Shown in pieces: positions 1 to 64,000 of a stretch of 64,000 nt of DNA. Under the pieces are notes generated by a model that was given only the letters and a program-made list of their open reading frames with translations, was not told the DNA's origin and made no database searches. The DNA comes from Octopus vulgaris (lineage: Eukaryota). The stretch spans positions 198,958,001 through 199,022,000 of the forward strand of contig OX597815.1 of assembly GCA_951406725.2 (NCBI GenBank), given 5' to 3'. The position numbers and the translations under genes are program-made. Each line of letters starts with the position of its first letter. Position 1 is the stretch's first letter.

Positions 1-259
1 GATAGTTGAAAGGCAGCAGATGTCCAGATAATAATATTTGAACTCACAAGATAAAAAGACGTAATTACGACAAGGTATTCGCGTATTGATTGACTTATAT
101 CATCACACTACCATTCCCTTCAGTGGCGAGTCAGAATAAGTAGGTTTCTTCCGACTCAGCATATACGTACACCAGTAAACATAAACACACACACACACAA
201 CATACATCTCCACACACTTCTCACTCGCACAGACACGCAAGTAGAATCTTATTCCTAAA

Positions 260-757
260 CTAGCAGTATCGCCCGGCGTTGCTCGGGTTTGTAAGGGAAA
301 TAACTATAAAGCATTTTTAAAGAGTTATAGCAAAAAAAATAGCCAAAAAATGCATTAAAAATGGAAAAAAAATTATGGTAAATTTTTTTTTAAATCGTTG
401 ACTCATCGTAGACATTTTTAGAGAGTTACTTCCCTTATATAATAGCGAAAAAATGCATTAAAATGGGAAAAAAATGATGGTAATTTTTTTTTAAATCGTT
501 GACTCATCGTAGACATTTTTAGAGAGTTACTTCCCTTATATAATAGCGAAAAAATGCATTAAAATGGAAAAAATGATGGTAAATTATTTTTAAAATCGTA
601 GATTCATCGTAGACGCGCGCTAATACCCAGAAGGGCTCGATATGAATCACGACTATAAGATACCCGGTTTTGGTTAAACTGCACCGCAAAATGTGGGAGT
701 AGTTAGGAATCTAAATGGTAGGAGACAGACACACAAGTTCACTTTTATATATAAAGA
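260..757 (-). mobile_element. Non-autonomous Helitron, family H1, copy 1 (three internal ~100-bp units)
   Basis: On the minus strand it starts A^TCTTTATATATAAAAG and ends CCCGAGCAACGCCGGG (hairpin)-CGATACTG-CTAG^T. It is inserted between A and T with no TSD. Homologous copies at 27821 and 61990. Confidence 0.85.
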
Positions 758-1250
758 TATCCGTTAGAAGTTAGAATGGTGTCGACGTCGCTAGCTTGTC
801 GAGTATTTATCCTGAATACCAAGAAAAACATAACTATCCCCACAGTTCCCTCAGGGGAGGGATGATAGCCTGGAATTCCTATATTATATAAACGTATATT
901 TCATGTTTAACGTCTGAAGGTGTCTTATACCAATTTTATAGTTACGATCAACTAAATTAAAATTGAACTGGTTGATACACTCGATCTTAATACAAGTATA
1001 TACTGCACCGACGCAATTTGAATGTAGCGTAATGAGAAAATTCCTTATACTTATCGGTATTCCAATCACCACCAAGTTTTAATTAGTAACTAAGGTTCGA
1101 CAACAGCAGAAGAATCTGCAGTTTGTCATCAGACAAGCAGATCTTCAACATCACCTCACGCTCTTACAACAATGAACTAGCATGTATTAAGCTTTACCGA
1201 TACGTCCATATATTTGGAGTACAGCCCGCTCTCAAAACCGAAGAAATTTT

Positions 1251-1403
1251 TGTGTGATAAGTAGCTTGTTTACCAACCACATGGTTCCGGGTTCAGTCCC
1301 ACTGCGTGGCACCTTGGGCAAGTGTCTTCTACTATAGCCTCGGGCCGACCAAAGCCTTGTGAGTGAATTTAGTAGACGGAAACTGAAAGAAGCCCGTCGT
1401 ATT

Positions 1404-1434
<31 letters not shown>

Positions 1435-1656
1435 GCGTGTGTGTGTTTGTGTGTCTGTGTTTGTCCCCCTAGCATTGCTTGACAACCGATGCTGGTGTGT
1501 TTATGTCCCCGTTACTTAGCGGTTCGGCAAAAGAGACCGATAGGATAAGTACTGGGCTAACAAAAGAATAAGTCCCGGGGTCGAGTTCCTCGATTAAAGG
1601 CGGTGCTCCAGCATGGCCGCAGTCAAATGACTGAAACAAGTAAAAGAGTAAAAAAG
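1251..1656 (+). mobile_element. SINE family A (tRNA-derived, CORE-like segment, internal microsatellite), slightly 5'-truncated
   Basis: B-box GGTTCAGTCCC, CORE-like GGCACCTTGGGCAAGTG, internal (TA)n/(TG)n, tail GGCGGTGCTCCAGCATGGCCGCAGTCAAATGACTGAAACAAGTAAAAG. About ten or more copies in the window. Confidence 0.9.
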
Positions 1657-1769
1657 TTATTTTTGTTCAATCGAGAACTGCTGATTCGTGTATCTAAAAG
1701 CTTACCCTCTTAAGTAGACAGTGTTTCTGACGTAATGAAACCATACTTTGAATAATTCTTCGCAACATA

Positions 1770-2197
1770 GGCGCAGGAGTGGCTGTGTGGTAAGTAGCTT
1801 GATTACAAACCACATTGTTTCGGGTTCATTCCCACTGCGTGGCACCTTGGGCAAGTGTCTTCTACTATATCCTCGGACCGACCAAAGCTTTGTGAGTGGA
1901 TTTGGTAGACGGAAACTGAAAGAAACCAGTCGTGTATATGTATATGCATGTCATATATATGTATATATACATATATATATATGTTTGTGTGTCTGTGTTT
2001 GTCCCTCCAACATCGCTTGACAACAAATGCTGGTGTGTTTACGTCCCCGTAACTTAGCGGTTCGGCAAAAGAGACCGATAGAATAAGTACTAGGCTTACA
2101 AAGAATAAGTCCTGTGGTCGATTTGCTCGACTAAGGACGGTGCTCCAGCGTGGCCTCAGTCAGATGACTGAAACAAGTAAAAGAGAAAATAAAAGAG
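1770..2197 (+). mobile_element. SINE family A, full length
   Basis: Starts GGCGCAGGAGTGGCTGTGTGG (A-box); same body and tail as the other copies. Confidence 0.9.
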
Positions 2198-2241
2198 ATC
2201 CTATAATGTCAATGCTTGTTACTCATGCTCAGATAATATGC

Positions 2242-2452
2242 TTTCTAATATAGGCACAAGGCCTGAAATTTGTGAGGGGAGATAAGTCGATTACATCGAA
2301 TCCGGTGTTTCACTGGTTTTCAACTTATCAACCCTGAAAGAATGAGAGGATAAGTCGACCTAGGCTGAATTGGGACTCAGAACGTAGCGACGGACGTAAT
2401 GCCTCTAAGTATTTCACCCAGCGTGTTATCAATTCTGTCAACTCCCCGCCTT
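2242..2452 (-). mobile_element. SINE family B, diverged copy
   Basis: Reverse complement aligns with the family B head (AAGGCGG...GTTCTGAGT) and the central GGTCGAC...TCATTCTTTCAGGGTTGATAA segment. Confidence 0.75.
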
Positions 2453-4546
2453 TCATGCTTAGATTTATAAATTCCTATCTTCAACGCCAGAATAGAAACT
2501 AGCACGCATCCAAATAGTCTCCGTCTATGCCACATACTGTGACTTTCGAAATATCCTACCAACTGTTCACTTGGAAGGATCTGACTCGCAAATGTTGCAG
2601 GGTATAGACTCAACCGTGCACGATCTGAAGACATTGCAAGTAGTTACATTGACATAACTATCAGATGTGAAAGCAGGAAAAATTCCACATCTTTTTTTAA
2701 CATTGTCTGATCACTCTGGAACAAAGAAAACGACTTTCTCAATATCACGTGGCGCATTCATGACGGAGACCTTCTTTACACACCGCGAGTTCGTAATTAC
2801 AATCTTTGCCTTTCTAAAAATCTTTATATATTTACTTGTATTTGTGACGACGTTCACCCAGGGCGGGTTGAGCCGGCTTCTTCTCTGAATAGAAGAAGCT
2901 TCGTGGGCCCTAATACCGCTCGGTGCCAGACCAATCCGCCTTGGGCGGCCCTACCAGGAACCGAAGTTCCCGACGGCATAGCTCTGTCACTGCCCGTTTA
3001 CACCATCCTACCGCTTTGCGGGAGGGTTGGACTTTAGGATAGTAAAACAACTCTTTATATATTGCAACAGGAAATCTCATCTCTCTTACTGTCACCAAAG
3101 ATAAGTTCTATTAAGAAACTTCAATCTCTTTGCAGCTAATAACCCTGAAATACCACCTTAGTTCTACCTGGCGCATGCATAATTTTAGGAATATATAATC
3201 CCTTCCACGCCACATCATTGCACCCTATCGACACCCAGTTGAAACTGACATGCAATTTGTACGATGATACCACCAGACCGAACAGAGAAAGATTGAAAGA
3301 TATATAAGCTGTATCCTCACACGATCAGATTTCATGTATATTTTTAACTGCTTTTGTTTGCTTATAAGTTGGTCGATCATTTACCGGTAATTACGAAATC
3401 AGAAGTTGACAAAAATGTATACAGTAATACTTCGCTACTTCGCGGTTCACCTATCGTGCACTCAGTAGATCGCGGGTTTTTCTGATTGATATATGTAAAT
3501 TCATATCGTGGACTCCTCAGTATATTGCGAGCTTCTGCGACCGATAGGTATTTATAGTTTTTAGAGGGACTACTATGTAAAGTTTTTAGATTTAATATGT
3601 GCTAACAGATGCATATACATTCAGCGATCAAAGATCAAATCCTGCTATGATCCATCTAATCTTTCAACTTTTCGGGGTCAATAAATTCCCAATCCAGATC
3701 GGATTTGTGGAAGGAGAAGAATTTCAGACTAGATACCTTGCGGTATTTGCTCCGGCTCTATGTGTTTTGGATCCCAACATGACGTATTTCAGCAATAAGC
3801 TTATTCAGTCGCACGGTTTAGCTAAAGGTACCTCGTGTGTATTTCGCGGGTTTAACTCTGTTGCAAACATTCGTGAGAGATTTCTAGTTTAGGGATACCA
3901 TCTCTCCTTCCCACCTGGTCTAAAAGGCCCCGTAAAAGATCATCGGCAGTGCCTTCTCTTCTGACTACAACATAAAAACAAAATAGTTGCGACAGCTTAA
4001 ATGAATAACTGAGAATAAATTATATAGTGATACGTTCTGCTTGAAAAGCTAATAGTTAAATCAGCAAGCTAAAATCTAATCATGTCAGTGAAACATGAAT
4101 GATTTAATTATCTATAACTACACATGTAGAGAGGAGGAAAATCTATTAACTTAATGATTTTACTGGTCTCAAATTGCAAGGTGAGACAAATTGGCTGAAA
4201 GTAGTCGGCAATTTTTGCGAATACAGTCCTATAAACAAACAGAGTTCATTTTCGTTGTACAGGTTGAAGTTAACGAAACGCCTATACCATTTCATAGATC
4301 GCAGGTTTAGATTCATGCCATTTATCTAATTTCTGAGTATGGAAGGATATTTGTTAGTGGAATAGCTATTTAGTTAGGCCAGCAAAATATGTCTCTTCCC
4401 TACATAATATTTATAACATAAATTATTCATGAGTGGTCAGTAATTGGATAAAAATTGGGTCAGTTAGAAAATAATATAACATTATGCATGTATAAACGAA
4501 GAAAGAAATGCTGTATATGTGTGTGTGTGTATGTGTGTGTATGTGT

Positions 4547-4588
<42 letters not shown>

Positions 4589-4760
4589 TTGTGCGTCAGC
4601 GTGAGTGTTGAAATCCACGCATTACTGCCGAAGTTACACGAGGTAATTTTCTCATTGTATTCATACTGCCAAACAATAATAGTAATGATTCCATTGGAAA
4701 ATAATATAAAATACTGCATATTTGAAGGAGAAATAGAACTACACACACACTTGCATACAT

Positions 4761-4817
<57 letters not shown>

Positions 4818-4827
4818 TGTTTGTGTA

Positions 4828-4873
<46 letters not shown>

Positions 4874-5025
4874 GTATGTATATATATATATATATATCAT
4901 TCCATTCTCAATTTATGTATTCATCATCTTATATTATTTTCCAATTGACCCATTATTAGTATTATTCATTGGTGATATCGATACAATGAGAAAATTATTT
5001 CTTATAACTCCGATATTTGTGTGGG

Positions 5026-5089
<64 letters not shown>

Positions 5090-5581
5090 TTCCTTCAGAT
5101 ACACATCTTTTATATTATTTTCTTGTCGAGCTATTCTCTATCGAATGACTGACCACTCAATAATATTTTGTTATACCACTTCTCATATATCATAAAACTA
5201 TTTATGCGATGAAGGCGATCTCATTGATATTTTTAGAATGTCGAGCAACTACACGGAGACTTCCGTTCCATATATAATTTTAGAGATGTTGATAGAATAA
5301 CAACCATAATCAAATTGCATGGCTAACTATGAAAGCAGTGTGAGATAATGCTTGTGCATGGTAATACGATTCAGTGCAGCCAACAAAAGAACTACACAAG
5401 AAAATCATAAAATGTCTATCAACAAATCATTGTGAATGACCACGGAACTGCATTTTTCTTAACTTTTACGATTGATAAACGATACGCGTTTCTTGCAATT
5501 TATTTGCGCCTACGTAGTTCGTGTTTTTGTTCTTGTTGCTCACGATGTTTTCGTTTCGTTAAGCCGTTATTTGTCGTAAGG

Positions 5582-6132
5582 AAAGGTAGTGAACTGGCAG
5601 AAGCGTTAGAAAGTGGGATAAAAATGCCTAGGAGTTTTCCTTAAGACTTACAAGGCGGCGAGCTGGCAGAATCGTTAGCACGCCGGGCGTAATGCGTCGC
5701 GGTATTTCGTCTGCCGCTACGTTCTGAGTTCAAATTCCGCCGAGGACTACTTTGACTTTCATCCTTTTGGGGTCGATTGAATAAGTGCCAGTTACGCACT
5801 GGGATCGATATAATCGACTTAATCCGTTTGTCTGTCCTTGTTTGTTCCTTTTGTGTTTAGCCCCTTGTGGGTAGTAAAGAAATAGGTATTTCGTCTGTCT
5901 TTACGTTCTGAGTTCAAATTCTGCTGAGATAGACTTTGCCTTTCATCCTTTCGAGGTCGATAAATTAAGTACCAGTTACACACTGGGGTCGATGTAATCG
6001 ACTGGCTCCCTCCCCCAAAATTTCGGTCCTTGTGCCTAGAGTAGGAAAAGAAGCGTTAGCACGCTGGACGGAATGCTTAGCGGTATTTCATCTGTCTTTT
6101 CGTTCTGAGTTCAAATTCCGCCGAGGTCGACC
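5582..6132 (+). mobile_element. SINE family B head-to-tail multimer (partial head, full unit, two headless units)
   Basis: Full unit 5652-5885 with A-box TGGCAGAATCG and B-box GAGTTCAAATTCC. Units restart at about 5885 (GGTATTTCGTCTG) and 6050 (AAGCGTTAGCAC). Confidence 0.9.
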
Positions 6133-6432
6133 TTGTAGCCGCATTCAGTTCTAATTAGCAAGTCAGATAAAGGTGTCAGCGCCAAGCAGAAAAGAAGTGG
6201 AGAAAGCGTGTCTCCCTGGAATATTCCTCTTCTAACGGGGATGGCTTTGGTTTTTATGAGTCCCTCTTTTTGTTTGGAGCTGTAGCACTGTCTGCTATTC
6301 ATTCATAGAGTGTCTTACGTGTTCTGTAATTATTAGTGCTACCTTGTTCATGGCTAGTGTTTCGAGGATCCACGTATGCGGAATACTATCAAAAGCCTTT
6401 CGATAGTCTATCCAGGCCATACTGAGGTCTTT
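6133..6432 (-). pseudogene. Reverse transcriptase fragment of an R4/Dong-like (RLE-type) non-LTR retrotransposon
   Basis: Translates to DLSMAWIDYRKAFDSIPHTWILETL...RRGIFQGDTLSPLLFCLALTPLS, typical RT motifs of this group. Interrupted by stop/frameshift. Confidence 0.85.
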
Positions 6433-6463
6433 CTTCTTCTTTGTTGTTGTTGTTGTTGTTCCT

Positions 6464-6558
<95 letters not shown>

Positions 6559-6579
6559 CATCACTATTATTATTATTAT
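6433..6579. repeat. Compound trinucleotide microsatellite (TTG)n(TTC)n(TTA)n
   Basis: Directly visible. Confidence 0.95.
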
Positions 6580-6920
6580 TCACAAGTCTTATTTTTATCA
6601 AGAGCTCTTCACTCACTGCACTACCAAGCGCTGCTCCGGGTGCTTTGGATGTGTGCTTGGTTTGTTGTGATGCTCTTATTGCTACTGTATTGTAAGTGCT
6701 TTACGTAGGATGTGCACGGTGCCTGGTAGTGCTATTTTCTGTATGTTATATATATTTGTAAGTCCTGGTGATTTGGTTCTGTATTTGTCTGAAAGATTTT
6801 TCTCATCATACCTAATGAACATATTATTATAGGGATTGTTTCTGTTTTTAGACGCCCCACTATGGGTGCCTCTATCTCAAGGCTTTCGTAGTTTGAGAGT
6901 TTCTCCGTTTCTCTTAGAGA
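6580..6920 (-). mobile_element. 3' end of an R4/Dong-like retrotransposon (endonuclease C-terminus plus 3' UTR)
   Basis: Minus-strand frames give ETEKLSNYESLEIE...KTETIPIII and NIQKIALPGTVHILRKALTIQ*, followed by a UTR running into (AAT)n. Confidence 0.75.
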
Positions 6921-7035
6921 TGTATTGTCATTTGTTGTTATTGATACATCAATTAGAAGACATTTTTTTTTTCTTGGTAATCTCTGACAACTATATCCGA
7001 TCGATTTATTATTCTCATTGTTGCTGTTGTTATTG

Positions 7036-7066
<31 letters not shown>

Positions 7067-7755
7067 TATCATCATCATCGTCATCATCGTCATCATCATC
7101 ATCACCATGATCATCATCATCATCTGTGTTCTTTCGGGTTTGTGAAATCTATCTCTTCAGAAATCGATACTTAGTCATGCGTACAAGGCCTTCAGTACTA
7201 CATATCAGTATAAATTTAAGCTTACAATCCGCGTGACTTCATTTCATATGTTTTACTAGTTTGGTAGAAGCATTTTCTTTCTCGTGCGAATATTTTATGG
7301 TTTGGAAGAGGCGAAGACTTTACTAACGATGCACCACATGTAATCCCCTATGTCACAAAATTCCATTCAGACATTGTATTCTGTTGTGATAGTTAAATAG
7401 TTTCGCATTGCGCAAGGATAATTTAGTTCGTAGCTTTAATTCCTTTTCAGATGCAGCTAAGATACGACTAAAACACCCAGAAAAGAGGGAAATAAAATTG
7501 TTAAAACCTTAACGGAGAATTTAAAATTTGGTCATATTAAACAGCAAGTTTCTGAAAGAACAAGTTGTTCGAATTTACACCAGCAAATGCGTTGGTGGCG
7601 AAATTTGCACCGCTGCGAGCGAGATCCATATGAGTATCTTCAGTAGCATACATGGCTAGGAGCATCAATAAAGACTATCACACAGAACATTTAAAAAAGG
7701 CTACCTACATATGTGAATTTGTATCATCATCGCAGAAGACTAACTACACTACATA

Positions 7756-8172
7756 CTCTCTCTCTTTACTCTTTTACTTGTTTCAGTCATTTGACTGCGG
7801 CCATGCTGGCGCACCGCCTTTAGTCGAGCAAATCGACCCCGGGACTTATTCTTTATAAGCCCAGTACTTATTCTATCGGTCTCTTTTGCCGAACCGCTAA
7901 GTGACGGGGACGTAAACACACCAGCATCGGTTGTCAAGCAATGCTAGGGGGACAAACACAGACACACAAACACACACACATACATATATATATACATAGA
8001 TATACATATATACAACAGGCTTCTTTCAGTTTCCGCCTACCAAATCCACTTACAAGGCATTGGTCGGCCCGGGGCTATAGCAGAAGACACTTGCCCAAGA
8101 TGCCACGCAGTGGGACTGAACCCGGAACCATGTGGTTGGTTAGCAAGCTACTTACCACACAGCCACTCCTGC
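7756..8172 (-). mobile_element. SINE family A, near full length
   Basis: Reverse complement of the family A sequence; highly similar to copies at 23750, 35992 and 41659. Confidence 0.92.
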
Positions 8173-9947
8173 ACAAGAGTTTATCGATCTCATCTGACAA
8201 CAATAAAAACATTGCTACACATGTCAAAACACATCACTTCTCAAGATTTCATGCAACACCAAACAAAACTCCAACGTAAGGATGCAATATCTCCCAGGTC
8301 ACCAGAAAAGGATTTTCACATCAATTCACAAGAATACTGACATCAGTAGATATGGCCACTTGTATCAACGTACAAGACCACCCCAAAACTGGAACTAGAA
8401 AAGTGACACACGTAAAAACTACATAGGCAATGTCATATTAAATACTACAGAAGAGTCAGATACCCCTATTTATATTCTGAGTTAAAATTCCGCCCATGTA
8501 TTTCGACGTCGATAAGCACTGTACACGAACTAACACATTAAAGTTATAGAAAATGGAACCCCTACACGGTGACAGCTCCGTCATTGAAAGCATGACCAAA
8601 AGTAGCTGAATAATTCTTTCAGAGCAACAACTGACAGAATTGAAATACTTGGAAATTATAATGGAACCTATCCTACGTATATAAACTATTTTTCAAATAT
8701 ATAAAAATAAATAAATAACGCTTTCACTCCCACCTAGTGCAAAAGAAATTTAGTTTATCTTGAATACATTCGTCACTTGTCGGAAATTCATCAGAGAATA
8801 AGTACCCGCCTACTCTTAACCGCAAACAAACTGGTGGTTTACATTTAGTTAAGTCGAACTCAAATCAAGACAGAGTTAAAATGGCTTGCATAATTTGCAA
8901 GCCATTTTGCATAAAAGTGAATTAAATAATTAATTAGCATATATAATAATGCCGTTAGTTTGGAGTGTCAAAAATTAACAATGATGAAAATGAAATTGAA
9001 AATAAAAATAAAAATAAAAACAATAAATAAAAACAAGCAATAGAATGTACAATTGTACAATTGTGTTCCAAAGTTTCCCAAGTATTTGGGAGTTTATTGG
9101 TCAAAGAATTATGTGGATATTTTATATATCCTATATAATTCTTGGGAATACAAAATGCAAAGCACGTGGGCCCGCTGATGTGAATATTTCATCGAATATT
9201 TCATAGGAAAAAAAGAGAAGAAAAAGAATAGAATTATGAAGAGTTGCTCTGTTCTCTACACTTACTTACAGGCTCACACGAATACCAATTGTGCGGATAT
9301 GTTGAATGAATTTGAATGATATAAAGAATATAGGTGTGTATGTGCGTAGATAAGTATATGTGCTTCTGTATGTGTTTAGGTTTCTATGTGTGTGTGTGTG
9401 GCGATTTATGATTGTGTGTATGCAATTTTATAAGTCAGGATACATAAACAATACAAGATTCTAAATTAAGGTAAATCTAATTTTAGACGATGACACAAAA
9501 TCACATTTGCAAAATTATTCAAACCTTATACGTGCATTTGTGTGTGTAAGTATGTGTGTGTGTGAGAGAGCGTGTGCATATGTGCATGTGCGCATGTGCG
9601 TGTTTCTGTGTTTGTGTATGTGTGTGCGTTTATGTGTGTGTTTGTGTGCGTACGTGCGACAAAAGAGAAAGAGAGGATGTAGACAGTATATGGATGTATA
9701 TACATTTATACATGCAAATATATATGCATATATAGACAGATATCTACATAAACATATATGTACATAAACATATATGCATATTCGCATACATGTATGTACA
9801 TGTGTACAGATATACGTACACCATATATGTACATATATATATACATGTGTATATATATATGTATTTATATGCGTATATATATATATATTTACATATATAT
9901 ATATATCTATGCATATATACACACACAACACACACACACGCACACAC

Positions 9948-10012
<65 letters not shown>

Positions 10013-10109
10013 ATATATTTTACCTATATTATAGGTATGAATATATATATAAATAAATTATATATATATAAACACGTATACATATCTATCTCTCTCTCGC
10101 TCTCTCTCT

Positions 10110-10165
<56 letters not shown>

Positions 10166-10199
10166 GAAGTATAAACGTACATATGAAGGTATAAACTGG

Positions 10200-10251
<52 letters not shown>

Positions 10252-10631
10252 ATATATATACACACACACATACATGTAGATGTGTGGATACATTTATCTA
10301 TATTATAACTCTCTATTCACGCTCACACGCACTCACACACATATATACATACACGCATGCATACGTGTTATCTCTATCTCTATCTATCTCTCCTATTTCT
10401 GTCTTCCCTCTCTCTCTCTCTCTGTCGCTCTCACACACTTTCCTGTTTATCTCTCTGTGTCTCCTCTCCCAGAGGGAGAGAAGGAGGCAGAGAGATAAAC
10501 ATACATACAAACTCACAGAAATACATTTACATATGTTGTCTCAGGGCTCTTCAATTTCAAATTTGACTTTGAAATTGGTAGTAAACCCAATATGAGCATG
10601 TGTGTATATGCGTGTGTCTATGTGTGTGTAC

Positions 10632-10664
<33 letters not shown>

Positions 10665-10680
10665 GATAGATAGATAGATG

Positions 10681-11006
10681 CATGGTGCCAAAGATTCCAA
10701 AATCATCATCAAAATACAGGACCAGATACTGCAACAGCTTGGGTTTCAAAGGACCACAGCTCTTTAACATGCCTGAGAGACTTGCATGGTGTGGATGTGG
10801 GTTTCTTTAAAACTAAACCGGATCTCATTTTGTCGGGGGTCCCAGATGAACCTACCTCACGACAAGAGACACAGATGCGGGCAGCGGCATCGAAAACCCT
10901 TATTGACCAAGTGCCACGTATCAGAGGTGGATTCACATATTAGTGTAGCTCATTCACCGGTGGTGCCCCAGCATGGCCGTAGCCTTCGGGCTAAAACATT
11001 TTAAAG
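10681..11006 (+). mobile_element. 3' end of a CR1-group LINE (ORF2 C-terminus plus 3' tail)
   Basis: Translates to YCNSLGFKGPQLFN / LRDLHGVDVGFFKTKPDLILSGVPDEP...RAAASKTLIDQV...*. Homologous to 60770-61800; tail matches SINE A. Confidence 0.8.
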
Positions 11007-11016
11007 GATTTTTTAA

Positions 11017-11079
<63 letters not shown>

Positions 11080-11080
<1 letters not shown>

Positions 11081-11190
11081 TCTTTCACTTGTTTCAGTAA
11101 TCCAGTAATCTGAATGCAGCCATGCTGGAGCGCCGCCATTAGTCGAGCATCGGTTGTCAAGCAATATTGGTTGGGGACAAACAGAGACAT
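11080..11190 (-). mobile_element. SINE family A 3' fragment with internal deletion
   Basis: Tail GCCATGCTGGAGCGCCGCC joined directly to GCATCGGTTGTCAAGCAAT. Confidence 0.7.
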
Positions 11191-11269
11191 ACAAACATGA
11201 GCATATATATACATATTTATATATGTATATATACATAAATGTATGTGTATGTGTGTGTGTATATATATG

Positions 11270-11306
<37 letters not shown>

Positions 11307-11308
<2 letters not shown>

Positions 11309-11513
11309 CGGGAAAGTTTACGAAAATAAACAAAAGACTAAGGCTGGTGGAGTACAAACAAACAAATGTATTAGTATAGCGCTCAGGAATAGAAATAGAA
11401 CAAGTCTTTTACGTTTCGAGCCTACGCTCTTCGACAGAAAGATACACAGAAAAAAAAACAAGGAAACAAGGAAAGAAAAAAATGCGTGTAGGAGCAAACG
11501 ATCTATCATGGCG
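11307..11513 (-). mobile_element. ~200-bp non-autonomous Penelope pLTR-like element carrying a hammerhead-like motif
   Basis: Near-identical copy at 36972; contains the motif at 11405-11442; 3' end abuts (TA)n. Confidence 0.7.
11405..11442 (-). ncRNA. Minimal type-I hammerhead-like motif, variant core CUGUCGA
   Basis: UCUUU-CUGUCGA-A-GAGC GUAG GCUC-GAA-ACGU-A-AAAGA: stem I 5 bp, stem II 4 bp, palindromic ACGU stem III, GUA triplet. Confidence 0.55.
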
Positions 11514-11515
11514 TG

Positions 11516-11589
<74 letters not shown>

Positions 11590-11653
11590 CACCTGTGTGT
11601 GTATGTACGTATGTATGCACACACACACATACATATACATATGTATATTATAC

Positions 11654-11990
11654 GCGCAAGAGTGGGTGTGTGGTAAGAAGCATGGTTCCGGGTTCAGCCC
11701 CACTGCGTGACACTTTTAGCCTCAGGCCGAGCAATGCCTTGTGAACGGATTTTGTAGACGGACACTGAAATAATCCCGTCGTATATATATATATATGTAT
11801 GAATGTATGTATTTGTATGTCTGTGTTTGTCACCCCACCATCGCTTCACAACCAATTCTTGTGTGTTTGCAACCCCGTAAATTAGAGGTTCAGCGATAAA
11901 GACCGATAGAATAAGTACTAGTCTTACAAAGAATAAGTCGTTGGGTTGATTTGTTCGACTAAAGGCGGTGCTGCATCATGGCTGCAGTCA
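11654..11990 (+). mobile_element. SINE family A, diverged
   Basis: Head, internal microsatellite and tail recognisable with deletions. Confidence 0.8.
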
Positions 11991-11993
11991 CAT

Positions 11994-12190
11994 GGCTCAT
12001 GGGCCCGGTTTCCCGGTTTCTATGGGGTATGTGTTCCCCAACTGGACGGGACGCCAGTCCATCGCAGCGTTACTCATTTTTGCCAGCCGAGTGGACTGGA
12101 ACAACGTGAAATGAAGTGTTTTGCTTAAAAGCCTAACGCGTCTCCCGGTCCAGGAATCGACACCCTAACCACAAAGTCACACACCTCCAC
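11994..12190 (-). mobile_element. SINE related to family C (type-2 tail, different central segment)
   Basis: Contains the GATGGACTGGCGTCCCGTCCAG...AGAAACCGGGAAACCGGGCCCATGAGCC tail shared with 44347 and 54487; degenerate tRNA head. Confidence 0.7.
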
Positions 12191-12733
12191 ATACGTATAT
12201 ATGGGGGAGTGTAAAATCAACATGAGTTTACATGAGTATATCTAATAATAATGTCACAATGTGTTAAGTTATATGTTCCTTAATGTTTGAGTAATGTTTC
12301 TGCAGGTGAAACTACGTTGAAACAATTACAATATTACGCAATAAAATAAGTTGTCCAATTCAGTGTTTATTTTACACACATACACGCATTCACGCCCCCA
12401 TGATCTCTCACGTTCTCGCATACACAAACACAGAAACAGAAAAGACAAATATGCATACGGCATGGGTTTCGACGACAGACGACACACAAATCAGTGCTTG
12501 CAAATAAACTACTTCTGCAATATCTTGCTCAGTAACGATTACGTCCCTTTACGGCCATGTTGTACTCTCCTTGCCGAGGCCAATACAGTACAATAAATAC
12601 CAAGAGAAGCTTCGTGGCTGAATTAATCGTCTAGTGACCATATATTGCAGCTGATCTCTCTCACACTCGCAACGCAAGCACACAAAGGTGATGGGTGTTG
12701 ATGCAGGAAAATTCCAGCCTTATGTATATACAT

Positions 12734-12775
<42 letters not shown>

Positions 12776-12937
12776 GCACACATGCATACATACATGTATA
12801 TATATGTGTATACATACATACAGACACACATATATATATATATATATCAACATATATACATATATATGTACATTCACACATAAGTATATATGTATACATA
12901 TGCGAATATATGTGTGTATACATATACATATGCAACG

Positions 12938-12982
<45 letters not shown>

Positions 12983-14206
12983 AACATGTGTATGTATGTG
13001 TGTATATATATATATACATATATGGATGTACACTCACATATATATATATATATATATACGTACACATCCATACATACATGTCGATATATGTGTATACATA
13101 CACACACATATATACATATATATGTACATTCACACATAAGTATATATACATATGTGAATATATACATGTGTATACATATACATATACAACACATATATAT
13201 ATATATATACATAAACATGTGTGTTTATGTGTGTATGTGTGCATATATATATATATATATACATCTATGGATGTACACATACATATGCATACACTCATGC
13301 AGACACAAAGACGCATGCGCATGCGCACACATACACTACTCTCACATATTCTCCAACCCAAATTAACGATTTTGACACTTCTGCTCTATTGTTGTCTGAC
13401 TTTCTACTAAACAGAATTGTTATTCATCACGAGAGTATTGGATTTCTTGAAGTGCTTCTCATAAGATAATGTGTTTTCATTCCTTAAGACTGTTGTGAAT
13501 TCTTTTGCTATGCTTTTATTATATTCGTCTTATGATTCTCTACATTCTCTCTATATAATAATGACAATACAAATCTCTTATATGTGATGTAAGACACGAA
13601 ACGCTATAGGAGCGTATGTTGTTTAAGGAAATTTTACATAAAATAATTTTTTTTCCAGCATTTTATCATACAGTATTCATATCTCCCAAAGAAAATAGTA
13701 AATTTAAGCTTTTATCCTTGCCAACCATTCTAATAACCTCTGCTGTCAAACATTATAGGGCCGATGTTTTATTTTAATTTTGCCCGTATTGTGTCAAAAT
13801 GTCTCGAATATAATTTTTATTCTTAAAGGAATTCACTTCAAAGTTTGCTTTTGGTTTCCCCTCCAAATATACCTCACGATTATCATCTGAATGAGAATTT
13901 CGATGTATTATATTGGTAAAGTAGTAAGTGTAGAAGAAAATGGAATTCATAGCTAGTTGTGTACACAGCATTTTATCTAAATCAGTCAAAACAACCCTTT
14001 GACTTGCAAATAGTGTGATTTCATTTTCGTTCGACATAAATTTCAAAAATTTGATACTAAGGTTCTAATTATTAAAAAAGAAAACAACATTTTCTACGGT
14101 TTCTTAGCTTCTTTTTTTTTGTATGTTGGCTAGTCACAACGGAGAGGGACTGTGTATTTTTGAACTTTGCAGTAATGTTAATCGAATATACTTCATCGCT
14201 CATATA

Positions 14207-14292
14207 CGAGGGGTGTGTGAGGAGTCTTGAGCCTTGAAGTCTTGTACCATGTTTTGTTTTCTTGAGGCTGAAAACTTTTCATACACCTCTCG
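14207..14292. mobile_element. 86-bp mariner-derived MITE
   Basis: TA-CGAGGGGTGTGTGAGGAGTCTTGAGCCT...AGGCTGAAAACTTTTCATACACCTCTCG-TA: 28-bp imperfect TIRs (22/28) with TA TSD. Confidence 0.7.
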
Positions 14293-14522
14293 TACATAAC
14301 ATACGTGGGTATTTAAATTTCTGTATATACTGAGGAGGATTGATCAAATCCGAAATCATCGTTCGGTGGTCTGGCTTTGCCTGGCTTGCTGTAAGGAGCT
14401 CATCTCCCTCGTCGGTCATTAGATAAGTGTACTCCCCCGTGGTTAAGAGTTGTTCTGACTCTTATTTCTAGCAATCCTGGTACTGGCTAGCATTCTCAGT
14501 CACTTTACTGACATTTATATAT

Positions 14523-14554
<32 letters not shown>

Positions 14555-14635
14555 GTAAATATTTATGCATGTATGTATGTATGTATGTATGTATGTATGT
14601 ATGTATGTATGTATGTATGTATGTATGTATATACT

Positions 14636-14825
14636 TAATTCAAAAGCGGAGAAAACGACATTAAGAGAAAAACTACAACGTGAGGACGTAGCACATGTAA
14701 AGTATTAATAAGATGCTCAGAGAAGGGAAAGAGTGGTTGTTTTACGTTTCGAGCATAGCTCTTCTTCGGAAACAGGAAACATATATATGAAAGTATAAAG
14801 GAAAAAGTCGCCAACACTCCACGTA
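14636..14825 (-). mobile_element. Non-autonomous Penelope pLTR-like element with hammerhead motif (second subfamily)
   Basis: Homologous to 50420-50628 (GTTGGCGA...motif...CTGAGC...TAATAC...ACGTCCTC). Confidence 0.65.
14738..14774 (-). ncRNA. Minimal type-I hammerhead motif, core CCGAAGA
   Basis: UGUUU-CCGAAGA-A-GAGC UAU GCUC-GAA-ACGU-A-AAACA; stems I and II fully paired, palindromic stem III. Confidence 0.65.
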
Positions 14826-15265
14826 TATTTACATTATACAAACATTCATATATGCATGCAGATATACACACACATACATCATGCTTTCGCCTAGACATAG
14901 CAATACTAGTAAGCGGCTGTTACAACTCAACCTTTTTATGCTTTACAATAAAGTTTTAGGTGAGTACAGAGCGTAATAAAACTTATTGAATGAGAGAAGT
15001 AAAGAAGAATAACGCAAATAACTTCCCTGTTCTACAGGTATTACTACTATAAGAAGTAGTGCACGCGAAGCTGAGTATTTATGCAACCTTTCATAGCATA
15101 CTGGGATACGAACACACGTATGTACAAACGTATTAACGTGTGTGTGTGTGTATGTGTGTATTTGCGTGTGTGTATGTGTATATACTTGAAAATGGATACG
15201 TGGCGTCCAATCAAATAATATAAATAATATATATATATGCATATATATATGTGTATATATATATC

Positions 15266-15340
<75 letters not shown>

Positions 15341-15616
15341 TTAGTGAATGAATTATCCTATGTTTACCATCAACATGGAAAATTCGATGAACCGATACCA
15401 GGGTAGCAAATTCACGTCAGAAACACGGTTGAGCGACCTGTCCAAGGGTAGAAACTCCGGGTTCATGTGCAGAAATTTGTGTGTTATATATGAATAAATA
15501 AATAAATGGAGTTGAACGAAGATTTTAACAACATTCCTTTACTTCCGACATATGTTTCGAAGACAACATGGTATTATTCCAAAGGAATAAACGGTACAAG
15601 ATGTAATCTTCTCATA

Positions 15617-15913
15617 TGCATATATGGGTACAGGACGTCACCAACTGCAAGCAACATGAAATACGAAAACAAATGAGTTAAATACGCAAACAACGAGAGA
15701 AAAAAGATGGAAAACAGAGCAAGTAACACAAAGAACAACCCTTCATTATTTGTCGGCTATCTATCTACTCCTCATTGCAAGACAACTGATGAAGGGTCGT
15801 TCTTTGTGTTACTTGTCCTGTTTTCCATTTTTTCTCTCGATTGCATATTTAACTCATTTGTTTTCGTATTTCATGTTGTTTGCTGTTGGTGACGTCCTGT
15901 ACCCATATATGCA
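15617..15913. repeat. Fold-back element: ~135-bp inverted arms with 26-bp spacer
   Basis: Arms 15617-15754 and 15781-15913 are reverse complements with scattered mismatches (TGCATATATGGGTACAGGACGTCACCAAC / GTTGGTGACGTCCTGTACCCATATATGCA). Confidence 0.9.
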
Positions 15914-16493
15914 AATATACATGAAGATCGATTGCTTGTAACATAAAAAAAATAATAAAATCTGCTATCACAGCTGGTGATATTAAAATAAGCGGCTTGC
16001 TAAACCTGGAATCCAACTTAACAGGGGCCATTAAAATGGGAACATCCTGACTGAGGCCTGCGGCATAAGAGAATTTCACATATTCAATTGGTTTAAAGCT
16101 GATATGATTCTAGCATCATGGCGAAGTAGCTACTAAAGGTTGTCGATTATTCATTACGGCTGAGAAATAGATACAAATTCGTATGTTATGAAAATTGGGA
16201 CCTCATTCCGTTTATAGACTACAGCGGTAAAACATTCTTGAAGCCCGTAATATCATCCACTATTACAATTACCTTAATTAGTTAATTGCAAACGCGGTTA
16301 CTGCCGATGAGTGCTCTCGTACTGCCATGACCCATTGAAAGCCAATGATCGCCAACCATGCCTGTCACCCCACGCTTTATATGCAGATCAACTATGTTGA
16401 ACTGTCTACCTCACTCTCTCTCCCCCTATCCTTGCTCTCTAATTTCTCCATTTGATATATATTGGTTACAAAATTTGGCACATTCCGGGAGAT

Positions 16494-17425
16494 GGGGTAA
16501 GTCAATTTCATCAATTCCGACGTTCAGCTGGCGTTTAATTAAATCGAGGCAAGATTACCTTAGTGAAATTTAAATAGAGAATGTAAAGACGTACGAAATA
16601 CATATTTCTTTACTATTCACAAAGGGTTAAACACAGAAGGGACAAACAAGGACAAACAAACGGATTGAGTCGATTATATCGACCCCCAGTGCGTAACTGG
16701 TACTTATTTAATCGACCCCGAAAGGATGAAAGGCAAAGTTGACCTCGGCGGAATTTGAACTCAGAACGTAACGGCAGACGAAATCCCTATTTCTTTACTA
16801 CCCACAAGGGGCTAAACACAGAAAGGACAAACAAGGACAAACAAACGGATTGAGTCGATTATATCGACCCCCAGTGCGTAACTGGTCCTTAATTTATCGA
16901 CCCCGAAAGGATGAAAGGCAAAGTCGACCTCTGCGGAATTTGAACTCAGAACGTAACGGCAGACGAAATCCCTATTTCTTTACTACCCACAAGGGGCTAA
17001 ACACAGAAAGGACAAACAAGGACAAACAAACGGATTGAGTCGATTATATCGACCCCCAGTGCGTAACTGGTACTTATTTAATCGACCCCGAGAGGATGAA
17101 AGGCAAAGTCGACCTCGGCGGAATTTGAACTCAGAAGGTAGCGGCAGACGAATCACCGCTAAGCATTTCGCCCGGCTTGCTAACGATTCTGCCAGCTCGC
17201 CGCCTTACATAATTTGAAATTTTTGCCACAAGGGCAGCTTGAGGAAAGGGGATTAAGTCGATTACATCGACCCCCAGTGCGTAACTGGTACTTATTCAAT
17301 TGACCCCGAAAGGATGAAAGGCAAAGTCGACCTCGGCGGAATTCGAACTCAGAACGTAGCGACGGGCAAAAAATACCGCTAATCATTTTGCCCGGTGAGC
17401 TAACGATTCTGCCAGCTCGCCGCCT
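16494..17425 (-). mobile_element. SINE family B tandem array (185-bp period)
   Basis: TATTTCTTTACTA restarts at 16603, 16788 and 16973; heads at about 17205 and 17425. Confidence 0.92.
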
Positions 17426-17485
17426 TTTTGATAAGTAACAAGTATTAAGTGCGTACCTATTCGTGCGTGTATTTGTTAGCTCTTA

Positions 17486-17569
<84 letters not shown>

Positions 17570-17633
17570 CCTGCAGTCATGAAATGTTCCCCAGCTCATT
17601 TGCGTCAATAACATTTCATTGTACACACACACA

Positions 17634-17702
<69 letters not shown>

Positions 17703-18287
17703 ACACATACACATACACACACATACACATACACACACAGACACATACACACACTCACGCACACACATACACTCACGCACATACACACACATACAAACAC
17801 ATACACACATACATACACACACACATACACACATACACATACACACACACACACATACACACATACACACACACATACACACACATACACACATACACAC
17901 ACATACACACATACACATACACACACACACACACATACACACACACACACACACACATACAAGCCACGCAAGGACATACACTTGTCTCCCTTCCATCTGA
18001 TACACCACTGTGCCTCATTTGCTAGTTCTACACTGTAAATGGTACTGTACACATTATTAGTCTCACACTTCTCATCACACACCTTACCTACTGAATTCCG
18101 AAGCACTTTTCCTATTCATATTTATCAAGTAAAGGTTAAAATGTTGCAGCACTAAAAATGCATTCCCATTCAAACATTCACTCCATTAGCCTTACACATT
18201 CGTAACTACATTCCGGTCAATGACAGTTTTAAATGGTTACGGGCACATTCTAGCCTCTAGCAGCAAATATTTAAATGTACTGATATA

Positions 18288-19088
18288 CACAGTGTGATGA
18301 GTAAATTGTCGCCATTTTATAGTTTTAATTTCGCGCATGCGCATTTTTTGTTTTTGTTTTTATTCACTACACAGTATAGTAGAGTCAGTTGGGCACCGTC
18401 TGTGCGAAAAACAACACCATGATGCAATTCGCTCTGTTAGAAATTTGGAAACATGCTGTACTGCTTGGCATTCGCGCCGGGAAGCTCCAATACGAATATT
18501 TCAGAGTGTTTGGGTGTCAATCTGAGTGTCTGCCGTGTCTCCAAAACATGTACCGAGGGTGATAAAAATCAAATATCCAGTCAACATCGTGGTGTTTGGA
18601 GTGATTACTAGTGATGGCCACGTTATGCCTCCATTCATCTTCCCACACGACCTCACATTCAACACGGATGCCTATATCAAGTCCCTGGCGGAGGTCGTGC
18701 TGCCCTGGGTCAATAGGGTGGCTGCTGGAAGACCTTATATCTGGCAACAGGACTCTGAACCATGCCACACAAGTAGAATCCAGTCATAGCTGTCAGACAA
18801 TTTCTGCGACTACATCACTCCTAACATCTGGCAACCTAACTCCCCAGACTGCAATCTTGAGCGAGAGACCAACAAACTCCTTGTAACACCAAAGATGAAC
18901 TGAAGGTAAAGATTATGGTAGCATTCATCAACTTAAAACAGGAGACCATCGAGGAGAGCTTCAGGAGATTTCGAAGTCGTTTGGAGGCCTTGGTTGAAAC
19001 CAATGGCGATTTTATTGAAGGAATTTAATATTTAGCGTTTCGAGATATTTTTATGTAATATATCTGCTAAAATGAGAAGTCAGTGTTA
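18288..19088 (+). mobile_element. Decayed Tc1/mariner transposon (maT/DD37D-like), transposase pseudogene
   Basis: VVFGVITSDGHVMPPFIFP...WQQDSEPCHT...IWQPNSPDCN and C-terminal FRSRLEALVETNGDFIE. TIR-like CACAGTGTGATGAGTAAATTGTCGCC after TA; right TIR not seen. Confidence 0.8.
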
Positions 19089-19120
19089 GATACGCAGATT
19101 GATCGATTGATAGATAGATA

Positions 19121-19618
19121 TGTTTCTTTATTAGCCACACAGGGCTGCACACAGACGGGACAGATTACAAAGTAGAGCTTTTCTTTTTTTTGGAGAAAAA
19201 AAGAAGTGGAGTAGGTTTTCGATCAAAAGGGATCGTAAGAGGGAAAGAAGAAAAAAAAGAAAAAAGGAAAAGAAACAAAAGAAAAGGAAAAAGAAAAAAA
19301 GGGAGAAAAAAAAGAAAGGAAAAAAAGGGAAGAGAAAAAAAACGATCAATAGGGATCGTGTATCACAGTGTCATGATGTACGGTGTAAAGGGGGAAGCAG
19401 ATGAGGTTTATCCATGGGAAGAAAAGACCACGGTAACCTTGGTCAATATTGTTACATGTTACCACATTTGTTTGCAAGTGGGTAACCCCCTGTTTTCAAT
19501 TTCTGGGTTCATAGGATTATGCTCAAGGTGGCTTCGTCATTCATACGTGCCATCCTTGCTACATTCACCCATCTTTTTTTAAAACATTCGCTAGACAAAA
19601 CTTGCTTCTCTACTCTCA
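19121..19618 (-). mobile_element. 3' end of an L1/Tx1-like LINE (ORF end plus 3' UTR), copy 1
   Basis: Encodes RVEKQVLSSECFKKRWVNVARMARMNDEATLSIIL*; ends CTAATAAAGAAACA into TATC repeats; homologous to 24652 and 25078. Clade assignment is tentative. Confidence 0.65.
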
Positions 19619-20191
19619 TAGATGATTAGATATTATTAGCAACAAAATTAATAATAGTTCAAAATAGCATCCTGTGTTTCATAATGCATATACGTGGTTG
19701 GCAGCGTGATAAATAAACTGCCGCAGTCCTGTAGAGATAATATATTTTATAGACTTACGGTGTTTAAACAAATCCTTGCTGCTGTACGAATTCCGTCTGC
19801 TACTGACGTATTTCTGTATTTTTAATGCTATACGTCTATATGAAATGCTATCCCGAAACGAATGCCGAAATGTGTCACGCATTCAACGATGAAAATACAA
19901 TACTCAGATTCACACACACATTAACATATACACACACTCACACATTAACATATATTAACATACACACACAAACATTAACACAGACACAGACGCAAACACA
20001 CATACATACACACGTGCAATAATATCCCATTATAGAAAAATGTCGGTATATGTCCCTAACAGATTCAAACATAGCCAAAGGGAAAACGACCTTACTATCT
20101 GAGAGGTTTCAACCACGCAACTTGAGTTACTCAGCAAATTATATTCGTGTCCAGTAAAGGTGATATGTGTCAACATTACTATACAATAAGG

Positions 20192-20570
20192 GGAGGCGCA
20201 ATGGCCCAGTGGTTAGGGCAGTGGACTCACGGTCGGAGGATCGCGGTTTCGATTCCCAAACCGGGCATTGTGAGTGTTTATTGAGCGAAAACACCTAAAG
20301 CTCCACGAGGCTCCGGCAGGGGGTGGTGGTGAACCCTGCTGTACTCTTTCACCACAACTTTCTCTCACTCTTACTTCCTGTTTCTGTTGTACCTGTATTT
20401 CAAAGGGCCAGCCTTGTCACACTCTGTGTCACGCTGAATCTCCTCGAGAACTACGTTAAGGTTACACGTGTCTGTGGAGTGCTCAGCCACTTGCACGTTA
20501 ATATCACGAGCAAGCTGTTCCGTTGATCGTATCAGCTGGGACCCTCATCGTCGCAACCGACGGAGTGCTC
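20192..20570 (+). mobile_element. SINE family C (tRNA-Arg-like head), type-1 tail, with 10-bp TSD
   Basis: A-box TGGCCCAGTGG, B-box GGTTTCGATTCC; TACAATAAGG at 20182-20191 and 20573-20582. Confidence 0.88.
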
Positions 20571-20725
20571 CTTACAATAAGGACTCAAAGATTTTCAGTG
20601 CCATTGAAATTATTGAAATCATAATCAGACTTTTACGTATGTGTAACATATGTAATTATTTTCTGCATTCATGATATTGAGTGCTCATCTACTTTACACA
20701 TGAAATTAGCCCTAACGCTATATAT

Positions 20726-20834
<109 letters not shown>

Positions 20835-20840
20835 TATATA

Positions 20841-21003
20841 GGCGCAGGAGTGGATGTGTGGTAAATAGCTTGTTTACTAACCACCTGGTTCCGGTTTCAG
20901 TCCTACTGAGTGGCACCTTGGGCACATGTCTTTTACTATAGTCTCGGGCCGGCCAAAGCCCTGTGAGTGGATTTGGTAGACGGTAAAGTGAAAGAAGCCC
21001 ATC

Positions 21004-21062
<59 letters not shown>

Positions 21063-21294
21063 GATGTATGTATGTGTGTGTATATGTTGTGTATCTGTGC
21101 TTGTCCCCCGAACATCGCTTGACAACCGATGCTGGTATGTTTAGGTCCCGTAACATAGCGGTTCGGCAAAAGAGACCGATAGAATAAGTATTAGGCTTAC
21201 AAAGAATCAGTCCCGGGGTCGATTTGCTCGACTAAAAGGTAGTGCTCCAGCATGGCCGCAGTCATATGACTGAAACAAATAGAAGAATAAAAGA

Positions 21295-21295
<1 letters not shown>
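20841..21295 (+). mobile_element. SINE family A, full length
   Basis: Head, CORE-like segment, expanded internal (TA)n, tail. Confidence 0.9.
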
Positions 21296-21380
<85 letters not shown>

Positions 21381-22259
21381 AAGCGCATGTGTACATGTGT
21401 GTGTGTTAAAATACACACACATATTCACATAAACTTTTCTAGGACCTCTTGCATATGAACGTATGTATCTATCTCCGTATCTCTAAATGTATCTCCCCCA
21501 ATACATATGTATATACATACATATATTTGTGCGTGTATGTATGTATGTATGTATGTATGTGTGTATGTGTGTATGTATGCATGTATGTGTGTATGTATGT
21601 ATGTATTTATGTATGTATGTATGTATGTATGTATGTATGTATGTATGTATGTATGTATCCAGACGGATATATATATACACATGATATGCATATGTTTTTG
21701 CACCTAACCAATATTCTGCGGATGGCTTTGAACGACGTTGGAGAAATTGCAGTCGAATCAACCATCCATCAAATTAAGACAACTGTAATTAAGACGAACA
21801 GCAGCGAGTAACAACAATATCAGAGGCAACAACAGCAACAACAACAATACGAGAGAAATGAATGCCTGTTGAAAAGACAATATCAAACAAACCACCCGGA
21901 TGTGCTTTATTATGCTCACACCATTTACATTTTAAACCGTCTAAAGAACTAATGATATAGAACCGAAAATGGGGAAAATAAATAAATGTAACAATGTATG
22001 AAAAATGGAGACTGATATGTCTAATTCTGCAAAATATGTACATACATAATTATAGATTTTCACCAATGTGAGCAGGAACATATGTTAGAACTGTTCCTAG
22101 CCATGTGTTAAAACTATTCCACAGCATTGCGAAGAACCATATATGGGAGTATTGATTGCTTTTCATCTTTTTTTTTAATGTTCTTTGTTTTTTTTTTCTT
22201 TATTTCTTTCTTTCTGTGCAAAGAATATACACACACACACATACACACACAAAACACAC

Positions 22260-22292
<33 letters not shown>

Positions 22293-22400
22293 TGTATGTA
22301 TGTATGTATGTATGTATGTATGTATGTATGCATGTGTGTGTGTTTATGTATGTATGTATAAATGTATGTATGTATGTATGTATGTATGTATGCATGTGTG

Positions 22401-22431
<31 letters not shown>

Positions 22432-22460
22432 GTATGTATGTATGTATGTATGTATGTATG

Positions 22461-22494
<34 letters not shown>

Positions 22495-23749
22495 TGTATA
22501 TATGTATGTATGTATAGGAAGAACCATTTAGACGTACCACTGTATTTTAATGCTAAACATATTTTATCGACCTGACTGGGAATATAAACCAAGTGCTTGG
22601 CCAGATTTTCCCCTTTTTATGGGACACCGTGTCTTTTGAGAAGATAAAAAGTTTCCTCACCATCGGGACTTGATAGAAATGCTTACAACAAAGACCTTAT
22701 TTACACTTTCAGATGAACGTAACATTTGAATTGACTTCATTGTCAATCCTTATGTCGCCGTTAAGGATTATTCGTCTTAAAATTCAAGAGTGATTTCCTG
22801 TTGCATTCTTTCAGATATTCTTTTCATATATCAAAAATACGCCATCTTTTCTATTTTATACCGCAAAGTAGATATTTTTGTCAGTACATTCAGAAAATAT
22901 TTTAAAAGAAAGTAGAGAGACAGAGAAAATACTTAAAAGTATGCGTTAATGATTCTATCGTTAATGATTCTATCAATAATAGGAAACCGGTTGGCAAAAC
23001 TTCCTTCGGTTGAATTTGGACTCATTATATTATAGAACCAAAAAGCACAGATACCCCGCAAGGTATTATATTCGACGTGCTAACAATCCAGCCAATTTGT
23101 CAAATTGTATCAGGCTAAGACCTACTAAACATATTCAAAGGTCAGTTTTTTCGTGTTGGACAGATCAGCGGATTATGTCTGACATTCAAGTCACAGATGT
23201 CTAACAAGTTTCATTCACAAGGATTTGGTCGATAAATTATAGAAGTGCTATAACTAAATTCTTGGATATACGTAAATTTGAGGTTGAATATCTCTCAAAA
23301 ATTCGAAAATTTACTGATATGCGATGGAAAGATATGAACATTTAATAATATGCATCATCTCGAGAAACATAAGAACACAATTCTTTTGAATTACCAGCCA
23401 TTCATCAGCCGTTTGGGGTTAAATTTTTTAGCTCTAAACTAGACATTGTGCTTTCCGTCCCACTTTGTATTTTTATCATCTTTTGTAATATCTACCCCTT
23501 GATAACCAATCGGTTCAATCAACTGAATTCTGCTGTTACACTCCGTTCACCTCTTCGAAACTATAATGTCTTATTAGCTATACTTATATACATTTTCTGC
23601 TGCTTTCCGTGTACACTCTGCTAGTAAAACATTCCTACCTCCTTGAATCCCGTCATTCTTAGATCTTCATTCTATGTTACACCTTTACTGAAATCATATT
23701 TTTTCCTCTTTCTTGTACTTCACAGCGCAAGCCTTTACGTACGCACATA

Positions 23750-23919
23750 GGCGCAGGAGTGGCTGTGTGGTAAGTAGCTTGCTAACCAACCACATGGTTC
23801 CGGGTTCAGTCCCACTGCGTGGCATCTTGGGCAAGTGTCTTCTGCTATAGCCCCGGGACGACCAATGCCTTGTGAGTGGATTTGGTAGACGGAAACTGAA
23901 AGAAGCCTGTCGTATATAT

Positions 23920-23955
<36 letters not shown>

Positions 23956-24165
23956 TTGTGTGTCTGTGTTTGTCCCCCTAGCATTGCTTGACAACCGATG
24001 CTGGTGTGTTTACGTCCCCGTCACTTAGCGGTTCGGCGAAAGAGACCGATAGAATAAGTACTGGGCTTACAAAAGAATAAGTCCCGGGGTCGATTTGCTC
24101 GACTAAAGGTGGTGCTCCAGCATGGCCGCAGTCAAATGACTGAAACAATTAAAAGAGTAAAAGAA
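23750..24165 (+). mobile_element. SINE family A, full length, low divergence
   Basis: Highly similar to the 7756, 35992 and 41659 copies. Confidence 0.92.
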
Positions 24166-24582
24166 TAGGCAAACACATTCACACAATAAAGTACTACGTA
24201 TACATAAATACTTACAATCTACGTGATATTAAACAGTTACCTTATGCCTATTTTAATACCAAAATAGATCCTCTAGCCATCTGATCCATCCATAATTGAG
24301 TAGAAGCATCATTTGTGTGATATACACTATTTTAATGATGACCACGCGATTTATCAATTCTGTTTCCTAACGGCAATTATATTTTCCAACTTCATTTCTC
24401 TTTTGTTGTATCCGAAAGTTCCATCCTCAACAAGATTCTTTTCACATATGCGTGATGGTATTAATGCCATCACTGACTGCCAAACTAATATTAATGCCAT
24501 CACTGACTGACTAATATTTTCTGTTTCTATATACATAAACATACACCGTTATCTCTCAATCTACCTATCTGTCTATCTATCC

Positions 24583-24631
<49 letters not shown>

Positions 24632-24651
24632 AAAAAAAAAATTTTTTTTAA

Positions 24652-24969
24652 ATATATAACATGTGACTCCATTGACCGAGGTTACCGTGGTCTTTTCCGT
24701 AGGCTTTTCTTTCCACGGGTAAACCTCACCTGTCCTCCCCTTTACACTTCATATTGACATTTCTGTGATAACGATCCCTATTGATCAATTTTTTTTCCTC
24801 TCTCCCTTTTTTTTTAACCCCCCTTTTTTTTGTCCTCTTTCTCTCCTTTTACGATCCCTTTTGATGGAAACTCCCCCTTCCTTTTTTTTTTTTTGAAACC
24901 TTCAAAAGAAAAGCTTTACCTTGTAATTTGTTCTATCTGTGTGCAGCCCTGTGTGGCTAATAAAGAAAC

Positions 24970-24970
<1 letters not shown>
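24652..24970 (+). mobile_element. L1/Tx1-like LINE 3' UTR, copy 2 (5'-truncated, diverged)
   Basis: GACCGAGGTTACCGTGGTC...CCCTGTGTGGCTAATAAAGAAACA, lying between (TATC)n tracts. Confidence 0.65.
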
Positions 24971-25022
<52 letters not shown>

Positions 25023-25077
25023 CATCCATTCATCCATACATATATACATATATCCATCTATACATCCATCTATCTAT

Positions 25078-25681
25078 CAATCTCAATTTCTTCAAGTACC
25101 ACTTGAAAAGGAAAGTGAGAGTAGAGAGGCAAGTTTTGTCTAGCGAATGTTTTAAAAAAAGATGGGTGAATGTAGCAAGGATGGCACGTATGAATGACGA
25201 AGCCACCTTGAGCATAATCCTATGAACCCAGAAATTGAAAACAGAGGGTTTACCCACTTGCAAACAAATGTGGTAACATATAACAATATTGACCAAGGTT
25301 ACCGTGGTCTTTTTCGTAGGCTTTTCTTCCCACGGATAAACCTTACTTGCTTTCCCCTTTACACCATATATCATAACACTGTGATACACGATCCCTATTG
25401 ATCGTTCTTTTTTTCCTCTTCCCCTTTTTTTGCCCCTTTTTTCTTCTTTTTTCATTTCTCTTTCCTTTTGTTCCTTTTCCTTTTCTTTTTTTCTTTTTAT
25501 TCTTTTTATTTTATTCATTTTTTTTGTTCTTTTCTTCCCTTTTACGATCCCTCTTGATCGAAAACCTACGCCACCCCCTTTTTTTTTCTTTTGTTTTTTG
25601 TTCTCTTCATCCCCCAAAAGAAAAGCTCTACCTTGTAAATTGTCCCATCTTTGTGCAGCCCTGTGTGGCCAATAAAGAAAC
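25078..25681 (+). mobile_element. L1/Tx1-like LINE 3' end, copy 3
   Basis: ORF end FFKYHLKRKVRVERQVLSSECFKKRW...* at 25225, then a UTR to AATAAAGAAAC, flanked by (TATC)n. Confidence 0.7.
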
Positions 25682-25682
25682 T

Positions 25683-25937
<255 letters not shown>

Positions 25938-26451
25938 GATAGAATATGAACCTGTTTCAAAAAATGTACTAGAGCCGATTAATTCAACTAAATATTCTTC
26001 AATGATTGAAACAAATAAAAGATAAAAGATAATACGTATGACTGTATGTATGCTTTTATGTACGTACCTATGTATGTCTATATATGTATGTACGTACTTA
26101 TGTATGTATACGCGCAGATTTGTTACGTTTTATTTTGATGTATAACTTCTCATGCATATACTTGCATTTCTAAACATGTCCATATATACTTAGATAATAA
26201 ACTCCTGTATGTATGTATGTATGTATGTATGTATGTATGTATGTATGTATGTATGCATGTATGTATGTATGTATGTATGTATGTATGTATATATGTATGT
26301 ATTTATGTATACGCATGTATTTATGCATGTATGTATATATGTATGTATTTATGTATACGCACGTGCATACATAGGCACCCACATATATTTTCATATAGGT
26401 GTATTCCTGTGTAGGCACATACACTACACACACACACATACACATTTATAA

Positions 26452-26488
<37 letters not shown>

Positions 26489-26489
26489 C

Positions 26490-26560
<71 letters not shown>

Positions 26561-27820
26561 CATATACATATATATATATATATATATATACATATATACG
26601 TATATACATATGTCTATGTGTGTATGTCTTTATGCGTATAGTTACACATGATGTTTGTGTATATATGTGTGTGCATGTTTGTATGTATGCGAACGACGGA
26701 CTTCCGCACAGTTTCCTTCTGCCTATACTACTCGGAGTCACATAGGTCGTTTAGTTAGGCGTACTGTAGGCGTTCATTAACTGTGGCATCAAATCTGTAT
26801 TGTATTGATTATATAAGCATTTTGGAACTCGTAGAGCAATGCGTAGATAACTAAGTCTGGCATATTGATATAAAAACTGATTGTTAAAGCAGCAATATCC
26901 CTTAAAGCAATTTCATACACACACATATGCACACGCTACTCCCACATTATACGTATTCTGTCTGCAGGAAATAGGGAGATACAGCGTGGAGCTTTTATAT
27001 GGAATTTTATCAATGGTTAGAGTTTCCTTGTCTAATATCTTGTTCTCGGTGTTTTGTCTAGAAAATTAACAAGACAAAAGTTATTTTTATTTTTATAGTA
27101 ATTGAGGACGTTGTGGGTGTTTGGCCCTAAGCAAGTTCTGGCTGAATAAAAATCTATGATGAAAGACATTGAAATGGTTGATTGTTGAGTGTTCTATTGA
27201 GAAATAGCATATTTCTATGCTACATTCTATTTATAGTCACTTTTACGACAAATGAGAGAAACCTGTGTGTGGTACACGCATTTCGATGTTCCTCGCTTGT
27301 CTGAATAAAATTGTCATAGGACGAGAGCTTCGTACAAAAGAATATTTGAATATGTGACAGGTACAGCGAGCAGTTTCGTGGACTAGCGTGACACATTTGA
27401 TTACTTATTTTACATCTTACATTTTGTTATGTCGCAATACTACACAGTGGCCGTGTGAGCTTCGAAATCCTCGTCGCCACTGTTACGTTGCACGTTCGGA
27501 TGCCTCTACTACTCAACTATACTCTACCACTCTGTTCTACTCTACTCTGTTCTAGACTTGACGTCTTGGCTTCGCCCTCTATATCGACGTATTGGGCTAG
27601 CCTACTTCATCGTCTGGGGGCGTCAACACAACACATTTGTAAATGGATTTTTTCTGAGAGGGATGAAAATAATACAGTTCATATTTATTCTGAATCTTGA
27701 AAGGGGCAAAAGCAGACGAAGAAGAAAGCGGGAGGGGGCCTAGAGATATTAACGAATGCCAGGTTTTATTCAGCAGTAGCTGGGTGAGATGAAAGATCAC
27801 CTAAGTGTTTTTATGTATTA

Positions 27821-28215
27821 CTTGCAGTATCGCCCGGCGTTGCTCGGGTTTGTAAGGGAAATAACTTTATAAGCATTTTTAGAGATGTAAAGTATAATAG
27901 CTATCTCAATATGGCTAACCACAAAGGGGGGTGTTACTGTAGCTTTTTACGTTCTGAGATTTAATAATACATTTTTAGAGAGTTACTTCCCTTATATATG
28001 CCAAAAATGCATTCAAAATGGGAAAAATTGATGGCAAATTTTTTTTTTAATCGTAGACTCATCGTAGACGCGCGCTAATGCCCAGAAGGGCTCGATATGA
28101 ATCACGACTATAAGATACCCAGTTTTGGTTAAACTGCACCGCAAAATGTGGGAGTAGTTAGGAATCTAAATCGTAGGAGACAGACAGCACACAACCTCAC
28201 TTTTATATATAAAGA
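27821..28215 (-). mobile_element. Non-autonomous Helitron H1, copy 2
   Basis: Same termini as copy 1 except CTAG reads CTTG on the plus strand; has an alternative internal segment and one unit. Confidence 0.82.
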
Positions 28216-28514
28216 TATAGTGTACATTTCAAGCTTGTGGTATATTTCTCGGCCAAACTCACCCTGTGAAGTAATTCACTTAGAGGAAGACCATTTAACT
28301 GTGAAACCTACAGGTTGTTTGGTCACCGCTGAAACCACTGTGGTCAGACTTACAAGTCTAAGATCTGAGATGGGATTGCGCGGATTGACTTTCACTTCGA
28401 AATCACTGAGAGCAAGGAAGAAGACAAACCGTGCAGCATCAAGGATGGGCTTACATTCCAACTTGAAGATGTGCTACTGTACCTCATTGTCACTGGGCAC
28501 GAAGAAACTGCCAT

Positions 28515-28555
<41 letters not shown>

Positions 28556-28595
28556 GCATTATCATCGCCACCATCATTGTCTTCACCATCATCCT

Positions 28596-28632
<37 letters not shown>

Positions 28633-28650
28633 CTGTGTGTGTGTGTGTGT

Positions 28651-28933
28651 GGAGGGGCAATGGCCCAGTGGTTAGGGAAGCGTACACCGCGGTCGGAGGA
28701 TTGCGGTTTCGATTCCCAGACCGGGCGTTGTGTGTGTTTATTTCAGCGAAAACACGTAAAGCTCCACGAGTCTCTGGCAGGGGGTGGTGGCGACCCCTGT
28801 CGTACTCTTTCGCCCCAACTTTCTCTCACTCTGTCTTCCTGTTTCTGGCGTCCCGTCCGGCTGGGTGGAACACATAAGCCATAGAAACCCAGAAACCGGG
28901 CCCTTGAGCCTGGCTAGGCTTGAAAAGAGCGCA
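28651..28933 (+). mobile_element. SINE family C, type-2 tail
   Basis: tRNA-like head; body shared with 20192; tail shared with 44347. Confidence 0.85.
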
Positions 28934-29036
<103 letters not shown>

Positions 29037-29832
29037 CCCACGTATACATACCCATGGAGTATTTAGTCGTAAGGTGTAGTTAATGCGTGTTATTTATCTC
29101 ACAGCGTAACTGCATAGGAAACAAATATTCCCTTAAGGAGAGAAAACATTTTCTTTAGTAAGTTGTATTCCCAAATAACCTTATTCAATTAGGCGGGCTG
29201 AATATAGTCACACACCCCACCTCACAACCCAATATACTGAATATACTCATACACACACACATAAGCATGTATACATACACATACACATTTTCACATGCAT
29301 ATATACATACACAAACATTTATACATGTGTACGTAAAAACACATTCATGTATACAGACTACGATTACGTTGCACTATACACTGAATTGACGTTGTTAAAG
29401 TTCTATGTATATAATAAGGAACTGACTTATCTGTGCATTACTTAATGTTTAGTAGGCGTACATCACGTCTACTTCACTAGATTTCCGGAGAGACAATGAA
29501 AAGAATTTAAAACAAATTTTAAATGGCTTCTGGGTATTTCGACGCTCTTAGTTTTTTTTGCATATTACGTGGTTGTTTTTTGCTGTCATAGTGACATTAG
29601 TTTTTTTTTTTTTTTATTACATTGACATGCGTGTTGCTAACATCAGCTATTTACGTTCAGCATCACACGTGGTAAGATTGTCCAGATGCTGGTGGCATTC
29701 ATTTTGAAGTGTATGATAGATAGTGGCGGTTGCTGTCACGCGTAGGTAACTGGATCGATATAGTAAGATTGTAAACGATTTCGTATGACCGATATATGTG
29801 GGCTTATATTATCTACGGGTAGAAGGGAATAT

Positions 29833-30250
29833 AAGGCGGTGAGCTGGCAGAGACGTTAGCACGCCGGACGAAATGCTTAGCGGTATCTCGTCTGCTGTTA
29901 TGTTCTGAGTTCAAATTCCGCCGAGGTCGACTTTGCCTTTCATCGTTTCGGGGTCGATTAAATAAGCACCAGTTACGCACTGGGGTCGATATAATCGACT
30001 TAATCGGTTCGTCTGTCCTTGTTTGTCCTCTCTGTGTTTAGCCCCTTGTGGGTAGTAAAGAAATAGGTATTTCGTCTGCCGTTACGTTCTGAGTTCAAAT
30101 TCCGCCGAGGTCGACTTTGCATTTCATCCTTTCGGGGTCGATAAATTAAGTACCAGTTATACACTGGGGTCGATGTAATCGACTTAATTCCTTTGTCTGT
30201 CCTTGTTTGTCCCCTTTATGTTTAGCCCCTTGTGGGCAATAAAGAAATAA
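29833..30250 (+). mobile_element. SINE family B dimer
   Basis: Full unit, then the junction AAAGAAATAGGTATTTCGTCTG at about 30057-30078, then a headless second unit. Confidence 0.9.
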
Positions 30251-30751
30251 GAAGTAAATATATGCCCTGCCAAGCTTATGAGTGTGGTCCAGCTGGGCTT
30301 AGGGTGGGCAACCCATTTTATCAGTGCATTGAAGTTCATTTACATGTAGCAACAATAAAGATAATTCAGGTATTCCCTTTGATTGATGCTGCGGTCTGGT
30401 GCCCCATGTTCAATTTCTAGCAGAGGGAAAATTGTCATTTACGAGCTCCATGTGTTGTGACCTGACAAGTGTGCTCTATGTGCTGTTTTAGATGTTGTAT
30501 TAAATTTTCCCCACTGTTCCCCCACATCCTTTAGAATGTCGAAAAAACCTGCCAACGTACTGTCTTCATCAAGTGGATCCAATGTAAACATAAGTCAGAT
30601 TTCTGAGAGCTGAACCAAACACTTGACCTTAAGTGACCAATGAAGGACTAAATACGGAACAGCTCTTTTGGACTTCTACACTCTCTCCGAACATCTGATG
30701 AGGTGGACGTGATAAGCACACAAACAACTGTGGGACTGAACCCGGAACCAA

Positions 30752-31381
30752 TCACTATTCTGTCCCAAAAAGGTTCATTCCTGAGACATAACAGCAAAGA
30801 AGAGCACTCATTCAATCTCTGCGCGCGATTAGACTCGGAAAGTTTGTGAGGAACACATTAACTCATTTTGCTGAGTTTTCCGATGACAAGCAGGTGTCGA
30901 TGAACAGTTGAATGACCAAATCCAAGCTTTTCTGCTAGTTCTTCAACAGCTACGATGGGATTTTGTTCCACCAGGGTTTGCAGGACGTCCTCGTCGAACT
31001 TTACAGATCTTCCAGGGCGCGGTCTGTCGTCTAGGCTGTAGTTTCCGGCTCGGAATTTCTGGAATCACCGCTGACACTAGCTTAAGCTTACTGTCCGATC
31101 CCCATATATACTGCATTAATATTCCTCGCACTTTCCACTGCGTCCTTGCTTTGCTGAACTCATGAAGTTCAATATGCTGCTTTGTCACTTCTATAATAGC
31201 TTTGAAAAAAATAACTATTAAAACAGAAATGCACTCCTCAAAAGTTGCAGTAAGAACAAAGACAAGTTAAATTTACTACCTGCTTTTATAACAAGTTGGT
31301 GCAGGTAGTTTAACCCGCGCCCCACTCCGTCTTTTAGTTCCTGCAATTGAAAAAAACCGCATTATTTATGGGATGATCGAG
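30752..31381 (-). mobile_element. Mariner transposon 5' half (HTH region of transposase, pseudogene)
   Basis: Minus strand: FQKFRAGNYSLDDRPRPGRSVKFDEDVLQTLVEQNP...EELAEKLGFGHSTVHRHL...CVPHKL (WVPHEL-like motif). TIR-like ATCATCCCATAAATAATGCGG next to TA at 31382. Confidence 0.8.
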
Positions 31382-32021
31382 TATATAGAAAACAAGCTAA
31401 ATCCAACAACGGCCAATAAGGTGTATTTTTTTCAAGCATTCCTTGAAGGATTCCTGTGACCATTATGTTTCAATAGCAGTGTCAATCAGCGAGAACTTAC
31501 TCCATGGGTTCTGTGCCTCTTTTACTGACTTTGTTACAGCCTCTGGTGTGATGTGATGCGATGCGTTTGGACTTGCGTATGTGCGTGTGTATGTGTGTGT
31601 AAAATGATTGCATGAATGGCAGCAGTGTGAAGATGGGGAGCGCTTGAGGGCTGCAAAGATCACGTCATTACTCTTCTTCTTCCTCCTCCTCCTCCACCTC
31701 CTACTTCTTCTCATTCGCCTCCTCCTCCTGCTCCTCCTCCAGCTTCTTTCAGAAAAGTTATTAAAAAACATTAACACGAAATAATATTCGGAACCCAATG
31801 AGGAGATTGACGCTACTTTATGGCGCTGTTCGGAACAGGAATAGATGGACACAAATAGTTGGGGGGAAAAAACAACAAAAAACAAAACAAACCAGAAATC
31901 AAAAAAACTAAAAAAAAAGGCAGTTGGAGGTGTAGAAATAATGGATGAGAGAGGAGGAACAAGGATATGCATGCGTGTGTGTTTATATATGTATATATAT
32001 ATATATATATACACGTGTGTC

Positions 32022-32057
<36 letters not shown>

Positions 32058-32059
32058 CA

Positions 32060-32249
32060 CGTGTGTCTGTATATATATATATATGTATATACGCGTGTAT
32101 CTGTATATATATATATATGTATATACGCGTGTATCTGTATATATATATATATGTATATACGCGTGTATCTGTATATATATATATATGTATATACGCGTGT
32201 GTATACACGTGTGTCTGTATATATATATATATATGTATATACGCGTGTA

Positions 32250-32260
<11 letters not shown>
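32060..32260. repeat. 34-bp minisatellite built from (TA)n and ACGCGTGTATCTG
   Basis: ACGCGTGT at 32091, 32125, 32159 and 32193. Confidence 0.85.
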
Positions 32261-32281
<21 letters not shown>

Positions 32282-32553
32282 CTATATATATATGCATATT
32301 TGTGTGTAAATATGTATGTATGTATTTTGTGTGTGTGTGCGCGCGTGAGTTTGCAGACGTGATTATTTATGTATGAGTGTGTTTGGCTATTTTGTTTTTG
32401 TGTATGTGTAGCTATGTGTGTGTAGCTATATCTATGCGTTTGTATGTGTTTGTGTATGTCTTCAGTGTTGTGTGCGTGTGTATGTGTGTGTTTATGCGCT
32501 CGTGTCTGTATGTCTTCATTGTTTTTGTATTTGTATTTATAAACCTGTGTTAT

Positions 32554-32598
<45 letters not shown>

Positions 32599-33202
32599 GT
32601 ATGTGTGTGTATGTGTGTGTATGTGTGTGTATGTGTGTGTGTGTCATTTTCTGCTTTTGACTGCATGTCTATATTTAGACAAGTGTTTGTGTACCTCTCT
32701 GTGAATAACATTGTATGAATGTGTATATGTGTATATATGTGTATGTGTGTATGTGTGTATTTGTGCATATGTGTCTTGAGTGTATTCCATGTATGCGTCT
32801 GCGTACGAGTTTCTGAGTGCTAGCGCCTTTATTTGCGTGAATATGTGTGTATGAGTGACTCAGTGTTTCTGTATATATATGTGTATGTGTTCGCTGTATG
32901 TGTAAAACTGTATTTGTGTGTGTATATTTATAAGTCTGGTTTATGTGTGTGTGTGTGCATGTGTGAGCATGCATGTGTGCGTACATAGGTGTCTGTGTTT
33001 ATGATCGTGTATGTGTAAATATGTTTGTGTTAGGGAAAAAATGTACGGATATCATGTGGTATTTAGACGTTCTATCGATAATTTTAGCCGCGAATTTATC
33101 AAAGCCAGAATAGAGAAAGCCACAATAACAGATGGTTAGATTGGTCGATATTATATATAGGACCGTGTATAATTAGACTCGCAGACCTCCGATGTTCATC
33201 GC

Positions 33203-33252
<50 letters not shown>

Positions 33253-33655
33253 CGACAATGGTGATGATAGGGAGGACGACGAAGACAACAACAACAACTA
33301 CAACGATGATTATGATGAGGAGGAGGAAAGGGAAAGAGGGGAGGATGCCGGCGATGACAACTGCGAGGACGACAACGACGGCTGCAACGACGATGGATAG
33401 TGGTGGTGGTGGTGGAGGTAGTGGTGGTGGTGGTGGAGGTAGTGGTGGTGGTGGTGGTGGTGGTGGTGGTAGTGGTACTGACAATAAGAAAATGGTGGAA
33501 GCGGAGGCGGTGGTTCTGATCTGATGCCCATGGTGGCAGTTGTGGTAGTGAAGATGAGAGTAGAGGTGGTGGTGGTGGTGGTGGTGGTGGTGGCGGCGGT
33601 TTGGGCGATGGTTTTTGTGGTGATGGTGGTGTTGACGATGATGACGACAATGATA

Positions 33656-33719
<64 letters not shown>

Positions 33720-33744
33720 CGACGACGACGCTGATGATGATGAC

Positions 33745-33781
<37 letters not shown>

Positions 33782-33826
33782 ATGATGACCATGATGATGA
33801 TGATGACGCTGATGATGATGACGATG

Positions 33827-33858
<32 letters not shown>

Positions 33859-33896
33859 GACGATGATGATGATGATGATGATGATGATGGTGATGG

Positions 33897-33927
<31 letters not shown>

Positions 33928-33960
33928 ATGATAATGGTGATGACGACGATGATGACGATG
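33203..33960. repeat. ~760-bp compound (GAT)n/(GGT)n/(GAC)n trinucleotide block
   Basis: Directly visible; source of the poly-His/Asp/Met pseudo-ORFs. Confidence 0.92.
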
Positions 33961-34424
33961 ATTGAATACATACAGGAGAAAAACGAGTAAACAAAAGGAT
34001 AAATAGACGAACGAATGTAAGAATGAATGAATGAATGAAAGAATCAATCAATCAATCAATCAATCAATCGATCGATGATCAAATGTATGAAAGTATGAAT
34101 AAACATCCGAATAAATGGGGGAATAAAATAGTAAGTGAATAAACTGAATGAGAGATGAATGAGTATTAAAAAGAATGAAGGATTGATTGAATAAGTGGGT
34201 GAGTGAATGAGCGAATTACCGAATGAAGCCAAGAGATGGAACAAAAGGTACGAAGGTTCGCAGACGGAGAGAGTGAGAGAGAGAGAAAGAAAGAGATAGA
34301 AAGAGAGACAGACCGACAAACAAATTGTGATTAGCTAACAGGAAAATATGCAAAGAAGACAGAAGGAATCAATTAGATCCTGGAATGCAATCAAATATAT
34401 ATATACATATATACGCAAACAAGC

Positions 34425-34455
<31 letters not shown>

Positions 34456-34468
34456 GATAGATAGATAT

Positions 34469-34532
<64 letters not shown>

Positions 34533-34626
34533 TTATATATGTGTGTCTGTGTATATATATATATATGTATGTATATATATGTCTGTGTATATATATAAAT
34601 ATATATATACATATATATATATCATA

Positions 34627-34722
34627 GGCGCAGGTATAGCTATGTAGTTAGTAGCTTGCTTAACAACTACGTTGTTCCGTGTTCAGTCCCACTGTGTGGC
34701 ACCTTGGGCAAGTGTGATCTAC

Positions 34723-34772
<50 letters not shown>

Positions 34773-34924
34773 GTTAGTGCACAATTATCGCGACTTTTTA
34801 TTCAGCAAAAACAATAAGAACATGTAACAAGAACTTCTTTAAATGATTATTCTGGAGCATATTCACCATCTACTTCAATTACTGCGTCCCATTTGCTTGG
34901 CAGGCGATCAGACATCAACCCAAA

Positions 34925-34966
<42 letters not shown>

Positions 34967-35229
34967 TGTGTGTGTGTGCATGTGTGTGTGTTTGTGTATT
35001 GTGTGTGTGTTTGTGTATTGTGTGTGTGTCTGTGTTTGACCCCCGACACCATCGCTTGACTACCGATGTTCGTGCGTTTACGGCCCCGTAACTTAGCGGT
35101 TCGGCAAAAATACCGATAGAATCAGTACTAGGCTTACAAAGAATAAGTCCTGGGGTAGATTTGTTCGACTAAAGGCGGAGCTCTAGCATGGTCACAGTTA
35201 CAATGACTAAAACAAAGAAGACTAAAGAA
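34627..35229 (+). mobile_element. SINE family A interrupted by (TA)n and a mariner fragment
   Basis: Head at 34627-34725; body and tail resume at about 34930-35229. Confidence 0.8.
34769..34910 (-). mobile_element. Mariner 3' end (TIR plus transposase C-terminus)
   Basis: TA-TTGGGTTAGTGCACAATTAT TIR-like sequence; minus strand encodes RLPSKWDAVIEVDGEYAPE*. Confidence 0.7.
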
Positions 35230-35244
35230 TATATAGATCTATAA

Positions 35245-35331
<87 letters not shown>

Positions 35332-35624
35332 CAGAGACAGACAGACAGACAGACAAGCAATCAGGCAGGCAGGCCCGGAGAGAGAGAGAGTTCTTTGACG
35401 TTTGACGACCAGAAATATGGATCACCTTGTAACGAATATTGTCGTCTCATTTTTTAATGTGCAAAGCCACTCTATATAATGTTCTTCAGTTCATTTTGTT
35501 GCTTAAATTCCAATTACACCTATGAGGGCGTGTGTCTGTGTGTGTGTATGTGTGTGTGTGTGCGTGTGTCTGTGTGTGCGTGTGTGTGCGTGTGTGTGTG
35601 TGTGGTTGTTTGGTTGGTTGTGTA

Positions 35625-35948
35625 TCCTTTCTTGTATTCTTTTATTGTTTTCGGTCATTTGGGTGCGCCCAAGCTGGAGCACCGCCTTTAGTCGAACAAA
35701 TCGAACCCCAACAGTTATTATTTGCATGCCTAGTACTTATTCTATCAGTGTCTCTTGTGCCGAACCGCTAACTGACGAGGATGTAAACACACCGACATCG
35801 GTTCTCAAGTAATGGTAGGAGTACAAACACAGGCACACAAATTCATACATATGTATACGACGGGTTTCTTTCAGTTTCCGACGACCAAATCCTCTCACAC
35901 GTCTTTGGTCGGCCCGAGGCTATGGTACAAAAGACTTGCCTAAGGTGC
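35625..35948 (-). mobile_element. SINE family A, diverged, 5' end replaced by a fold-back
   Basis: Reverse-complement match from the tail to the CORE-like segment. Confidence 0.8.
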
Positions 35949-35991
35949 CGCGCACCTTGGGCAGGTGTTTTATACCATATATATATATATA

Positions 35992-36400
35992 CTCTTTTAC
36001 TCTTTTACTTGTTTCAATCATTTGACTGCGGCCATGCTGGAGCACCGCCTTTAGTCGAGCAAATCAACCCCGGGACTTATTCTTTGTAAGCCCAGTACTT
36101 ATTCTATCGGTCCATTTTGCCGAACCGCTAGGTGACGTGGACTTAAACACACCAGCATCGGTTGTCAAGCAATGCTAGGGGGACAAACACACACACACAA
36201 ACACACACACATACACACACATATATATATACATATACATATATACGACAGGCTTCTTTCAGTTTCCGTCTACCAAATCCACTCACAAGGCATTGGTCGG
36301 CCCGGGGCTATAGCAGAAGACACTTGCCCAAGATGCCACGCAGTGGGACTGAACCCGGAACCATGTGGTTGGTTAGCAAGCTACTTACCACACATCCACT
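35992..36400 (-). mobile_element. SINE family A, low divergence
   Basis: Highly similar to the 7756 copy. Confidence 0.92.
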
Positions 36401-36404
36401 ACAT

Positions 36405-36436
<32 letters not shown>

Positions 36437-36664
36437 GAGAGAGGGAGAGAGAGAGAGATGCGGCTGTGTGGTAAGAACTTTGTACTGAACCACATGCTTC
36501 TGAGTTTAGTTCCATTGGGCACATTTATTCTATTATAGCGAAAAAGCCGCATGAGAAGATTTGGTAGACAGATACCGAAATCCACACTTCGTATCGCACA
36601 CACTCTTCGTGTGTGTGTTTCGCTTGATGATAGCATGGAAAAGTGGTCGTTAAAGCGTTGAAGC

Positions 36665-36699
<35 letters not shown>

Positions 36700-36773
36700 A
36701 TGATGATGATGATGATGATGACAATGATGATTGTGATGACAATGATATATCTATAAGTATATATGTATATGTG

Positions 36774-36804
<31 letters not shown>

Positions 36805-36911
36805 TTATATATATATATATATAGTGTAATAACTAAAATATATGCATACATACAAACATATATGTACGCACCCACATCTACATGTATATATACATGCATA
36901 TATAAATATAT

Positions 36912-36971
<60 letters not shown>

Positions 36972-36973
<2 letters not shown>

Positions 36974-37355
36974 CGGGAAAGTTTACGAAAATAAACAAAA
37001 GGCGAAGGCAGGTGGAGTACAAACGAACAAATGTATTAGTATAGTGCTCAGGAATAGAAATAGAAAAAGTCTTTTACGTTTCGAGCCTACGCTCTTCGAC
37101 AGAAAGATACACAGAAAAAAAAAACAAGGAGAGAAACAAAGAGAGAACAAAATGATATCATTCAAATTTAGAGATAACAAATGACGAAGACAGGTGAAGA
37201 AACAACAAGCAGGTGTATTAGTTTAACGCTCAGGAAGAATAGAAGCGTCTTTGACATTTTGTGTCTACGCTCTTTGACAGAAGGGATTGAGAGGTTGGGA
37301 GGGGGGGAAACGGAGAGAGAACAAAATGTCTAGGGATTAACGGTTCAACATGACG
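36972..37355 (-). mobile_element. Tandem pair of hammerhead-bearing pLTR-like units
   Basis: Unit at 36972 is nearly identical to 11307 (motif 37070-37107). The second, diverged unit is offset by ~174 bp (GAGAGAACAAAATG at 37141 and 37315). Confidence 0.7.
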
Positions 37356-37420
37356 GAATGGCCGGAAGAAAGAGGCTGATTGAAATGAAGATTAAAGAGA
37401 AATGGAAATTATACATATAT

Positions 37421-37456
<36 letters not shown>

Positions 37457-38065
37457 CACAGCCATGCACACACAGCCACGCTCATAGATATACTTACTTA
37501 TGGTGGTGTTATATATATTTATTATAATTATATAGACAGTAGTTTTGAAGTTCTGTGCGTTTCTCCATTCTTAATGGCAATGTGAGTTAAACACATACTT
37601 CAACATAACTTCGAAATCGTTTAATATAATTATACAGACACAAATAACGTATGCATAAGCAGACACGGACGTCTCAATATTCATTCATACATTTATACAC
37701 GCTTCCACACACACACACACATACACACACACACACACACACACTCACACACACACATACACATATACAAACACATGCATGCGTGTATGCATGTGTAAAT
37801 GAATGAATGAATGAATATTGAGACTGAGTAAAGAAGGGTGAGAAAAACATGAGTGTACTAGAGAGGCAGACAGACAGACAGGCAGACAGACATGCAGGCA
37901 GACAGACTGTCAGACAGACAGACAGACAGGCAAACAGACTCACAGAGAGTATACTATATGCAAAGTAGCAAAGAGAAGCTGAAAGAAAAATGTATGTACG
38001 AACACAGAGATGTGTGACGATGTTTATCAATGTGTATATGTATCTATTTTTCTATGTGTGTATGC

Positions 38066-38097
<32 letters not shown>

Positions 38098-39125
38098 ATT
38101 TTTATGTGTGTTAAAGTGTGTGTGTGTGTGTGCTTTATGTATGGTTGGGTGTGTGTGTGTGTGTGTGTATCATGTGTATAAGCGTACGTATTTAGGAGCA
38201 GAAATAGATGAAGATGAGCAGAGAAGTCTCAAGAGAAATATAAGAGATAAATATCTAATCACAAGATTCTGCATCATTTTCTTCATCTTTTATTAAGTAT
38301 CGTTATCTGTCTCCTCCTCCTCCTCCTCCTCCTCCTCCTCCTCCTCCTCCTCCTCCTCCTCCTCCTTCTCCTTCTCCTCCACCTCCTTCTTCCTCCACGC
38401 GCGCACACATACACTCAAAAGCATACGAACCAAAACAAACAACAACTCCAATGCTAACATCATCTCTTAACACCACCAACAACAATAACAGAAACAACAA
38501 CAACAGCAACAACAACAACGACAACGAGACACCCTCATCAATGCCAACACCATCGCCGACGCCATCATCGCCATTGCCATCGCCGGAGCCGGTGTCCAGG
38601 CGTTTACAGCCCTGAGCTGAAACAATGTTGTTTACTACGACCTCACCTTTTAGACAAACATTTAACTTGATCTTAAATGTCATGTCACTAGGCCACCACA
38701 CCACCAGCCAGCTATTTCTCTGTGTACATGAGTAACTGTCAGGCACCCTCTCTCACTATCTTTCTCTCTCTCTCTCTCTCTCATTCTCTCTTTCTCGCTC
38801 TCTCTCTATTTATTTTCTGAGTGTTGGTCTCTATGACTCTTACACCTCTTCTTTCTATCTCTGGATATTATATTCCTCATCACTCTTAATTTTTTTTTAA
38901 TTTTCATTTATATACTTGTATATATGTATATATGTGTGTGTGTATATATAGAGAGGTACATAGATATGCATACATATATATATATATGCATACATACACG
39001 TATATCGTATGTAAACATATTAATATATATAGAGAGATACATAGATATGCATACATATATATATATATATGCATACATACACGTATATAGTATGTAAACA
39101 TATTAATATATATATATATTGTGTG

Positions 39126-39159
<34 letters not shown>

Positions 39160-39780
39160 AAGAGAGAGAGAGAGGGAGAGTATATGTATATTTTGTATAT
39201 ATATATATATACATACATATATATATATATATAAATATGTATATTTATGCATATATACATACATGTGTATGTTGTGTACGTATATATGTATGTAAATATG
39301 TGTGTATGTATGTTTGTATGTATGTAAGTATGTATCTATGTGTGTATGTATGAGAGCGTGTTGGTATGTTACTTGTGTTTGCCTGTATATATGTTTCTAT
39401 ATATAAATATAGAAATATACGGATATGAGCGTGTGTATATATATTTAATCCACGTAATTTTGCACTAATTCATATATACGTTGTACACGCGTATGACGCA
39501 TGTGAGAACGCAAATATAGAAACTTACATATCTTCCTATACACATGCGTTCATACAGACAGATATACAAGCATACATACATACATGCATACGTGCGTACA
39601 TATATACATACAACTATGCATACATATACTCGTAGAGAGTCAGGAGGAAACGTCGCTTTGGTAAATAAGTTACACCCAGCTAAAAGATTTAAGCAGACAT
39701 AGAGTTCAAATCCTGCAGATGAATTGGCAATTTTTTTATCTTCTTCTGTATTAGATATATAGACATATATACATGTATGT

Positions 39781-39871
<91 letters not shown>

Positions 39872-39878
39872 GTGTGTG

Positions 39879-39928
<50 letters not shown>

Positions 39929-40080
39929 TATAGGCGGAAAAGTAAGAAAATAAGCGAAAATGCACATTGCAAATAAAAAAATAAAGGCTTTTTATGAAAA
40001 GTAATGATAGATATATACAATTAGATGAACTGAGGTAGGAATAAAAGTAATAAAAGTCATTATTGTGAATTGTTACAGAG

Positions 40081-40128
40081 ATTCAAAAGCATACCGGTTT
40101 CGTAAAATTACTAATCATTGCTTTGAAT
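40081..40128 (-). ncRNA. Type-I hammerhead motif in the Penelope 3' region, core AUGAUUA
   Basis: AUUCAAAGCA-AUGAUUA-GUAAUUUUAC-GAA-ACCGGU-A-UGCUUUUGAAU: stem I 6+4 bp with one bulge, short stem II, palindromic stem III, GUA triplet. Confidence 0.7.
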
Positions 40129-40290
40129 GCACACCGATTACTGAACGGTGTCAGATCTACTAGTCCCTGTGTAAAAAGTTTATGTGTAAAGGACGTAAGT
40201 TGTTCTGGATTTGGTGCAGTTAGGGTAAATGTAGATCTGTAATGTTAATGGTGTATATGATGAATGGGGTTAGTGGTATTAATTGAAAGG

Positions 40291-40719
40291 TTAGTAGTGT
40301 TCTGCATTATGATATGTGTTCATATTGAGTTGTGGAAGATATCTATCGATGAAAGTTGCCTCTTTATTCATTCTTTCTTGTAGTGAGGTGTTCTGTGAAC
40401 ATTGATAGAAGGGGAAAATTATGAAATTAGGATTAAGATTTCTAGCACACCTTTCTATGTGTTCACTGATCTGTATCTGCCTGTATTGCGGGTGGCGGGT
40501 TTTTTCTTTGTGGAGAGTGGTTCTTCGACGAAGTGATATTCCTGTTTGGCCAATATAATTATTACCACAACCTAAGCATATAATGGCATAGATTAGCCTT
40601 TCCGAGGTACAGGTGAAATTTGATTTAATCCTAAATATTTCACCTTGTTTAAAGTGGAACTCTGAACCCTCCAAAACGTGGGGGCATGTACCACTGTTAT
40701 GTCGACCACATTTTTTCAA
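40291..40719 (-). pseudogene. GIY-YIG endonuclease domain of the Penelope-like element
   Basis: LIYAIICLGCGNNYIGQTG...RRTTLH...EH...E.TFI...PQLN, preceded by a Cys-containing linker. Confidence 0.88.
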
Positions 40720-41658
40720 TTTTGGTTCTGTTGTTAATGGATATAGTCTAGCGCAGTTTAATATTTTTTCAATGATTTAGGTTGCATTTTGCTTTTGATA
40801 ATTTTGTGTGAGCCTAAAATATTGTACATTGTTTTATCTCCTGCGAGGATGGGTAGATTTTGGATGATAAGACTGAAGGCTTCGTTGTTTCTATGAGTAT
40901 GTGTGGAAATGTATGGGAGCATTTTTAAGTCTGGCTTACTATTTCGGTTGACTTCCTTTAATGTCCGTATATCTATTTCCTTAGCTCGTTTAATGACATC
41001 ATTTATTAATGATATTGGGTAATGTCTTTCGATTAGTATTTATCTGAGTTCAAGGAGTCTTCGTTCACGAATATATGGTACAGATTCTTTTCGCTGGATT
41101 ATAAGGTATATTGATTTTTATGTGTTTGGGGTGACAGGAGTTGAATAATATGTATTGTATAGAATCTGTGGGTACATAGAAGATGCCTGTTTCGGTGTGG
41201 TTATTGACTATTTAATTAGGATGTCAAGAAAAGAGAGTTGTTTACTGCTGTGTTCCATGGTGAATTGTATGTTGCTATTAATATTGTTAAGCATTATTTT
41301 GAAATCGAGGAGTTTGTCCATGCTGTCTTTCCAAAGTATGAAGCAATCGTCCAAATACCTCTTCCAGTTCTCCTTTAAATAGCAATGAAATGAGGTGCCA
41401 TATTTTGTAATGATGATTGATATATTTTAAGCGCTAGGTAACCCATTACACGGTTCGCAATCACTGGAGCAGTTCGGGTTCCCATTGCAATTCCACATTT
41501 TCGTAGTTATGATGTCTATATTGGACTTCGTATATTTGTACGCCAGCATTACCTTAATCGTATTTGCAGCACTCTCAGTAATAGTAAAAAAGATATACAT
41601 AGATACATACATTCAGGCAGGCAGACAGACATTTGCATGTATACAAACAGACATATAT

Positions 41659-42067
41659 CTCTCTTTTTTACTTGTTTCAGTCATTTGACTGCGGCCATAC
41701 TGGAGCACCACCTTTAGTAGAGCAGATCGACCTGGGGACTTATTCTTTGTAAGCCCAGTACTTATTCTATCGGTCTCTTTTGCCGAACCGCTAAGTGACG
41801 GGGACATAAACACACCAGCATCGGTTGTCAAGCAATGCTAGGGGGACAAACACAGACACACAAACATACACACACACATACATATATATATATATACATA
41901 TATACGACAGACTTCTTTCAGTTTCCGTCTACCAAATCCACTCACAAGACATTGGTCGGCCCGGGGCTATAGCAGAAGACATTTGCCCAAGATGCCACGC
42001 AGTGGGATTGAACCCGGAACCATGTGGTTGGTAAGCAAGCTACTTACCACACAGCCACTCCTGCGCC
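41659..42067 (-). mobile_element. SINE family A, full length
   Basis: Ends ...CACAGCCACTCCTGCGCC on the plus strand. Confidence 0.92.
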
Positions 42068-42349
42068 TATGTATATATATATGTGAAGTGTTGTTATTGT
42101 CGTGAGTGAAGTTTCTGAACATGACGTGTATTTGGAATTTGCGCACGGGTTACAACTGTCTTGATGAGTTGTATCGATGTGACGTGAATGGAGATCGAAC
42201 GAAGTATTATCCCTACTTGTGTTCGTTATTGCTCAAACCCTTTCTTTCTCTTTGTAACTCGATCAGTGGTTCAATTCTTTAGTTTCTATGGATAACTTCA
42301 AATGTATCACCTATAAATACGAGGAAGCGGGATTTATTTATTTCAAACA

Positions 42350-44200
42350 ATTCGAATGTTCTGATAAGATATTGGGCTGAGATGTGGTATTGACAAGCGG
42401 GTTCATCGCTGTAATAAAGTTACTGGTATTTGGTAGAGTTTAAGGGAATCGCTCTTCCAGATCATAAGGCAATAACTTCACTAACAGTGTGAAGATTACA
42501 AATATTTGGGTGTGTTGCAGAACGTTGCTGTGTAACAGAAAGAAATGAAACATGAAGCTGTAGATATGTGAGGAAAGTCAAGGAGATCTTAGACATAAAA
42601 TGAATAGAAAAAAAATATATCATTAAAGTAATCGATAAATGCGCAATACCAATATTAATATATTCTGCAGCTTTCCTTCAGTGAACGGAAGGCGAACTTG
42701 ATCAAATGGATAGGCGCGCCAGAAAGCCGTTAACAATGCACAATGGGATCCATCCAGAATACTGTTACTAAAATGTATATGCCAAGCAAACAGAAGCATG
42801 GGACTACTCAATGCAACAGATACAATACAATTGGCAATTATGGGACTAGAAAGACATTTGGTGAATAGTGGAGAGAAGCTTATATATTCAATCAAAAGGA
42901 TCGATAGCAAGTACAAAGAAGCAGAAAAGGATTACAGACAAAAGAGAAAAAAAAAGGAAGGATGGGAAACTGGAAAGATAAGTGTTGCACAAGCAATTTG
43001 TCAGACAAACAGAAGACATAGAAGAGCAACAATTGATTTGGGGGTGAGTTGGAAGTCTAAGGAGGGATGCAAAATCCTTTCTCGTGATCGTATCGGGATA
43101 AAAATAATTGAACAAACTTTGTTAAAACAAAATAAGGGGAATGTAATAAGAAAATAAGTGGCAACATTCTGAAATATTTTTCTGCGAATGTTACCATATG
43201 GTACAAAGAAAATTAAAAACAAAAATGGAATTATATCGTAGACTAGCTATTTGGACCCGTGCTTCACTCGGGTTTTGGTGATGGTGTTGTTTTGTGCGTG
43301 TTGTCTCCTTTTCCCTTTCTTCTTTTATTCGTCTTCTTTGCCTGATTCTTTTTATTGCCCTCTTCTTTACCCCCCTTTCCAAAATCCCCAAAGTTTTTAC
43401 ACACACAATTAAAGATAACCGCCTTTAGCCCTTGCAGCAATACGAAAAGTCACCATTGTTCAAACAGCGCAACCTGTCTATCCCATAAAACTCAATTTTT
43501 CCCATATTCCTCACCATGGCAACCAAAGGGTAGCCCCGAGCGATTTGCAACCCTCCTCACACTATTGCCCACCCCATTTTACTCCCCAGTGTAAATTTTG
43601 GCGCCAATCCGACCCCATCCCAAAATGAAACAAATTACCAAGAAATCAAGCAACTTTTTCGCATTTCAGCATTATAGATATGGAAGTTGTCATTGAGAAA
43701 TTTTAGTAAAATTTCGAATTTCCTTCAATGAAGTCGGTATTATCACCAGCAATATATATTACCAGCTTTATTAATGTAGAGAATGTTATATAACACAATA
43801 TGATCTGTCAGCATTGCTGATTATGTAAGAAGCACGTAGAGTGGATAACAACATAAAATAGAACCAAAATAACCTATGTGTTATCATAGATTTTGCTATG
43901 TGATAGAGGATAAGAGAAGAGTGGAAAGGAAAAAACGCAAACTTTTGAAAAGTGTCTGTTTCGATAGCAGAACTAAAAGATTTTCTGTTATATTGAAGTA
44001 AACATTTTGATTATTGTCATAGGAACGCTGGAAGCCAAATCAAAACATTTGTCTTATGAAGAAAAAAGAAAACAGAATCTTGTAGATATAAGAATTAAGA
44101 TTTAGCTTTCAATGTGGCAGAAAACAGTTATCTTACAAGAATATTTTGTTACGTTCTTAAAAAGTTGAGGACGCTATTTTTGTAGTAGACTCAGAAAAGG
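42350..44200 (+). mobile_element. Heavily decayed R4/Dong-like retrotransposon, interrupted by Helitron H2
   Basis: DYKYLGVLQ and YSAAFLQ*TEGELDQMDRRARKPLTMHNGIHP match the post-RT region of this group; weak IIVIGTL motif after the Helitron. Confidence 0.55.
43243..43678 (-). mobile_element. Non-autonomous Helitron, family H2
   Basis: Minus strand A^TCTATAATGCTG ... CCCGAGTGAAGCACGGG (hairpin) TCCAAATAG CTAG^T; no TSD. Confidence 0.75.
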
Positions 44201-44346
44201 ATGGACAGCGTCCAACACAATTTTCAGCGATTCTGAGCTTGAGATCTTGTAAATTGTGAGTTGTCATCAGACCAGAGAACCATCTCGAACGTTTACAACA
44301 TAAATTGACCCAAAAATAAAACAATAGTATTAAAATCGGAGATTGT

Positions 44347-44637
44347 GGAGGCGCAATGGCCCAGTGGTTAGGGTAGCGTGCTCGCGGTCGGAGGATCGCG
44401 GTTTCGATTCCCAGACCGCGCGTTGTTTGTGTTTATTGAGCGAGGCCCCTCAGGCAGGGGTGGTGGCGACCCCTGTTATACTCTTTCTCCCCAAATTTAT
44501 CTCACTCTTTCTTCCTGTTTTTTGGGTAACGCTGTGATGGACTGGCGTCCCGTCCAGCTGTGGGGGGGGGGGACACATACGCCACAGAAACCGGAAAACC
44601 GGGACCATGAGCCTGGCTAGGCTTGAAAAGGACGCAT
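44347..44637 (+). mobile_element. SINE family C, type-2 tail, with ~14-bp TSD
   Basis: tRNA-like head; ATTAAAATCGGAGA (44329) / ATTAAAATCAGAGA (44644). Confidence 0.88.
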
Positions 44638-45388
44638 ATATAAATTAAAATCAGAGACCGATTAAGTCTACTACTCAGAGGTTGTCTTTTCCTCACAGCA
44701 TAATTATTTCTAATTTGATATTTTAATACACAGAACATTATATATATCGAGACAACCATCACTAGTGAATAAAACATAAAACAGCAACGGATTCTTTGGT
44801 TTTAAGCCTATTTTCAGTGAACCGATGTCAATACCTCGAGTCTTACAACTACATCAAATTAACTTACTTAATAAGGAACTGAGAGAAAGTCGAGTTAGTT
44901 TTTTTGCAGTAAATGTGATAGATTGAAATCACTTTACAACATTAATTCAGGAAAGCCTGTGAGGCAGTTTATGTAAACAACAAGCCAAATAACTTCCTTG
45001 TGGTACTTAAAATTAAAAGTAAAAATACTCCGAAAGAATTTTATCTTTTTTTTTTCCTCTGCATTTTATTGCTAATATATATATATATATATTCTTTTTA
45101 ACTGCTTTCAGTTTTTGAGGTTGTTGCTATTGAAGCTAAAGGTAAGAATCTATAGCCATGATGTTGATGATGATGATGAAGATGAGGATGATAGTGGGGA
45201 TTTAGGCAAAGAACAGACATTTTGAGCGATTTGTAGCCAGTAGGTACTGTCGACCTCTATACTTCATTTGTGCTTTAATTTATCGATAAGAGGATGATAA
45301 AAATTTCAAGTTGATCCCGGCAGGATTTAAATCCATAGCGTAAAGGAATTTTTTCTTTGGAGCCAAGGAATCTACCATTCCATTGCCT

Positions 45389-45424
<36 letters not shown>

Positions 45425-45433
45425 CACTACTAC

Positions 45434-45472
<39 letters not shown>

Positions 45473-45723
45473 GTACATCACACGTATTGAGAAGAGCATT
45501 GTCGATGTGAGAACTGTTGCTGCTCATGTATTTTATTTTAAATTAAAAAAAAAAAAAAAAAATGAACGAACTACTGAGTTTGGTTTAATGGCCTACCAAT
45601 GTATACTATGAGTTTCTTTGCCCTAGGAGTCGGGAAGACACTCGGCAAGAAATGGAAGCAAATTTGAAAGAAGAAAAAAAAAATAATAATAATAATAATA
45701 ACAACAACAACAACAACAACAAC

Positions 45724-45754
<31 letters not shown>

Positions 45755-45774
45755 GTAACAATAAAAATATGGTC

Positions 45775-46088
45775 CTGTTATTTCTGTCTTTTTTGTGTTT
45801 ATGCCCTAGGTATGATAAGAAAGGGATGTCAAAAAACAACTAGATAATATCCCAGGAGGACCATATCTCAGAGAAATCCAAAAGATTGTGCTAACAAGTA
45901 CTGCCCATATCTTTAGAAAAACCCTATCAATTTAAATGTCTGTATTGTACTACATGAAGATATTTCGCTACTGCCTCGGCCAGTTTCCCTCCCTAACCGT
46001 TCAGTCATACTATAACATCTCTTAACCTTCACTCGCCCTAGGACGCTGGGTGTGTCTCTGCAGTGATTGTTATAATATGCAGATTAAA

Positions 46089-46091
<3 letters not shown>
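45775..46091 (+). mobile_element. 3' end of an R4/Dong-like retrotransposon between (AAT)n tracts
   Basis: ALGMIRKGCQK / LDNIPGGPYLREIQKIVLTSTAHIFRKTLSI*, then a UTR ending in (TAA)n. Confidence 0.75.
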
Positions 46092-46130
<39 letters not shown>

Positions 46131-46269
46131 CAACAACAACAGCAACAGAAACAATAATGATAATAATAATAATAATATGTGACAAAAAAGTGTGCACGGT
46201 AATTACCGCGGAGATTGGAGTATCCAGTGTTTCGAAGAGAGTCCTTCTTCAAGGCTAATATGACGAGAT

Positions 46270-46308
<39 letters not shown>

Positions 46309-47559
46309 TCATGCGTTTTCACCATGAAACATTAGAAAGAGATCGGCAGGTCACTGAAATTTTATACTTTGTTATAACCCTTCCCGTGACTCAACGTGGG
46401 AGAGAGAGAGAGAGACAGAGAGAGAGAGATGTGGAGTGAGGGAGGGAGGGAGAGAGCGAGTGAAATGGCAACTCAGCTAAGTTTGACATTCTCTGTATTT
46501 GAGTTACTGGTTACTTGTGATGGGGTTTGCACATGTAGATTAGCTTCCCTGAAGTGATGTTGTGAAGTATCCTCTCATTCTATATCTCTTACATCAACAC
46601 AACTGACCAATTCATATTCCCTTACTCATTTATCAGTGCTCGACATTTCTGTTTATCGTAAGAAGAGACACAGTTTCATATTCAAACTGAGAAGCATAGC
46701 ACCGATGGGTATAACTGAATGATTTACTTTCTGTTCTTTCACTCCCTCTTAGTTCAGTTATCACATTTTTATACTTCAGCTCCTTACATTTCGCCTTAAG
46801 TTTCCTTCTGCGTATCCTCAAACGCTTTCTGTTTCCTTTTTTTTTTACCCCTTTTTTTTTTGCTCCTGTTTATATCTAGTTTCTCTTTCCAACCGTTTCC
46901 TATCTGCGTATCCAAGCTCACTTCCACTAGTATTTCCCTTCAGTTGCAGCCAAGGGCGGCAAACATAGATCTATATATCTGCGCGCTTTCCTTTTTGCCG
47001 TCTTGTCATCGTAAACCTGAAGAAGTGTTTTTTTCCGAAACGTTTCGCAAATGAAACACAAAAAGAATAGAAATAACAACAGCATATTTTCACATTCCAT
47101 ATTTATTTTATAGATTTACTCTACACAAAACGCAACTCAAAATGAAGTCTAAATGCTTTAAATATTTGTAAAATATTAAAAAAGAACTGAAATGTTTAAT
47201 GGAGTAATTCAAAAACTTGTCACTAAAATATTTCACAAGCAAGGATAAAGTGTTAGCAAATATCATGAATAATATATTCAAAGAACACGAAATAAGACTG
47301 GTTGGTTCATTATGAGTGAACTAAAGTGATTCTTAAAATTCAAGAAATATAAACCTTAAAACCCAGATACCCGAGATCCCCTTTACTAGTTTCCTGAGTT
47401 TTAATTATAATATCACAGAAGATAAATCAATTACGTGGGGAACATTTATGTTCATAAGACCAAAAGAGATGTAGGAGGGGATTATGTATATGGTAATAAA
47501 GATCGGTCATTGATCAACAAAGCCAGAACGGAAGGTTGTAGAAGGAGAAAGAAGGTTGC

Positions 47560-49010
47560 GATTACGACAGGATTTACTTCCAAATGATTTTTGACAGTGT
47601 TCTCCATATGCGAGTCTTGGAAATATTAGTCAAATTAAAATAGTACCAATGATAACTAGATATATTAAAAATGTATATTAGTAGACGGCTAACAATTATG
47701 TAGATATAGGCAATAATGATTCAAAGAAACTTACCTTATTGTTGTTAGGCTACGAATATTCCAAGAGGGCCCCACTGTCCATTTCGCTTCTTTATGTTCT
47801 CATTAACACCTTTAACCAGAATGTTAAAACAAGCTGGACTGCGATGTTAATGCTGTGACAGAACCAATCAACCTGCCATAACATGTACATTATATGGTAT
47901 GTCATGTATATGGATGTCATGAAGTTGTACGCTGTAGATGATAAACATCTAGAAACACGAGAGGAATTGATATGCGATTCAGGTTAGAAAAATGTGCCAA
48001 GGCAACACTGAAGAGAGGAAATTTAATTAAGTACATTAATGTCATGTTTGATGAAGAAACAATGACAAGAGAATTAGATCAAAAACAAGCTAACATATAC
48101 TTAGGAAATAATGAACTAGACAGAGTACAACATACATAAATGTGAGAAAAGGTTAAGAACGAATATCATAGACGCATTAGATGAATATTCAAAACAGCGT
48201 TAAATGCCAAACATAAAGTAATAAGCATCAATACTCTAACTGCGCCAATAATAAGTCATAGTTATATTTTCAACCCAAAATCTCACAAAGATTATATTAG
48301 CAACAGAGACAGGGAAGTATTCGATGACTAGAAAACTATTATAAAATATCCACTGTACAACTACAAATATATCTTGCAAAATATAGCAGAAAGCTAATAT
48401 AAATAGCTATAAAAGACGAATAAAACAAAAACAATTTCTGTCTTCAAAGAAAGTAATAAATTTAAAACGGAGGCTGAACAGACAGTTATGATGATAAAAG
48501 AGAAGCAGTACCATACATTGCGAAAAAAAAAAAAAAGAAAAAGAAACAGAAAAAGATGAAAAACTCAGTTAAAACGTTGCTAAAGCGACGGAAAGAAAAG
48601 CCCCTATATGGCCAATATTTGAGAAAAGTTAACATGGAGGAAAGAGATAAAACAATTGCATCACTGGTTCAGAATAATTTTCTTTCTTTTTTTTTTTTTG
48701 CGTAGTAGGTCAGATCAAAACCTTCCTACAAGAAGCCATTATAAGCATATAATGAAAACGGTTGCAATAAGTAACCGAAGAAAATGTGGAATTGAAGAAG
48801 AGACGATGAACCATATTGCGTATGGCAGCACAGTTTTAAATAAGAAGTTGCACGTCTTCACGTATGGCAAAATTGGTGCCTTCATACACTCGGAATTATG
48901 CCAACATTATGGAATACTAAAAGAGAGAGAGTATTAATGTAGACCTGAAAAGGTATGAGAAGGAGGAAACAACCATACTCTGGGTTATGCAGAACCACAC
49001 AGATACGGTG
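47560..49010 (+). mobile_element. Decayed R4/Dong-like retrotransposon (RT to zinc-knuckle region)
   Basis: Ordered motif relics: IFDSVLH, YMDVMKLYA, RFRLEKCAKATLKRG, YLG...EYHRRIR...LNAKHKVISINT, KEKPLYGQY, DQNLPTR...KCGIEEETMNHI, TILW. Confidence 0.75.
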
Positions 49011-49180
49011 AGCAATGTTAATCAGTTATATATTGTATATATTCCTCCTTCTCATAACTTTTTCTAGTCTACATTAATACTCTCTCTTTTAGTATTCCAT
49101 AATGTTGGCATAATTCCTAGTGTATGAATGCACCAATTCTGCCATACGTGAAGATGTGCAATTTCTTATTTAAAACTGTG
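48829..49180. repeat. Inverted repeat, ~140-bp arms with 73-bp spacer
   Basis: 48829-48968 versus 49042-49180; the ORF track shows TVLNKKLH(V/I)FTYG on both strands. Confidence 0.92.
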
Positions 49181-49315
49181 TCGACTAATAAAAAAGGATT
49201 CACCCCAACTGAGGAAAATGTGGCAAGAATAGAAATGGTAAAATTATACAAATATAAATATTTCGTTTTGGGATTTGGTTTGCAAGATTCTTTATATGAG
49301 TTCGTGTGTTGAAGC

Positions 49316-49520
49316 ATATTCTGTTGAGTCTAGGGAGAGTCATTTTCTTTTTGTGCCTTATAATGTAACACACTCACCGGTAAAAATTCCACTTATTTCT
49401 TACTTTTATTTTCCTAAAATTTTCGTTGTGTCTTGCAACCTTTTCAATAGTCTTACCGGTGAGTGTGTTACATTATAAGGCATAAAAAGAAAATGACTCT
49501 CCCCTGACACAACAGAATAT
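49316..49520. repeat. Inverted repeat, 68-bp arms with 69-bp spacer
   Basis: ATATTCTGTTG...CACTCACCGGTAA (49316-49383) versus TTACCGGTGAGTG...CAACAGAATAT (49453-49520). Confidence 0.92.
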
Positions 49521-50419
49521 ACAAATATAAAAATTTGGAAATAGAAATGACAAGAATACACAAACAATGTAGTATGTAACATTCACATTAAGTAGAATAC
49601 TTGAGACACAACAGAAAATACAAAACATTTCACATACACAAGGTTCGCAGAGCTGCACTCGATTGTGTCGAGGTACGTTACTCACAGATAATACTTATAT
49701 TTTATCTTTTTATTCGACCAAGATGAAGCTCATAGATATTACAATATTGTTTCTACAAAATGATTATATTTACAATCAAATCAAACTTCACTGACTTAGA
49801 ACAGAAAAGAAAAAGAAAATCACATTAGATAATGTATCAGTGATACATAAAATACGAATTCGTCATGACCAGGATGACCTTTCTTAGACGTTTCCAGACA
49901 GGAGTGTCATGCTACCAAAGAGGCAACAATACGAACAAAAACTATGGCAAGTCAACGAAGAAGCTTCTACGAGCCATTAGGTGTTCGCTCGATCAGCTGG
50001 ATTTAATAGTCAAATTTCCTTCATGTCCTACACTAATGGAACCATTATGTGTCCACTCGATCAGCTAGAAATAATAACCAACTCCTCCCGACGTTACGCA
50101 TTACTGTCAACAAAAGATTAAGGACAAATCTGAATAAAATGACGCGGTAGTTAGAAACCGGAAAGTGTTTCTTTACAAGCCTATAGATCTCAGCTAATCT
50201 AAAGCTAAACAAGAGCACCTGCAATTACTACTACTACTGCTGCTGCTACTATTACTACTACTACTAAAAATAATAATAATAATATTTCTCTTTCTCTCTC
50301 TATCTATATATCAATTTATCTATCTCTCTGTCTAACTGTCAGTCTCTTTCTCTCTCTTACTATTTATCTATCTATCTACCTGTCTATCCACCTATTTATT
50401 TCACTATATATATATCATT

Positions 50420-50628
50420 CAAAATGTTACCGCGTGTGTACCGTTGGCGAATTTTTTTCCTCTGTCTTCCCTTCTCTGGATCTTTCCTTCTCCTATGTTT
50501 CCGACGAAGTGCTCCGCTCGAAACGTTAAACCCTCCTTCTTTCCTTCTTTCCTGAGCGTCCAATAATACTATATTTGTTCCACGTCCTCGCGTTGCTTTG
50601 TTTTTTGTGCTTTCATGTTTGGATTAAC
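50420..50628 (+). mobile_element. Non-autonomous Penelope pLTR-like element with hammerhead motif
   Basis: Homologous to 14636-14825; 3' end runs into (TA)n. Confidence 0.65.
50497..50531 (+). ncRNA. Minimal type-I hammerhead motif, core CCGACGA
   Basis: GUUU-CCGACGA-A-GUGC UCC GCUC-GAA-ACGU-U-AAAC; one mismatch in stem II. Confidence 0.55.
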
Positions 50629-50660
<32 letters not shown>

Positions 50661-50968
50661 TACATTTATCAATCTATCTGGCTATTCAGCTGTCTATTTG
50701 TCTATCTCTCTATCTATTTATTTATCTATCTACCTATCAATCTATTCATCTGTTTATTTATCTGCCTATCCATCTATCTATTTGTGTATCTCTTTATTTG
50801 TCTATCTATCCATCTATCTATTTATCACTCTATAAAACTCAACAAATGTACGTCTACCATATCATTTGACAACTTATAAATACCAGCCAACGTAAACCAC
50901 AGATTACCTTCGGAATATATGATCTGTGGAATATCATATGTGAAAAAAAAAACCCAAAACAAAACAAA

Positions 50969-51097
50969 GCGGTTCGGCAAAAGAGACCGATAGAATAAGT
51001 ACTGGGCTTACAAAAGAATAAGTCCCGGGGTCGAGTTGCTCGACTAAAGGCAGTGCTCCAGCATGGCCGCAGTCAACTGACTGAAACAAATAAAAGA
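50969..51097 (+). mobile_element. SINE family A, 5'-truncated 3' fragment
   Basis: GCGGTTCGGCAAAAGAGACCG...GACTGAAACAAATAAAAGAG. Confidence 0.88.
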
Positions 51098-51760
51098 GAA
51101 AAAAAAAAAAGAGAAAGAGAAAAAGCCGTTAGAGCAGTTGGAGGTAAATGGCTTCTACGTGGTTACAATTTCTGTATTAAATAGCAATCAAATTCCCTCA
51201 AATTGCATTTAACCGTCAATATAGACTAAACCACATAAGACAATGCAGTCCTAGATAGATAACACTTTGTTAAAAGAATAGTCATGGTTGGAATGTCTTC
51301 GTTGATACGCGACATCAAGGAGTACCAAAGTAACAAAACACCTTTTACCTCTTATGAGGACAACACACACAGTCAATAATGGAGCTGTACATTGCGCTAG
51401 AAATGAGAAATAGTGATAACTGAAACGCATTTTTCGATAAGTTCTCTCGTAGAAAACCTAAACAAAATCAACACCAATATCTACACTACAATGGCAGCAA
51501 CAATATATTATTATAAAACCGGTCTCTGGATTTTTAAAACAAAATAAGTTAAAGGTTAACCATCAAAGATTTCCTTATCATTCTCGTGAATTAGATATCT
51601 TAATTTAGATTTTACTTAATATTTTTTCTTGTCTACGCATAAAACTTGAGCAATATTCAACGTAAAAAAACCCCATTTATTACAGAACACAGAAATCATT
51701 TCATATGCATTCACAAATTCACAAACTGAACATCTCCACACACATATGTTCACGTATACG

Positions 51761-51838
<78 letters not shown>

Positions 51839-51846
51839 GATATATG

Positions 51847-51881
<35 letters not shown>

Positions 51882-52025
51882 ATATATGTATGTATGCATA
51901 TATGTATGCATGTATGCATGTGCGTGTATATGTGTGTGTGTGTGGTATATATTAAATACATTTGTCTATACATTGTACACTGTTGATCTTACTCTCTATT
52001 TACGTATATGTGAGTGTGTCTGTAT

Positions 52026-52097
<72 letters not shown>

Positions 52098-52257
52098 TTG
52101 TAAGTACATAGATACAAGTATATATACATAGATAGACATATATATGTACGTATGTAAAAATAAATATATAAATATATATATATAATGATAAAAAATATAG
52201 ATATATAGATAGATAGATGGATAGATAGATACAAGCATACATACATAGATATATGCA

Positions 52258-52293
<36 letters not shown>

Positions 52294-52543
52294 ACCCATT
52301 TATTCATTTCTATGTCCGTCTTTCTGTCTCCTTCACTATCTCTACACTATTAATATATAATGCATATGTATATATGTGTGTGTTTATGCGAGCAGGTGCT
52401 CTCTATGTGTCCTTAAATGTATATTGTTTTATTTTGTATCCCTGCTTAGCATTCGTTGTTTCTGTGTGAATATAACATTGCGTTTATGACTTAACTTGCT
52501 CCTGGTGAGTACATTCATACAATTGTGCGTGTGACTGTATGTG

Positions 52544-52614
<71 letters not shown>

Positions 52615-52669
52615 GTAATTATATATATGTATGCATATATATATGTATATATATATATATATATGTATG

Positions 52670-52705
<36 letters not shown>

Positions 52706-53291
52706 CAATTGTACGTGTATTTGTTTACAAATATTTATATATACACATACATATATATATGTATGTATGTATATGTACATATAAACATATATTTATTTAT
52801 ACAAATATACGTATATATTTACATCTATTTGTAAATATACATATATGTATACATATGTATATATATTTATATATGTATGTATATGCCTGTGTCTCTGTTT
52901 CTGTGTATTTGTTCGCGCGCGCGTGTGTGTGTGTATGTGTGTGTGTATGTGTGTGTGTGTGTGTGAGTGAACGGGTTTTGTGTTTGTGAATATATATATA
53001 TGGACGGTGTGAGTTTTTATGTTTGTTGATGAAATCTTCATTTAAATCGAAATGCTCTGGAGTGAAAATTCGATCAGAAACCAAATCAAATACTCCAGAA
53101 ATATATTTAGGTTAGATTAAATGTTCAGATTTCGTGTAGAAGAAATATGAATCTTGCGAAACGCAAATTCAATCTAGACAAAACAGGAGAGAGAATGTTA
53201 TAAAACTTAAACAAATGTAAGATTAGAAAATTTGTAGAAAATGAACAACCTACCATCATATGTTTGAGAGTATTTGTATGTGTGTATGAAT

Positions 53292-53333
<42 letters not shown>

Positions 53334-53547
53334 TTATAAATATATATATATTTGTACATATATGTGTATATGTACGTATGTGTGTAGATATATATGATAT
53401 GTTTATATGCACATACATATACGCATAATTATGTGGGTGTGTCTGTAAGCGTTTATCAATGGATATAAACGGATGCAAAAATTGTATTTATTTATCAATA
53501 TACAAATACATATCTGTAATGTGTGTGCACCTGTGTGTATACGTACG

Positions 53548-53579
<32 letters not shown>

Positions 53580-53616
53580 CGTCTGTATGTGTGTATATAT
53601 ATATATATATTTATAC

Positions 53617-53669
<53 letters not shown>

Positions 53670-54486
53670 TACATACATATATATATATGCATACATATAT
53701 ATATAGGGGTATATAATGTATGTATGTGTGTTTTTATATTAGGTGAGTGTGTATATGTATGTGCTTTTGTTTATCTGTGTGTGTATATGTTTATAAACTA
53801 CATAAACCTTGGATGCTGTTTCGCAAAAGTGAAATAAGTTGTTTATTCTTTTGTAAAATAACTAAAAAAAATAAATTAAAATTAAATAAGAAAAATAAAA
53901 AATACGTACGTAACTTTAAAAAAAAACTAAAACAAATATAGAAGAGAAAACCAACAAGTAATGATAAATAAACAAATGATACATATGTAATTTTTGCAAG
54001 AGAATATAAAGAAAGGAAGGAAGAAAAATATTTTTTTTGGATGAGAAAAATAAAAAAATATAAAAATTCTTAATTTATTTTTATGCAACTTTTACCTCGA
54101 ATAAAATTAGATGAAATTTTGTTTAAGGTTTGTTATTCTTCTTCTTCTGTATGTATTTTTTTGTTCATTTGTTTCTGTTTTTTTAACTCGTAGAATTTCG
54201 AGTTCATGTTTAGGGAAATATGTTATCAAAACTACGTGTTTCTTTAGATAAATAAGATGAGATAAACTCTGAATTGTAAATTTCACGTTCGAGTTTGTTC
54301 TGAGAATAGACCTAAAGAACTATACGCATGTTTAATTAAATACCAAGAGGAAATCATTGTTAGCGATTTCTAATGTTTTGAAAATTATGTGTCGCTTTCT
54401 TACGTAAAGTTGTTAAGCAGTGTTTAGTTCATCCTTTGAGAGAATTGTTGAGGGCCTAAGAGTGCCTTTAGTTTAATATAGGGAGA

Positions 54487-54818
54487 TTTTTTTTTATTTA
54501 TGCGCCCTTTTCAAGCCTAGCCAGGTTCATTAGCTCGGTTTCCCGGTTTCTGTGGCGTATGTGTTACCCCACCCCACCCCAGCTGGACGGAACGCCAGTC
54601 CATCTCAGCGTTACTCAAGAAACAGGAAGAAAGATTGAGAGAAAGTTGGGGCGAAAGAGTACAACAGGGGTCGCCACCCGCCACCCCCCTGCCAGAGACT
54701 CGTGGAGCTTTAGGTGTTTTCGCTCAATAAACACACACAACGCCCGGTCTGGGAATCGAAATCGTGATCCTTCGACCGTAAATCCGCTACCCTAACCACT
54801 GGGCCATTGCGCCTCCAC
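54487..54818 (-). mobile_element. SINE family C, type-2 tail, with ~12-bp TSD
   Basis: Reverse complement of the 44347 copy; AATATAGGGAGA (54475) / AATATAAGGAGA (54819). Confidence 0.88.
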
Positions 54819-54853
54819 AATATAAGGAGAAAAAAAACTATAATTTCTTGTCT

Positions 54854-55046
54854 ATGCTTAGCGGTATTTCGTCTGCCGCTACGTTCTGAGTTCAAATTCC
54901 GCCGAGGTCGACTTTGCCTTTCATCCTTTCGGGGTCGATAAATAAAGTACCAGTTTCGCACTGGGGTCGTTGTAATCGACTTAATCCCTTTGTCTGTCCT
55001 TGTTTGTCCCCTCTATGTTTAGCCCCTTGTGGGCAATAAAGAAATA
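54854..55046 (+). mobile_element. SINE family B, 5'-truncated, with long TSD
   Basis: Flanked by TATAATTTCTTGTCTATG / TATAATTTCCTGTCTATG. Confidence 0.88.
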
Positions 55047-56551
55047 TATAATTTCCTGTCTATGTTTAGTTAATAACTAAGGTGTTTTTTTAGCTGACAA
55101 TTCGTGGTTCACCAATTTCTAGTTAGAGAGAAATATTTGAAACGTATGCGATTCCTAGTTAAAGGTTTGGGAGTAACACTAAAATTTCTAAAGAGAAATA
55201 TTTAGAAATTAAGTAAAAGTGGAGTTATAGGGAGATATTTACAAACTGTGGGCGTCTTTAATTATCCAACGTGTCTTTTCTTAAATCAGCAGACTGTGGC
55301 TTGAGGGAAGATTTTGCTACTATTTCTGACAGATGAAGTGACTATATTTGGATTTAATTCATGACTTGTCACAGGTACACAATATCGACGTGCTGTCACT
55401 TAACCCTGCGTGCATGTCATTTCGTCTCTCATCTGAACTATTCAGCCGGCAGAGATTTGAACTCTACTCTATCATTTCAGCTCCATCGCAGAGAGAAATT
55501 TCATTAAATTGATCTCAGATATTTGATTAGGACCATATTTTTCTTGGAGCTGGAAGGATCAATAGTAAAGTTGATTCGGGCAAGATTTCTGCTCAGTAAA
55601 CAGTCGAAACAAATATCACTCTAACGATTTCTGCTAGTGTTAATAAGTACTGAAATCGGTATAACCAGAAATTAGGAAAAGAGTACAGTATGAAGAAGAG
55701 AGATTCACTTAAACAGAAGAGTGGCACATATCTTATTTATCTCTGAATAACGAGCCAAACAGGAAGCGTGTTCATGGTCGCTGTACTTGCTTGGCATTAC
55801 AGACAAATCTGATTCGTATAACACCCTAGTAATTTAACAGAGGTAGTCGCATTGAGTAAATATTTTGGATGCGTTAATGATAAATCTTTTCATAAAAGGC
55901 AAGGGAGAGAACTCTCACATTTAAATTTGTTAAAATGAAAACAGACGCATGCAACGAGAGAAGTAAGTCTGAGCTTCACTAAGTATCTTTCGTAAGGATG
56001 TTTGAACAGTTTTCATTATGCAATGTTATTGCCAGTTCAAATATGCTCTTATGAAATTCAGTATCATGTGAATTCGAACATTCCAATAAATTTATGACTA
56101 GTGGATAACAGTCGCTATCATGTTAAAGATGAAACAGTCACCTCTTAAGTATCATATACTGAGTGACCTTGAGTGGAGAAAAAATAAATCTTTTAGTACT
56201 GTACTTCTTACTTCACTATGACTTTCCATTACTTCTTTTGAAAAATTCATTCATAGATTTTGTTGACTGATTCGCAAAATTATAATAGTATTGTACATAT
56301 AATTGATATTTTAAAAGTAAATTAGTAAAAACATTATTAAAAAAATCTTGTGTCTAGTTTCGTTAATGTAATCGTCTTTCATCTATGCCCTTATGACATA
56401 TAAACAAATCATTATCATTGTTTTCTCTATTAAAAAAATAATGCTTTCACTGTTCCTGTATCTCTTTCTGTCTCTCTGTATTTCTATACTCATAGGTGTG
56501 TGTATGTGTGTGTGTGTGTGCTGCGTGTGACCGTGTATATGAATAAAGCTT

Positions 56552-56674
56552 TACTACTACAACTACTACTACTACTACTACAACTACTACTACTACTACT
56601 ACTACCAACACCAACACCACCACCACCACCACTACTACTACTACCACCACTAACACCACCACCACCACCACCAA

Positions 56675-56707
<33 letters not shown>

Positions 56708-56874
56708 CAACACCAACACCACCACCACCACCACTACTACTACTACCACCACTAACACCACCACCACCAACACCACTACTACTACTACTACTACTACTGC
56801 TACTACTACTGCAACTGCTGCTACTGCTGCTGCTACTGCTACTGCTGCTACTTTTGCTGCTGCTGCTACTGCTG

Positions 56875-56935
<61 letters not shown>

Positions 56936-56936
56936 C

Positions 56937-56996
<60 letters not shown>

Positions 56997-57063
56997 ACCA
57001 CTACTGCTGGTGCTGATGCTACTGTTGATGCTACTATTACTACTACTTCTCTTTCTCTTACTG

Positions 57064-57114
<51 letters not shown>

Positions 57115-57116
57115 TA
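56552..57116. repeat. Compound (CTA)n/(CCA)n/(CTG)n block with a 102-bp higher-order duplication
   Basis: CCAACACCAACACC at 56605 and 56707. Confidence 0.9.
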
Positions 57117-57470
57117 ACTGAGGATAGTATTGTGGTAGAATAGTCACCGAGTCGGGCAAATTAATTAGCTATATCGCATTTGGCTCTTTAACTTCTAAGT
57201 TCAAATCCCGCTCTAGTCAGTTTTGTTGACCGTTCTTTCAGAGTCGATAAAATAGTCTCAGCAGATTGATGTTTTTCACTGAAACTCTTCCCCACAAAAT
57301 TCTGTCTTTAGCGCCGAAATAAGAAACCACCATTATTTGTATTGTTTATTATTCATGCGACGAGGGTTTGCTTTCTTGAAACAAGAATTTAAGTACAATA
57401 CGGGGAAAATGTATATAAGAATATCGTCTTGGCACTACGACGGTTACGATGACGAGGGTTCCAGGTGAAC

Positions 57471-57698
57471 CTATTTCTTTACTACCCACAAGGGGCTAAA
57501 CACAGACGGGACAAACAAGGAGAGACAAACGGATTAAGTCGATTATATCGACCCCAGTGCGTAACTGGTGCTTAATTTATCGACCCCAAATGGATGAAAG
57601 GCAAAGTCGACCTCGGCGGAATTTGAACTCAGAACGTAACGGCAGACGAAATACGGCTACGTATTTCACCCGGCGTGCTCACGATTCTGCCAGCTCAC
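57471..57698 (-). mobile_element. SINE family B nested in a family C type-1 tail fragment (57431-57740)
   Basis: Flanks 57431-57470 and 57699-57740 join to give the reverse complement of 20489-20570. Confidence 0.82.
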
Positions 57699-57830
57699 TA
57701 ATTAACGGAACAGCTTGCTCGTGAAATTCATGTGCAAGTTGTGGAGGTTCTCTTTCAGAAAATATACTGCAAAGGTGATAGTTAGCATGAGAAATGTAGG
57801 GGTTATGAATAATTTTTCTCAGTAAGATAT

Positions 57831-58041
57831 AGGGCAGCGAGTTGGCAGAATCTTTAGCACATCAGGCAAAATGCTTAGCGTTCGTTCGACTTAATGTTTT
57901 GAGTTCAAATGCTGCCTGGGTTGATTTTGCCTTTCATCCTTTCGGAGTCGATAAAATAAGTAACAGTCGAGTATTGGGGTCGATATATTTGATTTGTTCT
58001 TTTCCCAAAAATATTTCAGGCCATGAGTCTTTAGTAGAAAG
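57831..58041 (+). mobile_element. SINE family B, diverged
   Basis: Head GGCAGCGAGTTGGCAGAATC and central TTTGCCTTTCATCCTTTCGGAGTCGATAAA. Confidence 0.78.
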
Positions 58042-58212
58042 GAATATATCTAGGGAGGAGGAATAGTTTGTGTATCACGAATTTTTGCTCAAAAGACTGG
58101 AACTGTGCTTCTAAGCAAGCGCCAGTCCCCAGTTATATATGTAGTACCCATTTCTTAAGGATAGGATGGCCACATAAAAGCATTCACTTACATGACAGTT
58201 TACAAACCCATA

Positions 58213-58590
58213 AAGGCGGTGAGCTGGCAGAAATGTTAGAACACCGGACGAAATGTTTAGCGGTATTTCGTCTGCCTTTACTTTCTGAGTTCAAATTCCG
58301 CCGACGTCGACCTTGCCTTCATCCCTTCGGGGTCGATAAATTAAGTACCAGTTACGCACTGGGGTAGATGTAATCGACTTAATCCGTTTGTCTGTCCTTG
58401 TTTGTCCCCTCTGTGTGTAGCCCCTTGAGGGCAGTAAAGAAATAAGAAACGTTAGCACACCGGGCAAAATGCTTAGCGGTATTTCGTTGGTCTTTACGTT
58501 CTGAGTTCAAATTCCGCCGCGGTCGACTTTGCCTTTCATCCTTTCGGGGTTGATAAATTAAGTGCCAGTTGCATTCTGGGATCGATCTAC
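58213..58590 (+). mobile_element. SINE family B dimer
   Basis: Second unit begins at the junction AAAGAAATAAGAAACGTTAGCAC (about 58436-58458). Confidence 0.9.
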
Positions 58591-59052
58591 TCAAAAATTT
58601 CCGGCCAATACGTTACAAGCCTGCTCTTCATTGTCCAATCTAGTTCTTTGGTAAGAACTTAGCTGGTGTGGACATAAATTTCTAACATCTGTAGCCAAAG
58701 GCAAAGACATGAGGTATAGCTTCTATAATTATGATTATTATAAAACTTAACTTTCTTATTTTTAACATATGTACCATAAAATATACGGTGCCAAAAATAT
58801 GAGTAACGCACACGATCACACACATTTACATTCTTTTTTACCATTAATTGACTTTGAAACTGTTGCGCTACTCTGTCTAAATATAGTCGGCATGTTGTTT
58901 CTTACAAACTATGATTAGGTTCCAGCTTTGTTAAAAGAGTTAGTGGTCCAGAAATTAATTCATACATGCGCACAGGTAAATATAAATATATATACATAAA
59001 TAAAAATGCGTGTGCGTGTATACTTACATATATATATACATACATACATACA

Positions 59053-59101
<49 letters not shown>

Positions 59102-59197
59102 TTATATACATATATATATATATACATACATCTATATATATACGTATATAGATAGATACATACATACATACAGACATACACACATATATATATATAC

Positions 59198-59238
<41 letters not shown>

Positions 59239-59290
59239 TTATATATATATATGCATATGTCAATATATTTATATGTATTCATATATATAT

Positions 59291-59327
<37 letters not shown>

Positions 59328-59406
59328 GTATATATATATGTGTGTGTGTTTGTATAAATATATATGTATATATATGTTTGTTTGTATACATATATGTGTG
59401 TGTATG

Positions 59407-59466
<60 letters not shown>

Positions 59467-60018
59467 ATATACATACGCACATATTCATGCATGTACAAAC
59501 ACAGACAGTTGAAATGCACACTCATGCCATACACAAAAGCACACACTCAGGTCACACAGCGCACTTAGAAGTAGGGAAGTCTGCAACAAACAGCTACATC
59601 GATTCAGACACATTCTATTGCAGACATTTATTCATTCCATCATTGAAATGCACACGCATGTGCATACACCTAAAACGTATATAATATATATGCGTGAGAG
59701 TATATGAGTGGAACTATAGATGCGCGTGTGTGTATACTACGGGTACGTGCTCTTGTGTAAATGTATGTGTAATCATTTTATACATAATATAATCTTGTGA
59801 TGCTGCAGTGAACATTTATAATTATTTACATCATTATATTTCTACCAGGTTTCCATGTGTTATGAAATAACAACCTGGTTTGCAATGTCCCCCTTCACAT
59901 CAATTATGAGTTATAATGCATTCCAAAATTCCTGAAATCGCTGCTGTCTGATCAGCTGAAGTGAGTCGCTCCAACCGTCGTGGTCGTCATAGTCGTCGTC
60001 GTCATCGTCGTTGTAATC

Positions 60019-60080
<62 letters not shown>

Positions 60081-60598
60081 TATTGTTGTTGTTATTCCTG
60101 TTGATGTATTTGATATTGTTGTTGTAGGTTCTTATATTGTTGTGGCTATTTAGCTCCACTACTACTTATCCCAACAGAATTTGGATCAAAAGAGTTCCAT
60201 GTGTAACGTATTATTCCTGTTCTGAATTTCAATTGTGTCATATTATTTAGTGCCACCATTATACAATGATTCGTTCCTCTTTTAAGAAGACCGGTGTCAT
60301 GTCATACAAGTTTGGTTGCTATTTCTAGCAGACGTTTTGGCAACGTTTGAATCATTTATATTTTGTTCCGAATTTATGAGTACAAATCTCGCTTAGGTCA
60401 AATTTTACTGTTATTAGTATGGAGTTGATAAAATAAAGTATCTTAATGGTTTCAATTTATCCCCTTCCAAAAAAAAAAAAAAAACTATCAAAATCAGAAA
60501 TCATTTTATAACGATTTCTCAATGCATACTTTTTACTATTTTTAAATATTTTTGCCTAGAGTGATATTCATAAGCACTGGCACGCTCACAGATACACC

Positions 60599-60674
<76 letters not shown>

Positions 60675-60769
60675 AAAGATTCATAGATAAATAGAGAGAG
60701 AGAGAGGGAGAGATTACAAGATACATATATATACATTCAGACATATGCATATAGAGCCACACTTTCTCT

Positions 60770-61800
60770 TCCCTCCTGGGGTTCTGGTGGAGCACCACCT
60801 TTCAGTGTTCTGGGGTCTCCTTTCGGTATTGTTTTTTGATGAAGAAACGAGTTGGACGAAGCTGCTCTTTTCTTGTCCCTGTCGGCGCGATGTGGGCTCA
60901 CCTGGGATTTCAGATAGAAACTTGTCCAGGTGATTTTTTTAACATTTCCTCATCTATACCTTGAAGATTTCTTAGGTTCCTTGACTGGGTTGGATGTTAA
61001 ACAGTTGTGATCCCCTGAAACCCAAGCTGTCGTAATACTGGGTCCTTATCTGAGATGCAGAAGACGGTATCTTTGCCAGCGGGAGCTGGCAGAAACGTTA
61101 GCACACCGGGCGAAATGCGTAGCCGTATTTCGTCTGTCTTTAAGTTCTGAGTTCAAATTCCGCCGAGGTCGTCTTTGCCTTTCATCCTTTCGGGGTCGAT
61201 TAAATAAGTACCAGTTACGCACTGTGGTCGATATAATCGACTTAATTCGTTTGTCTGTCCTTGTTCGTCCCCTCTGTGTTTAGCCCCTTGTGAGTAGTAA
61301 AGAAACAGGTATATTTGGTATTATGCGGTGCGGTCCAGTTATGTGGTTGGTCTAACTTTTAATTCCTAAGCTGGATGAAGCTGCTTTTAATATATATTAA
61401 TCCCAAAGTTGGGAGCTAGAACTCCCAAGATCTTCCATATGTTTATCATTGCATGCATTTTTCGCCTTCTCGTCAGGGAGTAGAGCTTTAATTTTTGTAT
61501 CCTCTCCCACTAGCTCATCTGTTTCACCGAGTCAATCTTCTTTGAGTAGAGGCACCGGATTGCCTTAAGCTCCGCCACCAACTTGACGCTCTGCGGCGAT
61601 CACAGTTGGGAGCAGTACTGCAGACGAGTGAGGACAAACATCCTCCATAAGAGCAGCAAGGTATCCTTATCTCTGGCTTTGAATGTTCTAAGGATCCATC
61701 CTTCTACTCGCCTGCACAGTAATGCCATCCTGGCAACATGCAGAGGGAATCTTGCATCACTACTCAAGTGGATTCCTAAGTCATGCACCGATTCTAGCAT
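60770..61800 (-). mobile_element. CR1-group LINE 3' part (post-RT region to tail), interrupted by SINE B
   Basis: DLGIHLSSDARF...GWILRTFKARDKDTLLLLWRMFVLTRLQYCSQL and YYDSLGFQGSQLFN; tail AAAGGTGGTGCTCCA. Confidence 0.82.
61077..61311 (+). mobile_element. SINE family B monomer inside the CR1-like LINE
   Basis: Full head-to-tail match to family B. Confidence 0.9.
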
Positions 61801-61989
61801 ATGTGTGTGTATGCGTGTCTGTATATGTATAAATATACATATATATATAAGTATATATATATGAAGCAGACGTATTGATGATATTAAATATGCATGAAAT
61901 CTCAGCTTACATGCCGAAAGGAGATATTTGGAGTCGCTTCGTTAAAGACGGAGATTGGATACATGGTAAACGAGCAGCTATATATTATA

Positions 61990-62385
61990 CTAGCAGTATC
62001 GCCCGGCGTTGTTCGAGTTTGTAAGGGAAATAACTATATAAGCATTTTTAGAGAGTTATAGCCAAAAAATAGCAAAATAATGCATTAAAAATGGAAAAAA
62101 TGATGGTAAATTTTTTTTAAATCGTTGACTCATCGTAGACATTTTTAGAGAGTTACTTCCCTTATATAATAGCGAGAAAAATGCATTAAAATTGAAAAAA
62201 AGATGGTAATTTTTTTAAAATCGTAGACTCATCGTAGACGCGCGCTAATACCCAGAAAGGCTCGATATGAATCACGACTATAAGATACCCGGTTTAGGTT
62301 AAACTGCACCGCAAAATGTGGGAGTAGTTAGGAATCTAAATCGTAGGAGACAGACAGCACACAAACTCTCTTTTATATATAAAGA
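61990..62385 (-). mobile_element. Non-autonomous Helitron H1, copy 3 (two internal units)
   Basis: Same A^TC...hairpin-CTAG^T termini. Confidence 0.85.
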
Positions 62386-62673
62386 TATATACACATACAC
62401 ATCATACTCACTCATGCACACACACACACATATGTATATGTGCCTCTGTGTGTTTTTGTCAACGGCCTGCGTTTAATTTATCATTGTACTGTGTTAATAA
62501 TATTGTCTCCATCTTCGACCGGCTATTTTTGTAAGAATTCTCCAAGTATTGTATTGACGTGTTGTCCGGAATTTAGTTTTATCTGGTGTTGTGTGTGTGT
62601 CGAAACAATGAAGTTGCTTCTTGTGAAAATACAGTTTATATACATACATATACATACATACAGATATATTTGT

Positions 62674-62738
<65 letters not shown>

Positions 62739-63650
62739 TACATATATATACATATATACATATATATACATATATAAATATATAGATGTACATATATGCA
62801 TCTATACATACACACATATATACATATAGATGCATATATGTATACATACATAGATACATACGAAAATATATATCTCTCTTCTCTCTCTCTCTCTCTCTAT
62901 CTATGTATATATATATATATACACGCATACACACATATACACACACATATACACACACATATACATATATATATCAAGAGTTTTGGCATGTATGTGAATA
63001 TGAGTCTACTAGCGTGTCTATGATAACGTTAGCAACTATCGTGTGTGTGTGTCTACTCGTATTTGCGTGTGCCCTGTGTATGTGTGCGTGCGTGCGTGTG
63101 TGGGGTTGTGCGTGTGTGTGTGTGTGTGTGTGTGCTAGTGAATTAGTACCTCTACGTATGTGTATAAACCTTATCCTTACATTTGTCTACATACTTGCTC
63201 TGGATTGCATACTTCCTACACGTCTTGACCAAAAAGTAAAAACGCAATTACGGCGTTCCAGTGTCGGAATACCAATTTTGTATACGTGATATGAAGGCAA
63301 TGAAAGATTCAACATCGAGATTAGACCAGAACAATGCAATTCTAGTTCAAGAAAGATATTATTTGGAAACCAAAAAAAAAAAATATATCGGAATATCGCC
63401 AAGCTGCCAGCCTGGCATCAGTAGGAATCTGTTACTGACTAACAAAGAGGAAAGTGAGAAATAACATGATCATTCGCAGACTTTTAGCGGTGAAAGTTTT
63501 ATAACATTTTGGCATAGAACTTTTTCACTGATGTGAGGTTTCCTTTTATTTAAGATTTTTTTCTAAACTTTTTGGTTTTGTTTTTACTGTATGGTACGGG
63601 TAGAGGGTGATTCTGTTTTTCGGGTATCGACAAAATAGTCGTAGTAGGAC

Positions 63651-63693
<43 letters not shown>

Positions 63694-63885
63694 TGTTGTT
63701 GTTGTTGTTGTAGTAGCGGTGGTAGTGGTAATGGTAAGAGTAGTTGTAGTAGTAGTAGTACTAGTGTTGTGTTGGTGGTATCCTTATTATTATTAATAGT
63801 AGTAGTAGAATTACTAGTGGTGTGGTGGTTGTGGTGGTATTATTATTATTATTGTTATCATAATTATTATTATTATTATTATCAT

Positions 63886-63918
<33 letters not shown>

Positions 63919-64000
63919 CAGCAGCGGCAGCAGCAGCAGCAGCAGGATTTCGTGTTGTTCTTGTGATAGTGGTACGACAAGAACAAAGGCAAGAACCACA

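Follow-up and report, generated by a model that had tools for sequence, protein, structure and literature searches.

Numerous small variants of Penelope hammerheads, with a reduced stem III and cleaving as dimers, were reportedly described by Lunse, Weinberg and Breaker in 2017. Swaps of the pair between positions 3 and 8 are likewise said to have been measured by Przybilski in 2007 and by Nelson in 2008. Minimal hammerheads in Penelope pseudo-LTRs have already been published (Cervera and De la Pena 2014, PMC4209133). During catalysis G12 acts as the general base and the 2′-OH of residue 8 as the acid (PMC6155905), and a Watson-Crick pair with base 3 keeps base 8 in place (PMC3884650). Natural hammerheads with U3-A8 are known from Perreault et al. 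(2011, PMC3088659), who also describe 2-bp stems II and a U13a insertion in the GAAA strand, and from Schistosoma Cercyon elements (PMC4209133). For the PAc Penelope hammerhead the double change C3G/G8C partly rescues and cleavage requires the element's protein (Frangieh et al. 2024), and cleavage is dispensable for insertion of this element in vitro (PMC11167929). Pairwise mutagenesis of a type III hammerhead found rescue by the G-C swap only, the other double mutants of the box having low activity (Roberts et al. 2023, PMC9901934). That scan would score the natural U3-A8 pair low too, so context matters. As for possible host elements, the Neptune/Nematis clades are marked by a reverse transcriptase (RT) with a GIY-YIG endonuclease on its C-terminal side, a CX2-5CxxC linker, DKG, (TA)n targets and inverted or tandem copies (PMC8557442).

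The locus described here lies in a 64,000-nucleotide stretch of Octopus vulgaris DNA (the window). The original prediction, made from the letters alone, had placed a complete minimal type-I hammerhead fold about 160 nt past a GIY-YIG stop on the same strand. Such a fold was found, 162 nt from the stop. The features of the locus are as follows, with the evidence in brackets.

39936..41504, minus strand: whole 5′-truncated copy of the element, with a (TA)n microsatellite at its end (homology to other copies ends at 41504 and ~39936)
41211..41426, minus strand: open reverse transcriptase piece with YLDD, 72 aa (motif by eye; the surrounding ORF has stops and frameshifts)
40291..40776, minus strand: last open ORF piece, a decayed CX4CxxC linker and GIY-YIG endonuclease with internal CxxC (stop at 40291-40293)
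40081..40128, minus strand: minimal type-I hammerhead motif with an A3-U8 core, in the pseudo-LTR of a Penelope-like element (sequence, structure, shuffles, family copies)
40119..40128, minus strand: stem I 5′ arm (pairs with 40081-40091; compensatory changes among relatives)
40112..40118, minus strand: core box N3-A9, AUGAUUA, with A3 at 40118 and U8 at 40113 replacing C3 and G8 (census, tree)
40102..40111, minus strand: stem II, 3 bp, with closing G10.1-C11.1 and a 4-nt loop (sequence, folding)
40101-40099, minus strand: G12-A13-A14 (sequence)
40098-40093, minus strand: palindromic helix III half ACCGGU (intermolecular helix III of -8.3 kcal/mol)
40092, minus strand: A17 (predicted cut between 40092 and 40091, placed via hammerhead numbering)
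40081..40091, minus strand: stem I 3′ arm with a bulged U at 40085 (stem I = 6 + 4 = 10 bp)

The frame at 40776-40291 matches Pfam GIY-YIG (E 3.2e-5), and the 72-aa YLDD piece gave no match to Pfam RT. The window copy is truncated at its 5′ side inside the RT and is ~90% identical to its relatives. It is a dead, truncated insertion, and the maintained thing is the motif of the family rather than this copy; the maintenance proposed in the original prediction holds, as regards the motif, for the master lineages of the family and fails for the copy on which it was made. Longer family copies extend further upstream and carry GLKF, DKG, YLDD, an intact CX4CxxC linker and GIY-YIG. A single ORF running from RT to GIY-YIG, broken in the window copy, places the family among endonuclease-positive Penelope-like elements. 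In tandem copies the motif precedes the next unit's ATG by ~200 nt (the whole motif in 5), so that it lies in a pseudo-LTR. Inverted pairs occur often among family copies, as do two alternative 3′ ends. A linker of the CX2-5CxxC form precedes the endonuclease and the targets are (TA)n. In its linker, DKG, (TA)n and inverted and tandem copies the family is like the Neptune/Nematis clades (Craig et al. 2021, PMC8557442), and the element is probably of Neptune/Nematis type, an assignment by linker and motifs. Outside the Penelope-like element, a tRNA-like short interspersed repeat occurs at 41662-42072 and in ~10 other places of the window, the copies being 73-95% identical.

The motif has the type I order in both sequence and structure: stem I, core box, stem II, GAAA, helix III, NUH and stem I again. 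The canonical C3 and G8 are absent, with A3 and U8 in their place; the core was read correctly as AUGAUUA in the original prediction, both changes falling on the 3-8 pair with complementarity kept. A3-U8 still supplies the Watson-Crick 3-8 pair that is the structural requirement behind C3/G8. A descriptor asking for any Watson-Crick 3-8 pair, stem I of at least 6 bp, a 2-bp stem II, a palindromic helix III and NUH matched the window once, at 40081-40128, and gave 0 matches in 100 dinucleotide shuffles. Helix III forms only as an intermolecular palindrome. As a monomer the motif shows no unusual stability on folding (z -0.66), and its minimum-energy fold (-5.9 kcal/mol) is not exactly the hammerhead (-5.4 kcal/mol). 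The two-strand minimum-energy fold has the energy of the double hammerhead (-20.5 kcal/mol), with nearly identical pairs. No second hammerhead motif for a cis dimer was found in the 64-kb window, and among 104 Rfam matches with E up to 10 none was a hammerhead at the motif. The AUG of the core was considered as a start codon and rejected: its frame stops after 11 codons, and the ATG of the ORF is ~200 nt downstream. Immediately 5′ of stem I is a 6-bp hairpin (40131-40151, minus strand), whose arms are kept across subfamilies while the loop varies.

Two censuses recorded the 3-8 pair across the family. The first searched the genome (2.8 billion bases) for the motif with N at positions 3 and 8. 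Its 80 exact copies comprised 66 A-U, 8 G-C, 2 A-C, 2 G-U, 1 U-C, 1 A-G and 0 C-G. The second used a 33-base tail pattern outside the hammerhead, which avoids selecting on the motif, and gave 177 matches, of which 100 were listed and 99 recovered. Among the matches listed, 83 copies reach the core, 76 of them callable and 7 not; the callable copies were 59 A-U, 14 G-C and 3 single mismatches, with 0 C-G, so that a Watson-Crick pair (A-U or G-C) is present in 73/76. One explanation holds that the family has CUGANGA and the window copy two private mutations, or that the motif is there by chance. The copy is indeed old and broken, its divergence from its relatives is as given above, and its monomer fold is weak. 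However, C3-G8 was met in neither the 80 copies of the first census nor the 76 callable copies among the matches listed of the second, and the shuffles gave no match. This explanation has next to no probability and is refuted by the census. A3-U8 is the family state and not private decay, and the check suggested with the original prediction, whether the altered core is the family consensus, came out in its favour in 66/80 and, among the matches listed, 59/76 copies. Copies L071 and L072 (G-U) and L070 (A-C) have derived stem II loops and look like later decay rather than intermediates. Two further subfamilies were observed. In one (L186, L187, L191, L204, L216, L203, L218, L222) the 5′ arm of stem I and the core box are duplicated in tandem over 21 bases, so that a single 3′ half has a choice of two 5′ halves. 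In the other (L192, L151, L157, L213, L176, L224, L168, L141) helix III carries an insertion of 3 bases; the palindrome is kept in interrupted form, its central base being variable, and could fold into a 3-bp hairpin as a monomer.

The order of the two states was read from trees. The first held 54 copies with the core columns dropped. G3-C8 was basal and all 30 A3-U8 rows fell in a starred clade together with 3 G3-C8 rows, at a cost of 3 changes. The second held 48 hand-picked copies (50 picked, 2 dropped for insufficient span) with all motif columns dropped, and required one change between G3-C8 and A3-U8. Its 27 A3-U8 rows group together in a single clade on a branch of 0.0027 (92/90, not starred), within a ladder of G3-C8 rows. 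Median end branches shrink from 0.054 (G-C) through 0.043 (A-U) and 0.037 to 0.025 (youngest A-U clade), and on this, together with distant G3-C8 relatives, the root rests; it supports the direction of the switch. The data support G3-C8, itself non-canonical, as the immediate ancestor. The original prediction was right that both changes fall on the 3-8 pair; direct descent from C3-G8 is not what was found, the older relatives carrying G3-C8. The switch is one event in the lineage, and linkage between the two positions among copies reflects descent.

A single event of this kind invites the explanation that A3 and U8 are neutral G-to-A and C-to-T transitions that drifted into the master element of an AT-rich genome, the ribozyme being already irrelevant. 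Both changes are indeed transitions towards A/T, and decay on end branches (11 changes in core columns, 48 copies) strikes the core in dead copies. Taken alone, the persistence of A3 and U8 since the switch has no statistical significance (~0.2 changes per site of master lineage). Against drift, both changes sit on one branch of 0.0027 within 0.63 of inner tree length, for which simple arithmetic gives a rough chance of 0.004, and neither site is in a CpG. Structure-preserving changes also went on after the switch. Descendants with A3-U8 and a longer palindromic helix III gave 459 matches (control 5); 29/30 of those fetched are homologous to the window element, and 10 sampled ones form a 100/100 clade nested within A3-U8 in the second tree. 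As helix III grew it remained palindromic (ACCAUGGU, ACCAAUUGGU, ACCGCGGU, as well as forms in which one central base is free), and stem I of the descendants shows a compensatory A-U to G-C change at 2.1-1.1. Four of these descendants, found via the ORF start instead of the core (L234, L237, L238, L253), have A3-U8 too. A search for a further 3-8 swap in the long-helix-III descendants found none (87 matches, control 61; the 9 recognised members all keep U8), and non-A bases at position 3 in these descendants are single decays.

Among the 48 copies, the 10 core columns take 0 changes on inner branches and the 23 other columns take 27, a count that leans towards a conserved core because the parser allowed one mismatch per core piece, with 3 rows mis-parsed and some of the 27 being stem I indel shifts. 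At the rate of the tree ~6 inner core changes were expected. The invariant U4, G5, A6 and A9, A13 and A14, and A15.1-U16.1 show 0 inherited changes in the 48 copies, subject to the same leaning of the parser. Lastly, drift in one element would leave aside the other motif families of this genome, unrelated to it in sequence, that have A3-U8, G3-C8 or U3-A8 and a stem I of their own. Neutral drift is thus already largely refuted and we regard it as very improbable. A hammerhead fold maintained at the level of the family, with a real 3-8 pair, is very probable.

Genome-wide, the tail GAAACCGGTA was found with U3-A8 in 6757 cases, A3-U8 in 411, G3-C8 in 154 and C3-G8 in 30; the corresponding reversed-pattern controls were 40, 63, 39 and 13. 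Any 3-8 state gave 8121 matches (gap 6-24, control 1086) against 7352 for the paired states together (gap 7-25), a rough comparison as the gaps differ. The expectation that CUGANGA searches would miss the motif agrees with the absence of an Rfam hammerhead and with the 30 C3-G8 matches to the GAAACCGGTA tail. Canonical cores with other helices III do exist, 4 having been met by chance in the genome, so the scarcity of C3-G8 is limited to the GAAACCGGTA class of helix III. Among sixty loci fetched from the pair-state lists are several families unrelated to one another in sequence, and many have a stem I of their own. Related GIY-YIG genes lie beside L049 (U3-A8) and beside L107 and L109 (A3-U8). 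A tree of 13 GIY-YIG protein pieces had 1 starred branch of 10 and gave no order of the families, leaving independent origins of A3-U8 unsupported. It is quite possible, at somewhat less than even odds, that the hammerheads of this genome's Penelope-like elements work with all four 3-8 pairs, mostly the non-canonical ones, and that the present lineage passed in one step from G3-C8 to A3-U8 and then to a longer helix III with an extra GAAA-strand base, all still cleaving.

Several other repeats were observed in these searches. The U3-A8 families of L031-L050 are very abundant, and in the two largest the motif is preceded by a run of pyrimidines that ends in CAG and resembles a 3′ splice site placed where stem I starts. 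Two more repeated families (L096-L100 and L101-L105) have AUGANUA and the same helix III, with stem I weak or absent; a distant RT piece lies upstream of L096 and of L100. A repeated motif with a C3/U8 mismatch, followed by GAAACC and GGGT, occurs in seven near-identical listings (e.g. C2:47397853, C2:78390765, C11:57568964).

How such a motif would work can be outlined. The base at 8 would position its 2′-OH through a Watson-Crick pair with base 3, for which any of the four pairs could serve, and A3-U8 would retain the geometry. Two motifs would pair through the palindromic helix III. Cleavage would then trim tandem or read-through transcripts, probably slowly and aided by the element's protein, such assistance being suggested by the need of the PAc hammerhead for its protein (PMC11167929). 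It seems likely from these analyses that the family motif supports measurable, slow self-cleavage as a dimer, with the cut predicted after GUA at 40092.

The main competing reading is that the fold is retained with no useful catalysis, for a job such as RNA dimerisation, protein binding or shaping of the 5′ leader, cleavage being nil or too slow to matter. Genomic traces of cutting are mixed in this respect. The 5′ ends of the 99 copies recovered from the matches listed do not accumulate at the predicted cut: 2/99 start within 2 nt of it, against 11 in the 38 nt immediately 3′. Among 16 copies with a tail-to-ORF junction, 5 contain the uncut motif and so were made from uncut RNA, 10 start further 3′ (4 of them near-identical duplicates) and 1 starts at the cut. 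A closer look at the copies that begin at the predicted cut (L127, L128, L220) shows that L220 is 5′-complete, its (TA)n being joined directly to the base that follows the cut and the copy continuing through the tail as far as the ORF, which counts against a fold without catalysis. Starts at the cut mostly follow (TA)n, and TA is common to target and cleavage triplet, so microhomology could explain them. The upstream half of L128 was not found within 10 kb. As to expression, contigs of four runs cover the motif stretch, and such contigs show neither ends nor strand. Later insertions of other repeats lie at or next to the predicted cut at L082:3522-3844 and L093:3520-3950.

Among published results, the rescue by the G-C swap alone (PMC9901934) and the insertion of another Penelope element in vitro without cleavage (PMC11167929) would fit a non-catalytic fold. 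The GAAA strand may point in the same direction. G12 directly precedes A13 in the window copy and its subfamily. The youngest subfamilies (L262-L290, L237, L238), which have a 2-bp GC stem II, show a variable base (U, A, C, G) between the conserved G and the A run, or have G12 replaced. The variable base is either an insertion after G12, akin to U13a (PMC3088659), or a loss of the general base, and the alteration could mean lost catalysis. On the other side, position 17 avoids G in the master lineages, which is a rule of cleavage and not of shape. In 118 stem I-bearing motifs from the fetched loci, a set biased by the search patterns, it is A in 83, U in 21, C in 13 and G in 1; the long-helix-III descendants (29 of 30 fetched being homologous) have A, U or C and no G. 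The unpaired catalytic core is, moreover, invariant on inner branches. We consider a non-catalytic fold unlikely, and slow cleavage by the dimer the better reading.

Were all these states to cleave, A3-U8 would be functional in nature, probably through rescue by dimerisation or by the element's protein, and surveys based on CUGANGA would have overlooked thousands of ribozymes in each genome. The active site includes the 3-8 pair, which search patterns write as a fixed C-G. The scale of the loss by canonical patterns is given by ~7300 non-canonical against 30 canonical matches, for one helix III in this genome. Dated states on either side of the G-C to A-U switch provide matched constructs for asking which of the core pairs are functional in vivo, and whether cleavage is the reason why Penelope hammerheads persist.

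In the text of the papers covered, no natural A3-U8 or G3-C8 core turned up. The passages covered from PMC7229834, PMC10085705, PMC2920678, PMC6765202, PMC3884650 and bioRxiv 2026.07.22.740005 hold nothing on natural A3-U8. Such cores may already be in print, foremost among the small dimeric variants of Lunse and colleagues (2017). Taken together, the comparisons indicate that the motif is real, family-wide and selected, a variant within a known class of ribozymes whose core-pair switch is recorded with unusual clarity and whose activity is predicted. It is like the motifs of PMC4209133, in the parts covered, in its type I order, its place in a pseudo-LTR, a short palindromic helix III for which a dimer is predicted to be necessary, G10.1-C11.1, and occurrence mostly as single truncated copies. 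It differs from them in a long stem I (10 bp), a short stem II (2-3 bp) and the lack of an extra base between 9 and 10.1. The cores in the part of that paper's Fig. S3 alignment that was covered are CUGANGA, UUGANAA and one UUGAAGA, whereas this family has A3-U8 and its ancestor G3-C8. The engineered G3-C8 swaps (PMC11167929, PMC9901934) are laboratory mutants, whereas G3-C8 is natural in the older members of this family. A3-U8 is among the low-activity double mutants of the type III ribozyme scanned in PMC9901934; here it is natural and in a type I motif. With the natural U3-A8 hammerheads (PMC3088659, PMC4209133) the family shares a compensatory swap at the same tertiary pair. However, it has a purine at 3 and a pyrimidine at 8, and its switch can be placed on a tree, flanked by older and younger subfamilies.
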